From: Alphaproteobacteria bacterium
Lineage (GTDB): Bacteria > Pseudomonadota > Alphaproteobacteria > SMXP01
DNA: 64,000 nt
NCBI GenBank assembly: GCA_028285305.1
Contig: JANQPV010000037.1
Coordinates: forward strand, 94,838 to 158,837
Direction: 5' to 3'
The position numbers and the translations under genes are program-made. Positions 1 through 64,000 of this stretch are shown here, piece after piece; position 1 is the first letter of the stretch, and every line of letters begins with the position of its first letter. A model generated the notes under the pieces. That model made no database searches. It was not told where the DNA came from and worked only from the letters and a program-made list of their open reading frames with translations.

Positions 1-324
1 TTCTTTCTGGCCATCCGTCCCCGCTCCCAGGAGCCCTGCTGTAGCCAGAACCGCACTCGCCATGTAAGGAGCCGGCGCCACATAGCGGCCCATCATTTCC
101 TGAACGAGAGCCGCATCCAAGAAAGTCAGCCCCAATCCACCGTGATCTTCGGGAACCAACAGTCCGGGCACGCCCAATTCAGTCAAGCCTTCATGCAGCC
201 GCGTGGCAAGAGAGCGGTCGCCGCTCGCATATATGCGCACATCATCAAGAGGAGATTTGTCCTCCAAGAACCGCTTGACGGACTCTTGGAGCATCCGCTG
301 TTCTTCGGTGAGCCCAAATTCCAT
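1..324 (-). CDS. acyl-CoA dehydrogenase, N-terminal part (partial; 3' end lies beyond the window start)
   Basis: My reverse-strand translation from the ATG at 322-324 gives MEFGLTEEQRMLQESVKRFLEDKSPLDD...LGVPGLLVPEDHGGLG, a typical ACAD N-terminus. An AGGAAG RBS overlaps the stop of the upstream ACAD. The ORF is cut by the window edge, so it is absent from the ORF track. Confidence 0.7.
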   Translation of the reverse strand, partial: MEFGLTEEQRMLQESVKRFLEDKSPLDDVRIYASGDRSLATRLHEGLTELGVPGLLVPEDHGGLGLTFLDAALVQEMMGRYVAPAPYMASAVLATAGLLGAGTDGQKE

Positions 325-336
325 GGTGTCTTCCTC

Positions 337-1527
337 TTACGCTTGTGCCGGTTTCGGCTCGCGCGGCATGTCCAAACCCCGCTCACTGATAATGTTCTTT
401 TGGATTTGCGCGGTGCCGCCGCCGATGATCAGGCCTAAGTCAAACATGTACTTGAACTGCCAGTCCCCCTGATCGCGGATATAGGGACTATTGTCGTAGA
501 GAATGCCCAGTTCCCCCATGGCGTCGATGGCAAGAGCCGCGAGCTGATGATTGATCTCGCAGCCTTGCAGTTTCACGATCAAACGCGCCAGACCCGGGTC
601 TTCTTTCTTTAACGAGTGGGTGACAAGCCGCAAGCCATGATACTCCATGGCATAGACGCGCGCCTGCAATTTCACCAGGCGGTCCCGGAACAAAGGATTG
701 TCGATGAGACGTTCGCCGTCGATGGTCTCTTTGTGCATGATCTCGATGATCGCCTCAAGGCGAGCCCGGGCCGCATTGGGATCGCCCAGCATTCCCCGCT
801 CATATTTGAGGGTGGAGTTCGCAACCAGCCACCCTTCGCCCCGATTACCCACAATCTGACTGGTCGGCACACGAACATCCGTGAAAAAGACCTCGTTGAA
901 GACCTCCGCCCCGGTCATCGTGTTGAGCGGCCGTACCTCAATGCCCGGCGTGTCCATGGAAAACAAGAGATAGCTGATCCCCTTGTGCTTGGGTGCATCG
1001 GGTTCCGTTCGCACCAGACAGAAGATCATGTCCGCGTGCTGGGCCGTACTGGTCCAGATCTTTTGACCGTTGATCACGAAGTCATCACCGTCCACATGAG
1101 CTTTCGTCTGAAGACTTGCCAGATCACTGCCCGCATTGGGCTCCGAGTAGCCTTGGCACCATATCATCTCCCCCCGGAGCGTCGGCTCGATATACTGTTT
1201 CTTTTGATCTTCCGTGCCGAGCTCAAGGAGCGTGGGGACGAGCATTGAGATCCCCTGCCCGGCAAGCCCCGTCGACACGCCGGCCTTCGCAAATTCTTCC
1301 GCAATGATACGTGACTTGAGGATATCCGGCTCCGCGCCAAAGCCGCCATACTCCTTTGGGATCGTTCGGGCCGCAAAGCCGTGGCTAATCAAGGTCTCTT
1401 GCCACGCCAAACGCTTGGCACTCTTCATGCCGTCGTTCATGCCCGGGGCATCCTTCCCGTGGTACGAAAGAAATCCTCTCACGTCGTCACGAAAGGTTTC
1501 ATATTCGGGCTTAAGCTGGAGATCCAT
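337..1527 (-). CDS. acyl-CoA dehydrogenase (AtuD/LiuA-like)
   Basis: 396-aa ORF with ACAD-family sequence throughout (MDLQLKPEYETF..., IWTSTAQHADMIFCLVRTEP, C-terminal catalytic region). It sits in tandem with the partial ACAD at 1-324. Confidence 0.85.
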   Translation of the reverse strand: MDLQLKPEYETFRDDVRGFLSYHGKDAPGMNDGMKSAKRLAWQETLISHGFAARTIPKEYGGFGAEPDILKSRIIAEEFAKAGVSTGLAGQGISMLVPTLLELGTEDQKKQYIEPTLRGEMIWCQGYSEPNAGSDLASLQTKAHVDGDDFVINGQKIWTSTAQHADMIFCLVRTEPDAPKHKGISYLLFSMDTPGIEVRPLNTMTGAEVFNEVFFTDVRVPTSQIVGNRGEGWLVANSTLKYERGMLGDPNAARARLEAIIEIMHKETIDGERLIDNPLFRDRLVKLQARVYAMEYHGLRLVTHSLKKEDPGLARLIVKLQGCEINHQLAALAIDAMGELGILYDNSPYIRDQGDWQFKYMFDLGLIIGGGTAQIQKNIISERGLDMPREPKPAQA

Positions 1528-1578
1528 TGTACTTCCGTTTTCCGTTCGGTTACGAATAAGTGTCTCGCGCGAGGAGGA

Positions 1579-2379
1579 TCACGCTTCGATATGACGTTGA
1601 CCCGGCGCAGGTGGATCCTCCGGCGGCCCAGCAAAACACTGGGCCATGGACATCCATGTATTCGCCGTTTCTCCGCGGACGGTCAATTCGGTATCTTTCA
1701 GGTTGCGCGTCTGGGTCACGACCCGGCAGAAATCCACGGCACTGCCTTCAACCATGTTACGCGGCTGAGGTTCGTTCCACTCCCACGTCTCGCCTGATGG
1801 CGCCGTCAATTTGACATAAGGCTTATCTTCCGGAACGTCCATCTTCCGATTCACAAAAGTCCAACCGAACGTGTTGATGCCGATGACAGCAATGTTCTTA
1901 ATACGATCGGCCTCCTGACGTTCGATGCCGAGTGTATCGAACACCTCTTGGCCGTGGGCCCAGGTTTCCATCTGCCGCGCGGTAATACAGGACCGCGCAC
2001 TCATATCGGGACCGGCCCATTTTAGCCGCGCTTTGGGATCGACATCTTCGTAGTTCTTGGCTGTTTTTTGGTAGTAATCCCGCCACGCTTCAAAAAGCGC
2101 TCGCCCCGACGCACCCTCCAACCAATCGTACTGTGTCTCCAGCACCGATTTCCCTTTGGCCATTGCGGCGCCAATATCTGCAAAAAACGCATCGAACTTA
2201 GCCCCGTCTTCCAAAGTCAGATCCGCCGCGTAATTAAACATATGCAGATGTCCAAGAACATCGTCGATTGTCCAATCTTTGAACAGAGTTTTCTTTTGGA
2301 AGTCTTGCTCTTCAAGGGGCTCAAGAATCGCAGCGAGAGCATCGCTCTCTTCTCTAAAATCGACGGCTTGTTGCAACAT
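1579..2379 (-). CDS. DinB-like / mycothiol-dependent maleylpyruvate isomerase N-terminal domain (TIGR03084-like) family protein
   Basis: The ORF is 1579..2523, but the conserved family N-terminus MLQQAVDFREESDALAAILEPL...DWTIDDVLGHL starts at Met49. A GGAGGAG RBS lies just upstream of that ATG at 2379. Confidence 0.6.
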   Translation of the reverse strand: MLQQAVDFREESDALAAILEPLEEQDFQKKTLFKDWTIDDVLGHLHMFNYAADLTLEDGAKFDAFFADIGAAMAKGKSVLETQYDWLEGASGRALFEAWRDYYQKTAKNYEDVDPKARLKWAGPDMSARSCITARQMETWAHGQEVFDTLGIERQEADRIKNIAVIGINTFGWTFVNRKMDVPEDKPYVKLTAPSGETWEWNEPQPRNMVEGSAVDFCRVVTQTRNLKDTELTVRGETANTWMSMAQCFAGPPEDPPAPGQRHIEA

Positions 2380-2402
2380 GCTCTCCTCCGGTCTTAGCGA
2401 CG

Positions 2403-3539
2403 CTAGACGCCCACACTTTCGGTAAGGCGCTCGTAGGCGCGGACAAAGTCTTCTTTGAATTCTTGCACCACCGCACCGGCCGACATGGACTGGTTCATCA
2501 GTCCTACGCCTTGACCAACCCAATAGGTCGCAAGTTCCTTTGCCCCTTCGTGCCCCCCTTGAGAGAGTTTGTCAATTTTGCCCAAAGCCGGCTCGCTCAC
2601 AAGCGATTGCAGCGGCATGGGGAGCGGAACGGGTCCTTCGTTTTCCCAAGCATCCGTCCACGGAGACCGCAGCTGACGGGAGTGTTTGCCCGTTCTGCTC
2701 CGGGAGCGAACGGTATCTCTGGAACTCGCCGACAGCATCTTTTCTTTAACCACCGGATTGGTCTCCGCTTCGGCGGTTGTCAGCCAAACGGATCCGGTCC
2801 ACGCTCCTGATGCACCCATCGCCATGCACGCCGCCATCTGAGCGCCGGTTACAATGCCGCCGGCCGCCAGGATGGGGACGTCTTTCACCGGCTGGATCGC
2901 TTGATAGACTTCCGGGATCAGGACCATCGTTGAGACATCTCCGCAGTGGCCACCAGCTTCCCCGCCGGCCACGACCAAGATATCGACACCCGCATTGACC
3001 TGTGCAATCGCATGCTCTTTTGCACCGACAAGCGCCGCCACCGGTACATTATGCTCTTTACCCATATCAAGCATGATCTTTGGCGGCACGCCCAGTGCAT
3101 TGGCAACCAGTTTGATCGGAAACTCAAAGGCGGCTTCCAGGGAAGCGGTCGCCCCCTCCACTTGCAGATTGGAGCCAAACTGAGACCCGGTTCGGCGGTT
3201 TTCATCCAGATCATCCGTATCTATATCATGTTTGTTAAGCACTCCGTTGGCGAACTGAATATGCTCTTCCGGTATCAGAGATTTGATCTGATCGGCCGAA
3301 GGTGTTTCCCCCTTACCCTCAAACTTATTCGGCACAATAAGATCGATGCCATAAGGCTTTCCGTTCGTATGCTCATCGATCCAGGTAAGCTCTTCGCGCA
3401 AACGATCGGGTGGCAGACTGACGGCCCCCAACACACCCATGCCACCTGCATTCGAGACAGCTGCAACAACGTCCCGGCAGTGACTAAACGCCACCAGCGG
3501 AAACTCGATACCTAACATTTCACAAATTCGAGACTGCAT
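2403..3539 (-). CDS. nitronate monooxygenase (NMO / 2-nitropropane dioxygenase family, FMN-dependent)
   Basis: 378-aa ORF with an NMO-family TIM-barrel sequence (GMGVLGAVS..., GGIVTGAQMAACMAMGASGAWTGSVWL). A GAAGGAAAG RBS lies upstream. Confidence 0.8.
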   Translation of the reverse strand: MQSRICEMLGIEFPLVAFSHCRDVVAAVSNAGGMGVLGAVSLPPDRLREELTWIDEHTNGKPYGIDLIVPNKFEGKGETPSADQIKSLIPEEHIQFANGVLNKHDIDTDDLDENRRTGSQFGSNLQVEGATASLEAAFEFPIKLVANALGVPPKIMLDMGKEHNVPVAALVGAKEHAIAQVNAGVDILVVAGGEAGGHCGDVSTMVLIPEVYQAIQPVKDVPILAAGGIVTGAQMAACMAMGASGAWTGSVWLTTAEAETNPVVKEKMLSASSRDTVRSRSRTGKHSRQLRSPWTDAWENEGPVPLPMPLQSLVSEPALGKIDKLSQGGHEGAKELATYWVGQGVGLMNQSMSAGAVVQEFKEDFVRAYERLTESVGV

Positions 3540-3571
3540 GGTCTTTCCTTCTCTGAATCGATCAGACGGCC

Positions 3572-5566
3572 TTACGCCGCATCATCCTCGACCTTAACTT
3601 CCACAAGCATATCATCGGCCGCAACTTGAGCGCCAGGGGTTGCCGGCACAGCGGCGACCACCCCATCCACTTCCGACAAGATCTCGTGTTGCATCTTCAT
3701 GGCTTCTAGAATCGCCAGCCGCATGCCTTTGGAAACCCGATCACCCTCCTTGACAAAGACTTCGGTAACGGCGCCGTGCATCGGCGCAACGACGAGACCG
3801 CCACCCCCCTTGGCCTTTTGCGACTTAGAGACCGCAACCTCATTCGTCAAATCGAACGTCCGACCTTGGGTGCCAAGTTGAATACGTTCGTTGCCTCTGG
3901 TCAAAAACGTGTAACTTCCCGTCACTCCGTCGATTGTCAGCTTAGCGGTGTGACCTTCGATCGCCTTCACCTCCGCCCCATGAGAAGCGTCTCCAATCAC
4001 CACGGAATAGTGGCTCGCGCTCGAAGGCCGAACGGTTACGTCGAACGTCTCCTCGCCCACCTTGAATACGTAGCGGCTCGCCAACGCGCCCGTGCTTGAC
4101 CAGTTTCTGAGTTCTTCCGAAACCATCACACTCTCGGCCATCGCCCCTGTATAACAACTTTCGTAAAGCAAGAGAGCCGCCGCTATTAGATCGGAAGGCG
4201 CAGGAATCTGAGCTTGATCGACATCGAAATCTTCAACCAGAAAGGCCGTCGTTGCCTCACCTTTTGCAAACTTTTCCGCACTCAAAGCATCAATGAGAAA
4301 CCGCTGGTTGGTGGTGACACCAAACAAGCTTGTATTGGCCAGACCGCTAATGAGCCGTTTGCGGGCGATGTCGCGGGTCTCCCCCCAGGAGATGACTTTG
4401 GCAAGCATAGGGTCATAGAACGAAGAAACGTCCTGCCCTGAGGCAATTCCCGCGTCAAACCGGAGATGATCCTGCTCGGCAGGTGACCAAAGGTCGATAC
4501 GCCCGGTGCATGGCAGAAAGCCCTTAGCCGGGTCCTCCGCATACAGACGCACCTCCATTGCGTGCCCATTTAGTCTAACGTCTTCTTGGCTCAATCCCAG
4601 CTCGGCCCCTTCCGCCACGCGAATTTGAAGTGCGACAAGGTCATGTCCCGTAATCAACTCCGTTACAGGGTGCTCCACCTGCAGTCGCGTATTCATTTCA
4701 AGGAAATAGAACGAGCCCGACTCATCCAACAAGAACTCAACAGTCCCGGCGCCGCGATAATCAATCGCTTTCGCCGCTTCAACCGCCGCACTCCCCATCC
4801 GTTCACGCAGCTCTTCGGTCATTACCGGACACGGCGCCTCTTCAATAACTTTTTGATGCCGGCGCTGAACAGAACAATCGCGCTCACCCAAATGAATGAC
4901 ATTCCCATGAGTGTCCGCAAAGACTTGGATCTCAACATGACGGGGGCGGATGATCGCCTTTTCAAGAATGATCTCGTCGGACCCAAAGGACCGTTCCGCC
5001 TCGGATCTGGCGCGCTCGAGGGCTTGCGGCAAGTCCGCCGCGTTGTCCACCAGCCGCATCCCCCGCCCGCCGCCGCCCGCGGCAGCTTTGACCATGATGG
5101 GAAAGCCAATATCGTTCGCCGCTGATATCAGGGTTTCGTTGGACTGATCCTCCCCTTCATAGCCCGGCACACACGGAACGCCCGCATCAATCATTCGGCG
5201 CTTTGCGGCCGCCTTGTTTCCCATCAATCGAATAGCGTCTGGCGTCGGCCCGATGAATGTGAGGCCGCCATGCTCACAGGTCGCTGCAAAATCTTCGTTC
5301 TCCGACAGAAAGCCGTATCCGGGATGGACGGCTTCGGCGCCCGTTTCCTTGGCCGCCTTCAGTATGCGGTCCTTATCAAGGTAGGACTCACCCACAGGCG
5401 GAGGTCCGATGAGCGCCGCCTCATCTGCGAACCGGACATGGGGGGCGTCGGCATCCGCCTCGGAATAGACCGCGATGGTTCGATATCCCAGGCTCTTGGC
5501 GGTTTTCATAACCCGAACGGCGATTTCACCGCGATTGGCAACCAGAATAGATGTAAAGGAACTCAT
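3572..5566 (-). CDS. biotin-dependent acyl-CoA carboxylase alpha subunit (biotin carboxylase + BCCP; geranyl-CoA / methylcrotonyl-CoA carboxylase alpha, AtuF/LiuD-like)
   Basis: Biotin-carboxylase N-terminus ILVANRGEIAVRVMKTAK, ATP-grasp core, and a C-terminal biotinyl domain with EAMKMQH. The likely start is Met34 of the 697-aa ORF, which has an RBS upstream. Confidence 0.85.
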   Translation of the reverse strand: MSSFTSILVANRGEIAVRVMKTAKSLGYRTIAVYSEADADAPHVRFADEAALIGPPPVGESYLDKDRILKAAKETGAEAVHPGYGFLSENEDFAATCEHGGLTFIGPTPDAIRLMGNKAAAKRRMIDAGVPCVPGYEGEDQSNETLISAANDIGFPIMVKAAAGGGGRGMRLVDNAADLPQALERARSEAERSFGSDEIILEKAIIRPRHVEIQVFADTHGNVIHLGERDCSVQRRHQKVIEEAPCPVMTEELRERMGSAAVEAAKAIDYRGAGTVEFLLDESGSFYFLEMNTRLQVEHPVTELITGHDLVALQIRVAEGAELGLSQEDVRLNGHAMEVRLYAEDPAKGFLPCTGRIDLWSPAEQDHLRFDAGIASGQDVSSFYDPMLAKVISWGETRDIARKRLISGLANTSLFGVTTNQRFLIDALSAEKFAKGEATTAFLVEDFDVDQAQIPAPSDLIAAALLLYESCYTGAMAESVMVSEELRNWSSTGALASRYVFKVGEETFDVTVRPSSASHYSVVIGDASHGAEVKAIEGHTAKLTIDGVTGSYTFLTRGNERIQLGTQGRTFDLTNEVAVSKSQKAKGGGGLVVAPMHGAVTEVFVKEGDRVSKGMRLAILEAMKMQHEILSEVDGVVAAVPATPGAQVAADDMLVEVKVEDDAA

Positions 5567-5580
5567 GCCGTCCACTTCCC

Positions 5581-6396
5581 TTATTTGACTTGATCCGCCC
5601 AGTTTGGTTTGCGTTTTTCCAAGAAGGCGGCAACACCTTCTTTGCCCTCCGGCCCAAGCATACATTCAGCGAAACCGTTTGCCGCCATATCCAGCATCGC
5701 GTCCCGGTCAAGCTTGGGTGTTGCCAAAACGATGTCTTTGGTGACCGCATTGGCACCGGGAGCACACTTCATCACTTGTTTCTTGATGTCCGCTTCGATG
5801 CGTTCCATATCGGCGACATCTTTTGCGACGAAGTCCGCCAGTCCATTTGTGCCCGCATCAAGGCCGGTGAACCGTGCAGCCGTCAGCATCAGGCGCCGCG
5901 CCGTTGTCATGCCGAGCCTTTGAACGACAAAGGGGGCAATTTGCGCCGGCGGAATCCCAAGCGTCGTTTCAGTCAAGGCGAATTTAGCGTCTTGCGTTAC
6001 GACAACGATGTCTCCCGTGCACACAATGCCCAGACCTCCCGCCATTGCCACCCCTTCAACCAACATGATCACGACTTGTGGCATCGTGTTGATAAGGCCG
6101 AACAATTCACCGCCCGCTCGGCTCGAGGCGGCAACATCTTGAACGGTTTGCTCACCACCCTGAAAATTCGACTTAAAGCCTTTCAGGTCGCCGCCGGCAC
6201 AAAAGACACCGCCTTTACCGCGCAGCGTAATTCCCCGCACGGTACGATCGTCCCGCACGGACTCCAACACATTTCTGAGGTCCGACGTCAGCTCGCCCGA
6301 TAGCGCGTTGCGCGCCTCTGGCCGATTAAACCAAATGGTCAGCCATCCCCCATCGAATTCAGTCAAAACATACTCTGTACTCGGCAAATTGGGCAT
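5581..6396 (-). CDS. enoyl-CoA hydratase/isomerase family protein (methylglutaconyl-/isohexenylglutaconyl-CoA hydratase-like, AtuE/LiuC-like)
   Basis: Crotonase-fold motifs (LTIWFNRPEARNAL, FCAGGDLKG). It lies between the carboxylase alpha and beta subunits. Confidence 0.8.
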   Translation of the reverse strand: MPNLPSTEYVLTEFDGGWLTIWFNRPEARNALSGELTSDLRNVLESVRDDRTVRGITLRGKGGVFCAGGDLKGFKSNFQGGEQTVQDVAASSRAGGELFGLINTMPQVVIMLVEGVAMAGGLGIVCTGDIVVVTQDAKFALTETTLGIPPAQIAPFVVQRLGMTTARRLMLTAARFTGLDAGTNGLADFVAKDVADMERIEADIKKQVMKCAPGANAVTKDIVLATPKLDRDAMLDMAANGFAECMLGPEGKEGVAAFLEKRKPNWADQVK

Positions 6397-6426
6397 TACT
6401 TCATTCCCCCCCGATAGACCAGTCCA

Positions 6427-8049
6427 TCACATCCGTGCCACGCCAAAACTGTTCGGACGGACCTCACGGTGCTGAGCTTCCCATAAGGTATCAAGCAGGA
6501 AGCCTAAGGTTTGGCGGGTTTCCCTGGGGTCGATCATACCGTCGTCCAACGTGTGACCCGACGTGTAAAAGCCGCCCGCCTGTGTATCGTAGAGGTCGAT
6601 AAGGAACTCTTCTTGCTTGTTCAGAGCCTCCCGGTCGACGTCCTCGCCTGTGCGTTCGGCTGCCCCTTCGGAAACAATCGTCATCACTTTTGCGGCTTGC
6701 TCGCCGCCCATCACGCCCGTCGAAGAGTTCGGCCAAGAGTAAATAAAGTCCGGACTATAACCCTGACCGCACATGCCGTAATTTCCAGCGCCAAAACTGG
6801 CGCCAGTCATAAACGTCAGACGCGGCACTTCAATGTTGGTCACGGCTTGGATCATTTTCGATCCATGTTTGATCATCCCCGCCCGTTCATATTGGGATCC
6901 AACGATATAGCCGGTTGTATTCTGTAGAAAAACGACAGGTGTGCCCGCTTGATCGCAAAGCTGCATAAACTGGGTGGCCTTCGTTGCCCCGTCCGGATCA
7001 ATCGGACCATTGTTGCCAATAATCCCGCACCGGTGTCCAAATACGTCGGCATGAACACACGCTGTCGAAACACCGTAACGCGGTTTGAAATCGGAAAACT
7101 CGGAACCGTCGACAATTCGTGCCATGACTTCACGCACGTCGTAAGGCTTTCTATAGTCGACCGGAACGATGCCGGCAATTTCGTCCGGATCGTATTTAGG
7201 CGCGGCAAAGTTTTCATCGGGACGCGACGCGCATCTGGAATTCCAATCGAGACGCTCAATAACTTCCCGCGCCAGCATCACGCCTTCGCTGTCGTCATCG
7301 GCTAAGAACTCTGCCAGTCCCGAGACAGAAGCGTGCATTTCCGCACCTCCAAGCTCGTCTTCGGTGGCAATTTCTCCTGTTGCCGCCTTCAAGAGTGGCG
7401 GTCCGGCCAGAAAGGCTTTCCCGCGGCCGCGCACGGCAACCACGTAATCACTCATCCCCGGCATGTAGGCGCCGCCTGCCGTTGATGATCCGTGCAAGAC
7501 CGAAATAACCGGCACGCCCGCCTTACTCATCCGCGCCTGGTTGGCGAACATCGTGCCACCCTTTGTGAAACCGTCCACCCGGTAGTTGATCAAGTCGCCG
7601 CCCGCGCTTTCGACCAGATGGACGAAGGGTAGCTTCTGTTGCCGCGCGATCTCCAACGTTCGCACAATTTTGTAGGCCGTCGCGCCCATCATCGCGCCGG
7701 CGCGGATGCCGCTATCATCAACAGCGATCATACAGCGCACGCCTTTGACGAACCCGATGCCGGAGATCAGGGTGCTGCCCGGAATGGACTTTTCTTCCGG
7801 AAGACCATCGGAGAGATAACCGGCGATATTGCAGACGCTCAAAAACGGCATGCCTGGATCAAGCAATTGCGCGAGCCGTTCCCGCGGGGTGAGCTGTCCC
7901 CGGTCGCGAAAACGTTGCTTGCGGCTCTCAGACATTGCGGGCGCTCTATTGTTCAGCTCCGTGAGTTTATCAATCAGCTGCAACATCTCCGCCCGGTTGG
8001 TCTGAAAAGACTCAGACGAGGGACTGATCTTCGAGGCAAAAACGGTCAT
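6427..8049 (-). CDS. acyl-CoA carboxylase carboxyltransferase beta subunit (AtuC/LiuB-like)
   Basis: 540-aa carboxyltransferase-family sequence. Its ATG overlaps the stop of the upstream AtuA-like gene (ATGA), consistent with translational coupling. Confidence 0.85.
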   Translation of the reverse strand: MTVFASKISPSSESFQTNRAEMLQLIDKLTELNNRAPAMSESRKQRFRDRGQLTPRERLAQLLDPGMPFLSVCNIAGYLSDGLPEEKSIPGSTLISGIGFVKGVRCMIAVDDSGIRAGAMMGATAYKIVRTLEIARQQKLPFVHLVESAGGDLINYRVDGFTKGGTMFANQARMSKAGVPVISVLHGSSTAGGAYMPGMSDYVVAVRGRGKAFLAGPPLLKAATGEIATEDELGGAEMHASVSGLAEFLADDDSEGVMLAREVIERLDWNSRCASRPDENFAAPKYDPDEIAGIVPVDYRKPYDVREVMARIVDGSEFSDFKPRYGVSTACVHADVFGHRCGIIGNNGPIDPDGATKATQFMQLCDQAGTPVVFLQNTTGYIVGSQYERAGMIKHGSKMIQAVTNIEVPRLTFMTGASFGAGNYGMCGQGYSPDFIYSWPNSSTGVMGGEQAAKVMTIVSEGAAERTGEDVDREALNKQEEFLIDLYDTQAGGFYTSGHTLDDGMIDPRETRQTLGFLLDTLWEAQHREVRPNSFGVARM

Positions 8050-9833
8050 GCCACTTTCTCTGCAATATCTTTGGGAACGGATATAGGGTGATCAAGAAGG
8101 ATTTGCGCATAGGCTTTGCCTTGCGGATCGTTTCTTAGGCTGGCAACACCGCCCCCGCCGAGGGCCTCATGCAACAGGAAATTGATCGCCTTGGGCCCCG
8201 GCATATAAAAGCGTTCCAAGTCTCCCTCAAGGAAGTGGGAGAACCGATCTTTCACAGCATCTTCCGACAGCGACGCCCAAATATAGGGGAGATAAGCTGC
8301 GTCTCGCGCGATAATTCCGATATTGGCCTTGTTGCCTTTGTCCCCACTGCGGCCCCACGCCAACTTCACAAGAGGAACGTCAACTTCACCCTGAACCGGT
8401 TGTGGAGCCTCTGGCCGCTTGATCACTTTCGGATCAAAACTTGTGCCAAGCGCTTCTTGAAATGTGATCTTCTTACCATCGATATCAATCTCAATGGGCA
8501 CACGCGCGCGTGGCAGAAGAAAAGAGAACAGACGAATCATGGGAGACGGTTTCGCCCGGCTTCCGGCAAAACCAGACAAACCAGGAGGCGTCGCAAGGGC
8601 CAGCCCGGTCGCTTCTCTCAACAAGAGAGATATGCCCTTGTCCGATTCATGTTTCGCCGCCAGCTTTAACACCACCTCTCGCGGCTCGCTCGATCTGGAG
8701 TGGTCTCCGTATTGACTGCCTCCGCCGATCACTTCCACGCTGGTCTCCGTGTAGTCCGGCTGGTTCATGGCCCGCAAGGTCTCTCGCGCCCTGGTGATCG
8801 CTGCATCGGCCATGGTCTTCGCTTTTTTGTCCGCATCAAGACCGATAAAACTCATATAGGTCCCTCCGCGAAATCCATCTGCATAGGTCGCGCAAACCTT
8901 GTAGGTGTCTGGCGGTCCATACCCGATCGCATTGGAAACTTTCACCCGGTTCGCACCTGCGTCTTCGATCTTGACCTGGGAGAAATCGCAAACAACGTCG
9001 GGCAGAAAATAGGCCTGAGGGTCACCAATTTCATAGAGCATCTGCTCGGAAACCGTCCCGACATTTACGGCACCACCGGTATCGTCCGGCTTGGTACATA
9101 CAAACGTTCCGTCATCGGACACTTCCGCGATAGGATAGCCAATTGTCGCGAGGGTCTCAGCGACCGTATGCCAGTCCGTAAAGTTTCCCCCCGTCGCTTG
9201 CGGTCCGCATTCCAGAATATGACCAGCGAGACTGCCTTGAGCCAACCTATTCCAATCATCCGCCCGCCAGCCAAACTCATGAATACACGCCGCCAACGTT
9301 ACCGCGCTGTCCACAACCCGGCCCGTGACAACGATATCCGCACCGGCCGCCAAGGCTCGGGCGATTGGAAACGCACCTAGATAGGCATTCATACTGGCGA
9401 GAATTGCCGGGTCCGGAAACGTCTCACCCGAGAACATTTCCTTTATGCCCTCGCTCCCGAACTCGTCTTTTCGCGGCATCAGATCATCACCCGTAACGAC
9501 CGCGACCGTCAGATTGAGGTTTTGCTCAGCGACGAGCGCTCTGATCGCCGCACCGCATGCCTCCGGATTAACCCCGCCCGCGTTCGAGAGTATCCGAACG
9601 CCTTTTTGAGCAATCTCTTGGAGATTGGGTTTCATCACCGCGGTCACAAAGTCGGTGGCGTATCCCGCATCGGGATTTTTTGCCTTCGCGCGCGCCATGA
9701 TAGACATCGTGATTTCCGCCAAATAGTCGTACACGATGTAATCGACATTCGCGGAACGGAGAAACTGCGGCGTCGCCATGGCCGACTCGCCCCAAAATCC
9801 GCTGGCGCCGCCAATCGAAATCGTCTTTGTCAT
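8046..9833 (-). CDS. acyclic terpene utilisation AtuA family protein (DUF1446)
   Basis: 595-aa protein with N-terminal MTKTISIGGASGFWGESAMATPQFL...YIVYDYLAEITMSIMA typical of AtuA/DUF1446. A strong RBS GGAGGTGAGGAAG lies upstream. It is first in an operon with the carboxylase subunits. Confidence 0.75.
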   Translation of the reverse strand: MTKTISIGGASGFWGESAMATPQFLRSANVDYIVYDYLAEITMSIMARAKAKNPDAGYATDFVTAVMKPNLQEIAQKGVRILSNAGGVNPEACGAAIRALVAEQNLNLTVAVVTGDDLMPRKDEFGSEGIKEMFSGETFPDPAILASMNAYLGAFPIARALAAGADIVVTGRVVDSAVTLAACIHEFGWRADDWNRLAQGSLAGHILECGPQATGGNFTDWHTVAETLATIGYPIAEVSDDGTFVCTKPDDTGGAVNVGTVSEQMLYEIGDPQAYFLPDVVCDFSQVKIEDAGANRVKVSNAIGYGPPDTYKVCATYADGFRGGTYMSFIGLDADKKAKTMADAAITRARETLRAMNQPDYTETSVEVIGGGSQYGDHSRSSEPREVVLKLAAKHESDKGISLLLREATGLALATPPGLSGFAGSRAKPSPMIRLFSFLLPRARVPIEIDIDGKKITFQEALGTSFDPKVIKRPEAPQPVQGEVDVPLVKLAWGRSGDKGNKANIGIIARDAAYLPYIWASLSEDAVKDRFSHFLEGDLERFYMPGPKAINFLLHEALGGGGVASLRNDPQGKAYAQILLDHPISVPKDIAEKVA

Positions 9834-9880
9834 ATCTTCTTCCTCACCTCCGATTTATAGCCACTCAATCAAAACAACGG

Positions 9881-10768
9881 CTACAAGTGCAGTTTGCCTT
9901 CAGCGACGATGACGGCTTCGCCCCCAATATGAGCTGAAGCGAGAGATCCGTCCTGGACATCCATTTCGAGCGTAATGACAGACGGGCGCTCCATTTCAAA
10001 TCCCTGTTCAAGAGCGACCGTGTGGGAACCGTTCTGCAGAGTTTCAAATTTCATAACCACGCCTGCAAACCCGGCCGCGGCCGATCCGGTCGCTGGATCT
10101 TCCGGAACGCCGGCCCTCGGGGCAAACATACGCGTGTGATAGTTCTTCTTCGGATCATCCGTTTCGGGACAATACACGTAGACGCCGACCAACTGATCGG
10201 AACCGAAAGCCTCATCCCAATGGCCCAGATCAGGACTTGCTTCATTAATGGCCTCTCTGCTTTTGACCGGGACATAGGCAAACGCCACTCCCGCTGAAAA
10301 GTAGCTGGGAGCATGCGCGTCAAATCCTATATCGTCCGTGGACAACCCAAGCGCTCGTGCCGCCGCACCGGAATTGGGCCCAACGCCAACTTCTTCTGGA
10401 ACTTGCGGCACTCGAAAGCGCGCAGAGGCCGATAATGCGCTTTTGGTGGAAACTTCGCAGGGCACCAATCCCACATTTTCATGAAGAACCACTCGCTCGC
10501 CTGCCCCAGCCTTGAGCGAAAGCCAGCAAGCCGCGCCCACGGTCGGGTGACCGGCAAAGGGCATTTCATAGGTCGGGGTAAAGATTCGGATACGCCCCGT
10601 ACTATCTTCTCTCTCCCGCGCAAGGACGAATACCGTTTCCGAAAGATTGAATTCCCGCGCGATCTTTTGCATCGTTTCCGAACTCAGCTCATCCGCATGC
10701 GGCACAATGGCCAGAGGATTCCCCTCCAACGGCGTATCCGTGAAGACGTCAAGTACGGCATAATCCAT
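9881..10768 (-). CDS. PhzF family isomerase (phenazine biosynthesis PhzF-like)
   Basis: MDYAVLDVFTDTPLEGNPLAIV... is a PhzF/DAP-epimerase-fold signature. The likely start is Met32 of the 326-aa ORF. Confidence 0.7.
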   Translation of the reverse strand: MDYAVLDVFTDTPLEGNPLAIVPHADELSSETMQKIAREFNLSETVFVLAREREDSTGRIRIFTPTYEMPFAGHPTVGAACWLSLKAGAGERVVLHENVGLVPCEVSTKSALSASARFRVPQVPEEVGVGPNSGAAARALGLSTDDIGFDAHAPSYFSAGVAFAYVPVKSREAINEASPDLGHWDEAFGSDQLVGVYVYCPETDDPKKNYHTRMFAPRAGVPEDPATGSAAAGFAGVVMKFETLQNGSHTVALEQGFEMERPSVITLEMDVQDGSLASAHIGGEAVIVAEGKLHL

Positions 10769-10797
10769 GCGGGCAGCCTCTCCAAACTGCGTGGTTC

Positions 10798-11490
10798 TTG
10801 ACAGATAGTATCTCTTCCGTATTATATTTACAACCCGACCGGGCGGGTTTTTTGAGAACATTTAGGATCGCCGATGTGACCGTAACCGACGCAGAACCCC
10901 GCAAACAACAAGTGCGCAGCGCAAAGTCTCAGGAAAAGATCCTCAAGGCCACGCTCGCGTGTTTGGCGGATCACGGGTATGCGGAAACCTCCCTTAACCG
11001 CGTGGTGGAGATGGCGGGCCTCTCCAAAGGCGCGCTGAAACATCACTTCCCATCCAAAGAAGATCTGATCGTTGAAACCGTGAACTATCTCCTTCACCGC
11101 ACCGAGGTCGCGTTTGAGCTTCACAAAGAGAAATGGGCCAAAACGAAAAGTCCTGTGGGCGCCTATGTGGCATTCCTTTGGCAGAAGTTGATCAACACAA
11201 AACCCTACTTCGCGCTCATGGAAATCCTAAATGCGGCGCGCACGGACCCTGCCCTCGCCGAGCGCATCTCGTTTGCTCTGCAGACATGGAGTGACCAGCG
11301 CGTACGCAACGCGGACTTGTTCCAGTCGAGCAAGGGCGATGAGGACGTGGCGCTCCTCACCACCATGACGATTTGTCTGATGCGCGGTCTATTGGTGCAG
11401 AAACAGTTTTCGAATGACCCAAAGGAGCAACAAACAATCATCGAGCGCTGGGTGGAACTGATCGCGCCCTCGATGACGTTGCGAGAGTAG
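10798..11490 (+). CDS. TetR/AcrR family transcriptional regulator (AtuR-like position)
   Basis: HTH region KILKATLACLADHGYAETSLNRVVEMAGLSKGALKHHF. The ORF-track start is a TTG; the true start is more likely the in-frame GTG near 10876. The gene is divergent from the Atu-like operon, as atuR is in Pseudomonas. Confidence 0.8.
   Translation: MTDSISSVLYLQPDRAGFLRTFRIADVTVTDAEPRKQQVRSAKSQEKILKATLACLADHGYAETSLNRVVEMAGLSKGALKHHFPSKEDLIVETVNYLLHRTEVAFELHKEKWAKTKSPVGAYVAFLWQKLINTKPYFALMEILNAARTDPALAERISFALQTWSDQRVRNADLFQSSKGDEDVALLTTMTICLMRGLLVQKQFSNDPKEQQTIIERWVELIAPSMTLRE
10803..10813. promoter_or_regulatory. perfect 5-1-5 inverted repeat AGATAgTATCT in the divergent TetR / PhzF-AtuA intergenic region (candidate TetR operator)
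   Basis: The palindrome is read directly from the sequence. It lies in the roughly 100 bp AT-rich gap between the divergently transcribed TetR gene and the catabolic operon. Confidence 0.35.
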
Positions 11491-11607
11491 ACCAGACAGT
11501 CATCGCGAGGCCACATCGTGGCCGGCGCGAACCAGGGGCCGCCAAGTCTGATAGCGTTGCCTGGATTGCTTCGACGCGCACAGCGCAGCTCGCAATGACG
11601 CCTCCAA

Positions 11608-12882
11608 TCAATGCATCTTAAAGCGGATCGGAACGGACTTTGGTCCGCACACAAAATTTGCCTGAACCCGCTGCGGCGCACCGCTGAGTTCGATCTCATC
11701 TAGACGCGGCAACAGTTCTTCCCAGAAGATCCGCATCTCCATTTTGGCGAGATGCTGTCCAAGACAAACATGCGCGCCATAGCCAAAGGCCACATGCTTG
11801 TTGGAAGGACGCTCGACGGAAAAGCGGAACGGATCGTCAAATACCTCTTCGTCCCGGTTGCCGGAAGAATAGCACAGCATCAAGCGATCGCCTTGTGAGA
11901 CCTTCTCGCCGCGCAATTCCGTATCCGCCGTGGCAAAGCGCATGAAGTGCTTCACCGGGGTCGTCCAACGAATAGACTCGTCAACATAATTCGGAATAAG
12001 GTCCAGATTTTCTTTCAGCTTACGGAACTCATCCGGGTTTTCGCACAAAGCCCAAAGTCCGCCCGCCGTGGAACCGGACGTGGTGTCATGTCCTGCCGTT
12101 GCCACGATCGTATAATAGCCGATGGCTTCAAAGTCACCCAAACGCTCCCCATCGATTTCACCGTTCGCAATCACAGTGGCGACATCGTCTTTCGGGTTTT
12201 CCCGGCGATCCTTGGTCATCGCATTAAAGTATTCGGTGAACTCAGCCATCGTCCCCACAAGTTGATTGAACCGTTCTTCCGGCGTCAGCTCGGCCTTGCC
12301 CACCCGGCTGTTGTCCGGATCTTCAGGTCCGAAGAGCTCTTGAGTGAGTTGGAGCATCGTGGGCTCGTCTTCTTCCGGAACACCCAGAATCTTCATGATC
12401 ACGTGCAACGGATAGAGAAACGCCACATCCTTCGCGAAATCGCATTCCGTTCCGAGGCTCGCCATGTGGTCGACAAATCCTCTTGCGATGACCCGGATAT
12501 CATCTTCCAGCTTGCGCAGGTTCGGCGGCATAAACCAATTTTGCGTCAGCATACGGTGTTTCATGTGATCGGGATTGTCCATCTGGACAAGAGACCGTAC
12601 CAGATGAGGGCCGCCGACCATCTTGTGAACGAACTCTTCCCCTTCAATCGTATTGATTGGGTTCGAATGATCGCCCGCGTGAAAGAGTTCATTGTCCTTT
12701 TCCACCGCAAGGATGTCGGCATGTTTGGTCACCGCCCAGAACGGATGGAACCCGTCAACCTTAGCAACCGCAAGGGGCATTTCCCGGCGTAGGAACGAGA
12801 ACGTGTCCTGCAGGCGGTCTTCATCCGCATACGCCTTAGGGTCTACAAGATCGAATGCTTTATCTGAGGGAATGATCTGCAA
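11608..12882 (-). CDS. cytochrome P450 monooxygenase
   Basis: Heme-binding loop FGYGAHVCLGQHLA, EXXR, and an I-helix region. 424 aa. Confidence 0.9.
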   Translation of the reverse strand: MQIIPSDKAFDLVDPKAYADEDRLQDTFSFLRREMPLAVAKVDGFHPFWAVTKHADILAVEKDNELFHAGDHSNPINTIEGEEFVHKMVGGPHLVRSLVQMDNPDHMKHRMLTQNWFMPPNLRKLEDDIRVIARGFVDHMASLGTECDFAKDVAFLYPLHVIMKILGVPEEDEPTMLQLTQELFGPEDPDNSRVGKAELTPEERFNQLVGTMAEFTEYFNAMTKDRRENPKDDVATVIANGEIDGERLGDFEAIGYYTIVATAGHDTTSGSTAGGLWALCENPDEFRKLKENLDLIPNYVDESIRWTTPVKHFMRFATADTELRGEKVSQGDRLMLCYSSGNRDEEVFDDPFRFSVERPSNKHVAFGYGAHVCLGQHLAKMEMRIFWEELLPRLDEIELSGAPQRVQANFVCGPKSVPIRFKMH

Positions 12883-12912
12883 TGTACTGTATCCGTTTAG
12901 AGTTCGTTCTGC

Positions 12913-13710
12913 TTACTTGCCAACATAGTTGGGTTTGCGTTTCTCCATGAACGCTTTGGGTCCCTCGATCGCATCCTGCGTTCGGAAAACTGGTCCTGAG
13001 ATCTTGTTTTCGAGCTTCAGTGCCTCTTGCTCCGGCTTGCCGAGGCATTCCTTTACGGACTGGCGTATCGCCTTCACGGCAAGAGGTCCGTTGCCGGCGA
13101 TCTTTTCGGCGATCTCCATGGCCTTGCCCATCACATCGTCGGTGACGTAGTTGAGAAAGCCCATCTCCAAAGCATCACTTGCTGAGATAAGGTCACCTGT
13201 CAAAAGCAGTTCCATCGCCTTGGCGTAGGGAATTTGCACCGGCAAACGAACGGTGGACCCGCCTGCGGGGAAAAGAGCCCATTTCACCTCTTGCACGCCG
13301 AGCTTCGCGTCTGGGTGCGCCACACGTATATCCGTTCCCTGAACGATCTCCATACCGCCGGCAATCGCATGCCCGTTGATTGCGGCAATGACCGGCTTTT
13401 CAACGTCGAAATTTCGAAGGAGCGCCCGGCTCGTAAGCCCGGGATCAGCAGCCACCTTTTCATCCCATTCATTCTCGGGCTTGCGCGTGCCGGACACCAT
13501 GGGGATCAGTTGCGCCAGATCGGCTCCCGCGCAGAAGGCTTTCCCGTTGCCGGTCAGCACCACGACTCGCACATCATCATCGTCCCGGGCGTTTTGGAAC
13601 CCATCGGCCAATCGAACGGCCACTTCAGGATTTATCGCATTCCGGGCATCCGGGCGATTCAGAGTGATTGTCGCAATATGATTGGCGACTTCATAAGTCA
13701 CGAGAGCCAT
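12913..13710 (-). CDS. enoyl-CoA hydratase/isomerase family protein
   Basis: Crotonase fold: ITLNRPDARNAINPEV, FCAGADL. 265 aa. Confidence 0.85.
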   Translation of the reverse strand: MALVTYEVANHIATITLNRPDARNAINPEVAVRLADGFQNARDDDDVRVVVLTGNGKAFCAGADLAQLIPMVSGTRKPENEWDEKVAADPGLTSRALLRNFDVEKPVIAAINGHAIAGGMEIVQGTDIRVAHPDAKLGVQEVKWALFPAGGSTVRLPVQIPYAKAMELLLTGDLISASDALEMGFLNYVTDDVMGKAMEIAEKIAGNGPLAVKAIRQSVKECLGKPEQEALKLENKISGPVFRTQDAIEGPKAFMEKRKPNYVGK

Positions 13711-13763
13711 GGTGTTTCCATCCTATCCGTTTTGAGAGGTCATTTTGGCCCATGTGATGGCAT

Positions 13764-14087
13764 ATGTTTTTCGTGCGCGCAATCGGCGGACGATTGTACA
13801 AGCGTGACTGTTTCTTTTATGGTGCGCCAAAATCGCTGGAGGAAACACGAGTGGAGCTTACGGCAAGCGACTGGCTCATTGTGGTGGGTCTCGGCGGGAT
13901 TTGGCTGGGCGTTCAGATCCTTTGGGTCGGCGGCCTGCCCCGTCAATTGCGAAGCGGTGAAACGCCGACAGCCCCCAAGGGAACACCAGAAGCATTCGGA
14001 CTCTTTTGGATGGATCAATACGGCTATATCGGCCTCACGCTCGGGCTTGGCGGAGCCCTCCTCGCAGGGATGGGGGCGCTGTCATGA
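13764..14087 (+). CDS. small hypothetical membrane protein (two predicted TM helices)
   Basis: It has hydrophobic stretches LIVVGLGGIWLGVQILWVGG and YIGLTLGLGGALLAGMGAL. Its stop overlaps the ATG of the downstream MAPEG gene (ATGA). The start is uncertain. Confidence 0.35.
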   Translation: MFFVRAIGGRLYKRDCFFYGAPKSLEETRVELTASDWLIVVGLGGIWLGVQILWVGGLPRQLRSGETPTAPKGTPEAFGLFWMDQYGYIGLTLGLGGALLAGMGALS

Positions 14088-14467
14088 GTCAAATTCCAAT
14101 CACTGCTCTCTATGCCGGCGGTCTGGGCCTCCTATCTGTCCTCCTAGCCAACTACGTGCTCTATGCAAGGATCAATGCGCGCACCTTGCCCAAATGGAGC
14201 CCCGACGCTGCCCTTAGGGTGCAAGCCAATTTTGTCGAAAACGCGCCGCTCGCGCTCATTCTCCTTTATCTCATCGAAGTCAGCGGAGCGAGCGCATCTA
14301 CAATGCACGCATTTGGTACGGCGCTGGTGATCGTCCGTCTCCTGCATGCTTGGGGATTGGCGCGCCATGAAGGAGCCAACTATCCAAGATTGATTGGCGC
14401 CCAAGGCACCTTTTTGCTCATGTCCATCATGAGCGTAACGCTCGTTTACAGCTACCTTATTCAATAA
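14084..14467 (+). CDS. MAPEG family membrane protein (microsomal GST-like)
   Basis: MSQIPITALYAGGLGLLSVLLANYVLYARINA...ENAPLALILLY is typical of bacterial MAPEG proteins. The start is at Met27 of the listed ORF. Confidence 0.65.
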   Translation: MSQIPITALYAGGLGLLSVLLANYVLYARINARTLPKWSPDAALRVQANFVENAPLALILLYLIEVSGASASTMHAFGTALVIVRLLHAWGLARHEGANYPRLIGAQGTFLLMSIMSVTLVYSYLIQ

Positions 14468-14500
14468 CGCGAAAAGACCGACACGGTGAGGGAGACCCCG

Positions 14501-16093
14501 ATGACCATCGAGAAAATACAATGTGTTGCCGATTGCGTTCGCTATCATGCGGAACGCCAGCCGGACAAAGTGGCGACCATGTTCGACGACCGCATTACGA
14601 CCTATGCGGACTTAGACACATTCTCTTCGCGGGTTGCCAACGGGCTGATCGCTGAGGGGATCAAGCCCCAGGACCGGGTTGCCTATTTGGGAAAAAACAG
14701 TGACCTGTACGCGCAATTGCAGATGGGCATCAGCAAAGCCGGCGCCGTCGTCACGCCCGTCAACTGGCGCCTCGCGGCGCCCGAGGTCAAAGGCATCCTC
14801 AATCACTCGGACGCCCGCATCCTCTTTCTTGGGGATGAATTTGTCGGCATGATCAACAAGATAAAGGGCGAACTCCAGAGCATTGAGAAGATCATCGTCA
14901 TGGAAGAGGCGACCGCTGACTATCAGGATTATGCCTCGTGGCGGGATGCCCAATCCGACACAGATCCAATGGTTCCAATCTCCGGAGAAGATATCTGCTT
15001 TCAACTGTACACCAGTGGGACGACGGGCACGCCAAAAGGCGTCATGCTTAAAACCGAGGGCGTGTTCGCTGGGTTCGAAGGCATTCCCGGCGTTTTTCCG
15101 GAGGAGTTTAAAGGGACCTGGCGCGAGCCGAACGAAGGCGAAGTATCCCTTCTTGTGGCCCCCAATTTTCATCTGAGCGGCAACGGCAATTCCTACCTCA
15201 CCCTGCGGGAAGGCGGCACGCTTCTCATTCATCCTGACTTCGATATCGAGCGGATCCTGTCGGACATTGAAAAGTACAAGATCAGCCGCGGCTTTATGGT
15301 GCCGGCCATGATGAAATTCGTCATTGACCGGATCAAGAAAGGCGCTGCCGATCTCAGCAGCCTGCGCGTCATCACCTATGGCGCCTCCCCCATCCCGCCG
15401 GAACTGATGAAAGAGGTGGTGGATCTGATCGGCTGCGGTTTTGTGCAGATGTACGGCATGACGGAGATCGGCACCAGTTGTACGTTTTTGGAACCGGAAG
15501 ATCACCTGGACTTTGAAAGTCCGCGCCTCAAAAGCTGCGGCAAAGCGGGCGATATCTTTGACATCAAGATCTGCGATCCTTCCACCGGCGCCGATCTGGC
15601 AACCGGCGAAATCGGCGAGGTCGTCATCCGCACACCCACTTTAATGGCCGGCTACTATAAGAACCCGGAAGCCACGGAAAAAGTGATCAAAGATGGCTGG
15701 TACTACTCGGGCGACGCAGGTTATCTGGACGAAGACGGTTTTCTCTACATCGTTGACAGATTGAAGGATATGGTCGTCTCGGGCGGCGAGAACATTTACT
15801 GCGCCGAAGTGGAAAGCGCCCTCGCCGAGCACCCGGCCGTGGCCGAGGCAGCCGTCATCGGCGTACCGTCCGAGAAATGGGGCGAGGAAGTCAAAGCGCT
15901 GGTTCGCCTGGAGCCCAATCAATCCGTCAGCGAAGTGGATTTGATCACCTTTACCCGCGAACTGCTGGCCGGGTACAAGGTACCCAAATCCATTGAGTTC
16001 CGCGAAGAGCTGCCTCGCAATCCCTCCGGCAAACTCCTCAAGAACGTGCTGCGCGAGCCCTATTGGAAGGATCACGAACGCCGAGTGGGGTAA
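14501..16093 (+). CDS. AMP-dependent acyl-CoA synthetase/ligase
   Basis: AMP-binding motif YTSGTTGTPKGVML and C-terminal GKLLK. The ATG at 14501 has a GGTGAGGGAG RBS; the track start is an upstream GTG. Confidence 0.85.
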   Translation: MTIEKIQCVADCVRYHAERQPDKVATMFDDRITTYADLDTFSSRVANGLIAEGIKPQDRVAYLGKNSDLYAQLQMGISKAGAVVTPVNWRLAAPEVKGILNHSDARILFLGDEFVGMINKIKGELQSIEKIIVMEEATADYQDYASWRDAQSDTDPMVPISGEDICFQLYTSGTTGTPKGVMLKTEGVFAGFEGIPGVFPEEFKGTWREPNEGEVSLLVAPNFHLSGNGNSYLTLREGGTLLIHPDFDIERILSDIEKYKISRGFMVPAMMKFVIDRIKKGAADLSSLRVITYGASPIPPELMKEVVDLIGCGFVQMYGMTEIGTSCTFLEPEDHLDFESPRLKSCGKAGDIFDIKICDPSTGADLATGEIGEVVIRTPTLMAGYYKNPEATEKVIKDGWYYSGDAGYLDEDGFLYIVDRLKDMVVSGGENIYCAEVESALAEHPAVAEAAVIGVPSEKWGEEVKALVRLEPNQSVSEVDLITFTRELLAGYKVPKSIEFREELPRNPSGKLLKNVLREPYWKDHERRVG

Positions 16094-16096
16094 GCC

Positions 16097-17503
16097 TCAC
16101 CGGATTAGTTTCGTCTCCGGATAAGCTGCCCGCCATCCGAACCAAAAAGCCCGGTGGGCAGGTAGCCGGGCGAGCCGGCGCCCGTCGGGGGCTGTGAGAT
16201 CGCTCTCTGTCATCACCCATCTGTCGCCTTTTTTGTCCGTGAGCGTCGCATCTCCATCGTATGAAACAAACGCTTCGCCATTGTGGGCGTACACCCGGTT
16301 GGCGCCCGTCTTGTCAGTGAGCACAACGAAGTTCTGCAGACCGATTGCGTTGATGTAGACGGGATTGTCATTCAAAAACGCAGTATCAATCGCCAATTGT
16401 TCATCCGGCGCCGCTTGAAAGCGCAAAGCCAAGACCTCTTGTTTGTTCTTCAGGCGGTCATCGTCAAAGGGAGTGTTGAACATCAACCGGTCGGTGGCGA
16501 AATAGTCCTGATAGGCAATCCCCTCGCCATAGTCCCGGCGGTGACCGGTCTTAAGCGACAGCACTTTCGTGTCCGGATGCCGCCGTCGCCATTCTCCCCA
16601 CGTGGTCGTCACCACACTGAAATGCTCGAGCTGAATGCCCTTCCCTACCAACGGACCGATGACCGGCTCGCCCTTGGTCGTGCTCCAAAGAGACTGCGTC
16701 TCCGCGTCATACATGAGTTTGTTGGACCGAAAGAGAAAACCGCTTGTCCCGAGCTTGTGATGTGTCCCGTTATGATTGGTCTTATAGGGGATCATCGCCC
16801 CGCACAGCGTACAATAGACGCCCGCGAACGGGGTGCCGCCCACCTCATCAACAACCATTTCATGCCAAGCCAGAATACGCTTGGGATAAGCTTTGGCTTC
16901 CCCGTTTAGGAAGACGCCAAAAACAATGTTATCCTCGTCAAGATAATCCGCCTTCTTGGCCGCGATCATTTTGGGACTGCGTAACGGCGGAATGCCGTCT
17001 TGCACCACTCCGCCCCATCTAACTTCGTCCAAACGGATGCGCGCGGTGTCCTGACGATCCCGGAAATAGGAGCCGAACTTAGGATCGATCCGTTCATATA
17101 GACGCGCTTTGAATTCGGCGTAGCCGTCCACATCAGCAGGTTCTTGGTTCCACCACCATTGATGCCATTTGTTCACATCGCTGCCGAAATTCTGTCCTGT
17201 CTTCTCCACCAACAATCGATAGGCCGCATCTTGTCCGCGCCGATCGATGGCGTAACTGAACACCTCAATCAGCATGGGGATGTAACCGGTCTGCCATTGC
17301 GCGCTGGCGATCTGTTCCACCTGGTCGATGAGGACTTCATCGGATGACAAGAGCAGCGCATCAAAAAGGACCGGATCAATCCCTTCCTCCAGCACAACGG
17401 TCGGCTCCAATTTCGCCGCCTTACTGACAGAAGTGAAAAGCAAACCGGCAAGCAAAGCGAGCGCAGCAATTGTAAGAAGTGCAATCACATGGGCACGGAT
17501 CAT
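16097..17503 (-). CDS. DUF3179 domain-containing secreted protein
   Basis: N-terminal signal/TM sequence MIRAHVIALLTIAALALLAGLLF. The conserved DUF3179 core is around FLNGEAKAYPKRILAWHEMVVDEVGG. Confidence 0.6.
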   Translation of the reverse strand: MIRAHVIALLTIAALALLAGLLFTSVSKAAKLEPTVVLEEGIDPVLFDALLLSSDEVLIDQVEQIASAQWQTGYIPMLIEVFSYAIDRRGQDAAYRLLVEKTGQNFGSDVNKWHQWWWNQEPADVDGYAEFKARLYERIDPKFGSYFRDRQDTARIRLDEVRWGGVVQDGIPPLRSPKMIAAKKADYLDEDNIVFGVFLNGEAKAYPKRILAWHEMVVDEVGGTPFAGVYCTLCGAMIPYKTNHNGTHHKLGTSGFLFRSNKLMYDAETQSLWSTTKGEPVIGPLVGKGIQLEHFSVVTTTWGEWRRRHPDTKVLSLKTGHRRDYGEGIAYQDYFATDRLMFNTPFDDDRLKNKQEVLALRFQAAPDEQLAIDTAFLNDNPVYINAIGLQNFVVLTDKTGANRVYAHNGEAFVSYDGDATLTDKKGDRWVMTESDLTAPDGRRLARLPAHRAFWFGWRAAYPETKLIR

Positions 17504-17671
17504 GGAAGCTCCTTTGAGGATTTTCTAAGGATCGTACCGGGAAACGAAATCTCCGCCCAATCAACCTCGCTCACATAGGCGCGGGGTCCGCGTGAGCGCC
17601 GCACACAATCACCTTCGTGCCTCTGATCCGTCAAGCGACCCGAGGCCGTATTAGATTCCGAAAGGGCCAAA

Positions 17672-19213
17672 ATGAGAAAAGCGAGCGTCAACATCGTCTG
17701 GTTCAAACGCGACCTTCGGGTAGAAGACCATGCGGCACTCACCCAGGCCAGCCAGCCCGGACCGGTGTTGCCGATCTATGTCGCCGAGCCTGAGTTTTGG
17801 CAGCAAAGCGATGCGTCCGCCCGGCAATGGGCGTTCGTGTCTGAATGCCTTGCTGAACTCCGCGAAACGTTTGCCGACCTCGGCCAACCCCTGATCGTTC
17901 GCGTCGGGGACATCATTGACGTGCTCGCAGATCTTTCGAGTGAGTTCAAAATCGCCGCCGTCTACTCCCATCAAGAAACGGGAAACGGCTGGACCTACGA
18001 CCGGGACAAACGCGTTGCAGCCTGGTTGAGTGAACGCTCCATCCCGTGGCGCGAGCCCCGTCAAAGCGGTACGATCCGCCGTCTGAAAACACGGGATGGC
18101 TGGGCAAAGAAGTGGGACAAGTTCATGAGCGGCAACACTTTGCCTGCGCCCCGGCTGACGCCACTGCACGACATTGCCCTTGGAACCATTCCATCATTTA
18201 GCGAGCTTAGACTGAAACCGGACCCATGTGCCGGGCGCCAGGCAGGCGGACGAACGGCAGGTCTAGAGCGCCTGACGAGTTTCTTGGAAAGCCGCGGCGA
18301 AACTTACCGCAAGTCCATGTCAGCGCCCGGTCCTGGCGCCGAACATTGCTCCCGGCTGTCGCCCCACCTGGCCTGGGGAACCCTCTCCATGCGCGAAGTC
18401 ACGCAGGCCACATGGAAACGGCAAAGAGACCTCAAACTGGCATCCAAACCGACCGGGTCGTGGCGGGGATCTATGACGTCGTTTTCCGGTCGTCTCCGCT
18501 GGCGGGACCATTTCATCCAGAAGCTCGAGGACGAACCGAGATTGGAGTTCAATAATCTGCATCCCGCCTATGATGGGCTGCGACCCGAAGAACCGAACCA
18601 GACAAAACTCAAGGCTTGGGCGGCGGGCGAAACCGGCCTGCCCTTTATGGATGCCTGTATGAGGTGCCTTAATCAAACCGGCTGGATGAATTTCCGTATG
18701 CGGGCTATGTTGCTGGCCACGGCCAGCTATCACCTCTGGCTTCCGTGGCAAGCCAGCGGCGAACATCTCGCCCGTCAGTTCACCGATTATGAGCCGGGAA
18801 TCCACTGGCCCCAAGTTCAAATGCAATCGGGCACGACCGGGATCAATACTATCCGGATCTATAATCCGGTGAAACAGGGTTATGACCAAGATCCGGACGG
18901 CGCCTTTACCCGCCGCTGGGTTCCGGAACTCAACGGGGTTCCTGATCGTTATCTTCACGAGCCATGGAAATGGGATGCCGCCGATACGGTTCTCGACAAA
19001 GCTTACCCTCGACCTTTGATTGATCCAGTTGCGTCTGCACGGGAAGCAAAAAACAAGGTCTATGCAGTACGAAAACGCCCGGACTTCAGAAAGGACTCTG
19101 ACCGCATACAGAAAAAGCACGGATCGAGAAAATCGGGGCTCCCTATGACTGGGCGCAAAAAGAGAAAATCCGTACCCAAAGAGCAGCTCGCTCTTGACCT
19201 GAAAGACCAGTGA
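17672..19213 (+). CDS. cryptochrome/photolyase family protein (FAD-binding; CPD photolyase or cryptochrome, class uncertain)
   Basis: Photolyase N-terminal alpha/beta domain (IVWFKRDLRVEDHAAL) and FAD-binding region (TGLPFMDACMRCLNQTGWMNFRMRAM...IRIYNPVKQGYDQDPDGAFTRRWVPEL). Confidence 0.85.
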   Translation: MRKASVNIVWFKRDLRVEDHAALTQASQPGPVLPIYVAEPEFWQQSDASARQWAFVSECLAELRETFADLGQPLIVRVGDIIDVLADLSSEFKIAAVYSHQETGNGWTYDRDKRVAAWLSERSIPWREPRQSGTIRRLKTRDGWAKKWDKFMSGNTLPAPRLTPLHDIALGTIPSFSELRLKPDPCAGRQAGGRTAGLERLTSFLESRGETYRKSMSAPGPGAEHCSRLSPHLAWGTLSMREVTQATWKRQRDLKLASKPTGSWRGSMTSFSGRLRWRDHFIQKLEDEPRLEFNNLHPAYDGLRPEEPNQTKLKAWAAGETGLPFMDACMRCLNQTGWMNFRMRAMLLATASYHLWLPWQASGEHLARQFTDYEPGIHWPQVQMQSGTTGINTIRIYNPVKQGYDQDPDGAFTRRWVPELNGVPDRYLHEPWKWDAADTVLDKAYPRPLIDPVASAREAKNKVYAVRKRPDFRKDSDRIQKKHGSRKSGLPMTGRKKRKSVPKEQLALDLKDQ

Positions 19214-19216
19214 GCC

Positions 19217-19387
19217 ATGGCCCGCCACGTCGCGAAATCAGTTCTCCCCACCAAAGTTTGCCCCATATGCTCTCGCCCCTTTACATGGCGAAAGAAATGG
19301 GAAAAGGATTGGGAACACGTGAAATATTGCTCCCGCCGGTGCCGCGGCAGCGCCCGGTCCGCCCCCCTCCAAAAAGGCAGGTCGTAA
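19217..19387 (+). CDS. DUF2256 family small zinc-ribbon protein (56 aa)
   Basis: My translation from the ATG at 19217, four nt after the photolyase stop, is [56 protein letters not shown]. This is the CPxCxxPFxWRKKWxKDWxxVKYCSxRCR signature of DUF2256. It falls below the 60-aa ORF-track cutoff. Confidence 0.75.
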
Positions 19388-19467
19388 GACTGCTCAAACA
19401 ACCTTTCTTTCGCGTCTTGATCATGGTCTAAGTCCACGCAAGACATCTTATCAAAGAGGAACGGCCC

Positions 19468-20241
19468 ATGAGCGTACTTGATGCTTTCAAACTCACCGAT
19501 AAAACGGCCGTCGTCACTGGTTCCGGCCGCGGCATTGGACGCGGAATAGCCTTGGCTCTTGCAGAAGCAGGTGCAAATGTTGTGGTCTCGGCCCGGCGAC
19601 AAGACGATATCGATGCTGTGGCCAAAGAGGTTGAAGGCCTGGGGCAACAGGCGCTGGCCATTGCCGCGGATGTGACGAGTTCCGAAGATATGGATCGCTT
19701 GGCTCAAGGGGCTGTCGACAAGTTCGGCACCATCGATATCTGGGTGAACAATGCCGGCGGCCTCCCCGATGGCACACCGCGTTACCTCACAAAAACGTCT
19801 GAGGACAAATTCGCCGGCCAGATCAATTTGAACCTTAACGCTGTCTGGCTGGGGTGCGTCACTGCCGCCCAACACATGAGCGAAAACGGAGGCGCAATCA
19901 TCAACATTTCTTCGCGGGCCTCACACGGACCGCAGATCAAAAACGGCCCCTACGGCGCGTCGAAGGCAGCCGTGAACAGCCTTACATCCACCTTCTCCGT
20001 CGAACTCGCCCCGAAAATCAGGGTGAATGCCGTGGCCCCAGGACCCATTGTAACTGACAATTTCCGCGACAGCATGAACATCCAAGACGGCGAGTACGAA
20101 GAAAAGCTCCGCAAGATGATCAACATTCCACTAGAACGCTATGGAGAGCCCGAAGATATCGGTGCAGCCGTTGTCTACTTCGCCTCCCCGGCTTCAGCCT
20201 GGGTCACGGGACAAGTTCTTTTTGTGACGGGAGGCCTATAG
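19468..20241 (+). CDS. SDR family NAD(P)-dependent oxidoreductase
   Basis: TGSGRGIGRGIA Rossmann motif, NNAG, and a catalytic YGASKAA. 257 aa. Confidence 0.9.
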   Translation: MSVLDAFKLTDKTAVVTGSGRGIGRGIALALAEAGANVVVSARRQDDIDAVAKEVEGLGQQALAIAADVTSSEDMDRLAQGAVDKFGTIDIWVNNAGGLPDGTPRYLTKTSEDKFAGQINLNLNAVWLGCVTAAQHMSENGGAIINISSRASHGPQIKNGPYGASKAAVNSLTSTFSVELAPKIRVNAVAPGPIVTDNFRDSMNIQDGEYEEKLRKMINIPLERYGEPEDIGAAVVYFASPASAWVTGQVLFVTGGL

Positions 20242-21783
20242 GGATCCGGACGGGCTATCGAGAGACTTGAGAATTGTACGGGCCCGTTTCCTGTAAGCCT
20301 TCTGGGTATCGGGCTTCATACGTTCCCATGTGCGGTACACATTCCCAAGACGTGGATTGCTCTTGAGCTTGGCTTCATTGCGCACGAGAAAATCCCAATA
20401 GAGCGCATTAAAAGGGCACGACTTGTCACCGGTCTTGTCTTTGACCGAATACTGGCACCCCTTACAGTAGTTCGACATGCGATTGATATAGGCCCCGCTG
20501 GCGGCATAGGGTTTCGAGCCTAACAACCCGCCATCCGCAAACTGGCTCATCCCGATCGTATTCGGCATCTCCACCCACTCATAGGCATCCAGATAGACCG
20601 CCAAATACCATTCGTGCACGTCGCGCGGGTCAATGCCTGCGATCAACGCGAAGGTTCCGGTGACCATCAGGCGCTGAATATGGTGCGCATAGCCGAAGTC
20701 CCGCGTTTGTTCAACGGTCGAGCGGACGCAGGCCATGTCCGTTTCTCCGGTCCAATAAAAGTCCGGCAGCCCACGCTTGTTCCCAAAGTAATTCTCATGC
20801 TCATAATCCGGCATCTTGAGCCAGTAGATCCCACGGACATACTCACGCCAACCCAAGATCTGGCGAATAAAGCCCTCGACCGAATTGAGCGGCGCAACGC
20901 CCTCTTGGTACGCCTCTTCCGCCCGCCGGCAAAGATCAAGAGGATCAAGCAGACCTATATTGAGATAGAGCGACAACACGCTGTGGAACAGGAACGGTTC
21001 ATCCGTAAGCATTGCATCTTGGTAGTCGCCGAAGTGAGAGAGACCCACCTGAAAGAACCGGTCCGCGATCTGCTCAGCGTCCTTCCGCGTCACCGCATAG
21101 TCGAATCTCTCAGTCGTGCCGAAGTGATCTCCAAATCCTTCCTCAACCATCAAAGAGACATCCTCAACGATCGGATTCGGCGTTACCGTTCCACGCGACG
21201 GCATTTTCAAATCTGCGGGTGGCCTTTTACGATTTTCGGCATCGAAGTTCCACTTGCCGCCAATTGGCTTGCCACCCGCCATCAAGAGCCCATGCTTCTT
21301 GCGCATATCACGGTAGAAGTACTCCATACGGAGTTGTTTGCGTCCCTCCGTCCAACCCCGAAATTCATCCGTGGAACACAGGAAACGAGTATCGTCCACC
21401 AGGGTTAGGCGAACTCCGCACTCTCTGGCCCAATCTGTCAGGGCCTTTTGTACAGACCAGGAACTGGGACTGACGGCGACAATATGGTCGGTCTCGTGAC
21501 GGTTCAGCGCCCGGGCCGCCTCTCCAGTCAGCGTTCCCGTATTATTCGAGTCCGTTAGCTCCACATAGTCGACGTTCCAGCCCAGTGCGCGCAGTTCGTC
21601 GCGATAGTGGCGCATGGCGGAGAAGAGAAAGACGAGCTTCTTCTTGTGATAGGGAACCCGCATGGCCGCCGATCGCACTTCGCACATAAGGATCACGTCT
21701 TTGGATGGATCAGCGCCGCACTGGTCCAGAAGACCGGGCGTCAGGTGATCGCCCATGACCAAGATCAACTTCTTTCCGCTCAT
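20236..21783 (-). CDS. FeS-cluster bacterial cryptochrome/photolyase (FeS-BCP; PhrB/CryB-like (6-4) photolyase family, COG3046)
   Basis: It shares family-wide similarity with FeS-BCPs, including the C-terminal Cys cluster motif YCKGCQYS...KSCPFNALYW. The ATG at 21783 lies 2 nt after the upstream SDR stop. Its 3' end overlaps the convergent SDR gene by 6 nt. Confidence 0.8.
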   Translation of the reverse strand: MSGKKLILVMGDHLTPGLLDQCGADPSKDVILMCEVRSAAMRVPYHKKKLVFLFSAMRHYRDELRALGWNVDYVELTDSNNTGTLTGEAARALNRHETDHIVAVSPSSWSVQKALTDWARECGVRLTLVDDTRFLCSTDEFRGWTEGRKQLRMEYFYRDMRKKHGLLMAGGKPIGGKWNFDAENRKRPPADLKMPSRGTVTPNPIVEDVSLMVEEGFGDHFGTTERFDYAVTRKDAEQIADRFFQVGLSHFGDYQDAMLTDEPFLFHSVLSLYLNIGLLDPLDLCRRAEEAYQEGVAPLNSVEGFIRQILGWREYVRGIYWLKMPDYEHENYFGNKRGLPDFYWTGETDMACVRSTVEQTRDFGYAHHIQRLMVTGTFALIAGIDPRDVHEWYLAVYLDAYEWVEMPNTIGMSQFADGGLLGSKPYAASGAYINRMSNYCKGCQYSVKDKTGDKSCPFNALYWDFLVRNEAKLKSNPRLGNVYRTWERMKPDTQKAYRKRARTILKSLDSPSGSL

Positions 21784-21785
21784 GG

Positions 21786-22508
21786 CTACCAAGGTACCCG
21801 TTGGCTCGCATGATCAAAGAAGCCACCATTCGCGTCAGTGTCCAACTCATCAATCACGGTGAGGAGTTTTGACGCCGACTCTTTGGGGGTGAAGGCGCTC
21901 CGCTTACCGACATATCTCTCACTGAGGGGGGTCAACACAGTCCCCGGCTGGAGCGCAACACACAGGAGACTGGGCCGTGAGCGGGCAAACTCGATAGCTG
22001 CCGTTTTGACAATTTGATTGAGCGCCGCCTTCGAAGCCCGATAGGAGACCCAACCGCCAATCTCGTTATCACTGATAGAGCCGACGCGGGCCGACAAGGT
22101 TGCAAAAACGGTCTTGCCGGTCTTCGGCATGAGCGGCACCAAGTACTTGATGAGGAGCGCCGGTCCAACGGCATTGATACGGAACGCCTTGGACATTGTC
22201 TCGGCAGTGATCATTTTCAACGACTTTTCGGGCCCCGCCCCGTCAATTTCCAACGCGCCCGTCGCATCAATGATGAGCGAGAACTTCTGGCGATCTCCGG
22301 AGAGTTGTTCCGCACACTTTTCAATGGAGCGTTCATCCAAAAGATCAAATCCGGGATGGGAGCTTCGGTCCATCCGATGAACCTCGGCACAACGGGGATC
22401 TTTATCCAAAGCCGCAAGAAGCGCACCGCCGATCCCGCCGGTTGCCCCTACAACAAGAGCATGGAAAGAATCCCCAAAGCTCTTAAGCCCGCTCGCACTA
22501 TCCATCAC
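21786..22508 (-). CDS. SDR family oxidoreductase (C-factor/CsgA-like short-chain dehydrogenase)
   Basis: VVGATGGIGGALLAAL Rossmann motif and YRASKAALN. Its start overlaps the GST stop (ATGA). Confidence 0.85.
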   Translation of the reverse strand: MMDSASGLKSFGDSFHALVVGATGGIGGALLAALDKDPRCAEVHRMDRSSHPGFDLLDERSIEKCAEQLSGDRQKFSLIIDATGALEIDGAGPEKSLKMITAETMSKAFRINAVGPALLIKYLVPLMPKTGKTVFATLSARVGSISDNEIGGWVSYRASKAALNQIVKTAAIEFARSRPSLLCVALQPGTVLTPLSERYVGKRSAFTPKESASKLLTVIDELDTDANGGFFDHASQRVPW

Positions 22509-23122
22509 CCAACCGGTTCCAGCGCCTTCTGAAGCCCTGGGCGCTCCATCAAACGCTTCCGATAGGCTTTCAGGTTCTCCTGTTCAAGGAGCTTCAGATT
22601 ACCGGCAGAGAAAATCGCATGGCCGATCATGATATCGGCCGCGGAAAAAGGCCCGCCCAACAAGAAATCATTGTCACCCAGTTGCGCGCTCACGCGGGCC
22701 AAGAGCGGCAGCGCATTGGCTTTTGCATAGTCCGCCACTTGCGGCAAACGCTCTTCTTCTGGCCGCCAGTAGCTATTGATCGCATAATCCGCAACAGGAC
22801 TAAGGAGTGTCCCTTCTGCAAAATGAATCCAACTGAGATACTCCGGCCATCCAGCCTCTCCCGGCCGCGGCGCGAACTTACCTTCTTCATCATATGTATA
22901 AAGAATATAGTCTACGATGGCAGATGATTCAAAAACCCTTACGCCATTATCTTCGATTGCCGGCACCCGCCCAAATGGATGCACGCGCTCGAATTCGCTC
23001 GCGCCCAATGCCGGATCGTCAAACCCGGACAACACCTTCAGCTCATGCGGAACGCCAAGTTCTTCCAGGAGCCAACGGATGCGGACAGAGCGTGTGAGAT
23101 GGATATGATAAAGAACAAGCAT
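22505..23122 (-). CDS. glutathione S-transferase
   Basis: Thioredoxin-like N-terminal domain (LVLYHIHLTRSVRIRWLLEELGVPHE) and a C-terminal helical GST domain. It is first in a three-gene coupled operon. Confidence 0.8.
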   Translation of the reverse strand: MLVLYHIHLTRSVRIRWLLEELGVPHELKVLSGFDDPALGASEFERVHPFGRVPAIEDNGVRVFESSAIVDYILYTYDEEGKFAPRPGEAGWPEYLSWIHFAEGTLLSPVADYAINSYWRPEEERLPQVADYAKANALPLLARVSAQLGDNDFLLGGPFSAADIMIGHAIFSAGNLKLLEQENLKAYRKRLMERPGLQKALEPVG

Positions 23123-24023
23123 GACAAGCTCCCGATACTGGATCGAATTACGTTATACCGGTTCCCGAGGTTCACGAGGCGCATTGAATTCGAGAGTGCG
23201 CCCGGCGGCTCATAGCCAGGAAACAGCATATCTTGAGTTGGGCAAGTCTTGTTCTTTGAGACAAAGTCCAAGTCCCGCAACCCAGGCACATTTACTCAAG
23301 GCTTAGGCAAAACAAACAGGGACGCCTTCGTCTGTCTTAAGTGATGGGCTGCACAGGGCATCACTGCGCGGAAATCTGCGGAAAATCATTAGGCCTTTGT
23401 CTGCTGCACAGCCTGCACCATTCTGGAGGGGAAAGGCCGTTTTCAACGCGAAATAGATATGAATGAACCCGAATCCGCGACCGAATGTCATAAGCACCTT
23501 CCCCGCCAACACCCAGAAAGCGGAATCGAATGAAGACTTTTTAGGGGTGGAATCGTGTTACGCCCTATCGCTACTCGCTAGCCGTTGAGAACTACAGTAA
23601 CTCGCTTTACTGGAGCGAAAGGCTGACGGATTGAATTCTGTCTTGTACGATGCTTACCGATTGTGGCCGCACCCGGATCACCGACTACTTTCCACCGGAG
23701 AGCCTTATCCAGATCGATATCGATAACCCAGTGAAGCCGTCGAGATTATTGGAGATGCAATCGCGTGAGACCCACCAAATCTTTTGTGCGCCGATTCCGG
23801 TCTTTGCTGGTTTCAGTAAAACTCGAACTCAGGTGGCTATCAGCTTCAACCCATAACGGGCTTTGCCGCCACGGCGACACAATTACCGAACCGGCATCGG
23901 CGTCCGCCTTTGAGGAGCACCCAACAAACACAAAATCAGGGAACGATACGGTTGGGTGAAGCCGCACAAGCAGTCCGAGGGCACCCCTGTCTGCGCCAGA
24001 CCGACTGCGCATAAGAGAGCCTC

Positions 24024-25676
24024 TTAAAGGTTCCCTTTTCTCGCCTCCGCGGCAATGAACGTGCACGCTCGAGCCGTCACGGCCATTTCCGTAAAGGTGG
24101 GTTTCTGCCAGCCGATACTCGGCCAGCAAGCCCCGTCTGTCACGAAAAGATTGGGACAGCCCCAAACTTGATTGTTTGAGTTGAGGACGGACTCACTGGG
24201 TGAGGCCCCCATCCGGGCGCCTCCCACCTCATGCAAGAAAGATCCGGGCACAGAGAAGTCCATATTCTCCTCGAACGTGCGCACGTTCTTGCCCACCACG
24301 GGCATGTGGAACATGTCGGAAAGACGATGAACTTTGGCTCCGGCCGCATCAAGCAACTCTTCCATCGTCTCGCCCATATCAGCAACCATAGCTGCCTCAT
24401 TCTCTCCCCACGAACAATCGATGTGGGGCGCCGGAATACCCCACGCGTCTTTCACCTCCGGATCCAACTTAACTTGATTTCGGTACTCCGGAAGAACTTC
24501 CCCATGACCAAAGATCATACCGATGGACCCCGGGCCCACTTTTCGGAGGAACGGAGGAACGCCGTTAAGCCTCTGGACACCGAACATCAAGCAATAATCT
24601 CGCAAGAAGTTCCGCTTTCGGTTCTTACGGTTTCGCATATTGAGAACAAACAAACCGCCATCCCCGACGAATTCATAAACGTCTTTGGACGGCTTGATTT
24701 GAGGAAGCAGAAACCATTTTGCCGAAACCAAGTGATCCATCAGGTAGTGGCCCAGCGTCCCGGACTCGTCCTTTATCCCGCCTTGCTGGAACTCTTCTGT
24801 CGAATGAAGCAGAAGGCGGACCGATTCGATAGCCGAGGCACAGAGCACCACGACCTTAGCTTGCACTTCATGATAGGTCTTCTTGGTTCGATGGTAGTAC
24901 CCAACACCTGTGGATTTGCCGGTTTCACGATCGAACGTCACATGGCTGACAACAGAATCCGGCCAAATCTCAGTATTTCCAGTTGCCAGAGCGACTTTCA
25001 GGGACCCGGACAGGCTAGACTGAGGCGCCCATGGCTCCTGCATGCTCGGCTTGAACGCCTGGGTGGTTTTGATCCCACGGGCGGATATGACACTCTGCTC
25101 CGGCCACACGCGAGAGGCCACCTCAGTCAGATGCTCTTCACCCGGACTTCTTGGCGATGCAGGCAAGGTGTCCCCGTCGGGGACGAAAGGCAATCCATCC
25201 TGATTTCCCCGGATGTCATACAATTTCTCGATCATGGAGTAATGTGGCGCTAGATCTTCATAGGCGATCGGCCAATCAATCCCGAAACCGTCATTGGACG
25301 CTGCTTTAAACTCAAAATTGGACATCCGCGGCGTAACCGCCCCCCACCATAGGCTGCGCCCACCGACATGACGCCCACGCACAAAATGGAACGGCCGGTC
25401 TTCAGGCGTCGTATACGGATTGTCCCGTTCATCGACATACAGATTGGGGTCGTACTCAACATAGGTTGAGTGAATACGCTGTACTTTGTGCCGTCCGGTA
25501 AAGCCCGCAAAGATTCGAGATGCATGTTGAGCAATGAATGAACGATAGGTATGTTTGGGATTGAGCATGGGCCCGGCTTCGAGCACCGCAACCTTCAACC
25601 CGGCTTCGGCGAGCACTTTGGCGGCCATACCCCCATTCGGGCCCGATCCGACCACAATCACATCAATTTCGTCCAC
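24024..25676 (-). CDS. GMC family FAD-dependent oxidoreductase
   Basis: FAD motif DVIVVGSGPNGGMAAKVLAEAGLKVAVLEAG and a C-terminal GMC region. 550 aa. Confidence 0.85.
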   Translation of the reverse strand: MDEIDVIVVGSGPNGGMAAKVLAEAGLKVAVLEAGPMLNPKHTYRSFIAQHASRIFAGFTGRHKVQRIHSTYVEYDPNLYVDERDNPYTTPEDRPFHFVRGRHVGGRSLWWGAVTPRMSNFEFKAASNDGFGIDWPIAYEDLAPHYSMIEKLYDIRGNQDGLPFVPDGDTLPASPRSPGEEHLTEVASRVWPEQSVISARGIKTTQAFKPSMQEPWAPQSSLSGSLKVALATGNTEIWPDSVVSHVTFDRETGKSTGVGYYHRTKKTYHEVQAKVVVLCASAIESVRLLLHSTEEFQQGGIKDESGTLGHYLMDHLVSAKWFLLPQIKPSKDVYEFVGDGGLFVLNMRNRKNRKRNFLRDYCLMFGVQRLNGVPPFLRKVGPGSIGMIFGHGEVLPEYRNQVKLDPEVKDAWGIPAPHIDCSWGENEAAMVADMGETMEELLDAAGAKVHRLSDMFHMPVVGKNVRTFEENMDFSVPGSFLHEVGGARMGASPSESVLNSNNQVWGCPNLFVTDGACWPSIGWQKPTFTEMAVTARACTFIAAEARKGNL

Positions 25677-25708
25677 CCGAACTCCCCAACCTCAAGTTTT
25701 GACGCGTG

Positions 25709-26482
25709 CTAGTTCGCGCCTACCCAAAAAGGGTCTTGCTCCATATTTTGTGCAACGCGATCAAGTACCTGCTCAACCGTTAAAAAAGTGTACCCATCTT
25801 CTTTCAGGGCTCGAATGATATTCCTCGCCGCTCGAACCGTTCCGCTGCGATCGGTCCCTGGCACTTGGTCATAACCATCATGCAAAATAATGATCGATCC
25901 AGGCTTGGTGTGCTTGAGAACGATTTCAGTAATCCGGTCGGGATCCTGGGTCATCCAATCATCCCCAAAAACGAGGCCCGCCACATGTGGCTCTCCACGC
26001 TCTCGAAGAAGAGACGTCGTGTGCAGGCCAACCATAAGTCTAGGCGCCCGATATCGTATGGGGCCCTCTACACCCAGTTCTCGCAGTTGGCGTTCCGTTC
26101 GCTCATACCACGTGACCACTTTTTTGGAACCCATGAACGCGAGAACTCTCTCATCATAAAAGTGGTTACCAACTTCGTGGCCGTCATCGATGATACGGCG
26201 GACCGAATCCGGATAGGCCTCAGCATACTTACCAACAACAAAAAAAGTCGCCTTAACGCCTTCCTCTTTCAAAACTTCCAATATTTGCTCTGTATACGGT
26301 GGGTTCGGACCGTCATCAATGGTGAGAGCAACCACCTTGTCTTCTCCGGGAATAGAGAATATGGACGTACCCATTGGCCTCGGCGCGTAAAGCCAAAGAA
26401 GAACCAAAGCGCCCACGATGAGCGCAACCGCAAGAGACATCGCAATCATAGAGAATGCTGAGGACATCAAGTGGTGTGCCAA
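25709..26482 (-). CDS. polysaccharide deacetylase family protein (NodB homology domain), membrane-anchored
   Basis: N-terminal TM helix, then the NodB motifs TIDDGP and HEVGNH. Confidence 0.8.
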   Translation of the reverse strand: MAHHLMSSAFSMIAMSLAVALIVGALVLLWLYAPRPMGTSIFSIPGEDKVVALTIDDGPNPPYTEQILEVLKEEGVKATFFVVGKYAEAYPDSVRRIIDDGHEVGNHFYDERVLAFMGSKKVVTWYERTERQLRELGVEGPIRYRAPRLMVGLHTTSLLRERGEPHVAGLVFGDDWMTQDPDRITEIVLKHTKPGSIIILHDGYDQVPGTDRSGTVRAARNIIRALKEDGYTFLTVEQVLDRVAQNMEQDPFWVGAN

Positions 26483-26756
26483 TTCTGTTCTTTTTCTGAA
26501 ACATTTGTTTCATATTTTGGGCTGGCACGATACCTGAATCTATGCACGAGAAAAGCCCAAAGGTGGACTTTTTGCGGCAAATCGATGGTCTTGTCTCTAA
26601 CCATGGTTAAGGAACGTTTGGTATAAGGATTTTGGATGAATGCGGAAGTCTCAGAACGGCACATCCAAAAACTCGTCGACCTTCCCCATTCATCATTATA
26701 CCCACGGCAGTGGAACGCAAATTGTTCATTTCACGCACGGGTGACGGTCAGTTGCA

Positions 26757-28046
26757 ATGAAAATCGGCATCGCAGTAATTGGCACACGCGGGGATCTCCA
26801 ACCCTATATCGTTTTGGCGCGCGCACTGAACCAAGCGGGCTATCGTGCGCGCGTTTTCGGCCCACCGAACTTCGGCGACTTAGCCGCATCATTGGGGGTT
26901 GAATACGAAGGATTTGGGGTAAACTGGCAAGACGCGTTCTCCCATCCCGATACCCAGCAATTGCTCGAAGGCGATCTCTTCTTTTTACCGAAAATTTGGG
27001 ACTCAATTGTCCTAAAGATGCTTGATAGCGGTCTCGAAGCTTGCAAGAGGGCCGCCGAGTGGGGCGATGCACTTCTTTATCACGCGACCACAGTTGGCGG
27101 ACCCGACATTGCGGAAGCCACCGGCAAGCCGGTCATCTGCACAGCATTGCAGCCTGTGACAACGCCGACCGGCTTACATCCACTCCCGAGTGTACCTCTT
27201 TTCCAAATGCAATTGGCCCAAAACCTAGGACCAATTGTCAATCGCGCAACCTTCTTGTCTTGGCGAGCCCAACGGTTGCTCTTCTACAATCGCATTGGGC
27301 GGTGGCGCAAAAGAGAGCTGGGGCTGTCTTCCAGTGGACCGATGTTTCCTCGAGTTGCGCAAGGCTCAATGGGATTGCTGCCGCGATTGCACCTGGTTTC
27401 ACCACAAATCTCGGCAATTCCTGATGACACCGAAACCCATCTCTACACCACAGGCTATGCCTTCCTGGACTCGAACGAAGAAGAGACGTTAGACCCTCAG
27501 CTGGAAGATTTTCTTGAATCCGGCCCCACGCCAATTTATGTCGGATTCGGAGGCGCTTCCCTGAACGATACGGAACGATTCACAAACAGAGTCATGGAGG
27601 GCCTTCGCTCAACAGGCGTACGAGCCGTGGTCGCCACAGGCTGGGGCGGGCTGCAAGAAGCTGAGACCGACGACAACTTCTTGTTCGTAAATTATGTGCC
27701 CTTCGACAAACTGTTCCCCCGGGTGAAAGCCATCGTTCACCATTGCAGCGCCGGCACATTTGGACGCATTCTTTATTTTGGGAAACCGATGCTAAACGTG
27801 CCGTTCTCGTTTGATATGCCATGGTTTGGCGCACGAGGATATGAGATGGGCGTTGCGCCAAAACCAATACTCGCACGCCGCCTGAAAACCGACGTCTTTG
27901 CCCGGCGTCTCAATGACTTGCTAAGCAATTCCAGGTATAGCCAGACGGCCGAGGAAATCGGCCAAAAAATGCGTCTTGAAGATGGAAATGCCACAGCCGT
28001 AAAGCGGATTACAACCATTCTCGACGCCAAATCAAAAAATGGATGA
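26757..28046 (+). CDS. GT1 family glycosyltransferase (MGT / UDP-glycosyltransferase, CrtX / sterol-glucosyltransferase-like)
   Basis: N-terminal GTRGDLQPYIVLARAL and a C-terminal UDP-sugar-binding region HHCSAGTF...G.P typical of GT1. Confidence 0.75.
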   Translation: MKIGIAVIGTRGDLQPYIVLARALNQAGYRARVFGPPNFGDLAASLGVEYEGFGVNWQDAFSHPDTQQLLEGDLFFLPKIWDSIVLKMLDSGLEACKRAAEWGDALLYHATTVGGPDIAEATGKPVICTALQPVTTPTGLHPLPSVPLFQMQLAQNLGPIVNRATFLSWRAQRLLFYNRIGRWRKRELGLSSSGPMFPRVAQGSMGLLPRLHLVSPQISAIPDDTETHLYTTGYAFLDSNEEETLDPQLEDFLESGPTPIYVGFGGASLNDTERFTNRVMEGLRSTGVRAVVATGWGGLQEAETDDNFLFVNYVPFDKLFPRVKAIVHHCSAGTFGRILYFGKPMLNVPFSFDMPWFGARGYEMGVAPKPILARRLKTDVFARRLNDLLSNSRYSQTAEEIGQKMRLEDGNATAVKRITTILDAKSKNG

Positions 28047-28117
28047 TGGGCCTCTATTGGTGATCTGCCCGATTTCGCATTCCGTAACTAGAGTTAAGGT
28101 GAATTCTGAGTAGAGAA

Positions 28118-29137
28118 ATGCAATCCGTATTGGTTACAGGCGCAACAGGGTACATAGCAACTCATACCATACTCGCGCTCATCGAAAATGGTTATTCCGT
28201 ACGCGGAACAGTTAGATCCCTGGCCCACGGACAGGATCTCGTTGAGCGGTTGTCAGGCTACGCCGAGAAACCAATCTCGTTCGAACTGGCGGAAGCGGAT
28301 CTGTCGAAAGACGAAGGTTGGAAAGAAGCCATGGATGGCATCGACTATGTCCTCCACTTGGCTTCCCCAGCGCCCCTAATTCTTCCAGACAACGACAATT
28401 TGATTGTCGAACCGGCCCGAGACGGCACAGTTCGCGTGTTAGAGGCAGCCAGAGATTCCATGTCCGTCAAACGTGTCGTCATCACATCATCCGTGACAGC
28501 TATTACCCATGGCTGCGGACCAAAATTGCCCGAAACGTTCAATGAGAGCCATTGGACGGATCCGACGAACCTGACCGATACAACGGCCTATTCGCGTTCC
28601 AAAGTCGTGGCGGAACGCGCAGCCTGGTCGTTCGTTTCCAATTCCAACATAAATTTTGATCTGGTTTGCTTGCATCCCACGCTCGTTCTGGGACCCGTCA
28701 TGGGACCAAAATTTGCTGCTACTTTGAGCTTCGTCAGCAAGCTGATGGCAGGAGAAGTTCCACTCATTCCAAGTGTCGGATATCAAGTTATCGATGTGCG
28801 CGACGCCGCGTTGGCCCATGTTCGCGCGCTGCAAAATGCAGACGCAGGCGGAAACCGGTTCATATTAAGCGGCGAATTCTTATGGATGAAAGACGTCGCT
28901 AACATTTTGCGTTCCTCCTTCGACGATCGATCCTTCCCTCGTTTCTCCGTTCCAAATAGCCTCTTGCATCTTGCCGGGCGCTTTGAGCCTTCCCTCAAAA
29001 ATGTGATGATCGATGTGGGAAGAAGACGAATTGCATCAAGCGAACAAGCGCAAAAGCATTTGGGATGGTGTCCCCGGCCCGCTGAAGAAAGCGTCCTCGA
29101 CTGCGCCCACAGCTTAGTGCGTCACGGCGTCGTTTAA
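28118..29137 (+). CDS. NAD-dependent epimerase/dehydratase family protein (extended SDR; 3-beta-HSD / dihydroflavonol-reductase-like)
   Basis: VLVTGATGYIATHTILAL Rossmann motif, a YSRSK catalytic motif, and a 339-aa extended-SDR architecture. Confidence 0.8.
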   Translation: MQSVLVTGATGYIATHTILALIENGYSVRGTVRSLAHGQDLVERLSGYAEKPISFELAEADLSKDEGWKEAMDGIDYVLHLASPAPLILPDNDNLIVEPARDGTVRVLEAARDSMSVKRVVITSSVTAITHGCGPKLPETFNESHWTDPTNLTDTTAYSRSKVVAERAAWSFVSNSNINFDLVCLHPTLVLGPVMGPKFAATLSFVSKLMAGEVPLIPSVGYQVIDVRDAALAHVRALQNADAGGNRFILSGEFLWMKDVANILRSSFDDRSFPRFSVPNSLLHLAGRFEPSLKNVMIDVGRRRIASSEQAQKHLGWCPRPAEESVLDCAHSLVRHGVV

Positions 29138-29181
29138 CGGCCTCAAATCTCAGCGAAATCTTGCACCAAACAAAAACTTTG

Positions 29182-29207
29182 ATACGCCGATCGCGAGACC
29201 GGCGTAT
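29182..29207. terminator. intrinsic terminator hairpin between convergent genes (ATACGCCG-N10-CGGCGTAT, followed by a T-run on the minus strand)
   Basis: I read a perfect 8-bp stem directly from the sequence. On the minus strand it is followed by TTTTTGTTT, immediately downstream of the stop of the 544-aa gene. Confidence 0.5.
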
Positions 29208-29210
29208 GGT

Positions 29211-30800
29211 TCAACTCAGGGGCGGCTTAGCCGCAGCTTGCCGCTTAAAGAGGCTTTCGGCGCGCCGGATCAAGGAAGCGACGAATCCAACTTTCTTGTC
29301 GCCCCGCATAAGCGGCAATATATCTCTGTTCAGTGTTGACGGCGACAGCACGAGGTTCTGCCCCAGCACAACCAAATGATCCCGCCAGGTAATCCGTTTA
29401 TTCATTGTTTGCGCCAGAAACGGAACAAAGGCCCGCGCCGTTTCCGAAAACGTCAGTGTGGGAAATGCTTTACGCAACTTCGATGCTCGTTGTGTTGCGT
29501 CGGACGTGCCATAAATCGCGGCCAACTCATCGAGAGCCGGCGCCATCCGTTCTGTTAACCACACCGCCCTCTGGTCGTTAGGAATTGGTTCTCGCTCAAC
29601 GTCATCATAGAGTGTGATGAGACCCTCTGCCACGTCTGGTCTGGTTTCGGCGCCGACATTTCCCAGAACCAAGAGGTCATGAAGAGCATAGGCCCGTAAG
29701 ACGCCGTTTCGATCGGATGCTCCGCGCAGACTGAGAAACAATCCGACCTGCGCAGCCGCCAGTTCGGCCTCAATTTCCTTTTCCGTGCGATTGAGCAGGA
29801 CCCGTACCGAGAAAGGATAGCGACACTTCCGATCACGGACAAACTCTTCAAGAGACTCGTAGTCATGTAATTGCCTGAGCGCCGCAAGCTCTTCACCGGT
29901 AATCTCGTAAACGGCTGAGAGAAAGTCGTGCAGTACTTCGAACGGATCATTGTTGGAACCCTCCAAAGCGCTCAAATCGGAAACGAAACCAGCAACCGTC
30001 AAACACGCAGATTTAGGAAGCTCCCCGGTTGCGACGCGTGCCGCAATTCCATCCAACAACTCAAGAAGCCCCAGATAGTTGTCAGGACTGTAAACATCCG
30101 TTCCTTTGTTGCGACGAAAATTCCCAAAGAGAATCATATTGAATGTGTCGGAGGATCGAGCTGCAACCAAAGGCTCTACGCTCTGAGTCCTCTCGATGTT
30201 ACTTGGTATACCAATCACCTTTACGTCACGCGTCGAGGGCGCAACCATCCGCGCGATCGACAAGCCCAGAAACTTCGTTTTGTGAATAGCCTCAAGTTCA
30301 TAAGTCGAGCTTACCGCAATCGATCCGAAGCGCGCGCATGGCAAGAACAAAGCCATGTTAAAAAGCGTCGCAGCCAATCCGGCACGATTTCCTGCTTCAC
30401 TGAACTCATGCACGTAGGTCGCCAAGAGTCGTCGCGTCCCGCCGTGTTCGTGTGTGCCAGCAATAAGCCGCGAAAGTTCCGCGAACATGGACCCAAGTCC
30501 GAAATGGATATCAGGTTGATTGTAAAGAACGATTTGCGCCCGCTGGGTATTGCTGGGACCCATCTGCTCCAACAGTCGAAATAGGCTCTGAGCTTGCTCG
30601 GTCGGAGAGAGGTCAGGACCGATCGCTGTCACATCCAAAACCTTGGCATCCACCCCCATCTCGCATAGGCCTTGGACGACAAGACGCGCAAATGTGTAAA
30701 TGCCGTTTTGGTGCTCTATGCATGAGCAAACTGGAACGACGACCTGAACTTCGCCGGATAGCAGCGACCGGACTCTATCGTCTTGGGGAACAACCAACAT
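29211..30800 (-). CDS. hypothetical protein, glycosyltransferase group-1 (GT4)-like core with C-terminal extension of unknown function
   Basis: The N-terminal half resembles a GT-B Rossmann fold (LVVPQDD...VVVPV, then VKVIGIPSN...FNMILFGNFRRNKGTD, cf. the GT4 motif G.....KG.D.L). About 250 C-terminal residues have no similarity I recognise. The likely start is the ATG at 30800. Confidence 0.4.
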   Translation of the reverse strand: MLVVPQDDRVRSLLSGEVQVVVPVCSCIEHQNGIYTFARLVVQGLCEMGVDAKVLDVTAIGPDLSPTEQAQSLFRLLEQMGPSNTQRAQIVLYNQPDIHFGLGSMFAELSRLIAGTHEHGGTRRLLATYVHEFSEAGNRAGLAATLFNMALFLPCARFGSIAVSSTYELEAIHKTKFLGLSIARMVAPSTRDVKVIGIPSNIERTQSVEPLVAARSSDTFNMILFGNFRRNKGTDVYSPDNYLGLLELLDGIAARVATGELPKSACLTVAGFVSDLSALEGSNNDPFEVLHDFLSAVYEITGEELAALRQLHDYESLEEFVRDRKCRYPFSVRVLLNRTEKEIEAELAAAQVGLFLSLRGASDRNGVLRAYALHDLLVLGNVGAETRPDVAEGLITLYDDVEREPIPNDQRAVWLTERMAPALDELAAIYGTSDATQRASKLRKAFPTLTFSETARAFVPFLAQTMNKRITWRDHLVVLGQNLVLSPSTLNRDILPLMRGDKKVGFVASLIRRAESLFKRQAAAKPPLS

Positions 30801-31157
30801 GATACTCACTTCACTACTGAACGCACAGGCTCTATTCACCCGCACGGGAACCTAATGCAAAGCCAAGAGCTCAACAATTCAAATTCAGAAAAAATTTGTT
30901 AACAAAGAGGTTATCAGTAGATTTGGTGAGCACACTGTAGAAAAACTGTGACAAAACAAACGTCGTTCCGCATGGAGTTAACCAGAGAATGGTTAAGTCA
31001 AGACCAAACCCTATCATTTACCAATTGAACTCACTTATGGCACTAATCTGCACAAGGATATATTGTTACACGCCCGCAGTCGGCCTGGCTTGCCCAGACT
31101 ACTAACATTGGATATTGTACAAGCTGTTTCTCGGACGAATGATGGAAACGGTGACCC

Positions 31158-31961
31158 TTGTACTTTCCAAAAGTACTTCTTAAGCACACTCGCGGCTTTA
31201 CCTGGCTTTTCTTGGCCTTACCTCTATCGTTTGCCACATTGGTTTCGGCGCCAAGCCGCAGTGCAGAACCAGTCCTCGTAGCCGTTGCAACGAACTTCGC
31301 GCAACCATTTGAAGAAATCGCGGCATCGTTCACCAAAGAGACCGGCCACAATGTCCGGATAGCCACAGGATCGTCCGGAAAATTCTATGCTCAAATTGTC
31401 CATGGAGCGCCCTATGATGTTTTTTTGTCAGCTGATAGGGAACGTCCCGCAAGACTGATTGAGCTAAGCCACGCCGTACAAGGATCACGGTTTACCTATG
31501 CGGAAGGGCGACTCGCTCTCTGGAGCAGGAACGCGGCGCAACGCGAAACCTCTTGGCAGGAGATTCTTCGAAAGGGCAGCTTCCGGAAGCTCGCGATGGC
31601 TAATCCCGATGTGGCTCCGTATGGCAAAGCAGCACAGGAAGTCCTCATCGCACTCGGCGTGCACGACCTTCTCCGACCTAAGATTGTCTTAGGGGAGAAT
31701 ATTGGCCAGGCATTCGCAATGGTCGCTACGGGAAACGCAGATTGGGGCCTTGTCGCCACCTCGTCATTTGCCGCCCTCGACAACCCGGATCTAGGGACCA
31801 AATTGCCGATCCCCTCGCAAAAGCACGCACCCATTCGGCAAGATGCGGTTTTGCTGACCCGGAGCGCCGACAACGAGATGGCGGTCGCTTTAATTGCTTT
31901 TTTGAGAAGCGAGACCGCCAAAGCCATCATCCACCGATACGGCTACGGAACCAGTGGGTAA
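31158..31961 (+). CDS. modA: molybdate ABC transporter substrate-binding protein
   Basis: Signal peptide with AXA cleavage (…ATLVSA/PS), then ModA-family sequence (VLVAVATNFAQPFEEIAASF…). It starts with TTG immediately after an in-frame stop. Confidence 0.8.
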   Translation: MYFPKVLLKHTRGFTWLFLALPLSFATLVSAPSRSAEPVLVAVATNFAQPFEEIAASFTKETGHNVRIATGSSGKFYAQIVHGAPYDVFLSADRERPARLIELSHAVQGSRFTYAEGRLALWSRNAAQRETSWQEILRKGSFRKLAMANPDVAPYGKAAQEVLIALGVHDLLRPKIVLGENIGQAFAMVATGNADWGLVATSSFAALDNPDLGTKLPIPSQKHAPIRQDAVLLTRSADNEMAVALIAFLRSETAKAIIHRYGYGTSG

Positions 31962-31970
31962 AATCACACC

Positions 31971-32636
31971 ATGCTAGGCCCAATAGCGCTGACCATCTTA
32001 CTAGCCCTGACCACGACTGTGGCTCTGCTGCTGATCGGAACCCCTCTCGCTTGGTGGTTGGCGAACACACGCTCGAGACTAAAACCCATCATCGAAGCCG
32101 TGACGGCCCTACCTCTTGTCCTGCCGCCCACCGTTCTAGGGTTCTATTTACTCGTCTTTCTAAGCCCCACGTCTCCCATTGGAAGTTTCTGGGTTTCATT
32201 GACCGGAACGACTTTGACATTTTCCTTTTTGGGCTTGCTCATCGCGTCCATCCTGTACTCACTGCCGTTCACCGTCCAGCCGTTGCAGGCGACGTTTGAG
32301 AGTATCGGCAAGGCCCCTTTAGAGGCGGCGGCGAGCTTGCGGGCCTCTCCTATCGACGCCTTCTTCTCGGTTGCAGTCCCTTTGTCAGCACGCGGATTTC
32401 TGACTGCCAGCGTCCTAACATTTGCCCATACGGTTGGCGAGTTCGGAGTTGTTTTGATGGTCGGCGGAAACATTCCCGGAAAGACTCAGGTCATTTCCAT
32501 TGCCGTATACGAACATGTGGAGACCTTGCAGTATTCACAGGCGCATCTCCTGTCCGCCGGCCTGTTGGTTTTTTCGTTCGTTGTTCTCTTGATTGCCTAC
32601 GGCTCCAATCGGAGATATTCGGTCCGTGTCGCCTAA
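31971..32636 (+). CDS. modB: molybdate ABC transporter permease
   Basis: Polytopic membrane protein of 221 aa with an ABC-permease EAA-like loop (LEAAASLRASP). Confidence 0.8.
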   Translation: MLGPIALTILLALTTTVALLLIGTPLAWWLANTRSRLKPIIEAVTALPLVLPPTVLGFYLLVFLSPTSPIGSFWVSLTGTTLTFSFLGLLIASILYSLPFTVQPLQATFESIGKAPLEAAASLRASPIDAFFSVAVPLSARGFLTASVLTFAHTVGEFGVVLMVGGNIPGKTQVISIAVYEHVETLQYSQAHLLSAGLLVFSFVVLLIAYGSNRRYSVRVA

Positions 32637-33714
32637 ACTCCTGCACGTGGAATTCAAAAGGGCTCTCGACGAGTTCGAGCTTGACGTGAATCAAACCTTC
32701 GCGCTCGCGGGTATAACGGCTATCTTCGGCCCGAGCGGGAGCGGCAAAAGCTCGCTTTTACGAGTCATTTCGGGCTTTGAAAAGGCTGTAGGCCGCGTGG
32801 TGTTCGACGGTGATGTATGGCTGGATACAGAGCAAAGAATCGACGTGCCACCTCACATCCGGCCGGTCGGATTCATGTTTCAAACACCCCAGCTTTTTAC
32901 TCATCTGGACGTGGAACAAAATCTAAAATATGCCGCGGACAGGGCCCCTGAAAATGCCACGTCCGTTACGCTCAGTGATGTCGTCTCCGCGTTCGACTTA
33001 CAGGACTTCGGGTCACGAAACGTTTCCTCATTGTCGGGAGGAGAGCGCCAGCGAGTCGCCTTGGCGCGCACTTTGCTGAGCCGACCAAAACTCCTGCTGT
33101 TGGACGAGCCTCTCTCGGCGCTCGATGCTGAACGCAAAGGCGAGATCATGCCTTACCTGGAACAAATGACCAACACCTTCGGTGTTCCAGCCCTCTTCGT
33201 GACACACTCCGTAGACGAAGTTATACGCTTGGCTGACCAGATGATCATCATGCGACAAGGTACGGTCAAAGAGTCTGGAAAGACGTCCGACCTGCTCGAG
33301 CGGTTCGATATTTCCGGCTTGACCGACCCTTTCGACGGCAGTGTCGTGGTTGAAGCACACGTCATTCATCAAGACCGGCATTATCACCTCACGCACTTGA
33401 CGATCGATGGCCAAAAGGTGAGCGTCCCATCGACGCATCCAGTCAAATCGGGCACCGTTCTGCGTCTGCGGATCCGTGCGCGCGATGTCGCATTGGCACG
33501 GGAGCGACCGGCTCTGTCCAGCGTTCAAAATGTCTTGTCGGGCACTCTTTCCGAGCTTCAATCGGACACAAACTCGGCCTATGCCGACGCACTCATTGAT
33601 CTTGGCACGGTGCGTCTTCGCTCCAAAGTCACGCGGAAGTCGGTCGATGACTTAAAACTTAAGAAGGGCGATTCCGTCTTCGCATTGATCAAGAGTGTGA
33701 GTTTGGAAGTCTGA
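32593..33714 (+). CDS. modC: molybdate ABC transporter ATP-binding protein (with C-terminal TOBE/Mop domain)
   Basis: Walker A GPSGSGKSS, the LSGGERQRVALAR signature and Walker B LLLDEP. The C-terminal TOBE domain gives a length of 373 aa. The start may instead be the in-frame GTG at 32617. Confidence 0.8.
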   Translation: MPTAPIGDIRSVSPKLLHVEFKRALDEFELDVNQTFALAGITAIFGPSGSGKSSLLRVISGFEKAVGRVVFDGDVWLDTEQRIDVPPHIRPVGFMFQTPQLFTHLDVEQNLKYAADRAPENATSVTLSDVVSAFDLQDFGSRNVSSLSGGERQRVALARTLLSRPKLLLLDEPLSALDAERKGEIMPYLEQMTNTFGVPALFVTHSVDEVIRLADQMIIMRQGTVKESGKTSDLLERFDISGLTDPFDGSVVVEAHVIHQDRHYHLTHLTIDGQKVSVPSTHPVKSGTVLRLRIRARDVALARERPALSSVQNVLSGTLSELQSDTNSAYADALIDLGTVRLRSKVTRKSVDDLKLKKGDSVFALIKSVSLEV

Positions 33715-33721
33715 TTGAAAT

Positions 33722-34894
33722 CTACGCAGCACCGGCGTCTTTGGCTTCCTGCCAAGCGGCTTCCGCCATCGGCCGTACGCTATCGGAAAGCTCTTTGGCG
33801 TTGGCAGCCGCAGCCGTACCATCTCGCACGCGTCCCAATATACCTTGGGAAATCGCGGCTGAGCGGAAGATATTATATGCCTTATAGAAACTAAGGTTTT
33901 CTATGGGGCCACGCCCTACCCGCTCGCAATATTTGGCGACATAGTCTTCGAACGACGGGATACCCAGGCTCGCAATATCTTTGCCTCGAAAGGCACCGCG
34001 CCCATCCGCAATAACGGGGCGGTACCAAGGCATCGTGTTATAGGTCAGGTCCCCCAAAGGATGACCAGTGGTACAGAGTTCCCAATCGAGAACGGCGGCA
34101 ACGCGTGGCTCCGTCGGATGGCAAAGGATGTTATGAAAAGAGTAATCGCCGTGCACCAAGGTGGTCTGGTCATCATCGGGGATCGCGCCCGGCAACCATT
34201 CGATAAGCTTCTCCATTTCCTCAATATGCTGAGTTTCGGAGAGCTTGTATTGCTTGGTCCACCGTGAAATCTGGCGCGCAAAGTAATTGCCTTCCCGGCC
34301 AAAGTCCTCCAACCCCAGAGCCTTGTAGTCGATCAAATGAAACTTCGCGATCGTTTCATTGACAGAGTCAAATACGGCCGCACGTTCTTCGTTTGTCAGA
34401 TCCGGCATGAACGGGTCCCAAAAAACGCGCCCTTCCACGTGGCTCATGACATAAAAGATCGTTCCGGCCACCGACTCGTCCTCGCAAAAGGTCAGCGCCG
34501 TGGGGACTGGAAAATCAGTTTGATTGAGCGCGCTCATAACCCGGTACTCGCGATCCACGGCGTGTGCCGATTTCAGGAGTTTTCCCGGCGGCTTGCGCCG
34601 CATCACATATTTTCTCTTCGGTGTAATAAGCAGGTATGTAGGACAAGATTGTCCGCCTTCAAATTGTTTGACTGTGAGCGGACCTTCATAACCCTCAATC
34701 GTATCACCTAGATAGGTATGCAAGTGTCCTTCATCTATCCGGTGCTGGTCTTTGACGTCCACCGTCTCTCCGAGATACTTCTTGTACTCCACCGCCATAA
34801 GCGTTTCTCCCATCTGAGCGGTCATGATCTGGGGCAAGCGCTGGATCTGGGGCCTGCACGATCTGCCGCCGATCTCTTTTGTACCTTTCATCAA
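33722..34894 (-). CDS. phosphotransferase family protein (APH-like kinase fold)
   Basis: Conserved block GPLTVKQFEGGQSCPTYLL and catalytic-loop region VHGDYSFHNIL...DWELCTTGHPLGD. The start codon is uncertain; there are several in-frame Mets. Confidence 0.65.
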   Translation of the reverse strand: MMKGTKEIGGRSCRPQIQRLPQIMTAQMGETLMAVEYKKYLGETVDVKDQHRIDEGHLHTYLGDTIEGYEGPLTVKQFEGGQSCPTYLLITPKRKYVMRRKPPGKLLKSAHAVDREYRVMSALNQTDFPVPTALTFCEDESVAGTIFYVMSHVEGRVFWDPFMPDLTNEERAAVFDSVNETIAKFHLIDYKALGLEDFGREGNYFARQISRWTKQYKLSETQHIEEMEKLIEWLPGAIPDDDQTTLVHGDYSFHNILCHPTEPRVAAVLDWELCTTGHPLGDLTYNTMPWYRPVIADGRGAFRGKDIASLGIPSFEDYVAKYCERVGRGPIENLSFYKAYNIFRSAAISQGILGRVRDGTAAAANAKELSDSVRPMAEAAWQEAKDAGAA

Positions 34895-35461
34895 GGACGA
34901 GGCGCAGCCAATCCTTATCTAATGGGCACGCCAGTCCATCAGAATGACCCTGTTAGGTGCCATTGTAGGTCGAAGGGGACTTTGGCGAAAGATAGGAAAG
35001 GGGCTTGGATTGACGCCTCTAACGAGAATCACAAACTGCGCACGAAAACCCTCGAAGCCTCGTCCCATCAACGCCTGAAGCACCGCCGCCTTCTTTTCAT
35101 CAAATTCGGATGGCTGAACACGGGGGCAAGAACGGCACGGAGTTTGCGTTAACCAGCAAGCGCATCTGAGAGCGGCGCCCATTGGCAAATCTCCCTGCGC
35201 AACCTCCGCAAGAATTGCACGGAGGTTCGGGTAACAGTCTCGTTTTTATCTTAATCCGAGGCTGCGGTGAAAGGTAGCGGCAACAGGAACATGGCAAAGA
35301 ATCAACTCGAAAAACGCTGCCGAATTCCGTATGTTCAAAGCGATTCTTGCAACGTGCACGCAGTCGCAAATCAAAATCTAAATTTGTTACTTGCCAAATT
35401 GAAACAAAACCAAATGGAAACGCGGTCGATTTGATTCATCGGGGGTAACGAGGAGGGTATA

Positions 35462-37069
35462 GTGGTTTCCAAATCCGGCATTCTGAGCGCGCTTGGCGTT
35501 TCTTCCAAAGCACCGATCCATCACAACTGGACGGAGGCATTACTTTACGAAGAGGCCGTGCGCAGAGGTGAAGGAGAAATCGCAAGAGGTGGCCCGCTCG
35601 TTGTCAAAACCGGACAGCACACGGGACGGTCCGCAAAAGACAAGTTTACCGTGCGCGATGCTGAAACCGAGGACAATGTTTGGTGGGACAATAACGCCTC
35701 GGTCTCTCCTCAACACTTTGACGCGATTTGGGCCGACTTCCAAAAGCACCTCACGGACCGCGAGATTTTCGTTCAGGACCTATTTGGTGGTGCCGATCCG
35801 AAACACCGCCTGTCCGTCCGGATCATAAATGAACTGGCATGGCACAACTTGTTCATCCGCCACTTGCTACGGATCCCGACAGCAGATGAGTTGGAAACCT
35901 TTGAACCGGAATTCACAATCATAAATCTGCCGAGTTTCAAAGCTGACCCGGAGCGCCACGGCTGCCGCTCCGAAACGGTCATCGCTGTAAACTTCGCCAA
36001 GAAGCTGATTTTGATCGGCGGCACGTCTTATGCCGGCGAAACCAAGAAGTCCGTCTTTACACTGCTGAACTACCTATTGCCGAAAAAAGAGATTTTGCCG
36101 ATGCATTGTTCGGTGAATGTCGGCGAAGACGGCAATGCCGCCGTGTTCTTTGGCCTGTCCGGAACCGGCAAGACAACCCTCTCGGCAGACCCAAATCGCA
36201 AGTTGATTGGCGATGATGAGCACGGTTGGTCCACAGATGGATTGTTTAATTTTGAGGGCGGTTGCTACGCCAAAATGATCCGCTTGTCGGAAAAGGCGGA
36301 GCCGGAAATCTTTGCCACAACCCGCAAATGGGGCACGGTGCTGGAAAATGTCGTCATGGATCCGCTCACCCGCGAGCTCGATCTAGATGACGATACGCTT
36401 GCGGAAAACAGCCGTGGCGCCTACCCTATCGATTATATTCCGAACATTCTCGAAGACGGCGTGTGCGGCGATCCGAACAACATTATCATGTTGACGTGCG
36501 ATGCCTTCGGCGTTTTGCCTCCCATCGCCAAGCTCAGCACACCCCAGGCCATGTACCACTTCTTGTCGGGTTACACCGCAAAGGTTGCCGGAACCGAAAA
36601 AGGCGTGACCGAGCCCACCGCAACGTTCTCAACCTGCTTTGGCGCCCCGTTCATGCCGCGCCATCCTTCTGTTTACGGCGAACTCCTCCGTACCCGGACT
36701 GAGGCGGCTGGCGCCAGTTGCTGGCTCGTCAATACGGGCTGGACCGGCGGCGCCCATGGCGTTGGCATCCGCATGCCAATAGAGGCCACGCGCAGACTTC
36801 TAAACGCCGCCCTCGACGGCACGCTGAACGATGCGGAATTCCGTGAAGATCCTCATTTCGGCTTCATGGTGCCCACGGAGGTTCCAGGTGTCGACACGGC
36901 GATCCTCGACCCGAGAGGCACATGGGTGGATCAAAGTGCCTACGACACCCAAGCCCAAAAGCTTGTCCGCATGTTCAACAAGAACTTCGAGAAGTTCGCG
37001 GCGCATGTGTCGCAAGATGTATTGGACGCCGCCCCGCGCGCAACAGCGATGAAAGTGGCCGCGGAGTAG
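35462..37069 (+). CDS. pckA: phosphoenolpyruvate carboxykinase (ATP)
   Basis: GTG start with a GAGGAGGG RBS. Kinase-1a loop [11 protein letters not shown] and a full-length PckA sequence of 535 aa. Confidence 0.92.
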
Positions 37070-37156
37070 GGCCCACTCGCCGCCGAGTGAACAACGAACG
37101 AATTCCCCTTTGCCTGGGCGCGCGAAACTGATAAGCAGAGCGCCTCATTTCAAGAT

Positions 37157-37233
37157 GGGCCTGTAGCTCAGTTGGTTAGAGCCGGCCGCTCATAACGGTC
37201 TGGTCGCTGGTTCGAGTCCAGCCAGGCCCACCA
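37157..37233 (+). tRNA. tRNA with CAT anticodon; features favour tRNA-Ile2 (lysidine, k2CAU) over elongator tRNA-Met
   Basis: I folded a cloverleaf by eye: acceptor GGGCCTG/CAGGCCC, D-arm GTAGCTCAGTTGGTTAGAGC, anticodon loop CT-CAT-AA, T-arm GGTTCGAGTCC, 3' CCA encoded. C4-G69 and C5-G68, and a T-arm/variable region near-identical to E. coli tRNA-Ile2, suggest TilS-substrate identity. Confidence 0.85.
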
Positions 37234-37264
37234 TCCAACCGGAACATTCTGCAATGGCCAAATC

Positions 37265-37609
37265 CTAGAGCACCTTGCTCCCCTGCACGGCCTTGAGCCC
37301 CACAATAACTTTGCCATCCTTCTCAAACACCGGCCGTTTGATGAGTGTGGGATGCTCCGCCATGAGGGCGACCGCTTTGGCCTCGGAAAGATCAGACTTG
37401 TCGCTCTCATCCAATCCCCGCCAGGTGGTGCTGGATTTGTTCAAGAGGACTTCCCACCCCACTTTCGCGGCCCATCGCTTGATGTCTTCGGAGGAAACGC
37501 CGTCCGCCCGTACATCGACCCACTGATAGTCAGCCGAGCGTTCGTCCAGCCACTTGCGCGCTTTGCGGCAGGTATCGCACGTCTTCAATCCATACACGGT
37601 GAGCATCAC
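37265..37609 (-). CDS. ArsC/Spx/YffB family protein (arsenate-reductase-like thioredoxin fold)
   Basis: MLTVYGLKTCDTCRKARKWL...PTLIKRPV is a classic YffB/ArsC-family N-terminal motif. Confidence 0.8.
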   Translation of the reverse strand: MMLTVYGLKTCDTCRKARKWLDERSADYQWVDVRADGVSSEDIKRWAAKVGWEVLLNKSSTTWRGLDESDKSDLSEAKAVALMAEHPTLIKRPVFEKDGKVIVGLKAVQGSKVL

Positions 37610-37996
37610 TATCGGGCCTCTCTCATTGTCGAGAGCGCGAAAGTAGCAATTGGCGGGAGAAAGGGGCAGGCGAAACGACTCGAGATCCTGAAGGACCCAC
37701 AGAATTCTCTGGCTCTAGAGGCTCTGGACCGGAGACTTATTCAAACCGCTCAACAACGGGCAGGTCGGCCAAGTCCATCGAGGCTCTGGCGGAGCCCGAA
37801 AAGACACCGGCCAGTGCAATAAGAAGACTGAGCAAGACAGCCGCGCCAAGCGTTAGCGAAGAAAGACGAATCATAATTTACCCACACTTTGAGCCTCTAG
37901 TGCGGCGCGGGGCCGGACGGGCTCTGATATGTGTTTGGTCTTACCCCGGTTCGGGTTAACGTCCGGTTCAATCTGTCGGGAAAAAGGAGGACAAAT

Positions 37997-38722
37997 ATGG
38001 ATCGCACACCGCTTACAAAGGGCGTCACAAGGCTCTTTACCGCCGCTGTGATGTGTTGGATGATCCCCGCCATGGCGAACGCAGAAGACATGCAGCGCAT
38101 GCTCACCGTCAGCGGCACGGGCGAAGTCTCCGCACCCCCCGACATTGTGACACTCTCTGCGGGTGTGGCCACGACGGCGGAAAAAGCCAAGGACGCCCTG
38201 GCCGCGAACAGCACCGCAATGAATCAAATATTCTCGGCCATGAAAGCCTTTGGCATCGCCGAGAAAGATATTCAGACCAGTAACTTTTCCATCTCGCAGC
38301 AATACGAGTCCCTGAAGGCGTCATCGTCCCGGTCCGGCGCCCGCAGCATTGTCGGCTATCAAGTCTCCAATCGGGTGATCGTGATCGTGCGCGAAATCGA
38401 CAAAGCGGGCCAAGCCCTCGACGCCTTCGTGGAAGCCGGCGCGAACGATGTATCGGGGGTCGTCTTTGGCTTTGACAACCCGGCGCCGCTGTTGGACGAA
38501 GCGCGCAAAAAGGCCGTGTCCGACGCACGCCGCAAGGCCGTCTTGTTGACGGAAAGCGCCGGCGTCACCTTAGGTCCGGTACTGACGATCCATGAGGGCC
38601 ACGGCGCCGTGCCGGTGACCCGGGCATTCCGAATGGATATGGCGGAAGCCGCCGCCGTCCCGATTGCCAGCGGCGAAAGCAAATTGGCCGTCAACGTTAC
38701 TGTCTCATTTGCCATCGAGTAA
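37997..38722 (+). CDS. SIMPL domain-containing protein (DUF541 / YggE-like), secreted
   Basis: Signal peptide, then the SIMPL pattern (LTVSGTGEVSAPPDIVTLSAGV ... AKDALAANSTAMNQIF). The start is at Met23 of the listed ORF. Confidence 0.7.
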   Translation: MDRTPLTKGVTRLFTAAVMCWMIPAMANAEDMQRMLTVSGTGEVSAPPDIVTLSAGVATTAEKAKDALAANSTAMNQIFSAMKAFGIAEKDIQTSNFSISQQYESLKASSSRSGARSIVGYQVSNRVIVIVREIDKAGQALDAFVEAGANDVSGVVFGFDNPAPLLDEARKKAVSDARRKAVLLTESAGVTLGPVLTIHEGHGAVPVTRAFRMDMAEAAAVPIASGESKLAVNVTVSFAIE

Positions 38723-38740
38723 TATCCAAGGAGCAGAAAC

Positions 38741-39601
38741 ATGACCTCCCCCCTTGACCGAGAAGACTGGCTGGTCACGACGGAATGGCTGGCTGAGAAC
38801 CTGGACTCTGTCAGAGTCGTAGACTCCACCATTTTCCTGCGCTTACAGGATGACGGCTCCTTTCAGATGGAAAACGGCCGAACGATCTACGAGAAGGAGC
38901 ATATTCCGGGTACGGTCTATGCGGACGTGAGCGCGGACTTCGCCGAACCGGGCAGCGACCTAGCTTTTGCCTGGCCGTCACCCGAGCGTTTTGCGCAAAG
39001 CGCCGGCGCCCTCGGTCTCACCAACGATCAACGTATCGTCATCTACTCCGCCGATCACGTGATGTGGGCGACCCGGATGTGGTGGCTCCTGCGCGCCCAC
39101 GGCCATGACCGGGTCTCGGTTTTGGACGGCGGCCTCGGCAAATGGAAGGCCGAAGGTCGGCCTGTGAGCAGCGACCTTCCCACCTACCCGCCAGCGGAGT
39201 TTCGCGTCTCCCTCCGCCCAGAGATGGTCGCCAGCCAAGACGACGTTGCAAACGCTTTGCAAGCCGGATCTCAGTGTGTTCTGAATGCCCTCCCCGCGCC
39301 TATGCATGAAGGAGCGGGCCCCTCGCCTTATGCGCGCCCCGGCCGCATCGCCGGCAGCCACAGCCTGCCCGCCTTTGACATCGTCGGCGAAGACGGCGTG
39401 TTCTTGGAAGCCAGCGCTTTAAGGGAAAAACTAAGCAACAAGCTTGGCCCCGACCGGGCTATCACCTATTGCGGCGGCGGCATCGCGGCAACGACAACGG
39501 CTTTTGCCCTTTCTTATCTGGGTAAGGAGAATGTGGCGGTCTATGACGGTTCCCTCCAGGAATGGTCCGCAAACCCCGATTTGCCTATGGAAGTCGGGTG
39601 A
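38741..39601 (+). CDS. sulfurtransferase (rhodanese-domain; thiosulfate/3-mercaptopyruvate sulfurtransferase)
   Basis: Two rhodanese domains, with the active-site Cys in CGGGIAATT. Confidence 0.8.
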   Translation: MTSPLDREDWLVTTEWLAENLDSVRVVDSTIFLRLQDDGSFQMENGRTIYEKEHIPGTVYADVSADFAEPGSDLAFAWPSPERFAQSAGALGLTNDQRIVIYSADHVMWATRMWWLLRAHGHDRVSVLDGGLGKWKAEGRPVSSDLPTYPPAEFRVSLRPEMVASQDDVANALQAGSQCVLNALPAPMHEGAGPSPYARPGRIAGSHSLPAFDIVGEDGVFLEASALREKLSNKLGPDRAITYCGGGIAATTTAFALSYLGKENVAVYDGSLQEWSANPDLPMEVG

Positions 39602-39864
39602 GGAGCTGAGAAGGCCACCTCGCCTGTCGTTCCCGACTAAGAGCTAAAGTTCCGCCGAGCGGGGCGCCATTCTCAAAACTCGCGTTGCCTGTTATTCGTG
39701 CAGGAATTTCCTCAAGTGTGGATCCCCGCTCTTCGCTACGCTCGGCGGGAAAAGAGGAAATGCTGAGCTAAGCGCCCTGTCACCTTCGCAACAAGCGCGA
39801 GGATGACAAAGCGCGGCTCCATGTGTCTGCCTCCCCCCAGGGGAGAGGCAAAATTTCGCAACGC

Positions 39865-40077
39865 CTATTTCTTGTTGGCTTTCAGGACAAAGGTGACTTT
39901 GAGCTTGACCCGGTACTCTTGGATTTCGCCCTTGTTCAGTTGAATGGACTGATCCTTGATCCAAACGCCTTCCACGTTCTTGAGCGTTTCATTGGCACGC
40001 GCAATCCCCTTTTGGATGGCGTCATCAAAGCTTTTCTTGGATCCGGAAATGATTTCAGTAACCCGTGCAACGGACAT
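39865..40077 (-). CDS. dodecin family flavin-binding protein
   Basis: 70-aa MSVARVTEIISGSKKSFDDAIQKGIARANETLKNVEGVWIKDQSIQL... matches the dodecin signature. Confidence 0.8.
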   Translation of the reverse strand: MSVARVTEIISGSKKSFDDAIQKGIARANETLKNVEGVWIKDQSIQLNKGEIQEYRVKLKVTFVLKANKK

Positions 40078-40339
40078 AATCTTACTCCTTGTTCATAGCC
40101 CGCCCGGAATGAGCGGGGCTCCCAAAAAGCCTAGGGCAGAGGAGGATCAGATAGCAAGGTGAAGACGCCAAATACTACAGCATGGCTGACCCATTTAGTC
40201 CGCATACATCTCATGAAGCGACGTCAGCTTTACAGCTAGGAGCAATCGGGCGCACATGCTAGAAAGACTTAAGCTGTTAGTCACCGGAGTAGAATGAGAA
40301 AGCGACACCTCCAATTACTCCTCAACGAAAGGACAGACC

Positions 40340-40897
40340 ATGGCCCTCACCCTTACCCCCATATGCGACTTCGGCTGGAAAGCGCCTGACTTTTCTCTCG
40401 AAGGCGTTGACGGCAAAACCTATTCCCTATCTGACGTCCGTGGCGAACGGGGCACACTGATCATGTTCATTTGCAACCACTGCCCCTATGTCAAAGCCAT
40501 CATTGACCGTCTGGCGGGCGAAGTCAAAGCTCTGCAAGAGAGCGGCATCGGCGCCGTCGCCATCATGCCCAATGATACGGACGCCTATCCGGAAGACTCG
40601 TTCGAAAACATGAAGCTCTTTGCGTCCGAGAACAATTTCACGTTCCCCTATGTGATCGATCCCACCCAGGAGGTGGCCCGCGCCTATGATGCGGTGTGTA
40701 CGCCTGATTTCTTCGGCTTCAACGCAGACGATGGTCTGCAATATCGGGGACGGCTGGACGCCTCAAAAACGACCCTCGTGCCGAACGCCCGGCGCGACCT
40801 GTACGAAGCCATGACCCAAGTGGCCGAAACCGGCGAAGGGCCCAAAGACCAGATCGCCTCTCAGGGGTGCTCGATCAAATGGCGGACCGCAGCGTAA
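40340..40897 (+). CDS. thioredoxin-fold redoxin family protein (AhpC/TSA / TlpA-like thiol-disulfide oxidoreductase)
   Basis: CNHCP redox motif within a redoxin-domain context (APDFSLEGVDGKTYSLSDVRG...LIMFICNHCPYV). Confidence 0.75.
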   Translation: MALTLTPICDFGWKAPDFSLEGVDGKTYSLSDVRGERGTLIMFICNHCPYVKAIIDRLAGEVKALQESGIGAVAIMPNDTDAYPEDSFENMKLFASENNFTFPYVIDPTQEVARAYDAVCTPDFFGFNADDGLQYRGRLDASKTTLVPNARRDLYEAMTQVAETGEGPKDQIASQGCSIKWRTAA

Positions 40898-40903
40898 GCT
40901 CAG

Positions 40904-41947
40904 TTACGCGACTTTCTTGAGGAGGGGCTCCAGACGCGGATCGATTTCGGGAGAGTTCTCCGCCACGAACTGCAGCAGTGCCCGCTCATTGTCGTGAATG
41001 ATGCCGTCTTTTTCGATGCGGGTAATCACCCATTCCGCTTCTGAATTGGTAATCGCTTCGTTGACGCGGATCCGCGCCTGTTGATCTTCCAGCCGCTGGG
41101 CCCGTTGAGCTTCAATTTCTTTGTCCACGGACAAGGCACCCAAGAGTTCCGGCAGCCCCTTGCCTAAGCTGCTCAGCATGCGGCCAAAAAATCCACCTGT
41201 TGAGCTATCCTCTTCGAGCCAGGCCTCCCGGCGGGCGGCTTCTTCTTGCGAAGGGGCCACGTAGGACAAGGCCGCCATCAGATAGTTCGCCACGCCGCGC
41301 ACGAACAAACGGCGCCACGCAGGATCATTCTCCGATTGAACCGTCTGATCATTCAAGTCGAAGAGAAACTCAGCTTCGGATTTAGAAACGGCGATGTTAC
41401 CTTGGCTTCCGGTACCGAAGATGACGCGCTCGATCAAATCGACCTCTGCCTGACCCAGCACGCCCGGCTTCAAGTCCGGATTGCGAACCAACGGCCCCTC
41501 CCCCGTGAGAACGCACTCTTTGAGCGTGTTGAGAGCAAAGTCCACAAGCGCCGGCGGCGTTGCAAGAGCTTTGTCAATGACATTGACCACCAGTTCGAGT
41601 TCGGAGGCCGACTGTATCCGTCCGTCGCGAGAGACGTGCTTTATGAGAAAGGCGCCGGCTTCCTCGCTCACATAGCCGCGCTGACCTGAATGCCCCAAAA
41701 AGTATCCCGACAAGGCTTCAACAAAAAAGTCCGACCACGACAGAATTGGGTCGTCAATGGTTTCGTTGAGATCAAAGATCCATTCCGCCTCATCGCGTGC
41801 AACCACGCCGTCCCCAAACACTTCACGGCGCAAGGTGATGACATCATCTGCGGATACCGCGCACTTCTCCTTGAGATCGCTCAACAGCGACAGGCTTGCC
41901 TCTTCCATTTGACCCTCAAATTCCGTTACCGGTTTATTTGGGATCAA
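40904..41947 (-). CDS. hypothetical protein with three internal repeats
   Basis: I see three copies of a roughly 90-aa module marked by [ST]xxEAE[WF][IV]...: ARDEAEWIFDLNETIDDP, SKSEAEFLFDLNDQTVQSENDP and TNSEAEWVITRIEKDGIIHDNE. I cannot assign a function to it. Confidence 0.5.
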   Translation of the reverse strand: MIPNKPVTEFEGQMEEASLSLLSDLKEKCAVSADDVITLRREVFGDGVVARDEAEWIFDLNETIDDPILSWSDFFVEALSGYFLGHSGQRGYVSEEAGAFLIKHVSRDGRIQSASELELVVNVIDKALATPPALVDFALNTLKECVLTGEGPLVRNPDLKPGVLGQAEVDLIERVIFGTGSQGNIAVSKSEAEFLFDLNDQTVQSENDPAWRRLFVRGVANYLMAALSYVAPSQEEAARREAWLEEDSSTGGFFGRMLSSLGKGLPELLGALSVDKEIEAQRAQRLEDQQARIRVNEAITNSEAEWVITRIEKDGIIHDNERALLQFVAENSPEIDPRLEPLLKKVA

Positions 41948-41984
41948 GCGTACGGAGGAGAGTTTAAAACATCGCTAAGGATGT

Positions 41985-42347
41985 TTAGGCGCCGATTCGC
42001 TGGGCAATTGTGTTGTCGTCGTTCATGATGAGGACAGTCGGCGCATAGTTGCGCGCTTCCTCGGCGGGCAGTTGAGCAAACGTGGTAATGATCACTTGGT
42101 CCCCCGGCTCCGCCAAGCGAGCCGCCGCACCGTTGAGCATAAACTCCTTAGAGCCACGTTCGCCCTCAAGTGCATAGGTCGTCAGACGCGCCCCGTTTGT
42201 AATGTTCCACACATCCACCTGTTCGAAGGGAAGAATGTTTGCCGCGTCGAGCAAATCCCGGTCGATCGCAATTGACCCCTCATAATGCAAATCCGTCATG
42301 GTCAACGTTGCCCGGTGGATCTTCGATTTCATCATCGTCAACAGCAT
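41985..42347 (-). CDS. panD: aspartate 1-decarboxylase
   Basis: [16 protein letters not shown]...GSIAID, with the processing-site region GS conserved. The start is at Met13 of the listed ORF. Confidence 0.88.
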
Positions 42348-42583
42348 GGTGCCCTCACCTTCCGCGAACACGATCGCGCTCAAAATTGAGTTGTCAGGAT
42401 AGGAGCTAGGGGCCGTTCAGGGCGTCATGCCCAGTGCCATACTCGCAAAGTGTTGCGATAGCGTGGCCCAAACCGTCCGACCGAGGTATGACCCGGCACC
42501 AAGAGGAGTGGCAGCTCAAGGCAATACTATAAGCGAACGAGGGGCCAGACTCAAGCAAGGTATCCGCGAAGGGACACGCCAAC

Positions 42584-45118
42584 TTAATTGTCTAAGAAAC
42601 TCCGCAACTTCCGGCTACGAGACGGATGCTTCAACTTCCGAAGGGCCTTCGCCTCGATTTGGCGGATGCGCTCTCGCGTAACCGAAAACTGCTGACCCAC
42701 CTCTTCCAGCGTATGGTCCGTGTTCATGCCGATGCCAAATCGCATGCGAAGCACCCGCTCCTCCCGCGGCGTTAGACTGGCGAGCACCCGCGTGGTCGTT
42801 TCGCGTAAGTTCGACTGGATCGCAGCATCAATGGGGAGCACCGCGTTCTTGTCTTCGATGAAGTCGCCCAGATGGCTGTCTTCCTCGTCGCCAATTGGCG
42901 TTTCGAGGGAGATTGGTTCCTTGGCAATCTTCATCACCTTACGAACTTTCTCAAGCGGCATTGCCAATTTTTCTGCCAGCTCTTCAGGGGTCGGCTCACG
43001 GCCGATTTCATGGAGCATCTGGCGTGAGGTGCGCACGAGTTTGTTGATCGTTTCGATCATATGGACCGGAATGCGGATGGTGCGCGCCTGGTCGGCGATC
43101 GACCGCGTGATCGCTTGGCGGATCCACCAGGTGGCATAGGTTGAAAACTTGTAGCCGCGCCGATACTCGAACTTGTCCACCGCCTTCATCAAGCCGATGT
43201 TGCCCTCTTGAATGAGGTCCAAGAACTGCAGGCCCCGGTTGGTGTATTTTTTGGCGATGGAAATAACGAGGCGCAAATTGGCCTCAACCATCTCCTTCTT
43301 TGCGATCCGGGCTTCCCGCTCACCCTTTTTGACAAGCTCAACGATCCGCCGGAAGTCGCTAATCAAAAGGCCGGTCTCCATGCCGATTTGGGCGATATCT
43401 CCGCGGATATCGAGAATTGCGTCTTCCTCCGACTGGGTAAACGACTGCCAGCCGGCACCCGGGAGCTCAGCTGCGCTCTGGAGCCATTGCGGATCGAGTT
43501 CGGACTCGAAGTAGCGCTCTAGGTACTCGGATCGCGAAACGCCGTGGCCTTCGGCCAGGCGCAACAATTTGCCCTCGAGACGCATCAGAACTTTGTTGAT
43601 GTCGTAGATCTGCTCGACCAGCTGTTCAATCCGCGCATTGTTCAAATGGACGGTCTTCACATGTTCGATAATGTCCGCTTTGAGCTTTTTGTAGCGGCGA
43701 ACCTGACTGGCGCTGAGACTGCCACCGCCGAGAGTCAATTCAATTTGTTGATCCTGCAGTTTGCGGAATTTCTTGTATTCGGCGGCGATTGCATCGAACG
43801 TTTCCATCACTTTCGGCTTGAGCTCAGCCTCCATCGCAGCCAGTGAGAGGTTGTTTTCCGCATCCTCGTCATAATCATCTTCGTCGTTCTCAGGCAGCTC
43901 TTCTCCCGCCTCTTCGGCGGCTTTGCGGCGTTCTTCACGCTTTTGTTCCGCGATTTCACGCTCGCGGCGCGCAATCACTTCCGCCTTGTCTTCCCCATTC
44001 TTCTCAGCTTCAAGAGCTGCCATAGAATGGTCGGGCTGGTTTTCAGGCCCACCGCCAAACGTTGTGTCGAGATCGATAATCTCTCGCAAAAGAATGCGGC
44101 CCTCGGTCAATTCCTCGCGCCAAACCAAAATCGCCTCGAAAGTGAGCGGGCTTTCGCACAAGGCTTGAATCATCGTCTCGCGGCCAGCTTCGATGCGCTT
44201 TGCAATCGCGATTTCACCTTCCCGCGACAACAGTTCCACACTGCCCATTTCACGCAGATACATGCGCACGGGGTCATCCGTTCGGTCAGCAACGGTGGTG
44301 GATTCACTTTTGGTTTTCGTAACGCCCGTCGATTCACGGGTCGTCAGCGCATTGCTATCCGTGGCGAGTTCTTCGGACTCATCGTTCTCCACCACGGAAA
44401 TGCCTTGGTCACTCAGCTGTGACATAAGATCTTCGATCTCTTCCGAACTCACACCGTCTGCCGGCAGAACTTCGTTCAGCTCATCATAGGTAATGTAGCC
44501 GCGGTCTTTTGCCCGCTTCATCATCTTCTTTACCGCCGAATCGCTCAGGTCGAGCAGAGGCCGGTCGCCTGATGTCTCAGACTTACCGCCGGTCGACTTC
44601 TTGCTCTTCGCGGAAGGCGTAGCCGCAGCAGCATTAGCGGCTACCTTTGCTGCCGCATTGGTCGTAGCGCCATTCGCTTCAACCGATGCATTTTCCTCTG
44701 TGAGCTTCGAATTGGCTGCTTTTGCAGTCTTTGTAGCAGCAGACTTTGTTGAAGCCGTCTTGGCCGAAGATTTTGTTTTCTTGGCTTGGGTTTCGGGAGC
44801 GGCCTTAGCTGCCGTCTTTTTGGCGGTGGTAGATTTGGTTGCAGTTGCAGTTTTTCTCGCGGCCGCCTTGGTTGCCGCAGCCCGCGTTTTTGTCCGCGCC
44901 GTTTTCGCCGCAGGTTTTGCTAGCTTTGTTTTCGCAGAAGCGGGTGATTTCGCGGAAGCTGGTTTTCGGCCGGCTGGCTTCGCTTCGGCTTTCGACGCAG
45001 TTGTCTTCTTCGTTGTGGAAGACTTTGTGGCTGCGGATTTCGTTGCCGAAGTTTTGGTTGCCGATTTTCGCGCAGTTGGGCGTTTGGTTTTTGAAGTTGA
45101 TTCTGCTGCTGTTGCCAT
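42584..45118 (-). CDS. rpoD: RNA polymerase sigma factor RpoD (sigma-70) with ~183-aa Lys/Ala/Thr-rich N-terminal extension
   Basis: All sigma-70 regions are present: region 1.1 ([34 protein letters not shown]), regions 2-4, and the C-terminal [17 protein letters not shown]. The first in-frame start upstream of region 1.1 is the ATG at 45118, which has a GAGGGG RBS and an in-frame TGA just upstream. Confidence 0.9.
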
Positions 45119-45283
45119 ATGCTCTACGCCTTGCCCCTCATTGTCCCGTCCAAACCCCTCATCCTATCATTGAAGCTCATTGTCTCTTCAAAACTCACCG
45201 TATCTCTTCAAAAACTCACTGTGCCGTTCAAATATGACTCGCTTCGCGCGGATTTCGCATATACGCGCGAAACAGACCCTCTC

Positions 45284-47197
45284 TCAGTCGTTTTGATCGA
45301 ACTCGTGCTCCCGCCGGTGCTGTTCCGCCTTGAAGCCCAACAAACGCGCAAAATTTTCGTCTGTCGTCTCCTCGGTTAGGTCGTTTTCCAGCGATCGCCG
45401 TTCAGTTTCTGCTTGTTCACTCAATCGCAAACGCAAGCTGTCTTTCCAACCAGACTTCGCGCTCGCAATATCCGTTTCGGGCTTCGCAAAGTCATGTGTA
45501 CTCGAGATCGGTTGCGCAGTCAGCTTTCTCACGATTCGCGAACACCCTTGTTTGACGAGGTGGTCATGCAGGCTCAATCTGTCAAGTGACTCACCCAAAC
45601 CCGCTATCGTTATGATTTCCTTTTGCAGTCTGTCAAGTTGAGGATTCTCAAACGTTAGTCGCTCAAAATCGTCAAAGTGATCATCTAATATCTTGGGATG
45701 GTTGAGAACCGTGAGAACCAGAAGCTCATCTCGTCCACTTGACGGAACGGATGCTTTGGCCAGTGGGCTATTTTTCAATGCCGTCGTTGTTGAGGGCCGC
45801 GAAAACGCAAGATTCCCAGCATACCGTCCTTTCGACCGGTCATGCCCAGACATCATCGGACCCTGGCGCGGACCACGTCCGACGCCGAACTTGGGGGGAC
45901 TTTGGGGTTGAAGGGCTGCTGTTTGCATCGATGCCGCTAGCTTCGCCTTGATCTCGTACGCGTAGTGCTGTTTCACGGTGGAGTCTTTAATGGTGTTTAC
46001 CAATTCTCTTAACGATTGTTGAAAACCGGCGCGTCGATCTGGTGTCGTTAACTCTTTTTTTGCCTGTTCCCGTTGCCAAATCATGTCGACCAATGAGACC
46101 CGATCAGCAAGCATTCGCTGGAGAGCATCAGCCCCGTCGCTCCTCAGCACATCATCGGGATCCTGACCCGATGGCAACAAGCAAAACCAAACCGATTTTC
46201 CCGGTGTCAGTAAGGGCAGAGTTCGGTCGCACACCGCATGAGCAGCCTTAAGACCGGCCTTGTCACCGTCAAAGCAAAGAACCGGTTCATCCGTAATCCG
46301 CCACAGAGCCTGCAAGTGCATTTCGGTCAATGCGGTCCCCAAAGGCGCGACCGCCGTGGCAACACCTGCGTCATGGAATGCAATGACATCCATATACCCT
46401 TCGGCAACGACCAACGGCGTATCGGTATGTCTCTGGTTGGCCGCTTCCCGCGCCTTTTGAAAGTTGTAGAGTGTCTGGCCCTTATCGAACAAAGCGGTCT
46501 TGGGAGAGTTCAAATACTTAGCTTTGTCGTCAGGCGACAGGGCCCTGCCGCCAAAGGCGATGACGCGGCCCCGCCAATCGGTAATGGGAAAGATGATTCT
46601 ATTTCGAAATATACCGTAAGCAGATGAACCATCTTGAGAGTGGTTGGCCAAGCCGGCTTCGATGAGCTGATCCAGACGAAAGCCGCGGGCAGAAAGATAG
46701 GACTCCAACGGACGTAACGATTGAGGTGCAAAGCCTAAGCGAAAATGCTTGATGGTCGTATCTGTCAGGCCCCGAGATACAAGGTAATCCCGCGCATGTT
46801 TCCCCATCGCTCCAGCAAGCTGGCTCTCAAAGAACGTTGCTGCCCCTTCCAATAGATCATAGAGCGAAGCCGCTTGCCGTTGACGCCTTTCGGTCTCCGG
46901 ATCGGGCTTTGGCAACTCAAGACCCGCATCGGCGGCCAAAAGCTCGATCGCCTCGGGAAGCGAAACGCCCTTAAGCAGCATGAGGAAATCGAAGTGGTCC
47001 CCGTGCTCCCCGCTAGAATAACACGTAAAGGTCCCTTTTTGATCATCGACGAAGAACGAGGGGGTCTTTTCGACATTGAAGGGGCTTAGCCCTCTCATCA
47101 ACCGCCCACTCCGCTCCAGTTTGACGTGCGGGGCAACAACGTCGGAAAGACGAAGGCGCGATTTGATCTCTTCGAGGAAAACTCTGGGATACTTCAA
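45284..47197 (-). CDS. dnaG: DNA primase
   Basis: TOPRIM/RNA-polymerase core (EGYMDVIAFHDAG), C-terminal DnaB-binding region and the conserved dnaG-rpoD gene order. The N-terminal zinc-ribbon ligands are mostly substituted. Confidence 0.88.
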   Translation of the reverse strand: MKYPRVFLEEIKSRLRLSDVVAPHVKLERSGRLMRGLSPFNVEKTPSFFVDDQKGTFTCYSSGEHGDHFDFLMLLKGVSLPEAIELLAADAGLELPKPDPETERRQRQAASLYDLLEGAATFFESQLAGAMGKHARDYLVSRGLTDTTIKHFRLGFAPQSLRPLESYLSARGFRLDQLIEAGLANHSQDGSSAYGIFRNRIIFPITDWRGRVIAFGGRALSPDDKAKYLNSPKTALFDKGQTLYNFQKAREAANQRHTDTPLVVAEGYMDVIAFHDAGVATAVAPLGTALTEMHLQALWRITDEPVLCFDGDKAGLKAAHAVCDRTLPLLTPGKSVWFCLLPSGQDPDDVLRSDGADALQRMLADRVSLVDMIWQREQAKKELTTPDRRAGFQQSLRELVNTIKDSTVKQHYAYEIKAKLAASMQTAALQPQSPPKFGVGRGPRQGPMMSGHDRSKGRYAGNLAFSRPSTTTALKNSPLAKASVPSSGRDELLVLTVLNHPKILDDHFDDFERLTFENPQLDRLQKEIITIAGLGESLDRLSLHDHLVKQGCSRIVRKLTAQPISSTHDFAKPETDIASAKSGWKDSLRLRLSEQAETERRSLENDLTEETTDENFARLLGFKAEQHRREHEFDQND

Positions 47198-47214
47198 ACC
47201 CCTCGGCCCTTATT

Positions 47215-47685
47215 CTAGTGACTGGACAACAGCTCTTTCACCACCCCGCTCGCCTTGGCGAAATCCATTTGACCGCTATACTTTTGTTTTAAGGTCCCCA
47301 TACACTTGCCCATATCCTTCAACCCTTGAGCCTGCAATTCCGCAATGACGTCTTTGCACGCTTTTTCGATTTCTTCAGGCATAAGCTGTTGCGGCATGAA
47401 TTCTTCAATGACTTCGATCTCTTGGCGTTCCTGCTCAGCCAAGTCCAGCCGACCCGCTTCTTCGTAAGTTTGGGCTGATTCGCGCCGTTGTTTGACCATT
47501 TTAGACATGATGGACAGAATGTCTTCGTCGGAAACACCCTCTGGTGAGTCAGGCGAGCGCGCAGCGATATCTCTGTCTTTAACCGCCGCCAAAATGAGTC
47601 GCAACGTAGAGACTCGAATTTGGTCCTTGGATTTCAAGGATTGCTTCAAAGACTCATTAATTCGTTCACGCATTGGTGTGCTCAT
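47215..47685 (-). CDS. GatB/YqeY domain-containing protein
   Basis: MSTPMRERINESLKQSLKSKDQIRVSTLRLILAAVKDRDIAARS is typical of YqeY. The start is uncertain (Met7 or Met11 of the listed ORF). Confidence 0.75.
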   Translation of the reverse strand: MSTPMRERINESLKQSLKSKDQIRVSTLRLILAAVKDRDIAARSPDSPEGVSDEDILSIMSKMVKQRRESAQTYEEAGRLDLAEQERQEIEVIEEFMPQQLMPEEIEKACKDVIAELQAQGLKDMGKCMGTLKQKYSGQMDFAKASGVVKELLSSH

Positions 47686-47850
47686 GATCAATCTCTCTAA
47701 CATACCTTCCTTAGATGCGAGGCAACAAACCTGTGAACAAGGCCAGGCGGACGCCTATCATAACAATTCTGGGTGATCACTTCTTGACGGCACTTAAGTG
47801 ATCGCATACCTTCCCGCAACTTTGCGCTCAAGAAGCTCCAGTTCCGTAAA

Positions 47851-49035
47851 TTGACGTTGTATTCAGACGATAAACCTACCGGCGCACTCGCCCTAAGCGA
47901 CGGTACCATTTTCTACGGCCATGGGTTTGGTTACGAAGGTGTAGCCGTCGGCGAAGTCTGTTTCAATACTGCAATCACGGGTTACCAGGAAATACTGACC
48001 GACCCATCATATGCGTCGCAGCTGGTCACGTTCACGTTCCCGCACGTCGGTAATGTGGGTACGAATGATGAAGATGTCGAGTCCTCCACAGTGATGGCGG
48101 AAAAGGCGGCCAGGGGATGCATCGTGCGAACGCCTGTCACGGCTCCCGCAAATTATCGAGCTCAAAACCACTTCGCATCCTGGTTGAAAGAGAGAGGCAT
48201 TGTTGGTTTGTCGGGCGTAGATACGCGTGCTCTGACAAGGTACATCCGGCAACGTGGCATGCCAAAGGGCGCAATGATCCATCGACCCGATGGAGAACTA
48301 GAAATCGAACACCTGCAAGAGCAAGCCAAATCTTGGGCTGGTTTGGAAGGGGCCGACCTCGCCGCCAGCGTTTCAGCACGCGAGAGCTTTGAATCTCAAG
48401 AAGGCATCTGGGATTGGCCTCACGGCTATCGGGCAGAAACATCGGAACGACACGCTCGGATTGTCGCGATCGACTTCGGTGCAAAGAAGTACATCTTGCG
48501 CCTGCTCGCCAAGAGCGGCTTCGAAGTAAAGGTGGTCCCAGCCAGTTCGACGGCTGATGAAATTTTGGCTCTCCAGCCAGATGGAATCTTTTTATCAAAT
48601 GGCCCCGGCGACCCGGCAGCAACGGGAACATATGCCATCGGCGAAGTCCAAAGGTTGATCCAAAGCGGTCTACCCATATTTGGAATTTGTCTCGGCCATC
48701 AATTGTTGGCGCTGGCCTTGGGGGCGAAAACCTCCAAAATGCATCAAGGTCACCATGGCGCCAATCATCCGGTCAAAGATCTAGAGACCGGAAAGGTTGA
48801 GATCGTCTCAATGAACCATGGCTTCACGGTCGATCAAAACACATTGCCTCCGGATGTTGTCGAGACGCATATCTCTCTCTTTGATGGCACCAATTGCGGA
48901 CTGCGCGTCAAGGACAAACCCATATTTTGCGTTCAGTACCATCCCGAAGCGTCACCGGGACCACAGGACAGCTACTACCTGTTCGAGAGGTTTAAAGACG
49001 CCGTTGTCGCGGTAAAAGCCATTCGTCATGCCTAA
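47851..49035 (+). CDS. carA: carbamoyl-phosphate synthase small (glutamine amidotransferase) subunit
   Basis: N-terminal CPSase small-chain domain and a class-I GATase domain ([14 protein letters not shown]). The TTG start follows an in-frame stop. It overlaps the carB start by 8 nt. Confidence 0.9.
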
Positions 49036-52000
49036 GCGGACAGACATAAACAGCATACTAATCATCGGCGCCGGCCCCATTATCATAGGCCAAGCCTGCG
49101 AGTTCGATTATTCTGGAACACAAGCCTGCAAAGCGCTCAAAGACGAAGGCTTCCGCGTTATCCTGATCAATTCCAATCCGGCAACGATTATGACGGATCC
49201 GGAGATCGCCGATGCCACTTATGTCGAGCCGATTACGGCCGAGTTCGTCGAGAAAGTGATTGCTAGGGAACGGCCGGACGCCCTGTTGCCGACGATGGGG
49301 GGGCAAACAGCGCTGAATGTCTCTCTCGAACTTGCTCAGTCGGGCGCCCTCGACCGCTACGGCGTAGAGATGATTGGAGCAAGGTCAGAGGCCATTGCCA
49401 AAGCCGAAGATCGCCAATTGTTCCGTCAAGCCATGGATAAAATCGGCCTGGAAAGCCCAAAGTCCCAGATCGCACACACAATGATGGAGGCCGAACAGGC
49501 GCTGGAGCTTGTCGGCCTGCCTGCGATCATCCGGCCGTCGTTTACGTTGGGTGGCACCGGCGGCGGCATTGCTTACAACCGGGAAGAATTTACTGAGATC
49601 GTTGAGCGTGGTCTCGATGCCTCACCTGCAACAGAGGTCTTGATTGAAGAATCCGTGCTCGGATGGAAAGAGTACGAGATGGAAGTCGTACGCGACAAAG
49701 CGGACAATGCCATCATTATCTGCTCAATTGAAAACGTCGATCCCATGGGCGTTCACACCGGCGACTCGATTACCGTTGCTCCCGCTCTGACTCTAACGGA
49801 CAAAGAGTTCCAGATCATGCGGAGCGCATCTATTGCCGTTCTGCGGGAAATCGGCGTCGAAACCGGTGGGTCCAATGTTCAGTTTGCGGTTAACCCGAAA
49901 GATGGGCGGCTTGTCGTCATTGAGATGAATCCCCGCGTTTCCCGGTCTTCCGCTCTCGCCTCCAAAGCCACGGGATTTCCGATCGCAAAAGTGGCCGCAC
50001 GGTTGGCTGTTGGCTATACGCTGGATGAGTTGGACAACGATATTACAGGCGCGACACCCGCCTCCTTCGAGCCCACCATCGATTACGTTGTTACCAAAAT
50101 CCCGCGCTTCGCCTTCGAAAAATTTCCGGGTACGGATCCTCATTTGACTACATCTATGAAGTCCGTAGGCGAAGTGATGGCTATCGGAAGGACGTTCACG
50201 GAATCTCTCCAGAAAGCACTGCGAGGCCTTGATATCGGCCTCGACGGCTTGAACGAAGTCGAGCTTCCAGGCTTGGGCGGAGACGAGGACAGAAATGTCA
50301 TCCGCGCCGCTCTCTCCGCGCCAACGCCGGATCGACTTTTGAGAATTGCGCAGGCTCTGCGTGCCGGACTGAGTACAGAAGAAATTCACGCCGCTTGCAG
50401 CTACGAGCCTTGGTTCATAAGACAGATCAAGGACATTGTGGACGCCGAAGAGGAAATCAAACGCGCCGGACTTCCTCAAACAGACAAGGTATTGCGCAAG
50501 ATAAAGGCGATGGGCTTCTCCGATGAGCGTTTGGGAAGCCTGACCGGTACAAGTGCCGCCGAAGTGAGGGCCCTCCGCGAAACGCTCGGCGTCCATCCCA
50601 CGTACAAGCGCGTTGATACGTGTGCCGCCGAATTCGAGGCGCGCACACCCTATATGTACTCCTGCTACGAACCCCCATCGATCGGCGGAATACCTGACTG
50701 CGAGTCGGCGCCCACCGACACACGCAAGGTGGTCATCTTAGGCGGTGGGCCTAACCGTATCGGTCAAGGCATCGAGTTTGACTATTGTTGCTGCCACGCG
50801 GCCTTTGCAATGAAGGATGCGGGATTTGAGAGCATCATGGTCAATTGCAATCCCGAAACGGTGTCGACGGACTATGACACGGCGGACCGTCTCTATTTTG
50901 AGCCTTTGACCCTGGAAGATGTGATCGAAATCATCCGAGTGGAGCGCAAGAATGGAACCCTCGAAGGTGTGATCGTTCAGTTCGGCGGTCAAACCCCGCT
51001 CAATCTGGCGAATGGACTGGAGGACGCCGGCATTCCGATCCTGGGCACCAGCCCCGACTCGATCGATTTAGCCGAGGACCGGGAACGATTTAAGGCTCTG
51101 TTGTCAGAACATGGACTTCATCAACCACGAAATGAAATCGCCTATTCCGCACAAGAGGCACAAACGGCCGTCCAGGAAGTGGGCTATCCGGTTGTACTGC
51201 GGCCATCCTATGTTCTGGGAGGTCGTGCGATGGAAATCGTCCGTGACGATCAACAATTCACGCAATATGTCACCGACGCCGTCATTGTCTCGGGAGACAA
51301 TCCGGTCCTGGTCGACGCTTACCTACAAAATGCCATCGAGGTCGACGTCGACGCCATTTCGGACGGCAGCGATGTCTACGTCGCCGGCATAATGGAACAT
51401 ATTGAAGAAGCAGGAATTCATTCCGGCGATAGTGCGTGTTCCCTTCCCCCCCATTCGCTTTCTCCGTCCGCAATCAAACAGTTGGAGGAGCAAACACAGG
51501 TCTTGGCTCGTGCTCTGAATGTACGCGGTCTGCTGAACATTCAATTCGCCATTCAAGATGAGAAGATATTCGTTTTAGAGGTCAATCCGCGAGCAAGCCG
51601 TACTGTGCCCTTTGTCGCAAAGACAACCGGCATCCCAATCGCGAAAATCGCAGCGCGGATTATGGCGGGAGAAACGTTAAACTCGTTTGACCTTAATACC
51701 CCTCAATCGGACCACATAGCGGTCAAAGAAGCCGTATTCCCGTTCGCAAGATTTCCCGGTGTGGACACAATTTTGGGCCCCGAGATGCGCTCAACCGGTG
51801 AAGTTATGGGCATCGATTCGAACTTCGGCCGTGCCTACGCCAAGAGCCAAATTGCCTCTGGAACGATGGTACCGCCATCCGGCACCGTATTTTTGTCTGT
51901 AAAGGATCGTGACAAACCTCTTGTGCTGGATTTAGCGCGCTCTTTGTTGACACTTGGATTTAAGATCATCGCGACCGGTGGCACGCAAAAGTATCTTGCC

Positions 52001-52273
52001 GAGCATGGGGTGGAAACGAACCACGTAAACAAGGTGTTCGAAGGGCGTCCTGATATCGTGGACGAACTCAAAAACGATGCAGTGCAATTGGTCATCAACA
52101 CCACGGAAGGCGCTCAATCCCTTGCCGACTCATACACGATCCGAAGGACCGCATTGATGCTCAAAATCCCCTACTACACCACGGTTTCGGGTGCCTACGC
52201 CGCCCTTGAAGCCGTGAAATCGGGAACATCAGCGGCTCTTGAAGTTGCGCCTCTCCAATCTTACACTAGCTGA
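49028..52273 (+). CDS. carB: carbamoyl-phosphate synthase large subunit
   Basis: 1081 aa with duplicated ATP-grasp halves ([22 protein letters not shown]...) and a C-terminal MGS-like domain. Confidence 0.95.
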
Positions 52274-52372
52274 GTCATCGCCCTTGGTTCGCCGCCCAAA
52301 GCAAGCCATCCACCCAAAGCCGGTGAATTTTCTCTAAGAGAACCAATACCTTAAGTTTGAAAGATCAATGTT

Positions 52373-52846
52373 ATGCAAAAGATTCCGATGACCGTTGAGG
52401 GCTACGAAAAAATAGATGCCGAAGTGAAGCATCTTAAAACGGTCGAGCGCCCAGAAGTCATAAAAGCGATTGCGGAAGCGCGTGAACATGGAGACCTGTC
52501 GGAAAACGCAGAGTACCATGCCGCCAAAGAGAAGCAGGGCTTCATAGAAGGACGAGTGCTAGAGTTGGAAGACATTCTCCAGCGCGCCGACGTTATCGAT
52601 CCTTCAAAGCTCTCTGGCGATACCGTCAAGTTTGGCGCGCGAGTAACATTGGTCGATGAAGACACCGATGAAGAACGCTGTTACCGGATCGTCGGCGACT
52701 TCGAGGCAGATGTAAAGCACGGAAAAGTCTCGATCTCTTCCCCAATATCTCGGGCCTTGATTGGAAAGTCCGTAGGCGACAGTGTTGAGGTGAACACACC
52801 AGGTGGAGGACGCTCCTACGAAATCATAAACATCGAGTACGTTTAG
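52373..52846 (+). CDS. greA: transcription elongation factor GreA
   Basis: [22 protein letters not shown]...[10 protein letters not shown]. 157 aa. Confidence 0.92.
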
Positions 52847-52848
52847 GC

Positions 52849-53373
52849 ATGGCAACGCGGCAAGCGCACACGGCGTTGTGTTTGATCTTCGTCTTATTTT
52901 GTGCCGCTTGCGCGGGTGGGCGCGGGCAGGAACCTGCCCCGCTTTCACAAGCAGATATTAGATTCGTCGAGTTTGCAGTCGAAGTTGATCCGGCGGTCGG
53001 AACGGACTTAGACGAATCCGAACCAAAGAGATCAGAGTACCTCGCGTCAGCTCTCAAAAATGCACTCGAGGCCGAACTCTCAAGCCCGGAGTTTGCCGGT
53101 GAGAATGAAGTCCGTGTCGAAGCGAAAGTGACGGATCTACAGATGGAGGAATATCCCCTTCGACTGAGCGGCGAAGTCTCAGTGATCGATCTCCAGGACT
53201 CCTCGAACCTATCTGTCTACAGAGTGACTGCTCGCTATGGAGAAAAGGGGGTGTTCAAGAACGTTGCGCAGTCTATCGTTACAACTATGCTGCAAACGGA
53301 CACCGTCCGTAGACTGAGTGAGATCTTTGCAGCCGAAGTTAAGAACGCCGTCGCCCCGTCGACCGTCCCTTAG
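52849..53373 (+). CDS. hypothetical secreted/lipoprotein-like protein
   Basis: N-terminal signal sequence MATRQAHTALCLIFVLFCAACAG. I see no recognisable domain. It starts 3 nt after the greA stop. Confidence 0.45.
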   Translation: MATRQAHTALCLIFVLFCAACAGGRGQEPAPLSQADIRFVEFAVEVDPAVGTDLDESEPKRSEYLASALKNALEAELSSPEFAGENEVRVEAKVTDLQMEEYPLRLSGEVSVIDLQDSSNLSVYRVTARYGEKGVFKNVAQSIVTTMLQTDTVRRLSEIFAAEVKNAVAPSTVP

Positions 53374-53474
53374 AGCTGATATGTCCGGTTGCGATGATTC
53401 CAAAATCGGATTGAGAGTCTTGGAATCGCGTACATCGGGCGAATTAGTCCGTTTCCACTCCGCCTGGCTGCGCT

Positions 53475-53981
53475 TTAGGTTACGCCTTCCATAATCAGTG
53501 ACAACGGCACGCCTGCCCTGTCTTTCGACGTTCGAATTGTCAGCGAAGTCTTCACACTATCAACGTTCGGCGCAGAGGTGAGCTTCTCTGTCAAAAATGT
53601 TTGGAACGTTGAGAGATCCCGCGCCACGATCTTAAGAATAAAATCAATCTCACCGTTGAGCATGTGACATTCCCGCACTTCCGGCCAACCGGCCACGAGA
53701 ACCTCAAACGCTTTGAGATCTGCTTCCGCCTGACTGTTGAGCCCCACCATGGCAAAAACAGTCACTTCGAAGCCAAGCTGGCGGGCATCCAAATCAGCAT
53801 GATACCCTCTTATGATGCCATCTTCTTCCAAAGACCGAACACGGCGCAGACACGGGGGCGCGGAAATACCGACCTTTTGAGACAGATCAATATTTGTGAT
53901 GCGACCATCTTCTTGAAGATGCTTCAAAATCTTCAAGTTCGTGTCATCTATTTTGGCCTTTTGCATTGGGTCGGTTCCCAT
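53475..53981 (-). CDS. Lrp/AsnC family transcriptional regulator
   Basis: HTH (LKILKHLQEDGRITNIDLSQKVGIS) plus a RAM domain. 168 aa. Confidence 0.88.
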   Translation of the reverse strand: MGTDPMQKAKIDDTNLKILKHLQEDGRITNIDLSQKVGISAPPCLRRVRSLEEDGIIRGYHADLDARQLGFEVTVFAMVGLNSQAEADLKAFEVLVAGWPEVRECHMLNGEIDFILKIVARDLSTFQTFLTEKLTSAPNVDSVKTSLTIRTSKDRAGVPLSLIMEGVT

Positions 53982-54053
53982 GGCTGAGCGCGAACTTTAG
54001 TATAGGAAATCCTGCGCGGGTTGCGCAACAATATTACCAAATCAAGTAAGTTT

Positions 54054-55070
54054 ATGACCGAAACGCCACTTCAAACGTTCTGCCCTCGCCCATCGGCCAC
54101 TGGTCAGGACATGTGCTGGGTTATCAGCGATGGACGCCGAGGCATAGAAAACCAGGCGCTCGGTCTCGCCGAGGCCATCGGGCTTCCCTTTGAAATCAAA
54201 CGGGTGCGGCCGAGTTGGCTTTGGCGGATCGCCCCGGCCGAGGCATATCCCCTGCTCAACACACTATGCTTCTCTCAGCCCCTGTTTGCATCTCGGGCAG
54301 ACATGTTTCGACCGCCGTGGCCGCGACTTCTGATCGCAACTGGGCGGTTGAGTTTGCCCTATTCGATCGCAGTCAAAAGGCTTAGCCGCGGCCGAACATT
54401 CACTGTTCAAACGCAAGATCCCCGAGTCTCACCCAAACACTTTAGTCTCGTCGTTCCTCCATACCACGATGGATTGCATGCGGATAATGTCGTCGCGATC
54501 GTTGGAGCGCCGAATCGAGTTCGTCTGCATGCTTTACGCGATGAATCCATCTCGATGTCCCGCCGTTTGGCGCACCTTCCACGGCCCCTTGTCGCCGTCC
54601 TGATCGGCGGATCCAGCAAAGCCCACAAGATGTCAAAAAAGTGGATGAAACGATTTGCGGAGTCCCTGGGTGAGCTTGCCCGACTCAACAAAGTGGGACT
54701 GGCAATCACTCCTTCTCGCCGGACCGGTGAAGAGAATATCTCCATCTTACGGCAAACATTATCAGCAGACGGCGCTTATATCTGGGATGGAGAAGGGAAC
54801 AACCCCTATTTTGGAATGCTCGGATTGGCCGACTATATTGTCGTAACATCAGACTCCACGAACATGGCAACAGATGCAGCCGCAACCGGAAAACCTCTTT
54901 ATGTGGCGCATGTGCCCGGTGGGTCGAGAAAGTTCAGGGCCTTCCATGAAGATTTGACCGCCCGAGGAATCGCGCGTCCGTTCACCGGAGAACTCCAATA
55001 CTGGTCCTACCCGCCCCTAAATGAAACCCAGCGTGTAGCAAATCTTATTCGAGAGAGACTGAACCTATAA
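54054..55070 (+). CDS. ELM1 / DUF1022 family protein (mitochondrial-fission ELM1-like predicted nucleotide-sugar transferase)
   Basis: The conserved N-terminal block CWVISDGRRGIENQALGLAEAIG is typical of the bacterial ELM1 family. The start is uncertain: the track gives TTG 54021, and there are ATGs at 54054 and 54111. Confidence 0.6.
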   Translation: MTETPLQTFCPRPSATGQDMCWVISDGRRGIENQALGLAEAIGLPFEIKRVRPSWLWRIAPAEAYPLLNTLCFSQPLFASRADMFRPPWPRLLIATGRLSLPYSIAVKRLSRGRTFTVQTQDPRVSPKHFSLVVPPYHDGLHADNVVAIVGAPNRVRLHALRDESISMSRRLAHLPRPLVAVLIGGSSKAHKMSKKWMKRFAESLGELARLNKVGLAITPSRRTGEENISILRQTLSADGAYIWDGEGNNPYFGMLGLADYIVVTSDSTNMATDAAATGKPLYVAHVPGGSRKFRAFHEDLTARGIARPFTGELQYWSYPPLNETQRVANLIRERLNL

Positions 55071-55219
55071 GAATCAACCGTTTCCCTTCGAGTTTGCACT
55101 CAACTCGCTGTGATTTCACAGCTTCGCCTCTCACAGCGGCTTTGACAGAGCAATTTTGAAGCTTATATGAATCCGAAGGGTCGGCCGCCGAAATTGGAAG
55201 CTTTCTTAGGAGAACGGGG

Positions 55220-56185
55220 ATGTCAGAGGCCATACACAGCAAAGTACTGATTTTGGGTTCCGGGCCGGCCGGGTACACTGCCGCCATTTACGCCGCACGT
55301 GCCATGCTCGAACCGACATTGGTTCATGGCCTGCAGCCCGGCGGACAACTTACGATCACCACGGACGTTGAAAATTATCCCGGGTTTGCGGACGTGATTC
55401 AAGGCCCCTGGCTTATGGAGCAAATGCAAAAGCAAGCAGAGGCCGTTGGCACACGAATGATTTCGGATATTGTTACCAGCGTAGATTTCAAGGCCGCGCC
55501 GTTTTCTCTTGTCGGAGATTCGGGTCAAATCTACACGGCGGACTCTGTGATCATCGCGACAGGCGCTCAGGCTAAGTGGCTTGGCCTTCCCTCCGAAGAA
55601 AAATTTCAAGGGTTCGGTGTCTCCGCTTGCGCAACCTGCGACGGCTTCTTTTACAGAGGAAAAGGGGTCGTGGTCGTGGGAGGCGGAAATACGGCTGTTG
55701 AAGAAGCCTTGTTTCTCACGAACTTTGCTAGCAAAGTGACCTTGGTACATCGCCGAAACAGCCTTCGCGCGGAGAAGATCCTCCAGCAACGCCTTTTTGC
55801 CCACGAAAAAATTGAGATTGAATGGGACACGGTGTTAGAAGAGGTCATCGGAGACAGCGATCCCCTCGGTGTAACTGGCGTTCGGCTACAGAACGTGGCG
55901 ACGGGCGGTACCAAAGATCTATCTGCGGACGGTGTTTTTATTGCGATCGGTCACGCACCAACCACCGAGTTATTCAAAGGTCAGGTCGACATGAATGATC
56001 GGGGATACATTGACACGGTTCCCGACTCGACGGCAACGAGCATTCCAGGCGTCTATGCTGCAGGCGATGTAACCGACGAAGTGTACCGCCAGGCGGTAAC
56101 TGCCGCCGGAATGGGCTGCATGGCCGCCCTCGAAGCGGAAAAGTACTTGGCTGAAAAGTCCTCCTTAAGCGCCGCGGCAGAATAA
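55220..56185 (+). CDS. trxB: thioredoxin-disulfide reductase
   Basis: VLILGSGPAGYTAAIYAAR, redox-active CATCDG, NADPH motif VVGGGNTAVEEA. An AGGAGAA RBS lies upstream. Confidence 0.93.
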   Translation: MSEAIHSKVLILGSGPAGYTAAIYAARAMLEPTLVHGLQPGGQLTITTDVENYPGFADVIQGPWLMEQMQKQAEAVGTRMISDIVTSVDFKAAPFSLVGDSGQIYTADSVIIATGAQAKWLGLPSEEKFQGFGVSACATCDGFFYRGKGVVVVGGGNTAVEEALFLTNFASKVTLVHRRNSLRAEKILQQRLFAHEKIEIEWDTVLEEVIGDSDPLGVTGVRLQNVATGGTKDLSADGVFIAIGHAPTTELFKGQVDMNDRGYIDTVPDSTATSIPGVYAAGDVTDEVYRQAVTAAGMGCMAALEAEKYLAEKSSLSAAAE

Positions 56186-56212
56186 CTTTCACACGAGACA
56201 GAAATAGAATTT

Positions 56213-57106
56213 ATGGATTGGGATAAGATTCGAATTTTTCATGCTGTGGCTGAGGCCGGCAGCTTTACCCGAGCCGGCGACGTATTGGGCCTCAGCCAAT
56301 CGGCAATCTCAAGGCAAATCAGTTCGCTCGAAGAGGATTTGACGACAACGCTTTTCCATCGGCACGCGCGCGGGCTATTGCTAACCGAACAGGGCGAAGT
56401 GCTGTTTCGAACAGCCCATGACGTCGTGGGCAAGCTCGCCATTACAGAGGCTTTGATCTCAGAGAGTCACAATCGTCCTGAGGGCGAGCTCAAAGTCACA
56501 GCACCCGTTGGTCTGGGCTCGACATGGCTAACGCCGAGGATGAAAGAGTTCACCGAGCTCTATCCCGACATGCAGGTGCAATTGCTGCTCGATGACCGAG
56601 CGCTGGATCTTGGCATGCGGGAAGCCGACTTGGCCTTGCGGCTCAGTCCACCCACACAGGCGGACCTTGTTCAGCGCAGGCTATTAACCGTACACCACCA
56701 TATTTTTGCTTCACCGTCCTATCTTCAAAGGAATGGTGTTCCTCAGACACCTGAGGACCTAGACAATCACAAGGTGGTCAGCTACGGACAGCGCATTGGA
56801 CTGCCGACACCCAATCCGGTCAATTGGATTGAGTATCTGGGTCGTCCGGAAAACAATCCGAGGCCAGCGGTTCTCACCGTCAACAACATTTACGGCGTGC
56901 TGCAGGCGGTAGAAAGCGGCTTGGGGATCGGCGCTCTGCCTGATTACTTGGTTCAGCAGAACTCAAAAGTCGTTCCCATCCTGCCCGAAACCGAAGGGCC
57001 CACATACGATGTCTACTTCGTATATCCCGAAGAGATGAGAAACTCCAAAAGGATCGGCGTGTTCAGGGACTTCTTGCTGCGCAAGATCGCGGAATGGACT
57101 TTTTAG
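56213..57106 (+). CDS. LysR family transcriptional regulator
   Basis: N-terminal wHTH (IRIFHAVAEAGSFTRAGDVLGLSQSAISRQISSLEEDL) plus a LysR substrate-binding domain. Confidence 0.88.
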   Translation: MDWDKIRIFHAVAEAGSFTRAGDVLGLSQSAISRQISSLEEDLTTTLFHRHARGLLLTEQGEVLFRTAHDVVGKLAITEALISESHNRPEGELKVTAPVGLGSTWLTPRMKEFTELYPDMQVQLLLDDRALDLGMREADLALRLSPPTQADLVQRRLLTVHHHIFASPSYLQRNGVPQTPEDLDNHKVVSYGQRIGLPTPNPVNWIEYLGRPENNPRPAVLTVNNIYGVLQAVESGLGIGALPDYLVQQNSKVVPILPETEGPTYDVYFVYPEEMRNSKRIGVFRDFLLRKIAEWTF

Positions 57107-57116
57107 TGGCAATGAT

Positions 57117-57785
57117 CTAGCCGAAAAGCTGCGATAGTTCGTTGCGCAATTCGGTCATTGAACGGACGAGCTGACCTCCAGCGCGAGCTAGCGCATCTGT
57201 GCGCGCCAGAGGATCTCCTGCATAGGCAAAAACCTGCATCCGAGCGGCCCGTGCAGCTGTCACGCCCGGGACACTGTCTTCCACCACGATACTTCGCGCG
57301 GGCGGCGTGCCCATGTGCCTTGCTGCGAACTCAAAGAGATCAGGAAACGGTTTGCCGCGCGTCACTTGAGACGCGCTGAATATGTTGTCTCCGAAGTGGC
57401 GCTTTAGGCCGGTCTTCCCCAGCGTGAGGTGCATCTTTTCGTGCGTACCCGAGGACGCAACACAAATCCCAATTCCTTTGGCGAGAGCAAAATCGATGAC
57501 CTGCTCTACACCGGCGACGGGCTCAAGGGATTGGCGAAATCGCTCCCACGTTTCCTCTTGAAGTGTGTTCAACCAATCGTCCGGCAGCGGTCCGCCCAGC
57601 TTACCTTCGATCTTTTCCATCACCGACCCCATGGACAGACCAACATAGTCCCGGCACGACTCTTCATACGTCGTGGGCAATCCGGCCGCCGTGATCGCTT
57701 CGGCCAAGACCCGATTGGCGATGGGCTCGCTGTCGACGAGCACCCCGTCGCAGTCAAAGATGATGAGTTCAGGACGATCAGGCAA
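57117..57785 (-). CDS. HAD family hydrolase (beta-phosphoglucomutase-like phosphatase)
   Basis: Motif I IIFDCDGVLVDSE, then the remaining HAD motifs. 222 aa. Confidence 0.85.
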   Translation of the reverse strand: MPDRPELIIFDCDGVLVDSEPIANRVLAEAITAAGLPTTYEESCRDYVGLSMGSVMEKIEGKLGGPLPDDWLNTLQEETWERFRQSLEPVAGVEQVIDFALAKGIGICVASSGTHEKMHLTLGKTGLKRHFGDNIFSASQVTRGKPFPDLFEFAARHMGTPPARSIVVEDSVPGVTAARAARMQVFAYAGDPLARTDALARAGGQLVRSMTELRNELSQLFG

Positions 57786-57791
57786 TCGGAC

Positions 57792-58754
57792 CTACATATA
57801 GAGCGGTTCTTTTTCGAGCCCTTTATACAGGTGTGCCACTTGTTCTGCATAGCCATTATAGAGAAGCGTGGGGATGCGTTCATCGCTACCGAGCAACTTC
57901 TCTGTTGCTTGCGACCAGCGGCGATGAGGAACCGCGGGATTCACATTGGCCCAAAACCCATATTCTCGTGGACCCGTTGCTTGCCAAAAAGACCTCGGCC
58001 GCTGGGACGTAAACTCGAACTTGACGATCGATTTGATCGACTTAAAGCCATACTTCCAGGGTACCGCCAGGCGAAGAGGAGCACCCATTTGCTTAGGTAG
58101 TGGCTTGCCGTAAACGCCGGTTACAAGAAAAGCCATCTCGTTGGTGGCTTCCTCGATTGTAAGCCCCTCAACGTAAGGCCAAGGATACCAGCCAGCCTTC
58201 TGGCCCACCGCCATTTCGGGATCATGGAATGTCTCCATGCGGAGATACTTCGCACCCGAGAGCGGGGCGGCCATGTCAACAAGGGCCTTCAAGGGGAATC
58301 CCGTCCACGGAACGGCCATCGACCACGTTTCCACGCATCGATGACGATAGAGCCGTTCTTCCAAGTCCACGCGTTTGAGCAGATCATCAAAACTAAGCGT
58401 CTGAGGGATTTCGACGTCACCCGTAATTTGAATGTCCCAGGGGCTGACGACCAAGTCTTGCGCCCGCTTGTGGATGTTCTTTTGCGAACCGAATTCAAAG
58501 AAATTGTTGTACGTGGTTGCGAGCGCCTCAGCCGTCAAAGGCCGGTCCAAGGTGTAGGCCGGATTGCGTTCGGCCGGATAAAGGCCGCTGCCTAGAATGC
58601 TCTCTTGCGCAAGAGCTCCGCCACTCCATCCGCCCGCGAGCAAGACGCCACCCATTCCGGCCGCCTGCAAGACTCTCCGGCGGTTCCAAAAAACCGATTC
58701 TTCGGTCGCGGCGCTTTCGGGCAGTTCCCAACTTCTTCTGTGCCTAATCAGCAT
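57792..58754 (-). CDS. msrP: protein-methionine-sulfoxide reductase catalytic subunit MsrP (YedY-like molybdopterin oxidoreductase)
   Basis: Tat-type signal (RRRVLQAAGMGGVLLAGG) and YedY-family sequence throughout. The start is Met8 (58754) or the track start 58775. Confidence 0.85.
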   Translation of the reverse strand: MLIRHRRSWELPESAATEESVFWNRRRVLQAAGMGGVLLAGGWSGGALAQESILGSGLYPAERNPAYTLDRPLTAEALATTYNNFFEFGSQKNIHKRAQDLVVSPWDIQITGDVEIPQTLSFDDLLKRVDLEERLYRHRCVETWSMAVPWTGFPLKALVDMAAPLSGAKYLRMETFHDPEMAVGQKAGWYPWPYVEGLTIEEATNEMAFLVTGVYGKPLPKQMGAPLRLAVPWKYGFKSIKSIVKFEFTSQRPRSFWQATGPREYGFWANVNPAVPHRRWSQATEKLLGSDERIPTLLYNGYAEQVAHLYKGLEKEPLYM

Positions 58755-58853
58755 AAACAATCTCCATCCGAACACTGCTTATATACAGCGGTCGGAGGCG
58801 AATGAAAAATAACGATGGGTCACACTCGCGTTAAGTTAACGCCAACAAAAGAC

Positions 58854-59321
58854 TTAAGAAATAAGGCTGCGAAGCATCCAGGCCGTCTTTTCGCTCGCTT
58901 GCATACGCTGGGTGAGCAGGTCGGCCGTGGGCTCGTCGTTGGCCTCTTCAGCGAGGGGAAAGACGCTGCGGGCGGTCCGCGTCACCGCTTCATGTGCCTT
59001 TACCAGATTGGCAATCATCTCTTCTGCTTTAGGAACGCCATCTTCCTCTTCGATCGAGCTGAGCTGGGAATACGCCTTGTAGCTGCCTGGAGCAGCAACG
59101 CCCAAAGCTCTGATCCGCTCTGCGATCTCATCCACAGCAAGGGCCAGCTCATTGTATTCCTGCTCAAACATGAGATGGAGCGTGTTGAAGAGAGGTCCCG
59201 TCACATTCCAATGATAGTTATGGGTCTTCAGATAAAGAGTGTAGGTATCGGCCAATAGCCGTGAGAGCCCCTCTGCAATCTTCTCGCGCTGCTCCTGAGG
59301 GATGCCAATATCGATGTCCAT
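58854..59321 (-). CDS. dps: Dps family DNA-protection/ferritin-like protein
   Basis: [27 protein letters not shown] is a Dps ferroxidase-site signature. 155 aa. Confidence 0.9.
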
Positions 59322-59385
59322 AACGATTTCTCCGTGTAAGACTCTTCTTAGGCGTATTTAATACACCCCTGTCACAATATCAACA

Positions 59386-59408
59386 TTTTTTAGAATGATT
59401 CTAAAAAA
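59386..59408. promoter_or_regulatory. perfect 23-bp palindrome TTTTTTAGAAT-G-ATTCTAAAAAA containing an exact Irr-box / iron control element (TTTAGAA-N3-TTCTAAA) upstream of dps
   Basis: I read the palindrome directly from the sequence. Its core matches the alphaproteobacterial ICE motif bound by the Irr regulator. It lies about 65-87 bp upstream of the dps ATG. Confidence 0.55.
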
Positions 59409-59430
59409 GACAGAGCCGTCCCGACGCCCT

Positions 59431-60657
<1,227 letters not shown>

Positions 60658-60776
60658 TCATTTGCACGTTGAGATGAGTGCATACCAAAAGACGATATAG
60701 GTGGTAAGACCTTATCTTTTAGAGGGAATTGAAAAAATCGGGGGTCAGTCGCTGCCCCACAAGGAAGGAAGGGCAA

Positions 60777-61133
60777 ATGGCCGGAAATGCGTTTAAGACT
60801 ATAGAGAAATTCTGGCAGGTTCAGAACTCAAGGGACTACACCCAATTGATTGATCTTTTTGCGGATGATGCGATTCTCGAAGATCCCATTTACGGCCGCT
60901 ATGAGGGAAAAAAAGCAATCGGCGAGTTCATGACATTGATGGTCGAAGAGATGAGCAAGATCGACACCTACTTCGAAGTCGAAGAGATCGCCGGAGATGA
61001 AACCGTCGCTTGGGCCCAATGGGTCGCCGTTTCCCCGCAAGGCCGCCGAAAAGGGTGCGGTCTCTATAAGACGTCCAACGGCAAACTGACCTACTATCGC
61101 GATTATTTTGATCCAGAACAAAAGACGGAATAG
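60777..61133 (+). CDS. nuclear transport factor 2 (SnoaL-like) family protein
   Basis: About 118-aa NTF2-like fold sequence (FWQVQNSRDYTQLIDLFADDAILEDPIYGRYEGKKAI). The start is at Met17 of the listed ORF. Confidence 0.6.
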   Translation: MAGNAFKTIEKFWQVQNSRDYTQLIDLFADDAILEDPIYGRYEGKKAIGEFMTLMVEEMSKIDTYFEVEEIAGDETVAWAQWVAVSPQGRRKGCGLYKTSNGKLTYYRDYFDPEQKTE

Positions 61134-61231
61134 GACCCAATTCGGCGAACCTGCTCACTTCACCTATTCCCTATGCACCCAGATAGTTTCCACACTTGAC
61201 AACTATTATCTCAATATGAAATCATAGGAGT

Positions 61232-61576
61232 ATGAACGCTCCTTTAACCCAGCTCGACGAAACACTGTCCGCTCTGGCCGACCCGGCCCGGCGGCGGGTG
61301 ATCGAGGCCCTCACCCACGGCCCAAAACGAGCCAGCGAGCTCGCAGAAACTGTTTCTGTCAGCCGGCCATCCATGTCCAAGCATCTCCGGACGTTGCTCG
61401 ACTCCGGCCTCATCGCAGAGATCCCCACAGAGGGCGATCGCCGCGCGAGAATCTATCGGCTTCAGCGCGAACCTTTCGCTGCGCTGCAGATATGGCTAGG
61501 GGAAGTAGAAGAGTTTTGGACCGACCAGCTCGCATCCTTCAAGGAACACATTGAAAGCAGGGACACCAGCGAGTGA
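61232..61576 (+). CDS. ArsR/SmtB family transcriptional regulator
   Basis: LADPARRRVIEALTHGPKRASELAETVSVSRPSMSKHLRTLLDSGLI is a wHTH metalloregulator signature. Confidence 0.88.
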   Translation: MNAPLTQLDETLSALADPARRRVIEALTHGPKRASELAETVSVSRPSMSKHLRTLLDSGLIAEIPTEGDRRARIYRLQREPFAALQIWLGEVEEFWTDQLASFKEHIESRDTSE

Positions 61577-62082
61577 CGGAAGACGAAACAGTTCGCGTGT
61601 CAATCGAGATTGCCGCCGATCCGCGTACAACCTTCGACGTCTTCACCCAAGATGTGGACGCGTGGTGGGGCCGCGGTCCCCGCTTTCGTTTTGTTCCGCC
61701 TTACAGAGGCACGCTAGAGTTCGAGCCATTCAAAGGCGGACGATTTCTCCACCGGCATGACAGAGATCCCTCAAAGGATTTTGTAATTGGCACGATCAGT
61801 GCGTGGGCTCCCGGCGAGCGCCTCACCTTCGAATGGCGTCAACGCACTTTTCGGCCCGATCAGACAACACACGTCGAAATAGTGTTCGAGCCCTCGCCTT
61901 TGGGCACGCGCGTGACTCTCACCCACTCCGGATGGGATCAAATCGAACAAACCAATGTCGTTCGCCATGGATTGACCGGCCGCGCCTTTGTCATGAAGCA
62001 CGGCGAGAACTGGGCAGATCTATTGCGAACATACAAAGTATTTTCAGAAACCAAATACATGGCCAAAGGAGAACAGCAATGA
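61573..62082 (+). CDS. SRPBCC / AHSA1 (activator of Hsp90 ATPase-like) domain protein
   Basis: The GTG start overlaps the ArsR stop. This is the typical ArsR-SRPBCC pairing. 169 aa. Confidence 0.7.
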   Translation: MTEDETVRVSIEIAADPRTTFDVFTQDVDAWWGRGPRFRFVPPYRGTLEFEPFKGGRFLHRHDRDPSKDFVIGTISAWAPGERLTFEWRQRTFRPDQTTHVEIVFEPSPLGTRVTLTHSGWDQIEQTNVVRHGLTGRAFVMKHGENWADLLRTYKVFSETKYMAKGEQQ

Positions 62083-62549
62083 CCAACTCGTCAGCCGCCG
62101 CACCACCTCGCCGTCGGTCCGTCACACCCTATTTGTGCTTCAAAGATACGGCTAAAGCCATCGATCTCTACAAGGAGGTCTTTGGAGCAACGGAACCCGG
62201 CGCGCGAATTGAGATGCCGGACGGCAGCATTGGCCATGCGGAATTGCACGTTGGCGACGGTATCCTTATGATGTCTGATGAATGGCCCGAGGGGAATGTC
62301 TTCAGTGCAGAAACTTTAGGTGGCTGTCCGATCGCATTGTCGATCCAAGTCGACGATGTAGACGCGGTTGCCAAAAAAGCAACAGCAGCAGGGATGGAAG
62401 TCGTGCGGCCGGTGCGAGACGAGTTTTACGGCGAACGCGTTGGCGACTTCAGAGATCCCTTCGGCTACCGATGGAGCATCTCCACTCATATCGAAGATGT
62501 GTCCGAAGAAGAGTTGCAGCGACGGGCCAAGGAGCTGTATGGAAGCTAA
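62079..62549 (+). CDS. VOC family protein (glyoxalase/bleomycin-resistance fold, PhnB-like)
   Basis: The ATG at 62079 overlaps the upstream stop (ATGA). VTPYLCFKDTAKAIDLYKEVFGA...GHAELHVGDGILMMSDEWP is a PhnB-like signature. Confidence 0.8.
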   Translation: MTNSSAAAPPRRRSVTPYLCFKDTAKAIDLYKEVFGATEPGARIEMPDGSIGHAELHVGDGILMMSDEWPEGNVFSAETLGGCPIALSIQVDDVDAVAKKATAAGMEVVRPVRDEFYGERVGDFRDPFGYRWSISTHIEDVSEEELQRRAKELYGS

Positions 62550-62582
62550 GGAGCAAAGCATTCCGCAAGGGAGATTTCGCGA

Positions 62583-63659
62583 ATGGGCCGAATCGCACTT
62601 ATCGTTGGAGGGGTCGTGGCTGTCGCGGTTGCGCTCGCCTGGGTCTACAGAGAGCCGCTCGGCTTCATGGCCTTTTCAATGATGATTAAGCCGAGCGAGG
62701 CGTTTGATGCCGCCGCCGTTCCCTCTCCGCCTGATTATTCCGGCACGGACCACTGGGCCGCTCACCCGGAGAGTGACGACGGTGCCGACTTCGTGCCTCC
62801 GTCTCTCTCGGACAACCAAAATGCGGCAGATGTGGATGTCTTTTTCCTCCATCCGACGACCTATTTGAACAAGGCCAACTGGAACCAGCCTTTAGACGAT
62901 GAGCCGGCGAACAGGTTCGTCGACGATTTTGTCCTCAAAGCGCAAGCAAGCACTTTCAATGGCTGTTGCCGCGTTTATGCGCCCAGATATCGCCAGGCAA
63001 CGTTTTATTCGTTTTTGGCTCAGGACGATAGCGGCGACAAAGCGATGGAAATCGCCTACGAAGATATTGTAACCGCCTTCGACTACTTCATCCGTGAATT
63101 CAATCAGGGCCGCCCTTTTATCTTGGCAGGGCACAGTCAAGGCGCTGTCCATGCCGTAGCGCTCCTTGAGAAACGCATTCTCGGCGCACCGGAGGCAGAC
63201 CGACTGGTCGCAGCCTATCCCGTCGGCACGTACATCAGCGAAGAAGACAAAACAACCCGGCTTGGCTCACTGCCCGTCTGTCAAACCTCGGACCAGACCG
63301 GATGCTACGTCACATGGAACGCGATCGGACCAAAATTCAGGCCATTTATGGATACTACCGACGGCGTCTGCGTCAATCCTTTGAATTGGAGCACAGATGG
63401 AACTGCCGCAACATTCATGAAAAACAAGGGATCGGTTTCGATTTCGGAGGGGGGCCGTCTCGAACCCCGCATCGCCGATGCAACGTGTCAGGACGGAATG
63501 CTGATGGTGAGTGAAATTCAGTCGGATATGTTCGACAACCTTCCATTTAACATGGGTACGGACAATCATCACATTCTCGACTACAGCTTGTTCTATGTGA
63601 ACATCCGCGAAAACGCCATTGCGCGAACGGCCGCCTTTTTCGAGAAAGCAGAGCGTTAA
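62583..63659 (+). CDS. DUF3089 domain-containing protein (alpha/beta-hydrolase-like), membrane-anchored
   Basis: N-terminal TM helix, then the DUF3089 core with CRVYAPRYRQAT and GHSQGA nucleophile-elbow-like motifs. Confidence 0.7.
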   Translation: MGRIALIVGGVVAVAVALAWVYREPLGFMAFSMMIKPSEAFDAAAVPSPPDYSGTDHWAAHPESDDGADFVPPSLSDNQNAADVDVFFLHPTTYLNKANWNQPLDDEPANRFVDDFVLKAQASTFNGCCRVYAPRYRQATFYSFLAQDDSGDKAMEIAYEDIVTAFDYFIREFNQGRPFILAGHSQGAVHAVALLEKRILGAPEADRLVAAYPVGTYISEEDKTTRLGSLPVCQTSDQTGCYVTWNAIGPKFRPFMDTTDGVCVNPLNWSTDGTAATFMKNKGSVSISEGGRLEPRIADATCQDGMLMVSEIQSDMFDNLPFNMGTDNHHILDYSLFYVNIRENAIARTAAFFEKAER

Positions 63660-63662
63660 AGC

Positions 63663-64000
63663 GTGCCGACAAAAGAACACATCACTGAGATGGCCGCGTA
63701 CACGAGGTGGCAAAACGAATCCCTTTTTTGCCTGTGTGATGATCTAACGGCTGAAGAGCGATCGGCCGACCGAGGAATGTTCTTCACTTCGATCGAGCAC
63801 ACGCTCGACCATATCTTAATGGTGGACCAGGCTCTTTTGGAGTTCGCAACCAGCGGCGCCCCGCCCCAAGGGTTCGATCCCAATCGGCGCGTTGGAAGCT
63901 CATACGACGGCGTCAAGCGAGCTCGCTTCGAATTTGATGAAAGTCTGAAGCAAATGATCGCCGGCCGCTCTGCCTCTTGGTTCGACCAGCAGATCCGGTT
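63663..64000 (+). CDS. DinB family protein (DinB_2 four-helix-bundle metalloenzyme-like), 5' part; continues beyond window
   Basis: GTG start, then MAAYTRWQNESLFCLCDDLTAEERSADRGMFFTSIEHTLDHILMVDQ, which is typical of the DinB/YfiT family. The ORF is open to the window edge. Confidence 0.55.
   Translation, partial: MPTKEHITEMAAYTRWQNESLFCLCDDLTAEERSADRGMFFTSIEHTLDHILMVDQALLEFATSGAPPQGFDPNRRVGSSYDGVKRARFEFDESLKQMIAGRSASWFDQQIR

Follow-up and report, generated by a model that had tools for sequence, protein, structure and literature searches.

A perfect ICE palindrome upstream of an alphaproteobacterial dps gene is a probable operator for the iron-responsive regulator Irr

The gap between a dps gene and an aminotransferase gene on an alphaproteobacterial contig contains a long AT-rich palindrome, raising the question of which factor recognizes this element and how it affects the expression of dps. 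The original prediction had described it as a perfect 23-bp palindrome upstream of dps, with a core identical to the iron control element (ICE), the target of Irr. The palindrome was analyzed in the context of the surrounding 64,000 nucleotides, referred to here as the window. The description of the site proved accurate: positions 59322-59430 are exactly the gap between the two genes, and both genes are on the minus strand, so that the palindrome indeed lies upstream of dps. The features of the locus are compiled in Table 1.

Table 1. Features of the dps locus, with their coordinates in the window and the basis of each assignment
Feature	Coordinates	Strand	Basis
Perfect palindrome TTTTTTAGAATgATTCTAAAAAA	59386..59408	.	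sequence and repeat finder
ICE/Irr-box core TTTAGAA-N3-TTCTAAA, predicted Irr-dimer operator	59389..59405	.	exact match; kept at 12 alphaproteobacterial dps loci
Inferred -35 hexamer TTGATA, 5 nt past the ICE core	59378..59383	-	best sigma-70-like candidate by scoring; CTTGnA kept in relatives
Inferred -10 hexamer TAAATA	59355..59360	-	17 nt past the -35 hexamer; aligns with the CCTATATT block of relatives
Alternative -10 hexamer TTAAAT	59356-59361	-	16 nt past the -35 hexamer
Shine-Dalgarno motif GGAG, 8 nt ahead of the dps ATG	59330..59333	-	aligns with GGAGG of relatives
dps, Dps-family ferritin-like protein of 155 aa, predicted regulated gene	58854..59321	-	PF00210, E 1.1e-29
msrP, catalytic subunit of periplasmic methionine-sulfoxide reductase	57792..58775	-	NF003767, 410 bits (cut-off 207)
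Class I/II (aspartate-type) aminotransferase	59431..60642	-	PF00155, E 9.6e-89

The palindrome (TTTTTTAGAATgATTCTAAAAAA, also given as TTTTTTAGAATGATTCTAAAAAA) has an 11-1-11 layout. A repeat finder returned arms of 11 nt each at 59386-59396 and 59398-59408, which are 100% complementary and separated by 1 nt, with A or T at 21 of its 23 positions. It starts 23 nt past the stop codon of the aminotransferase gene and occupies the stretch 65-87 nt ahead of the dps ATG. The 17-nt core did not contain any mismatch to the ICE/Irr-box consensus TTTAGAA-N3-TTCTAAA (TTTAGAANNNTTCTAAA), and the three central nucleotides as well as the flanking positions also agree with the extended consensus TTTRGAAYNRTTCYAAA. 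The consensus cited in the original prediction is the published one: in the survey by Rodionov et al. (PMC1698941), 5'-TTTAGAA-N3-TTCTAAA-3' and its extended form are given as the target of Irr. The core was the only ICE match in the window, even when up to three mismatches were allowed, and an exact match did not occur in any of 100 dinucleotide-preserving shuffles. No other perfect palindrome of the window combines arms of 9 nt or longer with a spacer of 0-3 nt; perfect palindromes with arms of at least 11 nt were present in 11 of 200 Markov-1 random windows. Taken as a palindrome per se, the element is thus moderately rare, whereas as a match to a motif specified beforehand it is far beyond chance. 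The lack of a second ICE carries little weight, as further genes that are typically under Irr control are missing from the window as well: neither bfr, mbfA, suf or hemA nor a gene for a TonB receptor was found.

The site is located in the 5'-region of a gene linked to iron metabolism. The closest solved structure to the encoded protein is PDB 8ff9 (E 8.5e-75 over residues 1-154), and the NCBIfam Dps models matched it with scores below their cut-offs. The match to Agrobacterium Dps (1o9r) reached merely 1e-12, which indicates that the Dps of the window belongs to a subfamily other than the Rhizobiaceae one. On the other side of the palindrome, the best NCBIfam model for the aminotransferase was aspartate transaminase NF004769, with 566.7 bits and thus below the cut-off of 617, and the protein is 79% identical to its counterpart in Parvibaculum sedimenti. 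Downstream of dps follows msrP. A terminator-like site was not found between the two genes, and the dps-msrP adjacency was seen again in 10 alphaproteobacterial loci. Possibly, the two genes are transcribed together and share a putative ICE-controlled promoter. The adjacency and the missing terminator suggest that dps and msrP (57792-59321, minus strand) form an oxidative-damage module. An msrQ-like gene does not follow msrP here, and the next gene, at 57117-57785, encodes a HAD hydrolase. A neighboring LysR-type gene (56213-57106) was considered as a source of OxyR and discarded, as it matched YafC/GcvA-type models and not OxyR.

The remainder of the window is ordinary chromosomal core, with rpoD, dnaG, carAB, greA, lrp, trxB, pckA, modABC and photolyase genes, and it also contains a terpene/leucine-type carboxylase cluster. 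Two further observations concern this background. The rpoD ORF (42584-45118, minus strand) encodes 844 aa if translation begins at its first possible start codon, and the match to Pfam region 1.1 does not set in before residue 192. Either the true start is located further downstream or the sigma-70 factor has an unusually long N-terminal extension. Between lrp and trxB, at 54021-55070 on the plus strand, a 349-aa Mito_fiss_Elm1 protein is encoded (PF06258, E 4.6e-102), which was not matched by any NCBIfam model.

If the palindrome is an element of dps, it should be found with dps in other genomes. The comparison comprised 80 loci with close relatives of the Dps protein (70-82% identity) from species-representative genomes, 480 kb altogether; the source organism was absent from this sample. 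According to dps and the aminotransferase gene, the best relatives were unclassified Alphaproteobacteria, Minwuiaceae, Parvibaculaceae and Rhodobiaceae. Scanning the 480 kb for ICE with up to two mismatches yielded 14 matches, 12 of which were within 150 bp upstream of dps. This zone makes up 2.5% of the scanned positions (binomial P 4.6e-18, a value that overstates independence because the loci are related). An ICE preceded dps at 12 of the 27 alphaproteobacterial loci versus 0 of the 53 others (Fisher P 2.9e-7, again overstating the independence of related loci), and shuffled upstream regions gave a mean of 0.01 loci with an ICE. The claim that an ICE is part of the dps promoter thus gained support, in that ICE-like boxes recurred ahead of alphaproteobacterial dps genes and in no other sampled phylum. 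This distribution agrees with that expected of an Irr operator, which should be conserved at orthologous genes where Irr occurs and be missing from other lineages.

In the alignment of the upstream regions (A1), the mean column identity was just 44%, and the operator and promoter blocks stood out as footprints. The consensus reads TTTAGAATAATTCTAAA-nnAn-CTTGnA-(~17 nt)-CCTATATT ... GGAGG ... ATG. The ICE accompanied dps irrespective of whether the upstream gene was an aminotransferase gene, an EF-G-like gene or a divergent gene. This retention of the box next to dps, despite the differing neighbors, marks it as an element of dps and not of the aminotransferase gene. At 15 of the 27 alphaproteobacterial loci the box was missing, which counts against an operator function. 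These included L002 and L004, two loci with some of the highest Dps identities, and the Caulobacter locus L029; the latter fits the absence of Irr reports outside the lineages named in the survey. In L002 (827-2866) and L004, a gene for a 679-aa EF-G-like GTPase separates dps from the aminotransferase gene, and there is no ICE. In L009 and L034, the end of the upstream gene is the same, yet an ICE-like box is kept, which is degenerate in L009 and exact in L034.

The direction of control depends on where the box lies relative to the promoter. On the minus strand, the order of elements is ICE, AAATG, TTGATA, 17 nt, TAAATA, 21 nt, GGAG, 8 nt, and ATG. With TTGATA and TAAATA as the putative hexamers, and counted from the inferred start site, the box would occupy about -57 to -41. 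The full palindrome would cover about -60 to -38 and come within 2 nt of the -35 hexamer. The promoter of the alignment resembles CTTGAC-N17-CTATAT, the alphaproteobacterial housekeeping promoter consensus. The predicted TTGATA-N17-TAAATA promoter was not among the output of a stricter promoter scan. The sole site reported by that scan is on the plus strand (59369-59396, CTGTCA-16-TAGAAT), antisense to the 3'-end of the aminotransferase gene; it is probably a by-product of the box, because its -10 hexamer TAGAAT is the ICE half-site.

For the window and for L005, L006, L008, L009 and L015, the best sigma-70-like candidate begins 5 nt past the box; the same candidate is present in L001 and L010, where it was ranked lower. 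In promoters of this type, the center of the box would be at about -48 to -50, as scored for sigma-70-like promoters predicted from the sequence. The same scoring of predicted promoters placed the center at about -14 in L025 and at about 0, the inferred start site, in L046 and L052. For L073, where the scoring was ambiguous, inspection by eye puts the box over the spacer and the -10 hexamer. The boxes of these four loci, in or against the core promoter, are in repressor positions.

Published work on Irr provides the framework for interpreting the site. According to the survey, Irr is present in all analyzed Rhizobiales and Rhodobacterales and in a few other alphaproteobacteria, ICE motifs were reported solely in genomes that contain irr, and the correspondence between ICE sites and the irr gene is strong (Rodionov et al., PMC1698941). 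Apo-Irr binds to the ICE, the location of the box determines whether this results in repression or activation, and haem releases or destroys Irr (PMC7762939). The original prediction had named ferritin-like genes as Irr targets, and the literature agrees: bfr and mbfA, both encoding ferritin-like proteins, are repressed by Irr, and in B. japonicum their boxes have a high affinity, with derepression only at high iron or H2O2. In R. sphaeroides, the mbfA start site is located inside the box and mbfA levels were higher in an irr mutant under iron limitation; the Irr-box of ccpA is about 40 nt upstream of the mapped 5'-end, and loss of irr likewise raised ccpA levels when iron was limiting (PMC3413700). 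In Brucella, a rise in Irr goes along with a drop of dps at both the mRNA and the protein level (PMC5587712). For dps itself, a literature search did not retrieve a paper describing an ICE upstream of the gene, nor one that ties Parvibaculum to Irr, and dps does not appear in the Brucella paper on Irr DAP-seq. In the 2006 survey, dps is named only within the 'iron regulons' of three Rhodobacteraceae and is not among the ICE targets described there (PMC1698941); the storage genes of Rhodobacteraceae have been assigned to the Iron-Rhodo box, and not to Irr.

Together, the exact ICE in the 5'-region of dps and its conservation there in alphaproteobacterial orthologues are the direct basis of our interpretation. 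The palindrome is very probably an ordinary Irr binding site. We consider it likely that it acts as an ICE/Irr-box operator within the dps promoter, at which Irr would repress transcription at low iron or haem, with derepression by iron, haem or peroxide. From the established biology of Irr, we infer that low iron would make haem scarce, leaving Irr active and able to bind to the palindrome as a dimer. A Fur-family dimer bound against the -35 hexamer would be expected to obstruct RNA polymerase, affecting both sigma region 4 and the C-terminal domain of the alpha subunit, and thereby to repress dps, possibly together with the downstream msrP. Rising iron or haem, or peroxide stress, would then inactivate or degrade Irr, dps would be derepressed, and Dps would sequester Fe2+. 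As the site does not deviate from the consensus, its affinity is probably high, with release only at high iron, by analogy to bfr and mbfA of Bradyrhizobium. The original prediction had left the direction of control unspecified; that it is negative is our inference, as the box is upstream of the -35 hexamer and not over the start site. Repression is favored because the boxes of some orthologues overlap the core promoter, because of the ccpA precedent and the Brucella data, and because bfr and mbfA behave in this way.

The identity of the regulator is assumed. With E. coli Fur and B. japonicum Irr as phmmer probes against the six-frame ORFs, no Fur-family ORF was found in the 64-kb window below E = 0.1. 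The Irr probe itself scored 214 bits with NF045678 (cut-off 150).

The main rival explanation accepts Irr as the binding protein and has it activate dps from about -49, in which case Dps would be induced under iron limitation. The position alone would permit this, as no part of the box reaches the inferred -35 hexamer and activators are classically bound at such upstream sites, and direct activation by Irr is common according to the literature. Activation is, however, implausible from the boxes at the -10 hexamer or start site of L025, L046 and L052, and of L073 as judged by eye. Moreover, the similarly placed ccpA box goes together with weak repression, Brucella dps responds to Irr in the opposite sense, and the other ferritin-like targets are repressed; on balance, activation appears unlikely. 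A second alternative, which we regard as improbable, replaces Irr by another Fur-family paralogue of the PerR-like or Fur4-like type that senses peroxide or Mn/Fe, comparable to PerR at Bacillus mrgA. Alphaproteobacteria do carry Irr paralogues of differing specificity, the ICE shares the 7-1-7 format of the Fur family, and the PerR box TTATAATNATTATAA differs from it at one symmetric position only. In addition, an ICE-like palindrome precedes the regulator gene at all six non-alphaproteobacterial loci with a PerR-like gene next to dps, which are treated below. The discriminating position, however, is G/C in the window, as in the ICE, and T/A in the PerR box and in the Brucella Fur4 box (TTATAAA). 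Accordingly, neither TTATAATNATTATAA nor the Fur4 box TTATAAADCAA was matched by the window sequence TTAGAATgATTCTAA, which has G and C in place of T and A. The restriction of ICE motifs to irr-bearing genomes reported in the survey (PMC1698941) also argues against a paralogue, and, unlike at the PerR-like loci, a regulator gene does not adjoin dps here.

Other explanations dispense with a regulator. The AT-rich tract could be a UP element or curved DNA that enhances dps transcription independently of a protein. In E. coli promoters, proximal subsites of UP elements lie directly upstream of the -35 hexamer, and the window has a run of six A at this place relative to the inferred -35 hexamer, within a palindrome composed almost entirely of A and T. 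In the relatives, however, conservation covers the dyad TTAGAAT-N-ATTCTAA with both its G and its C and does not extend to the A-run, and the 4-5 nt between box and -35 hexamer vary (ctac, caat, tttt). A UP element would also make no sense in those relatives whose box is at the -10 hexamer or the start site. Because the dyad is kept in the relatives and the A-run is not, the UP element was rejected as the main explanation, and we consider it very improbable. Least credible of all is that the palindrome is the intrinsic terminator of the aminotransferase gene, or that it arose by chance. Its location shortly after the aminotransferase stop codon and the lack of any other terminator-like site in the gap would suit a terminator, and a perfect palindrome with arms of 11 nt is present somewhere in about 5% of random windows. 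Yet in relatives dps is preceded by this box even next to unrelated or divergent upstream genes, no shuffle reproduced the pre-specified 14-base motif exactly, and its recurrence upstream of dps has a P of about 1e-17. The original prediction had judged the palindrome a poor terminator, in line with our results: the RNA hairpin would have 10 pairs, only one of them G-C, with -5.6 kcal/mol, and is followed by AAAAAAUGUUGA instead of a U tract. A scan of the dps-aminotransferase gap did not reveal a terminator-like site, and Rfam covariance models did not match within 59200-59550 up to E = 1. As far as the sequence goes, the weak hairpin, the missing U tail and the conservation pattern rule out a terminator role.

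Repression by Irr, which we favor, can be compared with several characterized systems. Among these are bfr (bll6680) and mbfA (blr7895) of Bradyrhizobium japonicum, which have an operator consensus identical to TTTAGAA-N3-TTCTAAA in the window, are likewise ferritin-like targets for iron detoxification, and are repressed at low iron via high-affinity, near-perfect boxes. Their boxes overlap the transcription start, whereas that of the window abuts the inferred -35 hexamer from upstream; furthermore, the target is Dps instead of bacterioferritin or MbfA, and the organism is not a member of the Bradyrhizobiaceae. The geometry inferred here is that of ccpA in Rhodobacter sphaeroides, with the box about 40 nt upstream of the 5'-end, and Irr binds to the ccpA box in vitro. 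However, ccpA encodes a haem peroxidase, the affinity of its box is low (~0.9 uM) and the regulation weak, and the box of the window would be expected to be stronger. At Bacillus subtilis mrgA, PerR similarly uses a Fur-family 7-1-7 palindrome at a Dps gene, with a link to iron and peroxide stress. The boxes differ (TTATAATNATTATAA versus TTAGAATNATTCTAA in the window), and PerR senses peroxide via its bound metal, whereas Irr senses haem. Fur4 of Brucella is an alphaproteobacterial Fur-family protein of the Irr clade, and its site is AT-rich and 7-1-7-like, as is the ICE; the Fur4 box TTATAAADCAA is PerR-like and does not have the G/C of the ICE, and Fur4 responds to Mn and Fe, not to haem. 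OxyR-dependent dps promoters of the E. coli type involve the same gene class and the same logic, namely that Dps is induced when Fenton chemistry threatens, but they use a LysR-family regulator and another operator, and the lone LysR gene near dps in the window is not OxyR-like.

Outside the Alphaproteobacteria, the comparison yielded six loci with a Fur-family gene directly upstream of dps, the product of which is PerR-like with CxxC motifs. An ICE-like palindrome was present ahead of the gene pair in all six cases. Five loci are from Pyrinomonadaceae and other Acidobacteria (L035, L045, L055, L066, L075) and one is from Fibrobacterota (L056); in these PerR-like-dps loci of Acidobacteriota and Fibrobacterota, the regulator gene adjoins dps, in contrast to the window. 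The palindromes were found at about 2433-2467 in L035, L045 and L066, and at 1065-1081 in L075. In L056, the box ATTAGAATAATTCTAAT (780-796) is part of a 23-bp palindrome whose end is 5 nt from the ATG; further coordinates at this locus are 796-1248 and 1295 onward. In L055, the box TTTAGACTTAATCTAAA (2437-2453) overlaps the -10 hexamer of TTGACA-N17-TAATCT. The six PerR-like proteins scored best with PerR models, with the Irr/IrrA models close behind and all scores below the cut-offs. As a lead only, these loci hint that regulators of the PerR/Irr clade use the box as their operator and have long had dps among their targets. Because all six pairs carry an ICE-like palindrome and their regulators scored nearly equally on the Irr models, one could speculate, although we think it rather doubtful, that the link between ICE and dps is older than Irr and that control by a PerR/Irr-clade repressor via a TTAGAAT-N-ATTCTAA-type box preceded haem sensing. 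If so, the promoter in the window may be a retained piece of an ancestral peroxide and iron circuit.

Irrespective of its origin, the element described here would be a new target of a well-known regulatory system and does not imply a new mechanism. A Dps gene, encoding a protein of the PDB 8ff9 subfamily, is added to the predicted Irr regulon, and ICE-based iron control would be extended to little-studied alphaproteobacteria, namely relatives of the Parvibaculaceae, Rhodobiaceae and Minwuiaceae and some Rhodospirillales MAGs. One and the same gene would have its operator in two placements, one directly against the -35 hexamer and the other across the start site, depending on the genome. The resulting prediction is testable: in these bacteria, iron and haem status would be coupled to protection against Fenton chemistry.
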